The notes under the pieces are model-generated. The model worked only from the letters and a program-made list of their open reading frames with translations, was not told the DNA's origin and did no database searches. Positions 1 through 64,000 of a stretch of DNA of 64,000 nucleotides are shown piece after piece. The DNA comes from Heteronotia binoei (Eukaryota). A program made the translations under genes and the position numbers. The stretch is from contig NC_083227.1 of NCBI RefSeq assembly GCF_032191835.1, positions 167,214,001 to 167,278,000 on the forward strand. Reading direction: 5' to 3'. How positions within the stretch are numbered: the first letter of the stretch is position 1; every line of letters begins with the position of its first letter.

Positions 1-307
1 CCTGTGTATCTAGAGATTGGGCGGGGGGGGGGGGGGTCAAATGAGAATGAGAAGAACATTTCTCCAATATAGGACAGCCAATCTGATATAATTACGGTTC
101 CCGTAAGTCAAGATACATGGGGAGCAACATCAGACTTTATTATTGATTTTAGAAAATTTTTATGCCACCTATTCAGAAACCTGCCTGAGCTCAGCAGCTT
201 AGAAGAACTAAATTGGCAGGCAGTGCAGATCTTTCAGCACTGGATTGACTGATCCAGTCCCTGCATCGTGTCCTGACAATAGTAGGGCTTCTGCATTTAT
301 TACTCAC

Positions 308-416
308 TCTCCCAACATCTCGCCGGTGTCCTTGTCCAGCAAGCGTAGTGTGGAGTCCAAAGCAGCAGTCAGCGTACATTGTCCGTCTTTGCTGAAACAC
401 ACGCAAGTGATGGGAC
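308..416 (-). CDS. WDR83: WDR83 coding exon 7 (109 nt); gene continues beyond left edge of window
   Basis: ttatag|GT CCC ATC ACT TGC... encodes PITCVCFSKDGQCTLTAALDSTLRLLDKDTGEMLGE and ends GA|gtgagt; matches human WDR83 PITCTCFSRDGQCTLVSSLDSTLRLLDKDTGELLGE. Confidence 0.95.
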
Positions 417-778
417 CTATAATAAGAATTAACGGTGTTGAGTCCCATCATTTCAAGTGTGTATACACATGTGTGCGTGTAGGGAGGAGAAAGACAGTGA
501 GCAAAGCCTTTGAAATGTGCTCCTAGGACTGTGATGGCATTTTGCCCAGGGCCAAAAATTTCAAAGGAAAACACACAGGGATAGGGGCTTGCAGGGATCA
601 AGTCAACTGCATTCTGTCTGGAGTAGATGAAAGACGTGGCTTCACAACAACCCTTCATGCTGAATCTGCACTAAGTCTACTGAACAGAACAGAGACAGCC
701 AGTGCTGCTTCTACAACACGGAGTCAGAGACAAATAACAAGAGGCACCAAATTTGCAGATGGAGTTCAGTGTACTCAC

Positions 779-846
779 TTCCAATATAGTCCGAGCAGAG
801 CTCCCCAGCGCGTAAGTCATAACGTCGGACACGTCCATCTACAGAA
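779..846 (-). CDS. WDR83: WDR83 coding exon 6, canonical copy (68 nt)
   Basis: ctcag|T TCT GTA GAT... encodes SVDGRVRRYDLRAGELCSDYIG; strong donor A|gtgagt; phase fits neighbouring exons. Confidence 0.93.
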
Positions 847-886
847 CTGAGAAAGGAGAGGCATTGTTAATTAACCAGGATAGTCA

Positions 887-1104
887 GGGATGAACGGTGG
901 CTCAGCGGTAGAGCATTTGTTTGGTAAGCAGAAGGTCCCAGGTTCAGTCCCTGGGATCTCCAACTAAAAAGGGTCCAGGCAAATAGGCATGAAAAACCTC
1001 AGCTTGAGACCCTGGAGAGCCACTGCCAGTCTGAGTAGACAATACTGACTTTGATGGACCCAGGAGGGTCTGATTTAGTAGAAGGCAGCTTCATATGTTC
1101 ATAT
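887..1104 (+). mobile_element. tRNA-derived SINE (Squam3-like), full length
   Basis: A-box tggctcagcgg, B-box ggttcagtcc, body aaagggtccaggcaaatagg..., tail catatgttca; many copies in the window. Confidence 0.85.
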
Positions 1105-1167
1105 TAAAGATTTTGGGAGGGACAGTGGTGGAGCATTTGCTTGGTAAGCAGAAAGTCCCAGGTTCAC

Positions 1168-1235
1168 TTCCAATGTAGTCTGAGCAGAGCTCCCCAGCGT
1201 GTAAGTCATAACGTCGGACACGTCCATCTACAGAA
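1168..1235 (-). other. WDR83: Duplicated copy of WDR83 coding exon 6 (alternative, poison or pseudo-exon)
   Basis: 68 nt with 3 substitutions versus 779-846 (CGC>CAC R>H, TCG>TCA, TAT>TAC); acceptor ttcttag intact; donor A|gtgaac is weaker. Confidence 0.85.
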
Positions 1236-1388
1236 CTAAGAAAGGAGATGCATTGGTAATTAACCAGGATAGTCAAGGATGGATGCTGGCTCATCGCCAA
1301 CTAAAAAGGGTCCAGGCAAGTAGGTGTGAAAAACCTCCGCTTGAGACCCTGGAGAGCTGCTGCCAGTCTGAGTAAACAATACTGACTA

Positions 1389-1661
1389 AGAATATAAGAG
1401 AAGCCGCCATGTTGGATCAGGCCAAAGGCCCATCCAGTCCAACATTCTGTGTCACACAGTGGCCAAAAAACAAAAACAAAAAAACAGGTGCCATCAGGAG
1501 GTCCATCAGTGGGGCCAGGACACTAGAATACTGTTGCCCCTTCCAAGCACCAAGAATACAGAGCATCAATTGTCCCAGAGTTCCAACAATACGCTGTGGC
1601 TAATAGCCACTGATGGACCTCTGCTCCAAATGTTTATCCAATCCCCTCTTGAAGCTGGCTA
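1389..1661 (-). mobile_element. CR1 LINE 3' UTR fragment
   Basis: Same 3' end (aagaacataagagaagccatgttggatcagg-like) as the CR1 copies at 6333, 21240 and 39533. Confidence 0.8.
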
Positions 1662-1721
1662 TAAGAACCAGAACTAGAAGACTTTGATTGACTGAGGATC
1701 TGAGTCAGTATAAGGCAGCTT

Positions 1722-1763
<42 letters not shown>

Positions 1764-1769
1764 CACAAA

Positions 1770-3023
1770 CAGTATGTCACAGAAGTGAGTACACCCCCTC
1801 ACATTTTGTAAATATTTAAGTATATCTTTTCATGTGACAACACTGAAGAAATGACACTTGGCTACAATGTAAAGTAGTGAGTCTACAGCTTGCATAACAG
1901 TGTAAATGTGCTGTCCCCTCAAAATTACGCAACTCACAGCCATTAATGTCTAAACTGCTGGCAACAAAACTGAGTACACCCCTAAGTGATAATGTCCAAA
2001 TGGGGCCCAAATTGTCAATAATTTGTGTGGCCACCATTATTTTCCAGCACTGCCTTAACCCTCTTGGGTATAGAGTTCACCAGGGCTTCACAGGTTGCCA
2101 CTGGAGTCCTCTTCCACTCCTCCATGACGTCACGTAGCTGGTGGATGTTAGAGACCTTGCGCACCTCCACCTTCCGTTTCAGGATGCCCCACAGATGCTC
2201 AATAGGATTTAGGTCTGGAGACATGCTTGGCCAGTCCATCACCTTTACCCTCAGCTTATTTAGCAAGGCAGTGGTCGTTTTGGAGGTGTGTTTGGGGTCG
2301 TAATCATGTTGGAATACTGCCCTGCGGCCCAGTCTCCGAAGGGAGGGAATCATGCTTTGCTTCAGTATATCACAGTACATGTTGGCATTCATGGTTCCCT
2401 CAATGAACTGTAGCTCCCCAGCGCCGGCAGCAGTCATGCAGCCCTAGACCATGACGTTCCCACCACCATGCTTGATGTAGGCAAGACACACTTGCCTTTT
2501 ACACCTGGTTGCCGCCAGGTGATACGCTTGACACCATCTGAACCAAATAAGTTTATCTTGGTCTCATCGGACCACAGGACATGGTTCCAGAAATCCATGT
2601 CCTTAGTCTGCTTGTCTGCAGCAAACCGTTTGCGGGCTTTCTTGTGCATCATCTTTAGAAGAGGCTTCCTTCTGGGACGACAGCCCTGCGGACCAATTTG
2701 ATGCACCGTGTGGCGTACGGTCTGAGCACTGACAGGCTGGCCCCCCACCCCTTCAACCTCTGTAGCAACACACCTCCAAAACTTTGCGCCCATTTGGACA
2801 TTATCACTTAGGGGTGTATTCACTTTTGTTGCCAGCAGTTTAGACATTAATGGCTGTGAGTTGCGTAATTTTGAGGGGACAGCACATTTACACTGTTATA
2901 CAAGCTGTAGACTCACTACTTTGCATTGTAGCCAAGTGTCATTTCTTCAGTGTTGTCACATGAAAAGATATACTTAAATATTTACAAAATGTGAGGGGGT
3001 GTACTCACTTCTGTGACATACTG
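1770..3023 (-). mobile_element. Tc1-like DNA transposon, long TIRs (about 240 bp), degenerate transposase
   Basis: TIR cagtatgtcacagaagtgagtacacccc... mirrored at 3023; minus-strand ORFs contain VLWSDETKINLFGSDG, QHDYDPKHTS and WPSMSPDLNPIEHLW (DDE motifs); frameshifted and internally deleted; flanked by CA/TA/TC microsatellites. Confidence 0.93.
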
Positions 3024-3037
3024 TGTGTGCGTGTGCG

Positions 3038-3088
<51 letters not shown>

Positions 3089-4478
3089 GATAGTAAATTC
3101 AGTACTATAAGCCCTCTAATTCTAAAATTACAGACCATAAATGTTGAGATGGGGGAAAAAAACTGCTGCATATATTTACTGTTTGCAACTTTTATACAAA
3201 TGTGTATAAATTGCAAATTTTGCAAAAAGTCTACATGCAGAGCTAATCTGTTGGTGAAATATAACAGGTCTTTGTGATCATTTTGAGCAATTTAAGCGGA
3301 AAGGGCGGGGGGGGAGCTAAGAGGAGGGAGGAGCAGCACTTGCTAAGTAAAAATATTCCCATGATCACCCAAGACTGCAGTTCAACTCATTCCTCACGTG
3401 AGTAAAATGCATCTTCTGCGAGTTGCCAAAGCTGGCCAGGCAGAAGGCAGGAGTGGGGCCCTGCCAATAGAGAGCCCCTAAAGGACCACTAAAGAATGCA
3501 ACAGAATCTTTATTTTTTGCTTGGTTCTTCTCCCACTACTCCATGTGGAGGGGTGGGGACTTCAGCTGAGCATTTTGGGCAGGGCGCAGGCTTGAGTCTA
3601 GGGAACACTGCATAGAGAGAAAACTTTTTACTTGGTCAAGAATGGCAAAGCAGAAAATAATAAACATGAATAGATAACCTGAAAACGGAAGACAAGAAAC
3701 AAAGAACATTCCAGAAAGCAAAACATTTGCTCCAAGGACTAGGCCAGAGTTGTCAAACATGTGGCCTGCGGGACAGATCCGGCCCCTGCAGGGTTGGTAT
3801 CCATTCCGCAAGAAGCTGGCTCTCTTCTGCTTCCTTCTCCTGGCTGCTACTGCTGCTGTGTCGTCAAACCTCTACTCCTCCTTTAGGACAAAGAGAGAGG
3901 CCATGCACACCAGAAAAAAGCTCCCTCTGTTCTCTCCTGCTTCCTCCTCTGGGGCTGCTGCTGCTGCATTGCCAAGCCTCTCTTCGCTCCTTTGAGGAGG
4001 AAGCAAGGGAGAAGGAAAAAGAGAGCAAGAGTGCACCAGAGAAAAGCTCCCTCAATACTCTTTCCAGCTTCCTCCTCAAAGGAGGAAAGTAACAAAACTG
4101 AGGCCATTTGGTACCCAAATGCCATGAACTGTCAGCTAAAATTCGGAAGTAATTTGTTTTTGACAGTGGGCAGAGGGGGAAACAGCCTGTCATGTAACGG
4201 CTGGGCAAACGGTGGATTGGATCAAGCCTTTTGTTTAAAAGAGCTTGTAGTTTAAAAAGTTGTTCAAAGGTTTATTATGTGAACAAAAATTTAAAGTAAC
4301 CTTTTTTATTGGAAAGGAATGTAAAAAAACAACAGAGCAACAAATACATTAAAGGTGTTTACTGATCTGCACTCATCTCCTCGGATTTCTTAGCATTTAG
4401 TAGAAACTGACCTGCATAAAAAGCCAAAATTCTAAAATATGTATATGCTACAAAATTGTATGTTAAAAGATAATATTT

Positions 4479-4820
4479 TGAACATATGAAGCTGCCTTAT
4501 ACTGAATCAGACCCCTGGTCCATCAAAGTCAGTCTTGTCTTCTCAGACTGGCAGCGGCTCTCCAGGGTCTCAAGCTGAGGATTTTCACACCTATTTGCCT
4601 GGACCCTTTTTTTGGAGATGCCAGGGATTGAACCTGCGACCTTCTGCTTCCCAAGCAGATGCTCTACCACTGAGCCACAGTCCCATTCATGGCTCTCCAG
4701 GGTCTCAAGCTGAGGTTTTTCACACCTATTTGCCTGGACCCTTTTTTGGAGATGCCGGGGATTGAACCTGGGACCTTCTGCCTACCAAGCAGAAGCTCTA
4801 CCACTGAGCCACTGCCCCTC
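4479..4820 (-). mobile_element. Squam3-like SINE dimer
   Basis: One tail and two tRNA-like heads in tandem. Confidence 0.85.
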
Positions 4821-5031
4821 GACTGCCCTTTTGAATGCTGTATTCCAGTTTCACTCATATGAGTCATTGTCTCCCAACCCCCTGGTTCTCCTAGCCTGCT
4901 ATAGATGAGCCAAAAGGGCCTGGGAGTGTTTCATAGGTTCCATGAGAGTTAAGAGTTTGGTTAGTTCTCAGCAGAGCAAGCAATTTGTTTTCTCCAGCTC
5001 CAGACAGCTCTTCCACCTTATTTCTCCTCAC

Positions 5032-5158
5032 CCTGTAAGGATTTCATGATCGGACACTTTCAGACTGGAGATGCCATCTTTGGCCTCATCGAGTATCTGG
5101 ATGGGATTCGGTCTGCGTGAACGGCAGTCCCAGCAGCGGACGCTGGAGTCAATAGATC
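5032..5158 (-). CDS. WDR83: WDR83 coding exon 5 (127 nt)
   Basis: ctgcag|GA TCT ATT GAC... encodes SIDSSVRCWDCRSRRPNPIQILDEAKDGISSLKVSDHEILTG; ends GG|gtgagg. Confidence 0.95.
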
Positions 5159-5255
5159 CTGCAGGACCACAAACAAACAAGCAAACCTCCCAACTAGATA
5201 AAACCAGGAAACCAATTATCTGGAAACAACTGCCAAGGAAAGAAGCATTCTTTAC

Positions 5256-5304
5256 CTGACAAGATCACAGTAGCCTCTTCATTGAACTGGACACAGTTTA
5301 CCTT
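5256..5304 (-). CDS. WDR83: WDR83 coding exon 4 (49 nt)
   Basis: gcag|AAG GTA AAC TGT... encodes KVNCVQFNEEATVILS; ends G|gtaaag. Confidence 0.95.
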
Positions 5305-5959
5305 CTGCCCAACAACAGACAGGAAGAGATTAGGGACAAGTGCTTCCCCAAAGGCTACATATGAAATTCCTTATCCTGCGAATCAGACTCAAGTACACTT
5401 TTGAGTATGACCTTTTGTAAAAGTCATTTCTTACTTTCCTTCTCACTGATCCCTTCAACCCTTCATACTTGTGTTATTCCTACAGATCTCTAGCCACCAG
5501 TACTCATCCCATTACATAATGTTAACATACAAAGTACTCTTACAGGCAACACAGAGTAACTTTTAATTTCACCCTCAACTAGCAAAGCAACTGGTATCTT
5601 TTTTTGTGGGGGAGATGGTCACAGATAGCCCATGCTCTCTGTACCTATGTTCTCAGTTTCATTGTCTAAATCTCTCAGTGTGTTTAAGTAGCCTGGAAAT
5701 CCCACAAAAGGCTTAAATTATCCTTAAAACTCTCTCTGTCTCCTCCATACACACCTCTTCCATGGTAATGGACAATGGGTCAGCAATATCATGTGCATTC
5801 TAAGGCTATGGTTTTCAAAGAGACAAAATCACTAACACAGCCTGATCTAGCAAGACGGTACAGAGCTATTAACCTTCATGGAAAGGCCAGAGGAATTCAC
5901 TTCTTTAAACATAAGAGTGGAGATTTCCCAGAACCCAAAAAGGACAGAACACGTCTTAC

Positions 5960-6065
5960 TCCTGCATGGCCACGGAACTTGCGAATCACCTGACCTGTAG
6001 CCACATCCCATAGCACAACAGTCTTGTCTGATCCGCATGAGCATAGCTGGCTGTTGTCAAATGAC
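5960..6065 (-). CDS. WDR83: WDR83 coding exon 3 (106 nt)
   Basis: catag|G TCA TTT GAC... encodes SFDNSQLCSCGSDKTVVLWDVATGQVIRKFRGHAG; ends |gtaaga. Confidence 0.95.
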
Positions 6066-6332
6066 CTATGGCAGAAGAGAAACAGAGGAGGGGTAACAGC
6101 ACCAACAGAAATGTCATTTCTTGGGTTTCAACATCTCCTACTCTAATTCAAAGGAAGCCAAGTCCCAAAGTTCTCTCAACTGAACAGAGACAGCACAGAA
6201 TTCAGCAGTAGGTACAAAATTCTGACAGAGCATCATTTTTTTTAAAGTCACAAAAGTAGGAAATATAGATTTGAATGTGTATATGGAGGGGCCCACAGAA
6301 GAAAGCGAATGGTTATATCACAAACTAGGCAT

Positions 6333-7143
6333 AACATAAGAACATAAGAGAAGCCATGTTGGATCAGGCCAACGGCCCATCAAGTCCAACACTCTGTGTC
6401 ACACAGTGGCAAAAATTTTATATACACACATACACTGTGGCTAATAGCCACTGATGGACCTGTGCTCCATATTTTTATCTAAACCCTTCTTGAAGGTGGC
6501 TATACTTGAGGCCGCCACCACCTCCTGTGGCAGTGAATTCCACATGTTAATCACCCTTTGGGTGAAGAAGTACTTCCTTTTATCCGTTTTAACCTGTCTG
6601 CTCAGCAATTTCATCGAATGCCCACGAGTTCTTGTATTGTGAGAAAGGGAGAAAAGTACCTCTTTCTCTACTTTCTCCATCCCATGCATTATCTTGTAAA
6701 CCTCTATCATGTCACCCCGCAGTCGACGTTTCTCCAAGCTAAAGAGTCCCAAGCGTTTCAACCTTTCTTCATAGAGAAAGTGTTCCAGCCCTTTAATCAT
6801 TCTAGTTGCCCTTTTCTGGACTTTCTCCAATGCTATAATATCCTTTTTGAGGTGCGGCGACCAGAACTGCACACAGTACTCCAAATGAGACCGCACCATC
6901 GATTTATACAGGGGCATTATGATGCTGGCTGATTTGTTTTCAGTTCCCTTCCTAATCATTCCCAGCATGGCGTTGGCCTTTTTTATTGCAATCGCACACA
7001 GTCTTGACATTTTCAGTGAGTTATCTACCACGACCCCAAGATCTCTCTCTTGGTCAGTCTCTGCCAGTTCACACCCCATCAACTTATATTTGTAGCTGGG
7101 ATTCTTGGCCCCAATGTGCATTACTTTGCACTTGGCCACATTG
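6333..7143 (-). mobile_element. CR1 LINE, 5'-truncated (RT C-terminus + 3'UTR)
   Basis: ORF 6441-7139 KCKVMHIG...ERDLGVVVD...RLRGDMIEVYKI is a typical CR1 ORF2 end; (tatgttct)n-type tail. Confidence 0.92.
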
Positions 7144-8094
7144 GCATATTAGGCATATTAACACAACATTCATATATATATATTTTTTAATTTTCTCTTG
7201 GTGAATCCTGCATAGCAAAAGTACATTTTACTGTATCTGATAATGCTTGTTACAATTTGTTAGTCTTAAATTAATTAGTCAATTAATTTGTTAGTCTTAA
7301 AAGCAAAACAGGACTTCCTTTTTTGGTGATCAGTGGGTAGCATTAGGGCAAGGGTTCCAAACCTTTTGAGCCTGCAGATACGTTTGGCATTTTGAGAAGG
7401 GGGTAAGGAGCCATCTCAAAATGGCTGCCACAGGAGGGTGAGAAAAAACCTCATTGGCTCCTGCAGGAGATGAAGCCCTTGCTCCAAATGAAGAACTGGG
7501 AAGGTGGTGCACAGGTGTGCAATACAGATCCACACAATTATGAAGGAAAGGCTTACCAATCCTCCTGCTCCCTCAGTGGGAAAACTCACTTGCATGAATC
7601 AGGGCGACCAATAAAAAGCCCTGATTACAACAGTCCCGCCTATTTTCACAGCTGTCTGTCTCACCTGGTTAAATAGCAGGGATAAAACATATTTTTCAAA
7701 GTAAAAATAAAGATTGGATCCTGTCTATAATTTCTGCAGGTACAAAAGGAAGTGCAGTTTTTGCAGATTCCCTTCCCCTGCAGCAGACCAAAGCAATCCT
7801 AAAGATGCTGCTCCTGAGAGACAGGTGAATCTGGTGTTTCATATGGGTGGTGGGGGCACTATGGAAATTTTAAGTGGGATCCAAGCCTATGAACATATAT
7901 CTGCTTAATTTGCCCAATACTAAGATCACAGGTTTCGGCTTTTTAACACTGCAGATTTTTATACACAGCCCTGTCCTCTCGAAGCTATGGACAAAGCACA
8001 AAAACGATGATTTAACCTAAACAAGGGGATGCTGAACATCTCATTATTCCACAGCAAATGTCCTTTCCTTCTCTAACAGAAGTTGATCTCTTAC

Positions 8095-8215
8095 CCTGCT
8101 GCATCCAGCACCTCGTAGCCATGGCCACTGTATGTCTTGAGGAGAGTCCCTTTGTGGGGGTTCCAGAGCTTGAGTGACTTGTCACTGCCACAACTAAGAC
8201 AATAATTCCCATCCA
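8095..8215 (-). CDS. WDR83: WDR83 coding exon 2 (121 nt)
   Basis: ccaag|TG GAT GGG... encodes DGNYCLSCGSDKSLKLWNPHKGTLLKTYSGHGYEVLDAAG; ends GG|gtaaga. Confidence 0.95.
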
Positions 8216-8708
8216 CTTGGGGAAAGAGAGACAAGGGCTAAGAATCACTACGTTTCTGCTACATCAAGCAACTGAGTACAAGTTCAAAACCAGCTTTGTC
8301 GTTTAAGTTAAACAAGCAAAACAAAACAAATGCTGCATCGCTTGGCAAAATAAACTAGGCCCAGGTCAAATCTCCTCCCTTTTACTTCCTCATTTCTGTG
8401 CTACCAGACTTGTCTCCCAATACGGAGTACGTCCACAGCTGTTATTACTAAGAACACCACAAGTCATGTTACAGCCTACAATATTATTTGAGTTACACAG
8501 ACCGAACCATTCCCACACAGTCAAAAACCTTTTTCTCAGCATCTCCTCCCATCCATTGCAATAGCTTTCTTGGACAAATCACTAAAAACCTGGGGTCACA
8601 TCACACAGTAGATCTCAGTTTCCTTGTAGACCATAAAAAAGCCTCTCTTTCCTAGCTTCTTCAGCCCTAACAATTATGTATGAATGCAGGATTGAAGAAT
8701 GCACTCAC

Positions 8709-8811
8709 CATTAAACCTTATAGCTCTGACAGCTCCCTGTTTACATTGCAATGTGCCCAGCAGTTTCTTAGGCAGCTCAGGTTTCTTTGGTTTTGGCTCT
8801 GGAAAAGCCAT
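8709..8811 (-). CDS. WDR83: WDR83 first coding exon (ATG at 8811; 103 coding nt)
   Basis: Encodes MAFPEPKPKKPELPKKLLGTLQCKQGAVRAIRFN and ends G|gtgagt; human N-terminus is MAFPEPKPRPPELPQKRLKTLDCGQGAVRAVRFN. Confidence 0.95.
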
Positions 8812-9127
8812 TAGGAAGAAAAGTGACTGGTTTCACACATACGTTGCGAGCGATGCTCCCATACACTTGATGACAAAGCAACATCCACGAAAGTTTCATG
8901 CACCATGAATATCTCAGACTGGATCGAACGGTTAGGAATGTTTTGCTTCTGGTAGATTTTTCATCTTGGAACACCACCTTATTACAAAACAAACATACCA
9001 CAGGGATCAAAATAAATCCTCAGCTCTAACCCCCAATCAAGCTACAATTTTCCTTACAGTGGTGAATAGGATTAGAGGCAATGCATCTCAAGAAAGTAAA
9101 AATGGCAAAGGAGTATCTGCTCCAGAC

Positions 9128-9853
9128 TAGAGATGTAAAATTTCTGGAATTTTCTGGGAAAAACTGAAAAATTTTGGAAAAATTTGAAAAAATGCTACAT
9201 TAGCACTTCTTTTTTCTTTTCCAGATTAAAAGACATTCTGTTACTTTAGGAACATAAAATATGACTATGGACAATTTTACTTGGCATGAAATTATCACAA
9301 CTAGCATATTAAAAATACAGTGCATCCAAACAATTATTACAAACAGAATTTACTTTTTAAAAGAATATTTATTTGTAATTGTAACAAATGGAGCAACAAT
9401 CTCCTGAACTGTTAACTAGTTTGTGGAAAAGACCCAGAAAACCTCCACAAAACAATTTTTAAAAATCCAGAAGTAACAATTATTCATATTTCCTCTCCAG
9501 AGTATTAAATTTAAAAAAACACCTCATTCTCATAAAACGAATTGCAGAGGGGGCGGGGGCCTGTATAGAAGGGAGTGTAGTTTCAATGAATGGGCATGAC
9601 CTACAACTTGCTTGTCCTCAGTGCACAGAAATTAGAATAATCTGATACCATACAGATTTTTTAGAAATGATTTGGAAAATATTTGAACATCTTGTCTTAA
9701 AACATTTTATTCATCATGTTAAAATTAAACACCCCATAACCATTTTTTTTTTTTTACTTTTAAAATTTTTCCAGAAAAAAAAAGGTTTCAGGGGAAAAAA
9801 CGGGGGGAAAAAACCGGTTTTCAGGTCCCCCCCCCCCTGCTTTCACATCTCTC
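9128..9853. mobile_element. AT-rich hAT-type MITE
   Basis: TIRs tagagatgtaaaa / tttcacatctctc; flanking 8-mers ctccagac / ctccagat (7/8 TSD match). Confidence 0.6.
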
Positions 9854-10201
9854 CTCCAGATCGCCTCATGTTGCCTTATATCGGTCAGTCATCTAGATCC
9901 TCTTCCCACCATCCTGCTCCAAACTAGTTTACAACATTTTTGTACACATTTCATACATATCTAGGATGTCTTCTTATATTTTTCGGGAATTCCCTGAGAA
10001 CTCTCCCTTTACCCCAATTTCCCCACTCTATAACCAGCTGAAGCCAACTATATGACCTTTCTACAGATATTTTCCAACAGACCCAAGCTCTAGTAGAGAA
10101 TATTCTAATTGCCACCTTTCTAAAAGGCTTTCTTAAACCTTTAATGCCTTCTGCAACCCATCTCTAACCAAGGAGCGAGGGGAACTCCAGGAAGCCCACA
10201 A

Positions 10202-10292
10202 GGCTCCTTAGAGGGCGCAAGGACCACTTCCGCTTTTCCTCCGCGGCTCCTTAGAGGGCGCAAGGACCACTTCCGCTTTTCCTCCGCGGCTC
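10202..10292 (+). repeat. Perfect 43-bp tandem duplication (about 2.1 copies) in promoter
   Basis: ggctccttagagggcgcaaggaccacttccgcttttcctccgc starts at 10202 and 10245, with a partial copy at 10288. Confidence 0.95.
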
Positions 10293-10561
10293 TTCTCTCT
10301 CCCCTCCTTTCGTTTCAGTAGAGCAACCGCGGATCTTTTCCCCAGAAAAGCCTGTTCCAAAGTTATCTGGATCGGTAGCGGCGAGGGAATGAAACGAACC
10401 GGGACTCCGGGGGCGTCGGCGTCCGAGGTCGCGTCACCTTCGCGGAACCAAAGCTCTGGAGCGCTGAGGTGTTACAACGTTTGTCGCCCCCCACGCGCTG
10501 ACCGGAAGCGGAAGTGGGAGCGGCTGGAGAGGCTGTCTGGAGCCGCTTGGGACGGGCTGGG

Positions 10562-10611
10562 ATGTCCAGCAATAACATGGCGGACCCGCGGCGACCTAAC
10601 CGCGTGCTCAG
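10562..10611 (+). CDS. WDR83OS: WDR83OS (Asterix, PAT complex subunit) exon 1 CDS (50 nt)
   Basis: Encodes MSSNNMADPRRPNRVL; ends AG|gtgagt; human is MSTNNMSDPRRPNKVLR. Confidence 0.95.
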
Positions 10612-10931
10612 GTGAGTCACGATCCGGCCTTCGGTACGGTTGAGGCAGCTGCCCGACGAGGGTGCGAGAGCCGCGCCGCGCAGGAGGTGTTGCGTTGAAG
10701 TGGCCCGGAAGGGGGCGCTGAGGTGCGGGGAAGAAGGGGGCCGGAGCAGTCGGCCTTGCCCTAGAAAGCAGCGTTGGAGCGGACGGAGCAGCGACACAGT
10801 AGGGCAAGCGGTGACGGAAGCCTGAGGGGGCTTATCTTAAAGACCGAAGTGAATTCTAGAGTCACGGTTCAAAGGCAATAGTGATATCCAGGCTACGCTA
10901 TATAGGTGGCGTGACTGTGTGTAGGTGGTGT

Positions 10932-12537
10932 TGAACATATATGAACATATGAGGCTGCCTTATACTGAATCAGACCCACTTGGTCCATCAAAGTCAGTAT
11001 TGTCTACTCAAATCAAATCAAATCAAATTTTATTCTTATATCCCGCCCTCCCCCACCAGAAGGCGGGCTCAGGGCGGCTCACAGACATGACACGTCATGA
11101 TTTCAATTAAAACAAATAAACAACATTTTAATATAATACAGTTACATAAATAGATTAAAATAGATAAAAATAGGTGCTATAAATTCTGTCGTCCCAATTA
11201 CATACTATCAAACATCAGTTACAATTGCACATAAGATGGCTAAAGTTACGATGATTTAATCAGTTTAGTCTGGTCCTAATTCAAATGCGAGCTGGAAAAG
11301 AGAGGTTTTGCAAGCCCTGCGGAACTGGTTCAGGTCCCGCAGGGCTCGCACCCCCTCTGGGAGTTGGTTCCACCAGCGAGGGGCCACTAATGAAAAGGCT
11401 TGCTCCCGAGTTATCTTCATTCTGGCCTCTCTTGGCCCAGGGATTTGTAGGAGGTTTTGGGAGCTAGATCTTAACGCTCTCCTGGGGATATATGAGGAGA
11501 GGCGGTCCCTAAGGTAGGCAGGTCCTCGGCCATATAGACTGGCCCTCATGGATGACCTCCAGCGGCAACTGGATCGGGGCGGCTCAGCGGTATTGCTGCT
11601 GCTCGACCTGTCGGCGACTCAGACTGGCAGCGGCTCTCCAGGGTCTCAAGCTGAGGTTTTTCACACCTATTTGCCTGGACCCTTTTTTGGAGATGCCAGG
11701 GATTGAACCTGGGACCTTCTGCTTCCCAAGCAGATTGTCTACCACTGAGCCACCGTCCCTCCCCTGACCAGCAGTGGCTCTCCAGGGTCTCAAGCCCCCG
11801 TCCCTCTCCTTAAACCAGTACTGTCTACTGAGACTGGCAGCAGCTCTCCAGGGTCTCAAGCTGAGGTTTTTCACACCTATTTGCCTGGACCCTTTTTTGG
11901 AGATGCCAGGGATAGAACCTGGGACCTTCTGCTTACCAAGCAGATGCTCTGCCACTGAGCCACCGTCCCTCCCCTAACTGGCAGGGGCTCTCCGGGGTCT
12001 CAAGCTGACGTTTTTCACACCTATTTGCCTGAACCCTTTTTAGTTGGAGATGCCAGGGATTGAACCTGGGACCTTCTGCTTCCCAAGCAGATGCTCTACC
12101 GCTGAGCCACCGTCCCTCCCCTAACTGGCAGCGGCTCTCCGGGGTCTCAAGCTGACGTTTTTCACACCTATTTGCCTGGACCCTTTTTAGTTGGAGATGC
12201 CAGGGATTGAACCTGGGACCTTCTGCTTCCCAAGCAGATGCTCTACCACTGAGCCACCGTCCCTCCCCTGCTCTCCAGGGTCTTGAGCAGAGGTTTTTCA
12301 CGCCTATTTGCCTGGACCCTTTTGAGTTGGAGATGCCGGGGATTGAACCTGGGACCTTCTGCATGCCAAGCAGATGCTCTGCCACTGAGCCACTGTCCCT
12401 CCCCTGCTCTCCAGGGTCTCAAGCTGACGTTTTTCACACCTATTTGCCTGGACCCTTTTTAGTTGGAGATGCCGGGGATTGAACCTGGGACCTTCTGCTT
12501 CCCAAGCAGATGCTCTACCACTGAGCCACCGTCCCTC
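10932..12537 (-). mobile_element. Squam3-like SINE multimer (6 tRNA heads) interrupted by an L2 insertion
   Basis: Tail at 10932-11010; SINE resumes at 11617; head motif gagccac near 11747, 11957, 12104, 12251, 12387 and 12523. Confidence 0.88.
11011..11616 (-). mobile_element. L2-clade LINE insertion with inverted 5' segment
   Basis: Minus-strand 3' part LYGRGPAYLRDRLSSYIPRRALRSS with (aaatc)n-type tail; plus-strand piece 11542-11616 encodes ALMDDLQRQLDRGGSAVLLLLDLSA; direct repeat actca at 11006-11010 and 11617-11621. Confidence 0.85.
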
Positions 12538-13641
12538 ACCGTCCACTGTACATTGTTGCCAGTGGATGGTCCATAGGAGGAAGGACTGTGTGAAGATGGT
12601 TGTTGCCGGTGGACGCTGCCAGTCAGGGAATCTTTGCCCTTCTGTACTGAAAAGTAGATCTGTAGATTTGTCTTTTTAAAAAAGTGTAATGATTTAACAA
12701 AGTGCCAAGTTTTTTGCTGTATTAGAAGAAGGAAGTCTTGATGAATTGAATTGCTTAAAAAGCACAAAACTAGGTGAGCGTTTTAATGATGTAGGTTAGC
12801 TAAAAAAACCCTGTCAGAACCTTTTAAAAATTGCTGAAGCAGGTTGTATTGCTCATTGAATCACAGACACATGAATAGGTGTGGCAGCATTTGCATGATC
12901 ACATGGCACATGGGGAGATTTGTACTTTAACAGTCCTTTGGAGGAGCCGACTACTTGTGACAAAATAATGCAATTTGAGCATTTACAAAGTTGTTTTTAT
13001 GTATGGACTGTGATCTTATCAGGCTGTGCACATAGATGGCATTAGTATGCTCTGGGGAAGAAGCAAGTTTCACTAGGCAGGCTATATTAACTTCATCCCT
13101 TGCCTTATTTATTTATATACTTAATTTATTATATCCCATCTTTCTCCCCAGTGGGGTCTGAAACTGTCTTACATAATTCTGTTTTACCCTTGCAATGACC
13201 CTGTGAGATAGACTATGTTGAGACTATGTGACTGGTCCAAGGTCACCCCAGCAAGCTTCTGTGGAAGAGTGGGGATGTGAACTTCGGTCTCCTAGATACT
13301 AGTCTGGCCCTCAAACCACTGTACATTACTGGCCATCTCACAACTAGGATGAAGAACCTTTCTCCCTCAAAAAGCTATGTAGCAAACTTCCAGTTGATTG
13401 ATATGGTGCACTGAAAAAGAAAGCTGTGCACATCTTTATATAGACATAGATTCTTGCTCCTTTGTACACATGTTCATCTCTGTCTGTATCATTTTCGTTT
13501 AGTTGTGTACAGCAGTGAAACTGTCTTACATAATTCTCTATTTTATCCTTACAATGACCCTGTGAGATAGACTATGTTGAAACTATATGACTGGTGTGTG
13601 GGAGAGAGGAGCCCTTTGTATTTTTTCATATTACTATAGAA

Positions 13642-14281
13642 CAGGGGTGGGGAACCTCCATCCCGGGGGCCATATGCGGTCTTGTCACTTGGTGTGGCCC
13701 TCGGGGATTGCTGGACTGACCTGAGCCATGTGGCAGCCTCTCTTGGACCTGGCTGGCCAGTGAGGATTATAGGGCCCAGCTGCGCTGTGCAGCAGCCTCC
13801 CCAGGGCCAGGCAGGGATCACAGGGCCCAGATGTACTGTGCAGCAACCTCCCTGGGGCCTGGCTGGCTGGCCAGAATTGCTGCAGGGCCTGGAAAAGTTA
13901 CTGTCACAGTTCAGTTTGCACTTGATTATCCCAGATGGTGTGGCCAAATATGCAAATGAATGTGTGACCTAATATGCTAATATTAGGGGATGTGCTCTAA
14001 TATGCTACCGAGTTCCTGCTGGACTTTTTCTAGGAAAAAAAAAAGCCCTGGACCTATGCATTTGCCTAGGGCGGCAGGCCGGGTGTGTGTGTGCGCGCGC
14101 CAGATTAGGCTCTCCCCACATGACTTCAAATAGAAAAACAAATATTTGCATTAATTTTGCAGGCCTGAATCATCCTCCCTCGGCGGAGCACCGTTTTTTA
14201 AGTTGATAATTTTTTATGGCCCGCGAATGATGTTATAAATATCCATATGGCCCTTGGCAGAAAAAGGGTTCCCCACCCCTG
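13642..14281. mobile_element. hAT (Charlie-like) non-autonomous element
   Basis: TIRs caggggtggggaacc / ggttccccacccctg; perfect 8-bp TSD ctatagaa. Confidence 0.88.
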
Positions 14282-14544
14282 CTATAGAAAATCCAGTTTG
14301 GTCTTCGGGGCTATGTTTTGCCACCCTTAAAGATAGCTGTCTTCTGATAGGTTTGCCTACATATGCCTCATGTTGAGATAGTTACCAGTCATTCAAAACA
14401 CAATTCTGTGTACTTCCTTAATCAAAATTGTCCATAAACCATTAGAAATAATGCGCAGATTTCACGGTATTGGGGCATTGGCTTGCTATACAACTGTTTG
14501 AATGACTTGTGAGAACTGTACCTACAAATGTAGTGTTGAATCCT

Positions 14545-14630
14545 GCCTCCTCCTCCTCCTCCTCCTCCTCTTCTTCTTCTTCTTCTTCTCCTTCTCCTTC
14601 TTCTTTCTTCTTCTTCTTTCTTCTTCTTCT
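14545..14630. repeat. (CCT)n(CTT)n trinucleotide microsatellite
   Basis: Directly visible. Confidence 0.95.
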
Positions 14631-14981
14631 AAAAAAAGTCTTCTCCTGGCTTAAGCAAATGGCTTCCCTTTTGAGTATAAAGTGATTTTGATACATTTTT
14701 TTAAAAAATTAAGGAAGAGGTTTGAAGTGTTTCAAGAGCAGGGAAGAGTACATCATGCGAGAGAGTTGCATTGGAGGTTTTGGGATTGCTTCTTCTCCCA
14801 TAGACTCTGGGGAAAGTACTCTGAACGTTGACCTGGAACGGCATGAAATATGCCGCAGGGAAGTGTAAAATCTTTAATCTTGCTCCAGTCTTGATATTGC
14901 TGTGGATAGAAATAATGTTTTATTTTCAAGCATAGTATCATGCTTTCTTTCTCTCCTAATTGGAAATTCTTCCATTTATAG

Positions 14982-15087
14982 GTACAAGCCTCCATCTACA
15001 GAGAGCAATCCTACCTTGGAAGACCCTACACCAGACTACATGAACCTTCTGGGAATGATTTTCAGCATGTGTGGCTTAATGCTGAAA
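14982..15087 (+). CDS. WDR83OS: WDR83OS exon 2 (106 nt)
   Basis: ttatag|G TAC AAG... encodes [35 protein letters not shown]; ends |gtaagc. Confidence 0.97.
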
Positions 15088-18000
15088 GTAAGCAGTGGGC
15101 AGTTAGTCCTTTGACTTCAGGGCATCAGGAATTGTGCAGATCACGTACAATATTCCTTCAGCTGCTTATTATTGTATAACTAATACATTTGATATTCGAT
15201 GGTATAGTTCTGCAGAGCTTCAGACAATCCGTCTTTAAACACTCTGTGTAAAGAGTCGCAATTAGAAATAAAGACTTTTGTGCCAGAGTACATCTCTTTT
15301 CTTCTAGATAAGGCCTTCCTTCCGTAGCTCACTCAGGAGGGCAAACCCCCCCCCAGAAGATCCTCACCTCCCTGAAGAAAGGGTTCATGTCTTGTCGGGT
15401 GGGGGAAGAATACTTTGGCAAACAGTTTTTTCAAAGTAAGAAGATACTGTGCTGTCAGCATTTGATGGTGTACAGTTGTCTTTGCTTAACTCGGTTAAAT
15501 GTCTAGAAGATGCTAGAGCATTTATTTATTTGATTTATATCCCGCCCTCCCAGCCGAAGCAGGCTCAGGGCAGCTCACAGCATAAAAACCACAACAAACA
15601 ATTTAAAATCGATACATATTATAAAAATTACACGTTCACTAGTTAAAACAATCAGAAATATTGTATTAGTATGTATTAGTGCTGAAGAAACAGGTCTACT
15701 TGATGTCAAATCCTGCTTTTTATTATCTTCATTTTGTATAGAAATTGTGTCTCTGCTTCAACTGGGTCGATCTTGCCATGCTGATCCATTGCTCGATAAC
15801 TTCATGGTTGGACGATTGTACTGCACTGTACACGGGGCTATTCGCAAGACAGTTAAAAATTGAGCTGATATAAAGTACAGCAGCTGGTTTGTGATTCTGA
15901 GCTAGCTGCACTTCACCTATTCTGAACATTCTTCAGTGTCTGTCTGCTGGCTTCTGTGTTCAGTTCAAGATGCTGGTTTTTACCTTTGTGGGCCCAAGGC
16001 CATAAAAGCCTTTATATCTTCAGGACTGCTGCTCCCAATGAGCTCCTTTGCGGCAGCTCTGTTTTGTGGATCAAAGCTTGCTGAGAATGCCATCACGTGG
16101 ATAAGTTAAAAATGCTGCTGCCTGGTTTAGGAGTTGTTGCAGAACAGACTTGCTTTGGCCTGCAGGCCCTATTCTACCCTGTCCTCCTAGCTTTTTCTCA
16201 ACACCTGGAGAGGCTTTTCTCTTTCTTTCCAGTAACTCGCCTTACCCTTGTAGGAACTACCTGCTGGGAGGGTCGGGACTCCCAGCTTCCCTTCCAAGTT
16301 CTGAGGCCTTGCCTCTGTGTCTCCTGCTGCCCAGTGCCTGGTCACCTTGTGCACCCCTGGAAGAATAGCTGCTTGCCGATTGCCAGCCTTCACCTCAGTG
16401 CTCCTTTTAAAACAGTGTGTTCGAGACAGTGGATGTCTATGTGGTACAGAGAACCACTGCTTGCATTCAAAAGTTATAAAGTATTTATTAAAAAGAAAAT
16501 GTTTACAAGCATACTGTTAGCACAGCACCAGATTGAGCGAGGGATTCTAAAAGAAATGGGTAAAATGCAAATCCCCTGTCTGACTGCCATCTGTCTCTCT
16601 CTCTATGTGTATACACACACACGTGCTGTAAATAAAGATCTGTGTACCCAAATGGGCCCATAGGAAAGAAGTACATCATGGGGGTATTTGGAATCCTCGA
16701 TTGGCTCTGGTGTCAGAATTAGCTATACATACCAAAACAGGAAAGATTGCAGAGGACAAAACAGTGCTGTGTAGCAACACAGACTTAGCATGCATGACAC
16801 CCCAGGTTCAAGTTCTTTGTGGCTCTAGTTACAAGGCAGCCCTGAAAGGAAACCCAAAAGTAGCTGAGATTGTGCACTAAGACGCAATCACTGAGGAAAG
16901 TCTCCTCATATCAATTGTCTGTCTCAGACTTCAACTACTTGGCTTAGCTTCTTATGTAAACATTTATTTGCTGTGTTCAACAAGATCTCGACCATTGCTT
17001 GCTGCCGTTCATCCCAGCACCCCTTGTGGGGCTTGTACTGACATGAGTTGCTATCTTAAGCGTTTCACATCCTGGCTATAGGATGGCATTCCTAGGTAGC
17101 AGTCCTAAGCAGAAGTAAATCTCATTTTATTCAGTGGGACTTACTCCAAGGAAAGTGTTTTTACGATTGCAGCCTTGATTGTTTTTTTGAAAAGCACCTA
17201 AGGTAAAAAATGGCCGGGTCTTAGTAAAATCAAATGTTCAAACATAACTATTACGGTGTTTGGATGAATCCTTTCTTAAGGATTACCTGCAGTAACTACC
17301 ACTGTTCTCACCTCCATAGAGGTGAGAATTAAAATTGTGCTAAGGGCGCTACAAAACTGCTGTATCCAGTTTAATATCAAAAGTTTTCCGAAATGGTGAC
17401 ATCCTGCGACCACACGTAATAAAAAAGCATTCAGCTCCAGCTCTTCTTTATTTAAAGTAAAATTCCAGAAAAATGCCTTTTGCATCTTAAACATCACAGA
17501 TAATTAAAACAAGCAGGGGACCACATGGACGTGGGGCGAGGGTCTCATTTCCCCCTCCCCCACTATTTCTTCATTCCCTTTCTTGAAAACCCCCCATATC
17601 TGATCCTACTTTCCTACCTCTTTCCACCCACCAGTGAACTGACTTTTATATCACCCCCACGCACACCTGTCTTCTGCCCCCCTCTACTGTTGGGAGCCTC
17701 TCCCTGGGAAATGTCTGGCCAAGCTCCTGCAGCTGGGCCAGGCCGAGTTGCTTGATGGGGAACCTGCAAGGACTTGCAATTGGCACCTCAGTTTCCCCTC
17801 TGTCTCCCTCTCAATGCTGTTTCTTCTTCCTCTTAGCCAGGCAGTTCCCATATCCTCACCATTCAGTTTCCTTCTCTCTTCCCCCCTCACTGACCAGTCT
17901 ACACTTTCTTTCGCCCCTCCATCTTCAGCAGTATTTATTTACGACATTTATACCTGTCTTTCTCCTCATGATGGACCAAAGACAGCTTCCATAACCCCTT

Positions 18001-19371
18001 TCCATTTCATCTTCACAACAGCCCTGTTGTGTAGCAGAGGCTGAAAGTGTGTAACTAGCCCAGGGCCACACAGCAGGCTTCCACGCTAGAGTAGGGAATC
18101 AAACTAGGTTCCTCTCAGTCCTAGTCTGAAACACTAAGGCTGCTAACAGACAGGCATTTTGGGGTGGTTGGGAGGTGTTCCGATTTGGGCCGGCTCAAAA
18201 AGAGCCATCCCGAGGCCTCCACACACTCTCCAGCAAAGCGCCTCCATCCCATCTGCCAGGTGGCTGGGCGCCTCCAGACACAGAAGCGCCTCAGAAGCCG
18301 GACCGCTCTTTCTTCCCCCAACAAGTTAAGCGCTCATGTGCTCGAGTGCTCTTGACAGTTTTAGCAGGGGGAAAGGCAGGAGCAGCTCAAGGGTGGCTTG
18401 GCGTTTTCACACAGTCAAGTTGCCTCACATCCACCCTGCCGCTTCCAGATGGCAAGGAGGTGACTGGTGGTCAGTTCAAAGATTTACTACCACTTTGAAA
18501 GCGGTAGCTTTTTGAGCCACTCTGAGGAGTCTGGAGGACAGGGGGAGTACGGGATGGGGACGGGCAGCAGATGTTGCTGTCTGGAGGGATTTTGTGGGTC
18601 GATATCGGAGGCATCTCTGAGTTGACCCAAAGTGCTGGTCTGTTAGCACTCTAACTGTTGCTCAGTTTGGTTTCCGTGGGGTGGCTGCTGTTGAACAGTA
18701 GCAAGCAGCTGGGTCTGAGTGAGTCATGCAAATTGTGTGGTAGCAATTCATTTGGTGGTTGCTGCCAGGCCTGACTCTGATGAGTCCTTCCTCAAAGACC
18801 CAACAGCCCTGGAAAGGGCCTACCCCCCCCCCCCACCACCTTTTTACTAAGAGAAAGCAAGCAGTGGCCAAAAGAGGGCATTTGTTTCTTCAGGCAATTA
18901 TTATTTAAAGTTTCTACTATTGGATTTTTTAATCCTCAGTGGGGTGTGTTTTTTTTTTTTAAGATTTCAGATTTTTCTGCCAATCTGGGGCTTTTTCAGG
19001 TTTGTAGAAAAATATGTCTTGATTGTGCGTGGCTTCTGTCCTCAGATTTAAGTAGCTACAGATGTGGTCATATTGATGATTAGAAATACTGATACCTATT
19101 TGAATGTGTGCGTTAACTACATGAACAGGGTTGCTTCCGTCCTTGAGAAGAGACAGACTCTCACCATTCCACAGTTAAGGATACATCTATTTCCAATTCT
19201 GACATATGCTATATTTGTCCTTCCCCCACCAGTTGAACCCAAGCAGATGATAGCCATATATACTAAGGTTATTATTCTTTTAATCTGTTAAAAACACTTT
19301 CGTTATTCTGCATGCTAATTTAGTGTCCACCCCTCTATATGTATGAATGTTATTTCTATTTCCATTTCATT

Positions 19372-19615
19372 TTATCTGAGGAAGTGTGTGTGCACACAAA
19401 AGCTCATACCTTGTATAAAACTTAGTTAGACTTGAAGGGGCCAATGGACTCAAACGTTGTTCTTTTGTCAAAGAATTCAGGTTTTCACGGCTGGTAACAT
19501 CATTAGGGTTTGTAGAATCTTTCGGGATCAAGTGCCGTGTTCTACTGGAGAAAGTTTTCCTTCCAGACGTTTCGTTCTCAGCTGAGAATCCCGAAAGATT
19601 CTACAAACCCTAATG
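19372..19615. mobile_element. Penelope-like element terminal fragments (hammerhead relic and inverted repeat)
   Basis: CTGAGGAA-GTGTG-tgtg-CACAC-aAAAGCTC at 19376-19405; 28-bp perfect inverted repeat 19501-19528 / 19588-19615 enclosing gacgtttcg. Confidence 0.6.
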
Positions 19616-20046
19616 TCGTTCTTTTGCTTCAAACCAACACAGCTGCCCACCTGGGTCTCTACTTGTGCTGTTTGTGGACACACTGAACATCCCTGACATT
19701 TGAAATACCCACGGATCATGTGCTCATCTTATCATTTGAGAGCTACGTGTGTGTGCTATTAATACATTCCTAATTTGTTGTTGTAAGTCAGAAACAACTT
19801 GATGGCATATAGCACATGCAGTTTTTTAGAAGCCAAGTATATTTCATCATTTGTGTGGCCGCTGTGTTTAAGTGAACTTGGTCTAGCAAAATTATCCTTC
19901 TTTAAAACGGGATCCACTTCCTGTCTTTACTAGAAAGCAAGGTGGGGTGTTTTTGATGGTTTTATACCTGTACTGGAGATGAGGTTGTGTTTCTAAACTG
20001 TGATTCCATTGAGGGTTTTTCAATATTTATCCCATGATTTTTGCAG

Positions 20047-20144
20047 CTCAAGTGGTGTGCCTGGATTGCTGTCTACTGCTCGTTTATCAGCTTTGCCAAC
20101 TCAAGGAGCTCAGAAGACACCAAACAGATGATGAGCAGCTTCAT
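20047..20144 (+). CDS. WDR83OS: WDR83OS exon 3 (98 nt)
   Basis: ttgcag|CTC AAG TGG... encodes [32 protein letters not shown]; ends AT|gtgagt. Confidence 0.97.
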
Positions 20145-21239
20145 GTGAGTCAGTTACTTATTTCTTTCATTAGTTTATTTATTCCTGGCTACATTTCTCA
20201 TCACTACTGCTGAGTAAAGAGAAGGTGTTAGCCTTCTTAAATACCTAAGGAAGTTGAAACCATTTGAAAATGCAGTGACCAATGGACACTCAGCCCTAAA
20301 TTTTCTTTTTGAAGCAACTGTAACGTATGAGGCACACTGTTACCTTTCATATGCAGGTGTGCCTGGAAGCCCCTATGTAGTCTACCGTTCTGTGCAGCCA
20401 CATTCCCAGCTGCAAAGAATATTTATTTCTGCTTCCAAGTAGATCATGCTGTACCAACTTGAGCCGTGTCCACTTTACAACAAAGCCTGTCTCCTCCTGT
20501 GGCACCTCTCATCTCATGCTCAGTGGCCTTTCCTGTGTGTGCGCATCACCACAGACCTGACTGTTAGCTCCTATGATGGAAAAAGGTACTTAATGGCCCT
20601 GTTCACACAGCGTGTTGAGTCGCTGTTCAACTGAGCCAGTTCTGTTCCGAATATCTTTGTTCCGGATATTATCGATCAGACTGCCGTACTGCAATTCGAA
20701 TCACTCTGTAGTGAAACCATCTTCTGCTGTCCACACAGCAGTTTTTTCCTCTACTTTTATGCGCATTATGCACATAGGTTAAAACATTACGTGGTTATGC
20801 AGTTATGCGCACATCGCTAAGTAGTAAAAAAAAATGGCGACCGTAAACCGGATGCCTGAGGCTCCTTTTGCTCCGGGACAGCCTTCAGACATCCAGAAGT
20901 TGGTCGAGAACTATTCAAACGGGGAAACTACGAGGTGAAACCGGAGAACTTAAAAAACACCGCAAAAGAGCAGGTAACAAAATACTCCGGTTCCGAAAAG
21001 GATTGGGGGGTTGGGGGGGAGCTACTACGAGTTAATACTGGGAGGCAGATGTTGCTGTCCGATCAGCCACTTTTACTCCAGTATGAAACAGCAGCGACAA
21101 CTGATTATACTGTGCGTCCGAACAGCCCCAAGATGTGATTTTATTCTTGTTGTTCTGAACAACCCTCATTATGGGTCTTGAGTCAGAACCACCAAGGATA
21201 TCCTTATAAAATTACTATACATAATATTTCACAACTGTG

Positions 21240-22085
21240 AGATGGGGTGTGAACTGGCAGAGCTGACCAAGAGAGAGATCTTGGGATTGTGATAGATAGC
21301 TCTCTGAAAATGTCAAGACAGTGTGCGATTGCAATAAAAAGGCCAACGCCATGCTGGGAATTATTAGGAAGGGAATTGAAAACAAATCGGCCAGTATCAT
21401 AATGCCCCTGCATAAATCAATGGTGCGGTCTCATTTGGAGTACTGTGTACAATTCTAGTCAGCACACCTCAAAAAGGATATAACATTGGAAAAAGTCCAG
21501 AACAGGGCAACTAGAATGATTAAAGGTTTGGAACACTTTCCCTATGAAGAAAGGTTAAAACGCTTGGGCTCTTTAGCTTGGAGAAATGTCGACTGCAGGG
21601 TGACAAGATAGAGGTTTACAAGATTATGCATGGGATGGAGAAAGCAGAGAAAGAAGTACTTTTCTCCCTTTCTCACAATACAAGAACTCATGGGCATTCA
21701 ATGAAATTGCTGAGCAGTCGGGTTAAAACAGATAAAAGGAAGTACTTCTTCACCCAAAGGGTGATTAACATGTGGAATTCACTGCCACAGGAGGTGGTGG
21801 CGGCTACAAGCATAGCCCGTTTCAAGAGGGGATTGGATAAAAATATGGAGCAGAGGTCCATCAGTGGCTATTAGCCGCTGTATATTATTGGAACTGTCTG
21901 GGGCAGTGATGCTCTGTATTCTTGGTGCTTGGGCGGGGGGCAAAATGGAAGGGCTTCTAGACCCACTTGTTAACCTCCTGATGGCACTTGGGTTGTTTGT
22001 TTGTTTTTTGCCACTGTGTGACACAGAGTGTTGGACTGGATGGGCCATTGGCCTGATCCAACATGTCTTCTCTTATGTTCTTATG
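21240..22085 (+). mobile_element. CR1 LINE, 5'-truncated
   Basis: Near-identical to the 6333-7143 family; ends ttctcttatgttcttatg. Confidence 0.92.
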
Positions 22086-22514
22086 TTGGATTAATACATA
22101 CTGCATACTAAATTCTTGATTGGTTTCTGCAATAAATGGTTTCAATTTTGGAACAGGTTTCTCTCTTCCTCAAATTATGGGGTTCTTGCTAGTTTCAACA
22201 CCCCCCCCCTTTCAAGCTGGGTAGAATGGGGAGTTCCTATACTCCTAAATTCCCTAATAGTGCACACCTCCTAAGGGTAGCAGTACATATCACTTTCATA
22301 AGGGAAGAATGACCAAAGTGAAAGCCAAGGAATTGATTGTTTAGTATGTTAAAAGGTTTTTGGCTAACATACAGGTTTTTAGAGCTGAAATGTATTTTGA
22401 GATTCTTCCATCCTATTTCATAATTTGATTCTGTTGATATCAACACTTGGTTGCTCTTGACAGAGTAATAGCAGGACTGTGCTCTAATTGTCTCTTTCCC
22501 TCTCTCATCTCCAG

Positions 22515-22581
22515 GCTATCTATCTCTGCTGTTGTGATGTCCTATCTGCAAAACCCTCAGCCCATGTCTCCTCCTTGGTGA
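22515..22581 (+). CDS. WDR83OS: WDR83OS exon 4 CDS (67 nt including TGA)
   Basis: ccag|G CTA TCT... encodes [21 protein letters not shown]; total CDS 321 nt = 106 aa; candidate polyA signal ATTAAA at 22741. Confidence 0.97.
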
Positions 22582-22869
22582 AAGGATAACTTTTATCTGC
22601 AGATGTCTGCTTTTATAGAGCAGAATGAAGTCCTTGTTGAAGGAAAAGGATGTTTTTCTCAGGCAATCCAAAATCTGTTCGCACAAGCAGTGTTGCATAA
22701 TTTTGGGAGTACGTGTTTAGATGTCAATAACATGACGGCTATTAAAGATGCTTTGGGTGCAGTGCTGGGTTGTCTCAGTTGTATTAACAGCATGTTTTGC
22801 TCGAACACCAGGTTAGTTCTTAGCCCACCAAATATATGAAGTGCTCTCACTGCTGGTAGAGTTGGCCTC

Positions 22870-23650
22870 AGATTTGCAGATGACACCACTCTAATGGCAG
22901 GAAGTGAGAGGGGCCTAAAGAACCTCTTGTTGAGGGTGAAAGAGGAGAGCACAAAAGTAAGCTTGAACTCAACATCAAAAAAAACTAAGATCGTGGCATC
23001 TGGCCCCATCACACCTTGGCAAATAGAAGGGGAAGACATGGAAGTAGTGACAGACTTCACATTTCTGCGATCCAAGATCACTGCAGATGGTGACTGTAGC
23101 CATAGAATTAAAAGATGTTTGCTCCTTGGGAGGACAGCTATGGCGAACGTGGGCAGTATAATAAAAAGCAGAGACATCACCCTGCCAACAAAAGTCCATA
23201 TAGTCAAAGCTATGGCATTCCCAGTAGTAATATATGGCTGTGAGAGCTGGACCATAAGGAAGGCCGAGTGCAGAAGAATAGATGCTTTTGAGCTGTGGTG
23301 CTGGAGAAGGCTCTTGAGAGTCCCTTGGACTGCAAGAAGATCCAATCAGTCAGTCCTAAGGGAAATCAACCCAGACTGTTCCCTGGAAGGTCAGATGCTG
23401 AAGCTGAAGCTCAGATACTTTGGCCACCAAATGAGAAGGGAGCACTCCCTGGAGAAGATCCTGATGCTGGGAAAGACAGAAGGCAAAAGCAGAAGGGGAC
23501 GGCAAAAGATGAGATTCTTGGACAGCATTACTGATGTAACTAACACAAATTTGAGTAGACTTCGGAGGATGGTGGAAGACAAAGAGGGCCTGGCGAGACT
23601 TTGTCCAGGGGGCTCCCAAAGAGTCGGACTCGACTGTGTGACTGAACAAC
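22870..23650 (+). mobile_element. RTE-BovB LINE 3' fragment
   Basis: ORF with LKNLLLRVKEES..., YGCESWTIRKAE..RIDAFELWCWRRLLRVPWTARRSNQS; ends actgaacaac. Confidence 0.93.
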
Positions 23651-24439
23651 AGAGTTGGCTGTCCAATTTAGAAAGGAAAAACCCCCGCACCCTAACAACT
23701 CACACCAACTATTAGCCCTCCTTCCCATTCATGTGTTTTTATGTGTATTTTAGATCCTTTTAAATGTTTTAAGTGTTTTAATGTTTGCTGCCTTGGTGAT
23801 TCTGAATTTGTTGGAAAGGCAGCATAGAGATGTTCTAAATAAAAACCCAGCTGAAGTAAGCTCCTGCTTTCCTAGCCAAGTATTGGCGCCAGAGTGAGTG
23901 AAATGATGGCTGGGAAAATGTCTTCCATGTTGTAGGGATATCCATTGTGACTGGCAACTTCCCACTGTAGCCTGATGTCAGAGCGGAGAGCTGTAGAGGC
24001 ATGTGATGAGCCAGCTTCTAACATGCAGCATGGAATTCTACTAAAAGTTTCTGTGTAAAAACTGTCAACACATTTATCTGATACAAGGGGCTGTCTGTTG
24101 ATCTAGCAGGTTAAAAAAAGTTGGGAATCGTGGCCCCACACGATGACACAGATCAGTTGCCTTTTATATAATCTATGTCTCTGTTTTACTAGTATATCAG
24201 TGTACTGACTTAAAGTAGTATACTTTAAAAAAATAAGACTGTTTCTTCATCGTGCATGTTTTATGACGCTTGTGTTGGAGTATAAGAGAAGGATGTGGAC
24301 AGAATGGAGCGGGTGCGGAGGAGAGTGACAAGGATGATCAGGGGCCTGGAGACCGAGCCCTGTGAGGAAAGACTGAGGGAGTTGGGAATGTTCCATCTGG
24401 AGAAAAGGAGGTTGAGGCGGGACATGATTGCGCTAAGTA

Positions 24440-25401
24440 CTATTTGCCGGCGTATAAGATGACCCCCCAACATTTCCACTCAAAATATAGAGTTTGTTAT
24501 ATACTCGCCGTATAAGACTACCCCCTCTTCCGCACACCTTCCGCACACCAAATAAAAGGTAAAAGAACACCCGGACCACCCCTGCATCTCCCTGTGACCG
24601 GCACTAGTGCGCATGTGCAAGCTCTGCGTAGACAAGGGGCGGGCCGGAGCGCCGCTGCTTCCCGCCGAGCAGAACGGGCCGGTCACGCCGAAAAGGCTGG
24701 CACCCCTGTCTCGCTGCTGATGCTCGCCGCAGCCACGCTGATGACTCGCCGCGGCCGCGCTGGATACCGCGCGATACTGGACGGTATGTAGAATGAGGTG
24801 GGCGGGCATCGGGAGGCCACTATGGGCACCGGGCGAGCATCGGAAGGCCACTATGTGTCAGAACTGGAAGAACTCCAAACGAGGCCCAAGACTTTGTTTC
24901 AAAAGTATAGGCGTTTATTGAGAACTACAGAGCTGAAGGTACAGGATAACACTGATGCCAAGGACTAGCATTAGTTACATTTTATGCGGTTGTAGCAACC
25001 ATAATAAAACGATCTTTCACACGGCTGAAGACAACTGTCCGTTTCCCAGAGTCTGTTATCAGTAGGGAGGATGGATCCCTGCTGAGAAGGCCTGGCCGGC
25101 CTAGCTTCAAAGGACACCTGCAGATGTTGACTAGGGGTTATCTGCCACCCTTCACTGATCACAGCTTGTTTGAAATGTTAAGGAATTTGTGTTAGTGGCT
25201 CGAAGCCTGGCACAGTGTGTTAGTATCGGGTTACAGCATGGAGTCAGTTTGGCTAAAGGCACATAGAAAAGTTACAAGTTCTGACACTATGGGTAGCTAT
25301 GTCTATCCCAACTGAAGTGCTCCCAGCGTATAAGACAACCCCCCCACTTGGAGGCATGTTTTTCAGGGCCAAAAAGTAGTCTTATACACAAGCAAATACT
25401 G
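24440..25401. mobile_element. Tc1/mariner-type MITE (TA TSD) with GC-rich interior
   Basis: Ends ctatttgccggcgtataaga / tcttatacacaagcaaatactg; flanked by TA on both sides. Confidence 0.75.
24856..25286 (-). mobile_element. Solo LTR (431 bp), 5-bp TSD
   Basis: TGTCAGAAC...GTTCTGACA termini; TSD ctatg at 24851-24855 and 25287-25291; orientation inferred from minus-strand AATAAA. Confidence 0.88.
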
Positions 25402-26441
25402 TATTTGAATGGCTGTCGCTTAGAGGAGGGCAGCGAGCTGTTCCTCTTGGCAGCAGAGAAAAGGACTCTAAATAATGGGTCTAAATTAAGAGTGGGAAGG
25501 TACCAGCTGGATATTAGGAAAAACTTTCTTCCAGTAAGTTTGTTCCACAGCGGAATCAGCTACTGAGGAAGGTGGTGAACTCCCCCTCACTGGTAGTCTT
25601 AAAAACAAAGTAGGAGTCGGGGAGCACCTTTAAGACCAACAAAAGTCTAAAAGGTGCGACTAGACTCCTGCTTTGTTCTGTTGCTTCAGACCAACCCGGC
25701 TGCCCACTCGGCAGTCTTTAAGCAGCAGCTGGATGGACGCTAGGCTGATCCTGCATTGAGCAGGGGGCTGGACTAGATGGCCTTGTGTGGCCCTTCCAAT
25801 TCTATGACAGTGAGAGTTACTCTTCATTAATTCAAAAGTTTTGTCTTAATAGCACTCTTTATGCAAACCAGAAGGCTCAAACCTTTGGTGGAAGGCTTTG
25901 GGGCAGTAGTCCTGTGGCTTGCTTCACGACACCGCTCTTGGCTAAATTCCAGAGTCTAGAATGGAGCTGTTGGTTCTGGCGTGCTCCCCTCCCTTCCTAC
26001 TGTTTTCTGACTTCCAGAAAAATCCTCCACTACTTCCAGCTGCATATCAGTATGCCTTGAGGAGGGAGGGAGGGGAGTATAAAGCACGCGCTGGCATGTG
26101 TGGATTGGGAACGCACTGCCTGCAGTAGAGAGGAAACTTGCAGCGGGATTACAGAATTGGAATGGGGGCGTTCGCTAGGGGGATCAGTGGAGTCTGAGGG
26201 ACAAAAGGGGGTTTTGTTTCTGTTTTGTAGTTCATGAATCTGCCGGTAGGATACAAACAATGCAGGCGGAGCACGCCTGGACGCTTTGGGCCATATCACC
26301 ACTTAATCTGCATTGGTTTGGATGCCATGCTGCCTCTAAATCGCTTGTTAGGCTTTCTTGGGTACAGTCGTGAAAGCATCACTTAATTTCTTTGTGCTGG
26401 TTAAGTAGCAGCAGGAATGAAAGGAAGCAACCCGAGACTAA

Positions 26442-26636
26442 AAAGGTAAAGGTAGTGGTCCCCTGTGCAAGCACCAGTTGTTTCAGACTCTGAGGTGACG
26501 TTGCTTTCACAACGTTTTCACGGCAGGCTTTTTACGGGGTGGTTTGCCGTTGCCTTCCCCAGTCATCTATGCTTTCCCCCAGCAAGCCGGGTACTCATTT
26601 TACCAACCTCAGAAGGATGGAAGGCTGAGTCAACCT
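26442..26636 (-). mobile_element. Sauria SINE fragment
   Basis: (ACCTTT)n tail seen as aaaggtaaaggt; body cccctgtgcaagcaccag...gtactcattttacc. Confidence 0.75.
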
Positions 26637-26796
26637 CCTTTTACTCTCATTATTGTGCTTACACTCGGAAAGGTTAAGAGAGCGGTGCCTCCCTTTCAAG
26701 GTGTGCTTAGGAGCGAAGTTGTAATTCTAATGCCTTCCAAATTGTGCTGTTGGAGCCGGGAACTGGCAGTTTATGCAAAAGTTAAGTGGTGCTAGC

Positions 26797-29390
26797 AGGG
26801 AGCATTCAACTTCCAGAAGTTCGAGATGGGTTTCGGAGAGGTCGAGGAACTAGAGATCAAATTGCCAACATTTGCTGGATTATGGAGAAATCACAGGAGT
26901 ATCAGAAAAACATCTATTTCTGTTTCATTGACTACGCCAAAGCCTTTGATTGTGTGGATCACAACAAGCTGTGGCAAGACTTTAAAGAGGTAGAAGTACC
27001 AGACCACCTCTCATGTCTCCTGAGAACCCTGTATAAGGGTCAAGAAGCAGCTGTCAGAACGGGACACGGAAAAACTGACTGGTTTAGAATAGGAAAAGGA
27101 GCTCGACAGGGATGTATATTATCACCCTGCTTATTTAATTTATATGTAAAGTACATAATGCGGAATGCTGGCCTGGATGAAGCAGAACTGGAATTAAGAT
27201 TGCTGGGAAAAACATCAACAACCTCAGATATTCAGATGATACCACTCTAATGGCAGAAAGTGAGGTGGGTGAAAGAGGAGAGCACAAAAGTAGGCTTGAA
27301 ACTCAACAAAAAACCTAAGATCATGGCATCCAGCTCCACCACACCTTGGCAAATAGAAGGGGAAGACGTGGAAGTCTTGACAGACATCACATTTCTGCTA
27401 TCCAAGATCACTGCAGATGGTGACTCTAGCCATGAAGTTAAGAGGTGTTTGCTCCTTGGGAGGACAGCTATGGCAAACCTGGGCAGTATAATAAAAAGTA
27501 GAGCTATCATCCTGCCAACAAAAGTCCGTATAGTCAAAGCAATGGTATCCCCAGTAGTAATGTATGGCTGTGAGAGCTGGACCATAAGGAAGGCCGAGCG
27601 CAGAAGAATAGATGCTTTTGAGCTGTGGTGCTGGAGAAGAGTCTTGAGAGTCCCTTGGACTGCAAGAAGAACCAATCAGTCCTAAGGGAAATCACCCTGA
27701 CTGTTCCCTGGAAGGTCAGATGCTGAAGCTGAAGCACAAGACTTTGGCCACCCAATGAGAAGGGAGCACTCCCTGGAGAAGACTCTTGAGAGTCTTTTGG
27801 ACTGCAAGAAGGTCCAATCAGTCAGTCCTAAGGGAAATCAGCCAGACTGTTCCCTGGAAGGTCAGATGCTGAAGCTGAAGCTCAAAGACTTTGGCCACCC
27901 AATGAGAAGGGAGCACTCCCTGGAGAAGACTCTTGAGAGTCTTTTGGACTGCAAGAAGGTCCAATCAGTCAGTCCTAAGGGAAATCACCCAGACTGTCCC
28001 CTGGAAGGTCAGATGCTGAAGCTGAAGCTCAAAGACTTTGGCCACCCAATGAGAAGGGAGCACTCCCTGGAGAAGACTCTTGAGAGTCTTTTGGACTGCA
28101 AGAAGGTCCAATCAGTCAGCCCTAAGGGAAGTCACCCTGACTGTCCCCTGGAAGGTGAGATGCTCAAGCTGAAGCTCAAATACTTCGGCCACCAAAGGAG
28201 AAGGGAGCACTCCCTGGAGAAGACTCTTGAGAGTCTTTTGGACTGCAAGAAGGTCCAATCAGTCAGTCCTAAGGGAAATTACCCTGACTGTCCCCTGGAA
28301 GGTCAGATGCTCAAGCTGAAGCTCAAATACTTCGGCCACCAAAGGAGAAGGGAGCACTCCCTGGAGAAGACTCTTGAGAGTCTTTTGGACTGCAAGAAGG
28401 TCCAATCAGTCAGTCCTAAGGGAAATTACCCTGACTGTCCCCTGGAAGGTCAGATGCTCAAGCTGAAGCTCAAATACTTCGGCCACCAAAGGAGAAGGGA
28501 GCACTCCCTGGAGAAGACTCTTGAGAGTCTTTTGGACTGCAAGAAGGTCCAATCAGTCAGTCCTAAGGGAAGTCACCCTGACTGCCCCCTGGAAGGTCAG
28601 ATGCTCAAGCTGAAGCTCAAAGACTTTGGCCACCAAAGGAGAAGGGAGCACTCCCTGGAGAAGACTCTTGAGAGTCTTTTGGACTGCAAGAAGGTCCAAT
28701 CAGTCAGTCCTAAGGGAAATCACCCTGACTGTCCCCTGGAAGGTCAGATGCTCAAGCTGAAGCTCAAATACTTCGGCCACCAAAGGAGAAGGGAGCACTC
28801 CCTGGAGAAGACTCTTGAGAGTCTTTTGGACTGCAAGAAGGTCCAATCAGTCAGTCCTAAGGGAAATCACCCTGACTGTCCCCTGGAAGGTCAGATGCTC
28901 AAGCTGAAGCTCAACTACTTCGGCCACCAAAGGAGAAGGGAGCACTCCCTGGAGAAGACTCTTGAGAGTCTTTTGGACTGCAAGAAGGTCCAATCAGTCA
29001 GTCCTAAGGGAAATCAACCCAGACTGTTCCCTGGAAGGTCAGATGCTGAAGCTCAAGCTCAAAGACTTTGGCCACCCAATGAGAAGGGAGCACTCCCTGG
29101 AGAAGACTCTTGAGAGTCTTTTGGACTGCAAGAAGGTCCAATCAGTCAGTCCTAAGGGAAATCAACCCAGACTGTTGCCTGGAAGGTCAGATGCTGAAGC
29201 TGAAGCTCAAAGACTTTGGCCACCCAAGGAGAAGGGAGCACTCCCTGGAGAAGCCCCTGATGCTGGGCAAGACAGAAGGCAAAAGCAGAAGGGGACAGCA
29301 AAAGAGGAGACGGCTGGACAGTGTTACTGATGCAACTAACACGAATCTGAGCAGACTTCAGGGGCTGGTGGAAGACAGGAGGGCCTGGCG
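26797..29390 (+). mobile_element. RTE-BovB LINE fragment with internal tandem amplification
   Basis: ORFs GFRRGRGTRDQIANI..., DYAKAFDCVDH, RQGCILSPCLFNLY; 3' part contains the 147-bp array. Confidence 0.93.
27628..29255 (+). repeat. 147-bp tandem array (about 11 units) derived from the BovB RT 3' region
   Basis: gactcttg junctions at 27781, 27928, 28075, 28222, 28369, 28516, 28663, 28810, 28957 and 29105. Confidence 0.95.
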
Positions 29391-29770
29391 CGGCTCGGCG
29401 CAGGGGCTTTCCTCCGGGGCCCTTTAAGAGAGCAGCCGCCCCTCCGCCCCCCTCCTCCGGCTGGGCGCCGCTCCCATTTCCGCCTTCCTCTTCCGCTGCC
29501 GGTGCCAGGAAATCCCCCGCTTCCGCGCAGGCCGGGCAGGAGGCGGAGCTGGCGTGGAATGCAGCCGGGCGGGCAGCAGCATGTCTTTTGCTCGCAGGGC
29601 CTCGGGAGACGGGCTGGGCTGTGTCGCTGCGCCCGCCCTGGCTTGCATTTCCCGCTCGCGAAGAGCTCTGTGCGCTCCGGGGGGAGGCGCGGCGCCCCGA
29701 CGAAGGTCTCCGTTTTTGTAGGACTCCGGGCGCGCCTGTAAGGCTTGAGCGCCCCGTGTCTCATTGGACG
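29385..29770. promoter_or_regulatory. Orphan CpG island (no linked exon found)
   Basis: High CpG; GC boxes, CTTCCG ETS cores, GGAAATCCCC kB-like site 29508-29517, TTTCCCGC E2F-like site 29648-29655. Confidence 0.5.
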
Positions 29771-31084
29771 CTGGTCGCTTCTGAGTAGGGATGCCAGCTT
29801 CCAGGTGGCACCTGGAGAAACTGGGTGCTTTGGAGGGGGAATCTCTGAGGTCCCAGTCCTCCCCAGGCTCCATCCCAACCTGCATCTGCATTCCCAACTC
29901 CTCTCCCCCCTGCAGCCAGTGGTGGTTGTGGGGACCTGGCAACTCTGCTGAGCTGGCATCCTGTGAGAATGCCAGAGAGTTGGGCAGCATTGTGAAGGGG
30001 GTGGTGCATGCATGCGACAAGGTGTCGTTACCTTCTTGACCGCCTAGGCCCCTGGTTGTATACTGGCTTCAGAACTGTGGGGTCTAACCAGGAAGCCTTG
30101 CACCTTAATTTCATACTCCTGGGCCTGATCCCCTCAGCGGCAAAGAAGTCCACTCTGCGCATTCGCAATCAGTGTTCGTAAGTTGGTACCCCAACATTAT
30201 GGGAGCTGCTGCTTTGAAGCCTGTAGGGTTACAGGGCTCTGCTCTGGTAAAGTGGGGGGTCGGTCATAGCTTGGATTGCAGTCTTCCAAATGAAGATGGG
30301 AAGAAAGGGAGAGAAGTATCTATTTAAAATTACCAAAGGGTTCCCTTGCTGCTTTTCAGGGAGTGGAGCGGGGCTCCCAAAATTACGGGAACAAGGAGAC
30401 TCCCAGGCCACAACTGCTGAGATGAGTCATTCAGAATTAATGCTTTTCTTTCTCCCAAGGGGAGCGTGCTGAGCAGCACAGCCGGTTTGGTGGCACTGTG
30501 GTGCAAGTGGGCAGACTTTTGCCCTGCAGGCCTTGTTGAATAAGCCAGTGTTCTCTTTGCCTGCACTGCTGCAGCAGCTTTGAGGATGCCTTTCTTTGCA
30601 TAGGAACTGGAAAAGAGTAGAGCAGCATGGTGGAATAGATACTTGGTAGGCTTGCCAACCTCCAGGTAGGCCTGGCAACCTCCCAGCAGGCCCATAGCCA
30701 GGATTTTTCATTTGGTGGGGCCCAGAGCCAGGCTTTTCATTGAGTGGAGCACTTTTCTTTTTTTTGTGGAGGGCCTAATTATTATGCTTAAAATAATAAA
30801 TAACAAATAATGCAGATAAGTAATTTATGACTCGAACATGTTTCAAGATCTGCTTTCAGCCAAACCTCACTGCATTGATTCTGCTTCCGACGAATAACTT
30901 TGACCGGCAAAGGCAAGAAGGAGGGGGAGATAGGCTGTACTTCTCATACAACTGAGAAATCACTGGCTGGCTGGGATTCAGCCACAATATTGACCAAAGG
31001 AGCTTGGGAGAGGGAGAGACCCTGTGCCATTTCTCCTCTCTCCCTTTTTCATTTCAGGTAATTGTAATAAAGAAATGGAAAGCA

Positions 31085-31365
31085 AAGAAGAAGAAGAATT
31101 GCAGATTTATACCCCGCCCTTCTCTCTGTATCAGAGACTCAGAGCGGCTTACAATCTCCTATATCTTCTCCCCCCACAACAGACACCACTGTGAGGTGGG
31201 TGGGGCTGAGAGGGCTCTCACAGCAGCTGCCCTTTCAAGGACAACCTCTGCCAGAGCTATGGCTGACCCAAGGCCATTCCAGCAGCTGAAAGTGGAGGAG
31301 TGGGGAACCAAACCTGGTTCTCCCAGGTAAGAGTCCATGCACTTAACCACTACACCAAACTGGCT
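31085..31365 (-). mobile_element. tRNA-head SINE with L2-like 3' tail and (CTT)n end (second SINE family)
   Basis: Head agccagtttggtgtagtggttaag on the minus strand; same family at 57141 and 62312. Confidence 0.8.
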
Positions 31366-32699
31366 ACACTACACCACTACACTACACCAAAGAAAATGAT
31401 AGGACGGGCCTCTCTTCCCCTGCCTGCTTGAATGCAGGGAAATTGCTTCAGACCAGCGGGCGACCCACCTGATTTTTGTTGTTTTCAGCACCAGCCATTG
31501 TTTCCGAGAGGGGGGGGGGTGCAAAGAGTGTCTTCCATTTCCCACTTGGTAGGGGGCCCATGCAGATCCCTATTGCCTTCCCATGGCACGCCCCCTTGGA
31601 CAGCCTCTGCAAAGAGAAAGGCCATGAAGCCCCACCCCTTCCAGAATGACAGGGGGTGGGGCTTCATGGCCTTTCTCATGGCCAGAATGACTCACTAGAG
31701 CAGCGGCCCCCCCAGCAGGATCGAGCCCCTGCTAGGCCTGGGTGCAGGAAAAGGGAGCAACAGGCCCGGAGAAGGGCTGGTGGTGGGTGGTACACTCGGG
31801 ACTTTGGCATCGCAGTGAGAAGTTTTTCCCCTCCAGGGGGCAAGCAATCCCATCTCCGAGCTGCCAGCCCCAGATCGCTGCGCCTCTGGAGGCAAACGCC
31901 ATCTCCTCTGGCAGCGAGGTGCCAGGGCTCAGGACTTCCACTCCAGCCCATGCTGCGGTTTTCCTGGGTGGGACTCAATGCAGCCACCTGCCTCTGTGGG
32001 GTAGAAGAGGAAGCCAAATCTGGCTTGCTCGGGAGCTGAGGATGAGACCCAAACAACAGCAGCTCTGAGACTGTCCTGATAAATTAGCGATGGGGACCTG
32101 ATTGGAAGGTCCAGAAAGGTGGGACAGGTTCAATTGGTGGGGCCTGGACCGCCCCCCCCCCAGGTCCTCCATAGCTACGGGCCTGGCTCCCAGAATTACG
32201 GTTGATCTCTAGATTACATAGATGTGCTTCCCTGAAGAAAACGGCTGTTTTGGAGGGTGAACTTGTAGAGCATTGCACTCAGCTGATATCCCTGCCTTCA
32301 CCAGGCTTCACCCCTAGATCTCAGGAATTTTCCAACCCAGTTGGGGATAGCAGACTGAGAAGATGCATCCATGTGAGATAAATAGCCTCTTTCTCTCCCC
32401 CTCATCACAATTTCAAGCATTGTCTGCTGTTTCTTTAAGGAAGGGGGGGGGGTGCAGTTGGCATGAGACTCTGTTTAGGCCGCCACCACCCCACTTGTTG
32501 ACCCTCCCAAGACTTTCTGTCTCACACCAGTGGCAGAATACCTGGATGGGTGATTCTGGCTGCAAAGGGGGAGAAAAGGAAGTGGCTGCTTGAGACCAGG
32601 GGGAAACAGCAACTGTTTTTGTGTGTGCAGGAAGGAAGGCAGCCCCACCCTCCGAGCACTGCTGACAGAACGGACAAGTACCCGACATGATTTGAAATC

Positions 32700-33210
32700 C
32701 TCAAGGTCCAGGTCACCGCCACTGCCAGGTCTGCCCTTTTCCATCTGAGGCGGGTCAGGCAGTTGGTCCCGTATCTCATCCCCCATGACCTGGCTGCGGT
32801 GACCCATGCAGTGGTCACTTCTAGGCTGGATTATTGTAACCTGGGGCTGCCCTTGACTCTGCTCCAGAAACTGCAGCTGGTGCAGAATGTAGCCGCATCA
32901 CTTCGTCTATGCAGACACGGATCCATCCTGTGCTTCGTGAGCTGCAGTGGCTGCCCATTGAGTACCGGATCAGATTCAAGGTGTTGGTGCTTGCTTTTCA
33001 AGCCCCGTATGACCGGGGGCCAGCATCTCTCCAGGACCACCTCTCCCCCCAGGAGCCCTGCAGGATCAGGGAACCAGCGCCTCTTGGTAGTCCGTGGGCC
33101 CAGGGAATTTTTATATTTTATACTATGTTTTAATGATCTATTGTGTTATACTTTATTGTAACCTGCCCTGAGCATGCTTGCGGGGAGGGCAGGATACATA
33201 TCTAATAAAA
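32700..33210 (+). mobile_element. L2-clade LINE 3' fragment
   Basis: HAVVTSRLDYCN, LQKLQLVQN, IHPVLRELQWLPIEYRIRFKVL; 3' end tgtaacctgccctgagc... Confidence 0.85.
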
Positions 33211-36200
33211 TAGTACATTTGTATGCATTAGCCCTGCTCAGATACACTGCTTCAGTATGCCTGAGTGTTTTTATACCTCTGGCCAGTAGCTGATTTGACT
33301 AGGCCACATTGAGTAAGGGGAGGCTTGACTGGTTAAGGCCCCCACCTCTACCCACTAATGTATTGCTATAGCTTTATTTTCCACTCACACTGCTTGTTTT
33401 GTTGGTTTTTTTTAAATTATAGCTGTGCAACTTGGGGGAGGGGGCCAGAAATGCCAAAAAGAGAAGCAACACTATGCCCAAATGGTCATTAGCTGGTTAT
33501 CCCTACGTTACCCACATTTGTGACCAATACTCCCTCTAAGCCATGCAGTCTTGTGAGAAGAAATAATACTTTGTGAGCTTACTGGCATTAAAATTGTGGG
33601 CTACTGCTTAAATTAGTTTGCTCTGGAGCCATTTTTCCTGAGCTAAGACAAAAAGGTGTGAGTTGGAAGCTAAAAAGTTGTGAGCTAGCTCACACTAAGC
33701 TTAGAGGGAACATTGCTTGTGACTGGAGAAGCATTAGTTCACACACAAGGACCTTTTCACATATACAGATATGCTGATCTTCCCAGCAGACATACAAAAT
33801 GTGAACGATGGCTGCAGGCATAAATGCAAGCCCAGCCCTGTTTTGAAGGGGGAGTGCTGTGGGCCGGGATTCCATTCTTCGGCTTCCGTCTAATAGCTCA
33901 CTACTTTTGTTGTATTTGGGATGGAGGGGAACCCACTTTCAATTAGATTTGCAATAGAAGGCACAGCTGGTGACCAGGTGTGGAGTTGGGTTTTCCCCTA
34001 TCTGATGCAATTGTTGAGAAGTGAGACTGATTTGGGGTCATTGGTAGAGAAAGGGGGAGATACTGTGAGGTTTTGGCTGCTGGCTTCCTGTGTCCAAAAT
34101 CATGACAGCTTGGGATGGAGAAAACACTGCAAAAAGATGGATTTGGAACGTACCCTGAAGGAAGCTAGGAAGCAGACAAACTGAACACAGCAAAGGCTAC
34201 AGTAGTCAGTCTTCACAGTAAATTTGTTTTCAGTGAGATGAGACCACATGTTACTATGCAGAATGTTCGTGGCCACCTCTTCTCCCGTGGCTATTACCAA
34301 GGATCAAGGCTTTTGACAGCCAGGCTGTTTCAGCCTGTCTGGCAATGTGCCCAGGCTAAACTGTGAGAGTTGTTGCCTTGTTAGCGTTAGGTGCAACAGT
34401 CTGCATAGTCTCATGGCACCTCCCTTGAGCTAATATCTATGAGCAGGGCCTTTTTTGTAGCAGGAACTCCTTTGCATGTTAGGCCACACCCACCTGATGT
34501 AACCAATCGTCCAAGAGCGTACAGGGCTCTTCTTACAGGGCCTACTGTAAGCTCCAGGAGGATTGGCTACATCAGGGGTGTGTGGCCTAATATGCAAAGG
34601 AGTTCCTGCTACAAAAAAAGCCCTGGGTATGAGCACCTGACATGTTGCACCCTTTATGGGAAGGAAGAAATGGAACTGCAGGAGAAGAGATGGTCTCTGG
34701 TGTTTGAAGGCTGCAAGGGCTAGAGAGGCTCAGCCTAATTAGCATACCTCTGTTATGTTTACACTGTGAGGATACAATCAGTGGGAACGAAAAAAAATTA
34801 GTAAGAAAGATGGTGTCTGGACAGAGAGAAATAAAAAGCCCTTTCTCTTAATGTTGTGTATCTGGCCTCCTCCCATAAGATTTCCAGTTAACCTTGTTCC
34901 CAGCATGTTCTAGCAAGACAGGTTTCTTGTGCAGTGTGTGATGAAAAGTATATGAATTTTAAAGGGAAGGGAGGGACTTCTTATCTTCCACATTTTTCCC
35001 TTCTCCCTCTCGCCAATTGTAACTCCGAGGGAAGAAGGGCAAGGACAGAATCCAAGTTTCCCCTTGATAAGATACTGGCTCAAAAAAACTAATTGCTGTC
35101 TCACTAACCTTCTGAAAAGCAGAATCCAAATGGCTAAGTTACCCCATTTGTGCCCAAGTTTCCCATTTCTTACAGTGAAGTCATCCAGAGGTGAGAGTGT
35201 AATTCCCGTTCATCAGACTCTTTTTAGGCTGCCACAAAAATTCCAAGGAGGGTTGGTTTTCAGTTAGGTGCTAGCAGAGAGTAATTTGTTGTGCTGCATG
35301 AGGTCAGATAAGAAGGCTAGCTTTGGTTTTGTGAGTACAAGATATGGAATGCCAGCCTTTTCATGTTGTGACAAAAATGGAAATCACAATAACCCTTGTG
35401 TTTCCTGCAAAAATTCAAGGGTTAAAATGGCTAGGAACATATAAATAGAGGCTGCAGTATCCATAATCAAAGAGCATCAAGTGACAGCCTCTGAGATCAT
35501 TCTCCAAGAAATTAAGAAATATGGGGAAGGCAGAATGACTGTTGAGGGACTCTCCCAGTTTAGGCCATTTTTGTCATTCAAAGATTATGCCGTATACATA
35601 AGTGTGTACATTAATGCTGTAGAGCATGTAGCAGGATTGAAGGAGGGATTGTTCATTTGCTCACAGGGAATCTTTGGCTTTCAAATATCTGGAAGGTCCT
35701 GTTTCCCCCTCTGTTGAACGGTTAGAAGCAGTACACTGAAGGTTCAAAGAGGTCATGCGACACGAAGTCTATATTCTTAAAAATGTCATGATTTTCCCTG
35801 GGTTTTTGTTGCCTTCTTTACTAATGAGTGAGAAGGCAAGGGGGTTTTTTTTGCAGGGGAGAGGAGCTTTATGAGTTCTGGCTTCTAAAGTAACCTGCTT
35901 TAGCTGTTAATGTATGCAGCCTGTCTACAAAGCAGTTTCCCATGAGTGCTAATTATTCTGAGGTGTGTCCCATAATTGCCCAGGTTGGAGCATTTTAATG
36001 AGGTTGTCTGGCTGTTCTCAGCCCAGGATAATAGTAGCAATTCCACACACTCAAAGGTGTAATCGTGGGATTCCAGCCTGCACCAGCTATGTGGCAGGGC
36101 ATGAGGTGACTGCCAAAGGATCGCCACTGATGGAGAACCCAGGCTAAGGGAAGCTGGGCAGAGCGAAATCACTCTCTAAGAAACAAGCACACAACTTTGT

Positions 36201-36551
36201 TCAACTCGTTGATCTCACACTTCTCACCTAAGCTTCCAGTTAGCAGGCTGTCACCGTCTGTGTAACCTAGAAAAGTTTCCTCTTCAAAGCTGAGAATGCA
36301 GTCCTGAAATCCAGGATTGGATTGGGCTGCCAGCCTCCAAGTGGAGCCTGGAGATTTCTTGGTTTTATAACTGGTCTCCAGCTGGCAGAGATCAGCTCTC
36401 CTGGAGAAAGTGGCTGCTTTGAAGGATGGACTCTGTGGCATTGTACCCTGCTGAGGCCTCTCGATTGCCCAAACGCTGCCCTCTCCTGGATCCACCTCCA
36501 AAGCCTCCAGGTATTTTCCAACACAGACCTGGCAACCCTAGGTATACCTAC

Positions 36552-37160
36552 TGTTATGTATGTGGACTCAAGAGAAGACTTTGGATACTCCCGCCGAGCT
36601 CATTGGAGCCAGGCCGACTGAACTTGGGAACAAAGGGCTGCAGGATCTAAATCCCTGCGGCCCTAGACCAATCACAAGCCTCCACTGGTTTGAATGACCC
36701 AATGATGTGCTAGCGCGGGAATCCAGAGATGTATATAAGTTGGGTCGGTAGACCCCATCCTCAGTCTTGTATTGTAAACCTGCACTATGCGATTTCTATT
36801 AAAGAGCTTGTTATCACTCACTCCGAGACTCTGCCATGCTTAGAATCCACTATATTACAGTGGCGACGAAGGTGGGATCTGGATGAGTGAGGTCCAGGGC
36901 AACCAAAGCGCACTGAGCTCCAGCGCTGCTGCGCAACAGGCACCGCTGCTCAGCCCAATCATGGCCGCCGCGTCCGGATCGCAAAACTGCATTCCGGAGT
37001 TCGACATGGCACAGCCGAGGCCTGGGAAGCCTGGGTCAAAAGACTCAAGTACCACCTCGTGGCACAGCGAATCAAGGAGGATGAACACGAAATCAAGAAG
37101 GCCGTCCTGCTGAGCAACTGCGGGATAGCCACGCTACAGCTAGCGGAGGGCCTGGTCGCA
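36552..37160 (+). mobile_element. Truncated Ty3/gypsy LTR retrotransposon: 5' LTR (36552-36859), PBS, gag N-terminus
   Basis: TGTTA...TTACA LTR containing tatataag and attaaa; tggcgacga PBS at 36861; IPEFD...WVKRLKYHLVAQRIKEDEHEIKKAVLLSNCGIATLQLAEGLVAP (frameshifted). Confidence 0.8.
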
Positions 37161-39532
37161 CCAGAGATGCTTAGAACACACTATATTACGCCTATAAAAA
37201 TATGTACATATTTAGATGTGAATGGCAGGGCTTGTGACGGTCGCTAATAGGCCTGCGTGCCTTTCCTGTATATTTTATTCAGAGATAATCAAGTTACCAC
37301 TGCTTTTCAGTACAACACAAAGCATATTCACTCAGAAGTAAGTCCCGTTTAGTTCGATAGGGCTCGCTTTCTAGTAAGCATGATTAGGATTGTTGCCTTT
37401 GTCGTTATGGAGCCTTGACTGTGGGAAGGCTTCTCCTCCCCCACCCCTCTTTGCCCTCTCTATTTTTCCTACCTCTCAAGAGCCCTCTGCCAGCTCCCTG
37501 CATGGCCGTCCCTGCTTCTCCTTCCTCTAAAAAGGAAAAAAAAAAAGATTGTCTTTGTCAAGGAATAGATTGCATTGAATATCCAGGGATTAGGAAGATT
37601 GGGAGCTGGTTTTCAGTGAAACCAAAAGGGAGAAAATTAAAGTCCCATGCCTCTTACAAATATGTTGTTACTTAGTGGAACATGGGGGGAGAGCTGTGGC
37701 CGCTGGGCCAAAGAATCTCATCTAAGTGTACAAACACAGCGCCGTGGTGCTGCCCTCTCTCCGCTCTTCTGCCCTCACTGGTGAGAACACAGGAACTTCA
37801 GCAGGTGCTGGATACAGCCTGGCTCCTGGTAAGGCAGAACATCTGCTTTGGTATCCTGTCTCCAGAGGCAGGCGACGCACAGGAAACCAACCTCTCTGCA
37901 TTTGGTGCGTGAGGCCTTCCTTGCACTGCAGCCCCCATATCCTGGCTTGCTTTTCTTTTCTTTTTTCTTTCCTTCCCTCTCCTTCCTTCCTTTTCTTTCT
38001 TTGCTGTCCTTCAGACTGTGCCTTGTGTGGTTGGGGGGGGGGGGGAGAAGGGAGTTCAGATTCCTGGCAGAGAGTCACACTGTGAGTGGGAGCCATTAGC
38101 TATGCTGCCTTTGTTCTGCTGGAGATGTGCTTGGGGCATTATCAAAGACCCTTCTGTCTATTCATAAGGGGAGTGCCTTGTACAGGTGATGAATGGCGTG
38201 ACGGGGGCCCTAGGTGCAATGCAGAATAGTGTGCGTTTTCTGGGGGTTTCCCACAATGCAATGATTAGGATTGTTGTCTTTGTCATTATGGAACCTTGAC
38301 TGTGGCAAGGCTTCTCCTCCCCCACCCCTCTTTGTCCTCTTTCTATTTTCCCTGTCTCCCAAGCTAAAGAGTAGAAACTCTGTGATTCAGACACATCATA
38401 AATAATAATAGCGTAATGTAGCAAACAGGATTTAAAAAAAAATAATGAAAACATATTGCACTTTATGGAAGATCATAAGATTAGAGGGCTATCTTGTAGC
38501 CATACTGCAGTTTTGACTCTTGAATGTTCCTACTCCCAGAATCTTGCTGCTCTCTATGGGTGTGTTCATACACTCTGGTCCAACTCTGGAAATCTCTGGG
38601 GACTTTGGAGGCAGAGCCAGGAGACTTTGTGGTTGGAGCCAGGATCAACTCCGAAGGCAGTTCTGACCATCACATTTAAATAACGGAGGATGGGGGCACC
38701 TTCTTTTGAGGCTTATGGAATTGGACCCCCTGGTCCAATCTTTTTGAAAGTTGGGGTTTTGTTTTAGGAGAGGCACAAAATGCTATGCTGAAAGTTTGGT
38801 GCCTCTGCCTCAAAACACAGCCCTTCCAGAGCCCCAGATACCCTTGGATCAGTTATACTCTATGGGAACCAGTCTCCACAGGGTATAACAGAGTGCCCAG
38901 TGGACATTTACCCACCCACCCCCTGCTTTCTGATAACCCTGATGTGGGAGGGAGAGCCTCCAAACCAGGGGATCCCCTGCCCCCAACTGGCAAAGATATA
39001 TAAAGCTACGGTATTCCATTTTTTAAAGCCTCAATGATCTCCCCAAAACCTAGTTTAGGATGGTCTAATGTTTATTTCACAGGCTCAAAATGCCTTCTGA
39101 CTAGCAGAGAGGAGGATTTTCAAAGCGACACAGGGCAATGTGGAGAGCCTTGGCTAGAATGAAATGCCTTGCAGTTTGTTTCATCATCTGGCAGAACAAG
39201 GTTTATGTGCTCAAAAAGCAGAGGAATTCATACACATTCTTCCCTGGTTAGTGGCTTCAATGATAACTCTTGGCTTTTCTATCATAGCATAGGATGCACA
39301 GAAATAGGCAACACCATTTCTTGATTCCACCGATGGAAAAGTGGAAAAGGATTCAGGCTTTCAAATTTCACCAAACTCTGTTGCATACTAATTCAGATCT
39401 AGTGATCTGGGCTCCAAAGGACATGATGGGAAGAACCCACGTGTAGCTTTTCACATATATATTTCTCACTGATGTCATAGCAGATAATAGATCTGCTCTC
39501 CCCTCACCATTAGACTGCAATAAAATATGCAG

Positions 39533-40215
39533 GTTATCGTGGTAGAGAACTCACTGAAAATGTCAAGACGGCGTGCGATTGCAATAAAAAAGGCCAACGC
39601 CATGCTGGGAATTATTAGGAAGGGAATTGAAAACAAATCAGCCAGTATCATAATGCCCCTGTATAAATTGATGGTGCGGTCTCATTTGGAATATTGTGTG
39701 CAGTTCTGGTCGCTGCACCTCAAAAAGGATATTATAGCATTGGAGAAAGTCCAGAGAAGGGCAACTAGAATGATTAAAGGGCTGGAACACTTTCCCTATG
39801 AAGGAAGGTTGAAACGCTTGGGGCTCTTTAGCTTGGAGAAACGTCGACTGCGGGGTGACATGAGAGAGGTTTACAAGATAATACATGGGATGGAGAAAGT
39901 ATAGAAAGAAGTACTTTTCTCCCTTTCTCACAATACAAGAACTCGTGGGCATTCGATGAAATTGCTGAGCAGACAGGTTAAAACGGATAAAAGGAAGTAC
40001 TTCTTCACCCAAAGGGTGAATAACGTGTGGAATTCACTGCCACAGGAGGTGGTGGCGGCCACAAGCATAGCCAGCTTTAAGAGGGGGTTAGATAAAAATA
40101 TGGAACAGAGGTCCATATATATATATAATTTTTTGGGGGGCCACTGTGTGACACAGAGTGTTGGACTGGATGGGCCATTGGCCTGATCTAACATGGCTTC
40201 TCTTATGTTCTTATG
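39533..40215 (+). mobile_element. CR1 LINE, 5'-truncated
   Basis: ORF 39527-39904 matches the CR1 copy at 6441-7139; same tail. Confidence 0.92.
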
Positions 40216-43086
40216 AAATCCTTGCCAAACTTACCTCAGTTTGCTTAGATGTTTTTAGCATTTCCTTTGACCTCAACTCCCATACTGTAAATTGAGCTGG
40301 GTCAGAAGTGCTGAAAGCAACAGCATGCAGTAAGGTGGGTGGGGAAGGACTGGATCCTTCACCTGCACATTTGTTTAAAAGGCTGCGTATGTTCCGTGCC
40401 TTGTCGTCATTTGATCTCAAATTTGGCAGTGTTTCAGACTGTTTTGTTACTTTTTTAAAAGATTGAATGTTTCTTGTTATTTCCTGCTTAAAAACTAAAA
40501 AGCTTCCAAAAGACTTACAGCTCTCTCCCCCCTCCTCCCCGTTTTAGATGTGAAGAGATTACAAATGGATTTTGACTTTCCTAACTGCATGGATTTATAA
40601 CTTTCTTAAAACAGACAACAATCTCATCTCCAAGTATGTAGTGTGTTATGAAAGCTCAAGAGGTTAGAGAACTTCCAGGTGTCTTAAGAGGGAAAATATA
40701 ATTCAGGTCTCTGCCAGATTTAAACTTTTACACAATCTCATGTTTCGCTCAGACAGATAATTCTGTGGGAGGCAGAACTGGGATGTTATTTTATTTTGTA
40801 GTAGGGAAGATGTGTGAGAGACCACCCACAAAGCCCTGCCAACTCTGAAAGCTATCTTGTCCTAGCTTGTTCCAAAGGGAGATTTTTCTTCCCTTTGTAA
40901 ATCCAAAGCAGCTCATGCACAAGAGCAGGTAGGCCTTCTGAGAACTCCTTTGGCTGGAAGGAACAGAAAAGGCCTACAGGCATATGGGTGTAGCATCTTT
41001 AATCATATCTAGTCATTCCCAATTCTGTTCAGCACTCCTACTGTATGCTACAAGAGGGAAACCTTTACATTCAGCAGGATCCCAAAGTGGAATAGCATCT
41101 TGTTCTCTCCCATTTGTACAGAATGCTTGGCTCTCATAGAAAAATAGGTCATAGTACTTTGTAGCATAACCGCTTTGGTGTTTTGCGTATAAGTATCAGA
41201 GCAACCAAGCTATGACCAAGAATGACTTTCCAGCTGACTCACTGAGAGGGGTGGAGTAGGTTTTGTGTGGGAAGAAATAGGGTTTGGCTGAACCTGATGC
41301 CCAGTTGTCAGTTGGTGGGAAATTTAGGTCTTGGTTGTATTACTTCCGCTTGAACAGACCTCTGTACAAAATTTTTAAAATTCTTCACAGGGAAACTAAT
41401 GACAGAGACTGTCACCCTCTGCAATATCTACATTTCTATATGGAGGCTTTTAAAAAATTCCTTTGACCCTCTACCTGCAATGTGAAGTGCCTAGACACTG
41501 CATTACCACTTTGGGGGGAAACTAGGCCAGAGACTCCTGTCCCTGCTAACGTTGACAGTCATTCCAAACCTTGCTGTAGAACAAAAAAGCTTAGGTTGTC
41601 TGCTGTGCCTCCAACCGAAACCTCAAGCCCTTTACACCAGCTAAGAACTTATTTCATAAAATCAGTTAGGGAGGGAACTCCCTAACTTGTGGAGGAGGGA
41701 AAATTACCAGTTTATGGCCTTTAAGTGTCTGCAGCTCAGGTTAAAAGTGAATTCCTGAGCCTTGAATCACAAAAGGGCTCTTTTAGCCCTTGGGGCTCAT
41801 TTACCATCAAATTTAGGTCTCCCCCAGCTGTCTCAGAGAAAATCTACTGCAAAGGTGCTACAAGACAAAATTATTACAGCATATACTTACTTTCCCACTT
41901 TGCCAGATGCATGGGTGGCACTTTTAAAAACAAGTAGTTAAAAGTTACTTCCCCCAAAATCATAAATCCTCAAGTTAACGAATTATTGGAGGGGCTATTG
42001 ATATGAGAAACACTTTATTCCCATTCTTCAATACTGTGCATAATTTCCTAAACAATCAGGAATCAGTTACTTCAGTTCCATTACACGCCTGAGTACATTT
42101 TGAAATGACAAAAATCATGCTGGAACATGTAACTAAAGGTTTGTTCTGTTGGCCAGGAATTCTATCAAGACAGATATCACCCAAATGGAACATATATGTT
42201 CTCTTATGAAGCAATTATATTGAGGGGACCTTCATAACCTGTGAAAATCTGTGGTGCTACCCAGCCCCGATAGGAACCAGCCTTTGACAAAACTGCACTG
42301 TGTCAACAAACCCCCGATAACATTTTCATTTCATGATCTGAGAACTGCAGACAAACACAAGGTAAACCTTTAGATTACCTGAGGCACTGCAGCTGCTAAT
42401 GTTTTGCGAAGCACTCCTATCCAAACTCCTGCCTGCCAGTACTGTCCAGCTGGCTAGTGGCCCATGTTTATGGAAATGCTATTTTAGTTCATCATAAACA
42501 AGTTTACAAGCTCTGTTACTGCAGTTCTATATATAAGCTGCCTGTGCTCTCACACGCCCATCCTGAAGCCACACATTGTTATGCAACTCAATAGTCTGAC
42601 CTAAGCTACCTGGCAGAGATAGATCTGAAAAGTGATGTCCTAAAAGCCAAACAGGAATAACTACCTAGCTTAAGCAAGGCAACACTTGCTCATTCTCCAT
42701 CTACTCTTGCAGAATGTCATTTAATTCTAGCTGCACTAGGAGTCTAGTGTATCAGTCATAGTACTTCTGAGCTGGTTTTAAGAGCACAACATTGAGCTAT
42801 GGGAGATGGGAGTTAAATTCAGATTTGCATCCAGTTCTCTGTCTAGCTATGACACTTGGAATTCTGCTCTCCTGCCACCACCTTGCTCTTCCTTTAAGCC
42901 CCTTTGGTTCTTTATTTCCTTATCCTCTGCACATCAACCGTTCTTAATGTAAGAGGCAAAAATGGAAGGACCCAGTGTTTGAATATTCCCTCCTTTCACA
43001 CCTACCAGGGATGATAACCCTTTATGTACACATTTTTAAATTTAATTACGAATAAAGCACCACAGGATATTAAAAAATTCAGGTCT

Positions 43087-43092
43087 TTTATT
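43087..43092 (-). terminator. Candidate IER2 polyadenylation signal AATAAA
   Basis: Plus-strand tttatt, followed on the minus strand by a GU-rich tract (cctgtggtgcttt); about 1.3 kb after the stop codon. Confidence 0.55.
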
Positions 43093-44412
43093 TTTGTGAC
43101 CAAAATTATTTATACAATGAGGGTGAAAAACAGAACCAAAGAAGCCTTATTGCCCCCCCATTTCAAACAACAGAGGGATAAACACAAGTTACAAAACTTT
43201 GAAGACATACAGGTAACATTACAGAGTACCTTGACAGTCACCAACTTGCCAGTTTTGAAACAAAACAGCATTTAATGAACATTCCCAACTCTTGAGCCAA
43301 GAGTTTGCATTAAACACACAATTGAGAAGCATTTACGCTAAACTTCCATAGGACAACAAGCAGCATTTCACAACAGACCGAGTGGAAGAAACACTGCAAT
43401 GAGCAAAGGGGTAAAACGCGTCTTGGAATTTCACAAAATGACCACTTTTTAACATATGTATTTTAAAAAACGAAACGATGCTGAACCACCACCAGTCTGA
43501 GTCTCTGAGCGCGAAATGTCCAAGGTGGAAATGTCAAGAGGAAAACATTGTTTTATGTAAAAACAGCCCTGCCCACCGCTGTTTAATGTATATCTCAACA
43601 GCTTCAGACATCTGGGAAAGCTGCTAGTAAGTCTTTAACATCCTCCTCCCAATATACACCGGTCACTCAGGGTTCTACCCACACCTTTACACACACACAC
43701 AATGTTGTGGCAGCATAAGCAGGAAATCCCCTGCACTCTTGGACCCAGTGTAATGCAAATGCTAGTCATATGACGGATGTGTCATAACTAGTACGACCGG
43801 TTGGTTCTCTCCCCCCCTCCCCGTTCAGTTTCTGTTCTCATCATATGCACACCAGCAAAGACTAATCTGATTTTGAGATCTTTTTTTTTTTTTTGGCACA
43901 AAGAAACAGGCCACTTCATCATCAATTACTAGGGAAGGAAAAAAGGGACGGCCCTGAGAAAAAGAACGCTGGGCAGATCTCTCCCCCCCCCCCCGCTGCA
44001 GACCGACAAAAACTGCTTTTCTTTAACTACTCTCAGCAAGTCTTTTCCACCTTCGGGGGGGGCCACCCAGAAGAGGCAACCACTTCTTCAAAAGCCAGGA
44101 ACAGGGCAGGATAAGGACGTGCGCGCGCGCGCACGCACACGCCGTGCAGAGAGTGGTTGTTTCCCGCATGAGTCAACCGCCAGGAATCCCAGCGATTGTC
44201 CGACGGGTTTCGAGTCTCTCCCGTGCCGCCGGAGGCTTCGTTCCCCTCGCGTAGGCGCGGCCGGCCCCTTCCAAGAGCCGTCGCGGGGCCCGCCGGAGGG
44301 TCTCCCGCGTTGGGCGCCCCCGAGGCGGCGTCCAGCTCCCGCTGCGGCAGGCTCCGGCTGCTGCGGAGCGCCAAGTGTCGGGCTGCGAGTGGCGCGCAGG
44401 CGGGGGGCGCTC

Positions 44413-44892
44413 TCAGAAGGCCACGACGGCGCGCACCACGATGCTCAGCACCCCGTCGCCCCGCCTGCAGCTCGCCCGCGCCGCCTCCTCGCCCGAGAAG
44501 CGGCGCTGCAAGACCCGCGCCAAGCCCGGGAAAGGCCCCTCCTGGCGCTGCGGCTGCCGCTCCTCCTCCTCCTCCAGCTTGGCTCTCTTGCTGGGCGCCG
44601 CGCCGGCTTCGGCGGCGCCCAGGCTGCTGCTGCGGCGCTTGCGGCTCGGCTTGGCGGCCGGGCTCCAGCTAGGCTGCGCGTCCATGGGCTCCGGGCTGGC
44701 GGGGGCTCCTTCTCCGGCGTCTCCCTCCTCCCCCTCCAGCTTGGCGGCCAGGTAGAGGTCGCGGGCGTTGCGCATGACGAGCGAGAGCTGCAAGCTGCGG
44801 TGCAGCCGGAGGCCGCCGCGCTGCATGCGCGAGTGGTACATCTTCCACACCGACATGGTCATGATGCGCTGCGCCTCCTTCTGCACCTCCAT
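44413..44892 (-). CDS. IER2: Immediate early response 2, intronless, 159 aa
   Basis: N-terminus MEVQKEAQRIMTMSVWKMYHSRMQRGGLRLHRSLQLSLVMRNAR, SRKRRSSSL NLS-like segment, GLARVLQRRFSG and C-terminal VRAVVAF match human IER2; lies in a CpG island. Confidence 0.97.
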   Translation of the reverse strand: MEVQKEAQRIMTMSVWKMYHSRMQRGGLRLHRSLQLSLVMRNARDLYLAAKLEGEEGDAGEGAPASPEPMDAQPSWSPAAKPSRKRRSSSLGAAEAGAAPSKRAKLEEEEERQPQRQEGPFPGLARVLQRRFSGEEAARASCRRGDGVLSIVVRAVVAF

Positions 44893-45014
44893 GGCGCCCT
44901 CGGCGGCGGGGGAACCTTCGGCCTTTCTCCGCCCCTCCCTCGCTGTGCCTCCGCAGCTCCCGCACGCCAGCCCCGTCCGCGCCGAGTGAGCGGAGCCGCG
45001 CCCAGCGCGCTGCC

Positions 45015-45021
45015 TTTTATA
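45015..45021 (-). promoter_or_regulatory. IER2 TATA box (TATAAAA)
   Basis: Minus strand ccggcgcTATAAAAggcagcg, about 125 nt upstream of the ATG in GC-rich context. Confidence 0.8.
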
Positions 45022-45136
45022 GCGCCGGTGATCTCAGCGCGCGGGCCTCCCCCGCCCCCTCCGCGAGCCGCATCCGGCCCTCTGGCTGCGGGGAGGGGAG
45101 GCGGAAATGGCCCGGCGAGGGGGGAAGGGAGGGGAT

Positions 45137-45757
45137 TGAACATATATATGAACATCTGAAGCTGCCTTATACTGAATCAGACCCTGGGTCCATCAAAGTC
45201 AGTATTGTCTTCTCAGACTGGCAGCGGCTCTCCAGGGTCTCAAGCTGAGGTTTTTCACACCTATTTGCCTGGACCCTTTTTTGGAGATGCCAGGGATTGA
45301 ACCTGGGACCTTCTGCTTCCCAAGCAGATGTTCTACCACTGAGCCACTGTCTCTCCCCTGCTCTCCAGGGTCTCAAGCTGAGGTTTTTCACACCTATTTG
45401 CCTGGACCCTTTTTTGGAGATGCCAGGGATTGAACCTGGGACCTTCTGCTTCCCAAGCAGATGTTCTACCACTGAGCCACTGTCTCTCCCCTGCTCTCCA
45501 GGGTCTCAAGCTGAGGTTTTTCACACCTATTTGCCTGGACCCTTTTTTGGAGATGCCAGGGATTGAACCTGGGACCTTCTGCTTCCCAAGCAGATGTTCT
45601 ACCACTGAGCCACTGTCTCTCCCCTGCTCTCCAGGGTCTCAAGCTGAGGTTTTTCACACCTATTTGCCTGGACCCTTTTTTGGAGATGCCGGGGATTGAA
45701 CCTGGGACCTTCTGCTTCCCAAGGAGATGCTCTACCACTGAGCCACCGTCCCTCCCC
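45137..45757 (-). mobile_element. Squam3-like SINE tetramer (133-bp units)
   Basis: ctctccagggtc at 45228, 45361, 45494 and 45627; one tail at 45137-45227. Confidence 0.92.
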
Positions 45758-45838
45758 AATTGGCGCTAGTAGCCCTTCGGCTGGGCGCTGCTCGGGGGGG
45801 GCCGCGCTGCACGGTGGTCCACATAACACGGCGCATTC

Positions 45839-46071
45839 TCATACTACTAAATTTCTTCTTAATTTGGAAAAAAAAGATAGGATACATTGTGAAATAATAT
45901 ACTTGAAACATGGATGGTAAATGCTTAGATATGTATTAACAGAAGACTGTAAGAGTACTCTTTATGTTGTTTTAGTATTTATCTGTGTTATTGTTTATTA
46001 TGTTTAATGTCTATGAATATTTTGTTTAGAAAAATTAATAAAAATTTAAGTGTGAAAAAAAACAAAAAAAA
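45839..46071 (+). mobile_element. Short poly(A)-tailed retro-insertion (L1-like 3' end) with 14-bp TSD
   Basis: aacacggcgcattc at 45825-45838 and 46072-46085; AT-rich body; aataaa followed by an A-tail. Confidence 0.8.
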
Positions 46072-46181
46072 AACACGGCGCATTCCTAGGAATGCAATGC
46101 TAAAAGGAGTGCCAAAGCTGGGGCTGCGGCTGGGGCTTTCTCCTATCGTTTCTTCCAGAGTCAAGCTGCTGTGGTTTGGCC

Positions 46182-46191
46182 GGGATTTCCC
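46182..46191. promoter_or_regulatory. Consensus NF-kB site GGGATTTCCC upstream of IER2
   Basis: Exact GGGRNWYYCC match in a GC-rich promoter remnant; motif match only. Confidence 0.35.
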
Positions 46192-46313
46192 AGGGGGAAG
46201 CACGTTTCTTACGCTCCGGTCCAGTCGAAACAAGTGGGACTGGTTTACGAGCACCTGAAGGGCTAAGAATGAGGCGCGAGGGCTGGAGTCGATTCGCTCG
46301 TGGATGCCCCGTC

Positions 46314-46805
46314 TAGGGTTGCCAATCCCCAGGTGGGGGCAGGGGATCCCCCGGTTTGGAGACCCCCCCCCCTTCAGAGTTCTCAGAAAGGAGGGGAGGG
46401 AAATGTCTGCTGGGAACTCTATTATTCCCTATGGAGATTTATTCCCATAGAAAATCATGGAGAATTGATCCATGGGTATCTGGGCCTCGGGGGGGGGGCT
46501 GTTTTTTGGGGTAGAGGCACCAAATTTTCAGTATAGCATCTAGGGCCTCTTGCCAAAATACCCCCCAGGTTTCATAAAGATTGGACCAGGGGGTCCAATT
46601 CTCTGAGCCTCAGAAGAAGGTGCCCCTATCCGTTATTTCCTATGGAAGGAAGGAATTGAAAAGGTCCCTTTAAATGTGATGGCCAGAACTCCCTTTGGAG
46701 TTCAATTATGCTTGTCACAGCCTTGATCTTGGCTCCACCCCTAATGTCTCCTGGCTCCACCCCCAAAGTCCCCAGATATTTCTTGAATTGGACTTGGCAA
46801 CCCTA
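46314..46805 (+). mobile_element. hAT-type MITE (TAGGGTTGCCAA TIR family)
   Basis: TIRs tagggttgccaa / ttggcaacccta; flanking duplication tgccccgtc (8-9 bp). Confidence 0.85.
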
Positions 46806-49755
46806 TGCCCCGTCCCTTGATGAATACATTCCAGAATACACTCGCTGACTTGGCAATTGATGCATAAACTGACTTTTTGGAAAAACACCTCACAGCAACA
46901 TGCATAGGTTGTATCTGTGCTTGGCCCCTTTACATTACATGAAAGTCATCACTCAATTTTGCAACAACCTGACTGTAATGAGCTATGGGGGCCTGCAGGC
47001 GCCATGCAATAAACACAGGTGCACATTCAGTGTGAAATAAAGTAATTTCAACCTATGCTTGGTGTAACTTGGGAGTATTGCTAAAAATATAACTATTCTG
47101 TATCAATTAGGACAATACAGTTTCTTTGTACCTGCCGCAAAACTTGTAGATCTAGGGTTATTGAAGTAAAAGGCAGGCTTTAGTGCATCCAAAGTTTAGG
47201 GCACATATTCCCTCCATGCTGACCAACCTTAGTTTCACTAAGGTCACCTACTCATTTCCCAACTATTACTGCCCAATTCACCCATGTATATGCACCACAT
47301 GATTATTCTATGCTTGATTACTGCACTTGCTTCAATTAATGCTGAATTTGCGAAAGCTCTGTCTGTGGGATTACATCTGTACTGTGATACACATATGTGA
47401 ACCTTCAAGACAAAATGGATGCTTGTGCCTTATCAGTCCCCATCATACAACTCACTCCTGTCCTTGTTCATTTGGAAGTCTGATTTTTGGGATGAGACAA
47501 AAACCTGTTTTGCGCTTCCCACATTACTTACTTAACGAAAGCGTTTGATGGTTAGAATGTGCATTTGATTTCAGTGTTTCTTTTCTGCCTTAATGTTCAC
47601 AAGATCTATGCTCCAAGCATTATTAGGACTGAAGCCTTGAACATTTTACTTGGAATTAAATCCCACAGATATCAAGGGGTTTCAAGAGACTGCAAATGAA
47701 GGGCGTCTGCAATAAAAACACCTTTATTTAAGATGATCCTGAATTGAGCCAGGGTGTGGACTAGACGGCTTGCATGGCCCCTTCCAGCTTTTATGATTTG
47801 TGTCAGTCAATCAAGCTAGGGAAATAATGCAGTCGTTCCCTTGTTTTGCTTCATTGGAGTCCCTCTCTTTGGATTTACTATTGGGGGAGGACGGATATAT
47901 CTGGGACAAGGATGAATGCATTTGTTTTGAGAGTTATGAGTATCAGGTGATATTGTTTCTTACATCTGGAAACTCACTATGTCATTAAACAGTGCAGTCC
48001 TAAACAGAGTTATTCTACTCTTAAGTACTCTACTTAAGTACTCTACTTAAGACCTTAGACTGGTATACCTCTGCCCAGGATGCTGCTGCAAGACTCATTG
48101 TGGAGAACTAATCTGGTGTATTTATGCAGATAAATTATTAAAACAAATTATAAATATCCTGTACATGTATGGCACCGAATGTCATTTAAAATTGTTTTTA
48201 ATACTGCAAAGTAAAATGTAACTTTCACCTACTAATTGGACTGAATCCAAAAGTAAATGTATATTCTGAGGTGGAAAGCTGGTGTTTACAATCCCAATAT
48301 TTCTTCTAAAATGGATGGATCCTACTAGCTCTCAAAATGCAAAAGGCATTTTAATTAGAAGTGATGCTGATTGTTGCATTCTAAGCACAATGATAACAAA
48401 TATCATCTGCAGAAACTGAACAATGCACAAGCTTTTTATGGGTGCTAGTGGTAAAAGTACAACATGAGCAACCTACACTTTTCCTGAAACGATCTCACCC
48501 CCCCCCCCCATGTAAACTAAATTGAGGATGTGAGTGCAGGATCAGCGTAAGGGCAAGCAATGTGTGAAACATTCTTCTTTCTCTTCAAAGATCTGAGACA
48601 TTCGTTTTAATTTCTAGTTGCTCACTTTTAAATCAGGCATACCAATTGTTTCCCAAAGTGTAAGAAAAGGGCAGCTCCACTCCTCCTAGTCTGTGATAGA
48701 ACACTAGAAAGGGGCCCAACTACATGTGGAGTTTCTTCTTGTATCTGGTCTTTTCTGTGGCCTGATACGTTTAATGAAAGATGCTGCCTGTGGTGTACCT
48801 CAATAAACATAACTACACTGTGCAATTTTTTGTACATGTGTAAGAACTAAGTTCCTCCGTTCAAGGAATGACACTTTGCACTCTCATATACAAATGAGAA
48901 ATCACAGTGGCTTAGGGCAGCACTAACTGGGACAGCACCAATAGCCAGCAAATGTGTCTGCCTGGAAATGATGCACTACTGTTGAAATATGCTTTACTAC
49001 TTCTATTGTCCCACCCAAATTCCAAAGACTTCTGGTCATTTGATTCCCCCTCAACCCCTTAGTGGCATCTACAAAGTCAGAATGTAGAGGAGACTTTCTA
49101 TCCTCTCTTCCTTCTACAGTGTGGATATGCAGGCTGCTTCTCTTCCATGGCAATACTGCCATTGAGGCACAAAAGGGAAAAGGAGTCTAGTAGACGGGGC
49201 TGGCAGTTGATTTGCCTGGGACTGCTGCTGCTTGAAAGCTGAGCATTAGAATTTATCTTCCCTCAGTTTTGAGCAAAGCAGCAAGTTTTTAGCCTTTGGG
49301 ATAAGGATGTGAAACAAAGAACTGGCAACCTAGTTTACTGTACTAAAGTGCACTTTTTTTCTGGTTGTTTGATGTAACATGTCATAATTCCTGTTAAACT
49401 GCAACTAGTATTCCTAACTCAGGCCTTGCTTTATATTCAGAAACCAGGGGAAGAAAGTGTTTCTGTTATTGTACTAGCACAGAAAAAGTACAATTAGCAC
49501 TAAAAAAGTACAATTTAGCACTAAAAAAGTACAATTAGTACATCTTATAAAATTAAACTAAACTGCAATGCAACTTCCACCAAAAGGAAACCAAACAGAT
49601 TGTCACTGCAACCCTGGGAACGTTTATGCATGAATGCCAGCAATTTTAATGAAACCTACTCAGAACCCTGACTCAGGCCAGGCCTAAACCAAGTTTGGAA
49701 ACTGACAAGGCCTCATCCTATGCATGCCAACTGGGAATTAAGTCCTATTGTGCTT

Positions 49756-50513
49756 TGTGACGGAACCGGCCCGATTCTGCCTTCAGACCCAGTCCCGTCA
49801 ACTCCCTTTTGAGTCGCCAACTCCTAAAGAGAGCTAATCTTCCCACCAGTAGGGCACGCTGCCACCACCTGTTCAATTTAGGGGTTCCTGACTGAGAGGA
49901 ACAGGACTCCCAATCCCCCTGGCCAGTTCTGTGGCCTCAAGGTCCTCTGCCATCCCAGCACCTGGTTATGACAGAGACCTAAGTCCTTCTTTGGGAGACC
50001 CCTGGAGGACTGGCACCCTTGCCAACTGCATGCCTTCCCTCTTGCAGTCGTGTGGTCTAAGGCAGTTGGGGAAACTTGGTGGTACAGAGGGACTAGCTTT
50101 TAAACAAATAAAACATTTATTTAAAACATGCAGCTATTTACAGGCGTTTTTAAATACGGGGTGAACAGAAATAATGAATGAAAGTAGAGATAAACGCTCC
50201 GTCTTTCCCTAATATGTAACTGGCCCTGAGCAGACCGTCCAGGACCCACTCACCAAGACTCCAATCAAAACTGCTTTTCCCTCCCAAAACCTATAATATA
50301 AAACCCAGTTCCCGCCCAGGAGCTGGTTTCCCCCCTGCAGCCTGCTGGGAGACCAGCCTGAAAGACTTCCTGCCTCTCTCGGAGGCCTCCTCAGAAGTGC
50401 TGCTTCCAGACGGAAGGGGAAGGAGGAAGACTAGGCCAAAGCCTTGCCTAGAGTTTAAGACTCCTCCGGCCAACTCCCAGACAAGCACAGGCCTAAAATG
50501 GTGTTTCTCCACA
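49756..50513 (-). mobile_element. Solo LTR (758 bp), 5-bp TSD
   Basis: TGTG...CACA termini; TSD tgctt at 49751-49755 and 50514-50518; orientation tentative. Confidence 0.75.
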
Positions 50514-50859
50514 TGCTTAATCGGGTTTGCCCTCCAGTGGTTCCTAGGCTTACGCCATGCCTTCCGCACTCAGCTGGCTATGTTGTTTACTGACAGTACC
50601 GTGCACACTATTTGCACACATCAGTTTAGGTCTGAAGCGTGCACTTTCACGCCCTTTGACACAGCTTGCAAAAGACCAAGTTTAAAACCGGTCAGCCTTT
50701 ACACGCCTCGCAGTGCTTTGTTGCACGCGGGCTGGGAGGCCAGCTTTGCCTTTGCACCAATGCAGCCAGAGCACGAAGCGAGATGGACCCCCAGCTCCAA
50801 TCTCAAGGAGAAAGAAACTCCCCCCCCCCGCTTAGGTCACCCCCAGTCGCCTTGGTGAT

Positions 50860-51030
50860 CGTTCCCCTCCGTTTATTATTGGGCAATGACGACAGGGGGA
50901 GGAGCCAAAGTTGCGTCCACCGCCGTTCTCAAAATGCTGACGTGGGTCGCGGCGCGGCTTCCTGCTTCCATATATGGGCAAGGGTGACGAGGGTTTATTG
51001 GCGTTTCCGGGAGTTGGTCCAGGGAGGGGC
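50860..51030. promoter_or_regulatory. Serum response element cluster: CArG + ETS + CRE-like
   Basis: Perfect CArG CCATATATGG 50968-50977; ETS core CTTCCTG 50958-50964; TGACGTGG 50938-50945; further TGACG half-sites; small CpG island. Confidence 0.7.
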
Positions 51031-51387
51031 GGCCGCTTTGCAAACTTCTCTGTTTACGCGCGCGACGAAGCCCTGGCGCAGCAACAGACGCCTTTCACGC
51101 CACTCGCTTGCAGACGTTGCTTGCGAAGTTGGGCGCTGCAGAGACGCCGCGAACTCAGCCGCGGAAGGAGTGAAGTGGCCGCATTCCCTGCGGTGCTCCC
51201 CCCCGCTGCTCACGAGGGAGATGAACAGATGCAATCAGTTGGCACTTGTGGGTGCAGCACTCTAAGGACTGGCCAGTTAAAACGAAGATACAAATCATAA
51301 ATAACAAATCATAAATACAAATACAAAGCATAAATAAATAAATATAGGAAGCATAAAGGCCGTCCTTGATTTCCCAGATGGTACGGA

Positions 51388-52051
51388 TAAGGTTGCCAAT
51401 CCCCAGGTGGGGGCAGGGGATCCCCCCGTTTGGAGACCCTCAACCCCCCCCCCCCTTCAGGGTCATCAGAAAGGGGGGGGGGGAGGGAAGGGAAACGTCT
51501 GCTGGGAACTCTGTTATTCCCTATAGAGATTTATCCCCATAGAAAATAATGGAGGATTGATCTGGGGCTCTGGGGGGGGGCTGTTTTTTGGGGTAGAGGC
51601 ACCAAATTTTCAGTATAGCATCTAGTGCCTCTCCCCAAAATACCCCCCCCTTGTGTTTCAAAACGATTGGATCAGGGGGTCCAATTCTATGAGCCCCAAA
51701 AGAAGATGCCCCTATCCATTATTTCCTATGGAAGGAAGGCATTTTCAGTACAGCATCTAGTGCCTCTCCCCAAAATACCCCTGTGTTTCAAAACGATTGA
51801 ACCAGGGGGTCCAATTCTATGAGCCCCAAAAGAAGGTGCCCCTATCCATTATTTCCTATGGAAGTAAGGCATTGAAAAGGTGTTGCTGTCCCTTTAAATG
51901 TGATGGCCAGAACTCCCTTTGGAGTTCAATGATGCTTGTCACAGCCTTGCTCTTGGCTCCACCCCTAATGTCTACTGGCTCCACCCCCAAAGTCTCCTGG
52001 CTCCACCCCCAAAGCCCCCAGATATTTCTTGAATTGGACTTGGCCACCCTA
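51388..52051 (+). mobile_element. hAT-type MITE, same family, with internal duplication
   Basis: Starts taaggttgccaatcccc, ends ttggccacccta; no clean TSD. Confidence 0.8.
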
Positions 52052-52644
52052 AATCAGAGGCGCACTTGCGGATTGGGCAGCAAGCAAGACAAGCTAAAAT
52101 CGCCACCTTCCTAAATGTGCATTGAAAGAACAGGAAAACCCCGTTTTTTAAACCCCCCCAAACCCAACCCCAGTGTTCAGCCGTTCTAACCCTGCGTGAA
52201 AAGACCCAAGCCCTCCGCCCTCCTCCCGCACCCTCGCTGAAGTAGGCGAGAAAGAGGCAGAAAAGAATGAATGGGAAGCCCCAGGAGGATGTGCAGCTAT
52301 TCTTGGCCGGGTTTCCGGCGTGTGACGCCTTGGCCACTGCCGGGAAGCTGGAGCGGGGCGGAGCGAAAGACGCGAGCCCGCAAAGCAGCCAGCAGCCCAG
52401 GCAGTCTCTCCCCAGCCAACCCCTGCGGGGGACTTTCTTCTCGCCCGGCTCCTCCTTGTAGGAAAGGCCGGTTCCACTGCGGGAGGTGGGCGGGGGAAAT
52501 CCGATCAGGGGAAGGCAGAGGCGCCTGCAGTCAAAGCGGCTCCCCGAGTCGCAGGGAGAAAAGCCTGGGGCGCTCGCCACGCACGTGCGGGCAGCCCCCT
52601 CCGTGTTTCCGCAGGAGACTCGACGCGACTGCCTCCAGCAGTCA
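52052..52644 (+). promoter_or_regulatory. CpG island, inferred former STX10 promoter / 5'UTR
   Basis: CpG-rich; becomes contiguous with the STX10 exon-1 remnant once the hAT MITE at 52645-53139 is removed. Confidence 0.6.
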
Positions 52645-53139
52645 TAGGGTTGCCAAGTCCAATTCAAGAAATATATGGGGACTTTGGGGGTGGAGCCAGG
52701 AGACTTTGGGGGTGGAGCCAGGGACAAGGGTGTGACAAGCACAAGGGAGTTCTGGCCATCACATTTCAAGGGACTGAACACCTTTTAAATGCCTTCCTTC
52801 CATAGGAAATAATGAAGGATAGGGGCACCTTCTTTGGGGGCACATAGAATTGGACCCCCTGGTCCAATCTTTCTGAAACTTGGAGGGTATTTTGGGGAGA
52901 GGTACCAAATGCTACGCTGCAAATTTGGGGCCTCTACCTTAAAAAACAACCCCCCCAGAGCCCCAGATACCAGCAGATCCATCTCCATTATTTTCCATGG
53001 GAATAAATCTCCCTAGGGAATAAAAGAGTTCCCAGCAGATATTTCCCTCCCCTCCCCCCGCTTTCTGATGGCCCTGAAGCGGGGGGAGGGCCTCCAAACT
53101 GGGGGATCCCCTGCCCCCACCTGGGGATTGGCAACCCTA
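52645..53139 (-). mobile_element. hAT-type MITE, same family, opposite orientation, perfect 8-bp TSD
   Basis: TIRs tagggttgccaa / ttggcaacccta; TSD agcagtca at 52637-52644 and 53140-53147. Confidence 0.92.
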
Positions 53140-53150
53140 AGCAGTCAGCA

Positions 53151-53185
53151 GGGTCTCTGCAAGACCCATTCTTCGTGATGCCCCT
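53151..53185 (+). pseudogene. STX10: STX10 exon 1 remnant
   Basis: GGG TCT CTG CAA GAC CCA TTC TTC GTG ATG = (G)SLQDPFFVM versus human MSLEDPFFVV; no ATG at the start position and no GT donor at the expected position. Confidence 0.7.
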
Positions 53186-53301
53186 CTCCCCAGCACGGCA
53201 CAGCACAGCGCAGCCCTTGGGCGGCTAGTGGGGATTTCAGCCATAGCAAGTAGACCAGCACCACATTGTTGGAAGATATGAGTCATCCTGAAATCTCCAG
53301 G

Positions 53302-54758
53302 CTCAGCTGCTCCGGAAGCCGTCTGGTTCCCCCCTAGAGAAGTTGTGTCCATTTTAAAAATTCTTCAGAAACTCCTTGGAACACATTTGTAACGCAGGCT
53401 TTGGTTTTCTTTCGATCTAGAAGCTGGCCCTGAACTTTAGGTGCCAAACTTCAGAGTTTTTGTATTTGAATGACCATATTTTCTAATCATTGCTACCACA
53501 AAATCTCTTCACAGTTTCTTGTCATTTTAAACTATGGCAGAAGTCTCAGCTGCTCCGGAAGCCGTCTAGTTCCCCCCTAGAGAAGTTGTGTCCATTTTAA
53601 AAATTCTTCAGAAACTCCTTGGAACACATTTGTAACGCAGGCTTTGGTTTTCTTTCGATCTAGAAGCTGGCCCTGAACTTTAGGTGCCAAACTTCAGAGT
53701 TTTTGTATTTTAATGACCGTATTTTCTAATCATTGCTACCACAAAATCTCTTCACAGTTTCTTGTCATTTTAAACTATGGCAGAAGTCTCAGCTGCTCCG
53801 GAAGCCGTCTAGTTCCCCCCTAGAGAAGTTGTGTCCATTTTAAAAATTCTTCAGAAACTCCTTGGAACACATTTGTAACGCGGGCTTTGGTTTTCTTTCG
53901 ATCTAGAAGCTGGCCCTGAACTTTAGGTGCCAAACTTCAGAGTTTTTGTATTTTAATGACCATATTTTCTAATCATTGCTACCACAAAATCTCTTCACAG
54001 TTTCTTGTCATTTTAAACTACGGCAGAAGTCTCAGCTGCTGCGGAAGCCGTCTAGTTCCCCCCTAGAGAAGTTGTGTCCATTTTAACAATTCTTCAGAAA
54101 CTCCTTGGAACAAATTTGTAACGCAGGCTTTGGTTTTCTTTCGATCTAGAAGCTGGCCCTGAACTTTAGGTGCCAAACTTCAGAGTTTTTGTATTTTAAT
54201 GACCGTATTTTCTAATCATTGCTACCACAAAATCTCTTCACAGTTTCTTGTCATTTTAAACTATGGCAGAAGTCTCAGCTGCTCCGGAAGCCGTCTAGTT
54301 CCCCCCTAGAGAAGTTGTGTCCATTTTAACAATTCTTCAGAAACTCCTTGGAACAAATTTGTAACACAGGCTTTGGTTTTCTTTCGATCTAGAAGCTGGC
54401 CCTGAACTTTAGGTGCCAAACTTCAGAGTTTTGTATTTTAATGACCATATTTTCTAATCATTGCTACCACAAAATCTCTTCACAGTTTCTTGTCATTTTA
54501 AACTATGGCAGAAGTCTCAGCTGCTCCAGAAGCCGTCTAGTTCCCCCCTAGAGAAGTTGTGTCCATTTTAAAAATTCTTCAGAAACTCCTTGGAACAAAT
54601 TTGTAACACAGGCTTTGATTTTCTTTCGATCTAGAAGCTGGCCCTGAACTTTAGGTGCCAAACTTCAGAGTTTTTGTATTTTAATGACCGTATTTTCTAA
54701 TCATTGCTACCACAAAATCTCTTCACAGTTTCTTGTCATTTTAAACTGTGGCAGAAGT
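53302..54758. repeat. 243-bp minisatellite, 6 copies
   Basis: ctcagctgc starts at 53302, 53545, 53788, 54031, 54274 and 54516; units nearly identical; the ORF track shows no ORF across the array. Confidence 0.97.
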
Positions 54759-55989
54759 GTTGTACTATGTGTAGCTGCAACTGTGGTTGGTTGCCGTCAC
54801 CATAACCTCCCCCTTGTAACCACTACAACAAAAAACTAACCTCTAATCTAATCTGCCCCCAATTCCTCATAATTCCAGTGTTGCTTTGAAAATCTCAGTT
54901 TAAATGAATACTGGAGGCAGTACAGAAAGCATCTGGTTAAGAAATGAAATTATCCACCACTACTTAATTTTTATTTATTTTTGCGCATTTATAGTCTGCC
55001 CTTTCCCAGGATGGGCTGTGGGCGGATTACAACACAATAAAAGTTAAAATTGAACAGTAAAACGATTAAAAAATTAAACAGTTAAAACCATTAAATAAAA
55101 TGAAATAAGGCGGCGTCAACAGTGTAAACATCATTCACAGATTGAGAGACAGGCGTAATGGTGTCAATTTAAATTTACATGCAAAGCGGCAATGACAAGT
55201 ACTTAATGCATGTTCGTTTTGGGGTCATACAAGAAAACATATTGATGCAAAATTATAAACAAGGTTGTATTTCCACTGAGATTGCTGAAAGACATGGCAA
55301 TAAAGTTGTTCCTGAAAATACCAGCTGCCACAAGTTTCTAGATGACCCAGTGCCTAGGATTTGTCAAAGCCTGTCGTATGGCACAGGGGGCATCCATGGC
55401 ATCAAAAAAACCAGGGTAACACAATGTATACATCACGCTGTACAAAGCACTTTTTTAAGGTTGCCAGACACCCTTAAAGGACTTAATATTGGGATAACGT
55501 CGTCCATGAGAAGTTATGGACCCAGTGTGGCTATGCTTTTTGTGAAAGCTTTAATTGTCCATCAGAACAAATTTGGTAAGTGCTGCCTGTGCTTTCCAAA
55601 CTAGGTGTCTTTGTTTGTTTGCCATTGCTACTCTGAAAACAAACTGATTTTATTTATTTACTTATTTTATTCGATTTATATCCCGCCCTCCCTGCCAGAG
55701 CAGGCTCATTCAGTAGTCCAGTAGACTAGCTTATCCATTTAACAGTGGAATCATAAGGGACTGGAACGACCATTTGGAAGTAGTGGCTTCCTTTCCAACT
55801 TTTATAGTGAACTGGGAATAAGACCCAATGTTGAAATAAATACAATAGGCTCTAGAAGGAAGCTCTAGATGAGTGCCCTGGACTTGGGCACTCCGCGTCT
55901 ATTTGCTGTGAAGCTCAGCATTCCTTTTGTCTGCGGTGCGTTGTTGCCACCTTTTCCTGTCATATTCGGCCTTTTGTTCAAAGGATTTC

Positions 55990-56585
55990 TGGTCTTTTGA
56001 AAGATACCAAGGACTTCATAAATAAAATCAAGAATGTCCACATACCTACAGAAAGTCTCATAGTGACACTAGATGTGGTATCGTTATACATTATCATTCC
56101 TCACAAGGAGGGAAGGTTATGCCTCCAGGACACATTGGGAAAAAAGAACAGAAAAAAACCCACCCTCTTTCTTTTTGATGGAACTTATAGATCTTATTTT
56201 GGAAAAGTTATTTTAGGTTTCAGGAAGATTTTTTTCTCCAGATAAAAGGCATTTTGATGGGCAGTGCGGTGGCGCCTAGCCTGGCCAATATTTTTATGGC
56301 CAGGTTAGAGGAACAGTACATTCGTAATTTGGCCACTAATCCCTTTTATGGAAATATATCTTTGTATTTTTGGTTTATAGATGATATTTTTCTTGTATAT
56401 AGTAATTTAGTGAATGTACAGGAATTCTTTGATTGGCTGAATACTATTCATTTATCAATTAAGTTTACCGGAACAGCTATGAGACACAGTTTGAATTATC
56501 TTGACACTTTTGTTTTTCGGACGGGAGAGGATAGGCTGGCAGTGAGACCATACACTAAGACAACAGACAGGAATTCATATTCACG
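55990..56585 (+). mobile_element. Penelope-like element reverse transcriptase fragment
   Basis: KDTKDFINKI, TLDVVSLY..IPH, MGSAVAPSLANIFM, FIDDIF, KFT, YLD, YTKTTDRNSY; frameshifted. Confidence 0.85.
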
Positions 56586-57140
56586 ATTTACAAGGCTGTG
56601 TTTTCTCCTTTCCTGGACCCCTTTTATCTTGTTACAGCATTTTGAACATTGTGGTCTATGCTTTTAACCTAATTTGCTACCACAATAAACTTCCTGTTTT
56701 ACAGAGCGAGAGCAAACAGTGAAGACTCAGAAGGTAATTTGTGTCAGAATTAAGATCTCACAGGTTCAGTACTCTCACCACTAGACCTGGAGCTAGTTCT
56801 GCTTATCTCTTTCACACACACTACTTTTAATGCACTTTAGCAATTGTCTGCAAATTGATTTTGCCATTTTACAGAGTAAAATCCAGTTGCACGTGGGATT
56901 GGAAGTGCATTATTCAGCGTGTGTGGAAGCGTGTGTGATTCCTATCCTCAGTGCATACCTAAACTGAGAAAAGAAGCAATAGAGAATCCCAAGTCCGTGA
57001 GCATTGGATCTTATGGACTATAGCCAGTATATCCAGATGTATTGGTAATGCACACTGCACGTTTACTCAGGAGTGAATCCTACTGAACACAGTTTGATCT
57101 GGGCAAGTGTGCATAGGATTACACTGCTAGGGTTTTTTAA

Positions 57141-57419
57141 TGAAGAAGAAGAAGATATTGGATTTCTATCCCGCCCTCCACTCCGAAGAGTCTCAGAGCG
57201 GCTCACAATCTCCTTTACCTTCCTCCCCCACAACAGACACCCTGTGAGGTGGGTGGGGCTGGAGAGGGCTCTCACAGCAGCTGCCCTTTCAAGGACAACC
57301 TCTGCCAGAGCTATGGCTGACCCAAGGCCATTTCAGCAGGTGCAAGTGGAGGAGTGGGGAATCAAACCCGGTTCTCCCAGATAAGAGTCCGCACACTTAG
57401 CCACTACACCAAACTGGCT
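57141..57419 (-). mobile_element. tRNA-head SINE (second family)
   Basis: Same sequence as 31085-31365. Confidence 0.8.
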
Positions 57420-57784
57420 CTTAACTGGAGCCTTAACTGGAGCCTTACCTCATTCACATAATGTGTTTTGAATGCCTAGAACGTGGTAAGCAGCAATGAA
57501 TGGAAGATGTTCACAGTACATTTCCCTAACTGCTCAGTACTAAGTAACCAGTGTACATACCTGGCACTGGTCAGAGGGATTTGGCTTCAAGGTAGGCTTG
57601 AGAAAGCACTTTTTAGTTTAATTAGAAGTTTGCCACGAAACATGTTATCTAATTGTTTATGCCATTGCTACTGAACACTCCCATAATTCCTACTGGAGTA
57701 GATCATAACATGAGAGAATGTTGCTCAACATCAAATTGTTCTTATTGCTGGGGTGTGTGCGATTAATTTATTGTTTATTTTTAT

Positions 57785-58440
57785 CCTCTTTTTCACATAT
57801 TAAAGCTTTATTGTAAATTCAAAGATACAATTCTTTGTTAGTAATTTCTGTCTTGTATACATAGTCAACCATAGCAAAATAAAACATGTCTTTACAACAT
57901 AGCTGGTTACTTAGCTTAATTCAACCATATAACAGTTGTTTTACCATTAAATCAGTATATTACACTTACTGTGTCAAGAAAAGCTGCATAATTGTCATGT
58001 GATGCCAAGCTTTCAAGGAAGGGAAACCAAATAGTTTCGAAAAGGGAATTGTGACAAGCAGAGTCTGGATTTGAATTCGAGTCCTTTGATTTGTCTAATA
58101 TACAGAATCCCTGTAGAGTGGTGAACCAGTTTGCTATTGTTAATGGTTAAGGGTTTTCCATGAGGAGGCTATGAGAAACCTGGCTGCTGCACAGAAATAT
58201 TTCAATAGAGGTATTTTGGACATTTTGACAGGATAGAAAGACCGTAAGTTTAATAGAAATATTTCTGGTCGCAAGGGGATGCGAATATTCAAACAAACAT
58301 TCCTTTTTGGGCAGTGCTGCATGGCAATGAATACAATAATCAGAAATTGTATAAATAATAAAATAACAGCATTATTTTTTTTTTGTTTAGGGAAATTCAT
58401 CATCAACATTAAGGATTCTGGAAACTATCCACCTTCAAGA
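57785..58440 (-). mobile_element. L1/Tx1-like LINE 3' fragment
   Basis: RPEIFLLNL and AAARFLIASSWK resemble L1 ORF2 C-termini; AT-rich 3' end with minus-strand AATAAA. Confidence 0.5.
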
Positions 58441-58579
58441 TCACCATCCTCCGGTTCTACAGTTCTCTATCCAGCATAGTGTTTCATTGGCACCTTCCAA
58501 AGCAGCCATTTTCTCCAGGTGAACCAATGTCTGTCACATGGTGATAAACTGTAATAGTGGCAGATCTCCAGCCACCCTG

Positions 58580-60960
58580 TTATTTATTATTTATTTATTA
58601 TTTATTACGTTCCATTTCTATCCCACCCTCTTTGCAAGCGGACTCAGGGCGGCTAGCAATCAATAGTATAATACAATTTTAAAAACCAGTAAAATACAGT
58701 TTAAAACATTTTTAAAAACATTTTGTGGGGCTGTACAATTTTTGGTATGGCGGGATCTTTCTTCTTGCTGTTAGTGTAACTTCTCAGCGAAGTGAGGTGG
58801 CAGTTCTTCCCGGTTAGGTGTTGAAGGCCTGCCAAAACAGTTCAGTTTTGCAGAACCTGTGGAATTGAGAAAGGTCCCGTAGGGTCCTTATGGCCTCCGG
58901 GAAGTATTCCACATTTCTGGAGCTGCCACCGAGAAGGCCCTAGCCCGTGTGGAACAGAGCCTGGCTTCCTTTGGTCCGGGGATGGACAAAAGGTTTTGTG
59001 TCCCTGAATGCAATGTTCTCCAGGGAACGTGGAGAAATGCAGTCCCGTAGATAGGCAGGGCCACCCTCCATAAAGGGCTTTAAAGGTCAAAACCAACACC
59101 TTGAAATGGACTTGGAACACAATAGGTAGCCAGTGCAGTTCTTTCAGCACTGGCCAAATGTGCTCCCATCTAGGGAGCCTCATTAACAGCCGCGCTGCAG
59201 TGTTCTGCACTAGCTGTAGTCTCTGAGTCAGGTTCAAGGGTAGCCCCATGTAGAGAGCATTACAGTGATCTATTCTTGAGGTGACTGTGGCACGGATCAC
59301 CATAGCTAAGTTGTCATGTTCCAGAAAAGGGGCCAACTGCCATACCCGCCGAAGACGGAAGAAGGCGGATTTGGTAGTGGCTGCTATCTGGGCCTCCATT
59401 GTCAAAGAGGACTCCAGGAGCACTCCCAAGCTTTTGACCTTAGGGGCCAATATCAGTGACACCCCATCAAGAGCCGGCAAAGGGATCCCCCTTCCTGGGC
59501 CACCCCGGCTCAGATGGAGAACCTCCGTCTTCGTCGGATTCAGCTTCAACCGACTCAATCTGAGCCAAGCTGCTACGGCTTGAAGAGCCAGGTCTAGATT
59601 TTCCGGGGTACAGTCAGAGTGACCACCCATCAACAGATAGAGCTGGGTGTCATCTGCATATTGGTGACATCCCAGCCCATACCTCCTGACAATCTGGGCA
59701 AGGGGGCACACGTAGATGTTAAATAACATCAGGGACAGAACTGCGCCCTGTGGCACACCACATGTAAGTAGGTGTCTTTGGGATGATTCTTCCCCTATCA
59801 CCACCCTTTGTCCCTGACCTTGGAGAAAAGAGGCCAACCACTGAAAGGCAGACCCCTGGATCCCCACGATGGCAAGGCAGCTAGACAGTAACTGATGGTC
59901 AACCGTGTCAAATGCGGCTGACAGATCTAATAATAACAGTACTAAGCTGCCCCGATCCAGATGTCGTAGGAGGTCATCCATGAGGGTGACCCAAACCGTC
60001 TCCGTCCTGTGACTTGACCAAAAGCCAGACTCTAATGGATCCAGTGTGGAAGTGTCATCCAGGAATCCCTGTAGCTGAATCGCCACCGCCCGCTCTATGA
60101 ACTTTCCCAAAAAGGGAAGGTTTGACAACGGCCGATAGTTTGCCAATACCGCCAGGTCTGCAGATGGTTTTTTCAAAAGGGGACGGACCACAGTCTCTTT
60201 AAGAGGCGTGGGAAAGATCCCTTCTACGAGGGATCTATTGACAGTAACCTGCAGTGGCTCACGTAGCGTTACCTGGCTAGCTTTTATAAGCCAGGATGGG
60301 CACGGGTCCAACCTACAGGCAGTAGGGCGTACAGCTAAAAGAATCCTGTCAACCTCCTCCAGGCTGAGTGGAGTGAAGGAATCCAGAAACAGACCGGAAG
60401 ATGTGCTCAGTGCCTTGAGTTCCTGCACTGTATCAATTGCGGTGGGGAGGTCGTGGCAGAGCTACGAGACCTTATCTGCGAAAAAACTCGCAAAAGCCTC
60501 ACAGCCAATTTCCAATTCTCTAAAGTTTGGTTTACCTTGTGGTGAAGTTGTTAGTGACTGAATTATGCTAAATAATTGGGCTGGGTGTGAGGTCGCAGAC
60601 ACAATCCAGGACACAAAATAAGCCTTCTTTGTGCCCTGGGCTACCATCTCATAGGTGTGCATAAATGACCCATAAGATGTTCTCATAGCTTCATCCCGAG
60701 TACGTCGCCACTGCCTCTCTAGTTGTCTTAGTTTCCGTTTCATCGATCGCAGCTGCGGGATATATCACAGTGCGGATCGTGAACGGGAGTGAAGAGGACG
60801 TTGAGGAGCAATCTCGTTGATGGCTATTCCAGATCTCCGCAAGCTCATCCAACGAGTCCCCAGAGGGCCAGGGATCCCACAAAGCCATTTGAAGCCACAT
60901 TGGGTCCATCTGGCTTTGCAGGCGAGCCACAACTTGCTCACTGCCTAAACCCTAGGGCAG
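58580..60960 (-). mobile_element. L2-clade LINE, long 3' fragment with RT domain
   Basis: 528-aa ORF 58842-60428: NYRPLSNLPFLGK, LLLLDLSAAFDTVDH, GVPQGAVLS, QYADDTQLY, LKLNPTKTE; 3' UTR and (ttat)n tail near 58590. Confidence 0.93.
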
Positions 60961-61214
60961 AGCTGCACCACTCATGACCCTCCAAATCAAATACAGTCCA
61001 ACAAACCACTTACAGAGGCCGGGCTCAAGAGACCGTTTATGCTGCTGCTTGTCTGAGACTGCGCTAGAAAAAAGGACAGCTTGTCAAGCAACGGGGCTGA
61101 TTGGCAGCATTCCATTAGGTGTTCACGTGTTGTGTAGACTTGAAGTGGAAAGGCAACACCTAGTCCTAGTTCCCTTGCCCCCTCATTCTGCAAGCCTCTT
61201 TTTTTGCTCCACAG

Positions 61215-61331
61215 TGAGATTCAGAAAACTCACTGGTGTCAGCACAGAGGAATTTGACTGGATGACCAATGAACTCTGCAACAGTTTGCACGACATTGAC
61301 TGGGACTTGGAGGATCTGGAGAAAGCCATTT
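61215..61331 (+). pseudogene. STX10: STX10 exon 2 remnant (117 nt; 170 nt expected), followed by U12 donor
   Basis: ccacag|T GAG ATT CAG AAA ACT (EIQKT ~ EVQKA); after a frameshifting gap reads VSTEEFDWMTNELCNSLHDIDWDLEDLEKAI ~ [29 protein letters not shown]; entry frame hits TGA; followed by ATATCCTTT. Confidence 0.88.
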
Positions 61332-61623
61332 ATATCCTTTTGTGGCTGGTACCCTATGGAAATGGGCTGGAGTTGTGGGAATTGGTCTCCTGGTATTGCA
61401 ATCGCTTCAGTTTTCTGTCTTCATTGTGTTCTGCTTGGTGCTGGAATAGCAGGGAATTGTTTGGGCACTGCTGTCTACGAAGTCCATTGCTGGAAGTGGA
61501 AGGGAAATATATACAAGAATGCTCCTGCTGTGGGAAGGGCCTCTTGGAGAACTACAGAATGTTTGTAATCTTTACCCTCAAAGCTGAATGACTCAAAGCT
61601 CTTTGCACTTTACTTATGCACAC

Positions 61624-61716
61624 ACACTGTGGAGTCAAACCCACAAGTTCGAAGTTGAGCCCTCTGAGGCAGCAGCCCGGCGTGCTTTCATCACAGAGAT
61701 GCAAGGATCGGTTAAG
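61624..61716 (+). pseudogene. STX10: STX10 exon 3 remnant (93 nt; 95 nt expected)
   Basis: TVESNP, then a 2-nt deletion, then KFEVEPSEAAARRAFITEMQGSVK|gtgagt ~ IVEANPGKF...RKVFVERMREAVQ; preceded by AC. Confidence 0.85.
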
Positions 61717-62311
61717 GTGAGTTTTCCTCAGCTCACCGTCATGACATTGAGAAAAGCACAAGTAAGTAGCTTCCAATACCAAAGTAGTTCTGTAGTACAT
61801 GGGGAGATTTGGGACTATGTACCCATATGAGGTGAGACACTTTTAGAAAGCAGAAGGGTTGTGTTATATTGAAGACATTCAAAATATATCTGTTGAAAAA
61901 CCAGAATGTGAAACTGGGATTTTTTTTGGCATCTTGGCGACAGTGTGGTTGGGAGTAAGGAATGTGGAAATCTATTCCCAAATGTGGTGAAGAAATGGAG
62001 TTAGATGGTTGAAGCTGGGATGAGGCTAAATGCTATATCAGATCTCCTTAATTTCTTATACCTGCAGGGAGACTGCAATGGTGTCTATTCTGGGGGGACT
62101 GTGTGATATTGTGGAATCACCTGTGGCTCTTCTGAGCACTGTTCCCCAGTGTGGCATTTGTCCCATGTTTCAGGCAAGTGGTAAGGTTCTTGCCTGGCAG
62201 GGCTTGTAGTTGGCAGGTGGTTCCCACCTTGAAACAGGTATTGCCAGCGGAACACTGCAAGTCTCTGTGGTGCAGGCCCCTTGCCAGGAATGGAAGTGAT
62301 TGCCGCTGTTT

Positions 62312-62910
62312 TGAAGAAGAAGAAGATGAAGAAGATATTGGATTTATATCCCGCCCTCCACTCTGAAGAGTCTCAGAGTGGCTCACAATCTCCTTTACCT
62401 TCCTCCCCCACAACAGACACCCTGTGAGGTAGATGAAGATACTGGATCTATATCCCGCCCTCCACTCCAAAGAGTCTCAGAGCGGCTCACAATCTCCTTT
62501 CCCTTCCTCCCCCACAACAGACACCCTGTGAGGTAGATGAGGATATTGGATTTATATCCCGCCCTCCACTCCAAAGAGTCTCAGAGCTGCTCACCATCTC
62601 CTTTCCCTTCCTCTCCCACAACAGACACCCTGTGAGGTAGATGAAGATATTGGATTTATATTCCTCCCTCCACTCCGAAGAGTCTCAGAGCGGCTCACAA
62701 TCTCCTTTACCTTCCTCCCCCACAACAGACACCCTGTGAGGTGGGTGGGGCTGGAGAGGGCTCTCACAGCAGCTGCCCTTTCAAGGACAACCTCTGCCAG
62801 AGCTCTGGCTGACCCAAGGCCATGCCAACAGGTGCAAGTGGAGGAGTGGGGAATCAAACCCGGTTCTCCCAGATAAGAGTCCACACACTTAACCACTACA
62901 CCAAACTGGC
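62312..62910 (-). mobile_element. tRNA-head SINE (second family) with 4x104-bp tandem of its 3' part
   Basis: Unit starts at 62331, 62435, 62539 and 62643. Confidence 0.88.
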
Positions 62911-63317
62911 TTTGGTTGACAGTAATTGCAAATAGGCTCTCCATTAACTACATTTGACTAGGACAGAGGAGACCTGGGTTCAAATTCCTGCTTGGCCACA
63001 ATGCTCACTGAGAGACATGATGCTAGTCACTCTTTAAGCCTAATCTGTCTCCAAGGGTCGTTGTCAGGATGGAATCGAAGAGTGGAAAATCATGTATGCT
63101 ACTTTGAGTTCCTTGAAGAATAGGAAGAATATAATAAAAATTTCTTGTATAGCAGTGTATTCTTGAGTTTAGGGTACAGTTTACAAAAGTGACAGGTAGG
63201 GCTTGTAATAGGTGGTTATGTGCCTTAGGAGTCCTTGGAAAAAAAAATATCCTTAATATCGTTACAGATGCACCCTTTGAGGTCACTGTCTTTATTGCTT
63301 CCTTTTCTTTACTTTAG

Positions 63318-63380
63318 GAAATATGGGACCACGTATCGAGTCCAACAACACAAGCCATTTTGGAGAAGAAAAATAGAGAG
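63318..63380 (+). pseudogene. STX10: STX10 exon 4 remnant (63 nt, frame intact)
   Basis: ctttag|EIWDHVSSPTTQAILEKKNRE|gtaaat ~ human EMKDHMVSPTAVAFLERNNRE. Confidence 0.85.
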
Positions 63381-64000
63381 GTAAATGCATTCTGCCTCTT
63401 CACCTGTGTGCTGAACTGGGAATCTCCATCCTTGCCTTGAAACTCACTGGGAAACCTTGATCTGTTTGCTCTTTCTCAGCCAAATCTCACAAGATTGTGG
63501 TGAGAATAAAATGAAAGAAGGGAGATCCACCTTCTCCTACCACCACAAGCTCTTTGGCAGATCTGCATTAGTTCTCTCGCTGAGGGTAATTGCACCTTCC
63601 TCCTCCAAGGTACAAAGGACTCAACTGGCTGGTCTCTCTCCCAGTGGACCTTCCTCTTTTTCATTGTTAGATATCCATCCTTGGGGTACAGATGTGTGTC
63701 TCTGAATTTAAAAAAAAAAAAGCACTACCATATTCACCAGTTCCTCCTTTAGCAAGTAAAATCACCAGGCAGTATAGGCCTCCTATGTATTATAGTCTCC
63801 AATGATATTCCCAGGTCTACATGAGATTCTAGACTGAAGGGGCGGAATCTCCATTTCATTTCAGGAGAATAGAGTGGAGTTCCTGGTAGTGAGAGGCATC
63901 CTGTTAATTCTTCTACCTGGTTCACTTCTACCTGGTTCACTTATTGTTCCCTGCAAGTTTCCTGTGTGGTGCTTCAATCCTGACTGCTCAGATTTTTGCT

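Follow-up and report, generated by a model that had tools for sequence, protein, structure and literature searches.

The Qc-SNARE STX10 acts with STX16, Vti1a, and VAMP3 in the return of mannose-6-phosphate receptors to the Golgi (Ganley et al. 2008, PMC2213607). Human cells need STX10 for this return, and mice and rats do not have the gene (PMC2213607). The locus described here, from the gecko Heteronotia binoei, resembles the mouse and rat case in that the identical gene is gone from a vertebrate lineage in which STX6 is retained. It differs in that the gecko event is independent and the gene persists exon by exon at its syntenic site, so that its individual lesions can be read. The intact STX10 genes of squamates (Paroedura picta XP_077183385.1, Eublepharis, Euleptes, and Sphaerodactylus) are likewise adjacent to IER2, with eight exons and a U12-type intron 2. 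They contain 246-amino-acid ORFs in exons of canonical size and share 70 to 86% amino acid identity per exon with the H. binoei remnant. Unlike these genes, the H. binoei copy lacks an ATG and has lost three splice sites; it also carries two frameshifts and three in-frame indels. The H. binoei paralogue STX6 belongs to the same family (PF09177 and a SNARE motif) and also has an AT-AC intron 2, but its matched exons are open and the STX10 remnant lies outside the STX6 clade. We conclude, with a probability of about 0.93, that the H. binoei STX10 locus is orthologous to the intact genes and is now a non-processed unitary pseudogene.

The window is a 64,000-nucleotide stretch of the H. binoei assembly. 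It contains IER2, an ORF of 159 amino acids at 44413-44892 on the reverse strand, which is the head-to-head neighbour of STX10 and serves as the synteny anchor. The order at the locus is IER2, STX10 exons 1 to 8, and the next gene. A sequence-only reading of the window had placed four remnants of STX10 exons 1 to 4 here, head-to-head with IER2. All four are present at the positions it gave and are similar to STX6 and STX10 proteins. The head-to-head arrangement recurs in Eublepharis, Paroedura, Sphaerodactylus, and Gekko japonicus, and alignments with the intact STX10 of three geckos and one skink show that the remnants and their introns are collinear. In Eublepharis the collinearity extends over approximately 45 kb and includes intergenic DNA and introns. 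All eight STX10 exons are recognisable in H. binoei, in order and separated by homologous introns. The intron-exon structure is thus kept, and the locus is not a retrocopy.

The remnants can be assigned to STX10 rather than STX6. The exon 2 remnant matches human STX10 (PDB 4DND) with an E value of 1.8e-8 and Pfam PF09177 with an E value of 2.2e-7, above the Pfam cut-off. It is also similar to STX6 (1LVF). Exons 3 and 4 share 71 to 86% amino acid identity with gecko STX10. In the protein tree, the H. binoei row falls inside gecko STX10 with support of 100/99, whereas the STX6 sequences group apart in a clade of their own (100/100). A grouping with STX6 would have refuted the earlier reading; the remnant groups with gecko STX10.

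Lesions were judged against orthologous DNA from Eublepharis, Paroedura, Sphaerodactylus, and Tiliqua, and for exon 1 also against Gekko japonicus. In the alignments with the first four, the lesions occur in H. binoei only, and each of the four species is intact at all of the sites. The ancestral exon sizes are 35/170/95/63/99/107/95/77 nt, exact in the four squamates mapped, and the first four agree exactly with the sizes given in the earlier reading. The H. binoei sizes are 35/117/93/63/90/116/80/77 nt. Seven of the eight exons carry lesions, at least nine in total, that disable or damage the gene.

The exon 1 remnant is at 53151-53185 on the forward strand, as are exons 2 to 4. Its ATG has become GGG (53151-53153), and approximately 16 nt are deleted, comprising its 3' end and the GT donor. 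The exon 2 remnant (61215-61331) contains 117 nt and keeps its AG acceptor. The net 53-nt deletion removes approximately 18 codons and causes a frameshift, with a TGA at 61255-61257 in the ancestral frame. The exon 3 remnant (61624-61716) contains 93 nt and keeps its GT donor. A 2-nt deletion after approximately 61643 shifts its frame. On paper, this frameshift could be offset by the use of an AC two bases upstream, in a CACACAC run; the rescue is irrelevant beside the remaining lesions. The missing ATG, the lost exon 1 donor, the shortened exon 2 with its in-frame stop, and the exon 3 deletion were all noted in the sequence-only reading, and each was found as described. Exon 4 (63318-63380) has kept its full length of 63 nt and its two splice sites, and it shares 86% amino acid identity with Euleptes STX10.

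Exons 5 to 8 lie just beyond the window end and contain five further lesions. Exon 5 has a 9-nt deletion. Exon 6 has a 9-nt duplication and a mutated donor (GT to GG). Exon 7 has a 15-nt deletion, and the exon 8 acceptor is mutated (AG to AA). The N-terminal three-helix domain (PF09177) is incomplete: the remnant matches Pfam positions 35 to 66 only, versus positions 4 to 67 for STX6 exon 2 of the same genome. Within the SNARE motif, three residues are duplicated and five are deleted. Its join to the C-terminal membrane anchor is lost with the exon 6 donor and the exon 8 acceptor. The indels of 9, 9, and 15 nt preserve the frame, and together with the possible upstream AC at exon 3 they mean that some partial STX10 ORF could exist. 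Any such ORF would be without a start codon, the exon 6 donor, and the exon 8 acceptor.

A lost exon 2 donor and a lost exon 3 acceptor were also considered as lesions and were rejected. The odd splice sites belong to a conserved U12-type AT-AC intron (61332-61623, forward strand). Such introns were defined by a 5' ATATCCTT and a TCCTTAAC-like branch site 10 to 15 nt from the 3' AC. In the multispecies alignment, H. binoei and four other squamates all keep the 5' ATATCCTT and the 3' AC. Of those four, three have CTTAAC as the branch motif and Paroedura has CTTAAT; H. binoei has CTTTAC, and its branch site may be weakened. H. binoei STX6 contains an intron of the identical AT-AC type with a consensus TTCCTTAAC branch site.

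The promoter CpG island around exon 1 (52651-53250) is decayed, with 7 CpGs in 600 bp and an observed/expected ratio of 0.16. The corresponding interval contains 28 to 56 CpGs in five other species, with ratios of 0.59 to 0.99. Intron 1 contains a tandem array (53302-54758, forward strand) of 6.0 copies of a 243-bp unit that are 98% alike (Tandem Repeats Finder). The copy of this repeat in G. japonicus (15865-16091) aligns with all of the H. binoei copies. Intron 3 contains a high-copy interspersed repeat (62201-62911), and no other part of the stretch was covered by public runs.

The exons evolve as the introns do. The exon and intron lengths of the terminal branch are 0.108 and 0.105 in H. 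binoei, compared with 0.063 and 0.265 in Paroedura, 0.089 and 0.184 in Sphaerodactylus, and 0.036 and 0.170 in Eublepharis. The exon/intron ratio is therefore approximately 1.0 in H. binoei versus 0.21 to 0.48 in the other geckos. Unique nonsynonymous and synonymous changes number 33 and 6 in H. binoei versus 59 and 52 in the others pooled (Fisher P = 5e-4), and the 33:6 ratio does not differ from the neutral site ratio. Indels specific to H. binoei number 6 in 741 bp of exon versus 43 in approximately 4 kb of aligned intron. These values agree with the relaxed selection proposed earlier, and by them the former coding sequence is evolving neutrally. CpG transitions account for 7 of the 38 exon changes unique to the window versus 5 of 113 in the other species. 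The earlier reading had attributed three substitutions (T>M, R>C, and R>H) to CpG decay. All three were found, and two of them (R>C and R>H) are clearly CpG transitions. Since the split from the Paroedura lineage, exon drift has kept pace with that of the introns along essentially the whole branch, and the loss is therefore old.

One alternative is that STX10 is still functional and that the lesions are assembly errors or that different exons are used, such as an amplified alternative first exon. Paroedura STX10 isoforms X1 and X3 use an alternative first exon to which the 243-bp repeat is homologous, and a tblastn search with P0168 residues 5-31 matched six copies of the array. Exons 4 to 8 are internally open in frame. 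The public runs aligned with the locus gave no exon coverage: over positions 61001-67000, four runs gave depth on the repeat at 62201-62911 and none on the exons. A search for public runs matching exons 6 to 8 listed none. One RNA run of raw reads had essentially zero depth on exons 2 to 5, and the species of this run is not known to match. Against a functional gene, no homopolymer slip is among the nine lesions, which include base substitutions in two splice sites and the ATG as well as 53-, 15-, and 9-nt deletions. The missing part of exon 2 has no other match at the locus or genome-wide. The equal rates of exon and intron also speak against it. The adjoining IER2 has remained open in frame although it has several deletions, a point against frequent assembly errors in this region. 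We consider a functional STX10 very improbable.

Pseudogenization as a fixed event is also favored over a recent or polymorphic null allele of the sequenced individual. The lesion calls come from one individual and one assembly, which would fit such an allele. However, at least nine independent lesions need a long neutral time, as do the exon/intron ratio of approximately 1 along the whole terminal branch, the 33:6 ratio, and the loss of the CpG island. A null allele is slightly less credible still than a functional gene, and from these sequence comparisons the loss is probably fixed in the H. binoei lineage.

The pseudogene also appears to be the only STX10 copy. The 2.63-Gb assembly was searched in six frames with Euleptes STX10 and with PF09177, and no second STX10 copy was found in the assembled sequence. 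The only matches were the remnant locus and STX6 on C2 (G000:C2:182225355-182239724). The matched STX6 exons are open and 78 to 89% identical to a sauropsid STX6, and the gene looks intact from its sequence. A decayed duplicate of STX6 or STX10, with the true gene elsewhere, is just as hard to credit as a null allele: STX6 and STX10 are approximately 60% identical, and short exons taken alone might be misassigned, but synteny and collinearity link the remnant to the STX10 loci of four squamates, its tree position is inside gecko STX10, and the genome search found only STX6 on C2 besides the locus itself. The term unitary pseudogene, used in the sequence-only reading, therefore holds for a syntenic, intron-bearing sole copy in the assembly with lesions and neutral drift.

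Intact STX10 was found in at least 15 squamates, including the four geckos Eublepharis, Euleptes, Sphaerodactylus, and Paroedura. Because these four keep the gene, the loss arose within geckos; because at least 15 squamates keep it, the loss is independent of that in rodents. The sequence-only reading had proposed an independent squamate loss. Its independence from rodents stands, and its extent is narrower, one lineage inside geckos rather than squamates as a whole. In G. japonicus, the canonical ATG of STX10 is replaced by GTG (exon 1 only, reached via the IER2 locus), and no STX10 protein of this species was among the top matches listed. An ancient loss common to a large gekkonid clade that includes G. 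japonicus is possible, with a probability of roughly one in three. A four-taxon intergenic tree placed H. binoei with Paroedura (support of 92) and G. japonicus outside; it was not relied on because its branch lengths are very unequal. A literature search found no report of STX10 loss in reptiles. Mice and rats were already known to have lost STX10, and the H. binoei loss is a new independent case.

The STX10 promoter may be silenced, as suggested by its decayed CpG island. Any transcript would be without a start codon and an exon 1 donor, would run into the TGA of the shortened exon 2, and would be frameshifted in exon 3. The duplication and deletion in the SNARE motif break its heptad register, and the mutated exon 6 donor and exon 8 acceptor would affect the splicing that leads into the membrane anchor. 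Such a gene could no longer yield a Qc-SNARE. STX6 or another SNARE may have taken over the retrieval of mannose-6-phosphate receptors from late endosomes to the Golgi. A similar takeover must presumably occur in mice and rats.

The locus is otherwise an ordinary lineage-specific gene loss. It is a clean case on which to calibrate the detection of pseudogenes in reptile genomes. The AT-AC intron in particular could pass for lost splice sites. If the loss is clade-wide, it would represent deep convergence with murid rodents, and geckos would be a second natural system for the rewiring of mannose-6-phosphate receptor retrieval without STX10. The readable lesions, together with intact orthologues in sister gecko lineages, give a comparative handle on pathway compensation. 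As a second independent vertebrate loss, the H. binoei case again shows that STX10 is dispensable where STX6 is present.

The four remnants claimed for STX10 exons 1 to 4 translate to recognisable STX10 peptide. The exon 2 piece matches human STX10 (4DND, E 1.8e-8), STX6 (1LVF) and Pfam PF09177, the last with a score above the family cut-off. The window corresponds to G000:C5:167214001-167278000, and exons 5 to 8 were recovered from the 30 kb downstream of it. Orthologues came from two homology searches and from a HMMER scan that took exon 2 of this genome's STX6 as its query; together they yielded named STX10 proteins from at least 15 squamates, among them four geckos: Eublepharis, Euleptes, Sphaerodactylus and Paroedura. 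The genomic loci compared were those of Eublepharis (L014), Paroedura (L025), Sphaerodactylus (L026), the skink Tiliqua (L027) and Gekko japonicus (IER2 locus, L028). Intact exon sizes, by exact spliced mapping, are 35/170/95/63/99/107/95/77 nt in all of the first four; the sequence-only reading had given the first four sizes correctly. Heteronotia has 35/117/93/63/90/116/80/77 nt.

The Eublepharis locus is collinear with the window and downstream DNA at about 70% identity, from beyond IER2, across all STX10 introns and into the next gene (a BTB/BEN gene in Paroedura). The IER2 ORF (44413-44892, minus strand) lies head-to-head with STX10 exon 1, as had been proposed. In a protein tree, the Heteronotia row was a conceptual translation with X at breaks. 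It falls inside gecko STX10 (support 100/99) with Paroedura as its neighbour, and its branch, at 0.24, is longer than that of any other gecko (0.05-0.13). STX6 forms a separate clade (100/100), so the remnant groups with STX10 and not with STX6.

Every lesion is unique to Heteronotia, and the four intact species are undamaged at each site; this includes the four lesions already noted, in exons 1 to 3. Exon 1 has GGG for ATG (53151-53153) and has lost about 16 nt including the GT donor. Exon 2 (61215-61331) is 117 nt versus 170 (net -53 nt), with a TGA in the ancestral frame (61255-61257). Exon 3 (61624-61716) has a 2-nt deletion, and exon 4 (63318-63380) is intact. Exon 5 (C5:167278015-167278104) has a 9-nt deletion. 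Exon 6 (C5:167282049-167282164) has a donor GT>GG change and a 9-nt tandem duplication, which adds Glu-Gln-Leu within the SNARE motif. Exon 7 (C5:167284051-167284130) has a 15-nt deletion in that motif. Exon 8 (C5:167286094-167286170) keeps its stop codon; its acceptor is changed from AG to AA, and CpG transitions have altered the conserved Arg-Arg preceding the anchor. None of the lesions is a homopolymer slip. Neighbouring IER2 remains in frame across several deletions, which speaks against poor local assembly.

The splice sites of intron 2 (61332-61623) were rejected as lesions because this is a conserved U12-type AT-AC intron. It begins with ATATCCTT, carries a CTTAAC-type branch site and ends with AC in all species compared. 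The same architecture (ATATCCTT ... TTCCTTAAC ... AC) occurs in both STX10 and STX6 across the squamates compared, with further sites at L001 ~1688 and L004 ~1480-1502. The genome's STX6 intron 2 is a textbook version. The branch motif of the Heteronotia STX10 intron is CTTTAC, which may be weakened. This intron accounts for public protein models that read through from exon 2 ('...ETIYIL...').

The whole 2.63-Gb, chromosome-scale assembly was searched in six frames with PF09177, an STX6 protein and the STX10 of Euleptes; only this locus and STX6 on C2 were found, and thus no second STX10 copy. All STX6 exons matched have open frames, with 78-89% identity to a sauropsid STX6. A weak match on C15 is an intronless ORF of 248 aa (L020 1480-2226, minus strand; G000:C15 around 13431568-13431855) that shares 31% identity with STX6 across the SNARE region, resembles syntaxin 8 and may be an intact STX8 retrocopy.

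Relaxed selection, as suspected earlier, is borne out. On a five-taxon tree, the Heteronotia terminal branch is 0.108 for exons and 0.105 for introns. The corresponding values are 0.063/0.265 in Paroedura, 0.089/0.184 in Sphaerodactylus and 0.036/0.170 in Eublepharis. Codon changes unique to Heteronotia are 33 nonsynonymous to 6 synonymous, versus 59:52 in the other four pooled (Fisher p = 5e-4); the 33:6 ratio is indistinguishable from the neutral site ratio. Indel density is similar in exons (6 in 741 bp) and introns (43 in ~4 kb). The 600 bp around exon 1 contain 7 CpGs (observed/expected 0.16), versus 28-56 in five other species. Together these place inactivation near the base of the Heteronotia branch and suggest a silenced promoter.

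Intron 1 contains 6.0 copies of a 243-bp unit at 98% identity (53302-54758). This unit shares homology with the alternative first exon that isoforms X1/X3 of Paroedura STX10 use, and one copy aligns in Gekko japonicus; the array looks like a recent local amplification. Intron 3 contains a very abundant interspersed repeat (62201-62911), matched at 90-99% identity by thousands of reads and contigs in RNA and DNA runs from several organisms. The listed public runs cover only this repeat, with zero exon coverage. The IER2 ORF is 159 aa in Heteronotia versus 249-257 aa in four other geckos. Most of its central low-complexity region has been lost through several separate in-frame deletions; the conserved N-terminus, KPSRKRRSSSL motif and C-terminus are kept.

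An intact STX10 is retained by Eublepharidae, Sphaerodactylidae and the gekkonid Paroedura, which places the origin of the loss within geckos. Exon 1 of Gekko japonicus (KQ752119.1:958978-979730, reverse-complement positions 15677-15711) has GTG versus ATG in other squamates and keeps its donor and CpG island. No Gekko japonicus STX10 protein was among the 120 best matches listed by homology search, and no Pfam hit is recorded for the 303-aa gene model at the site. Loss or decay of STX10 may extend to Gekko. In Heteronotia, the reading of STX10 as an old unitary pseudogene confined to one lineage is well supported. STX6 or another SNARE would then cover the STX10 step, the late-endosome-to-Golgi retrieval of mannose-6-phosphate receptors.
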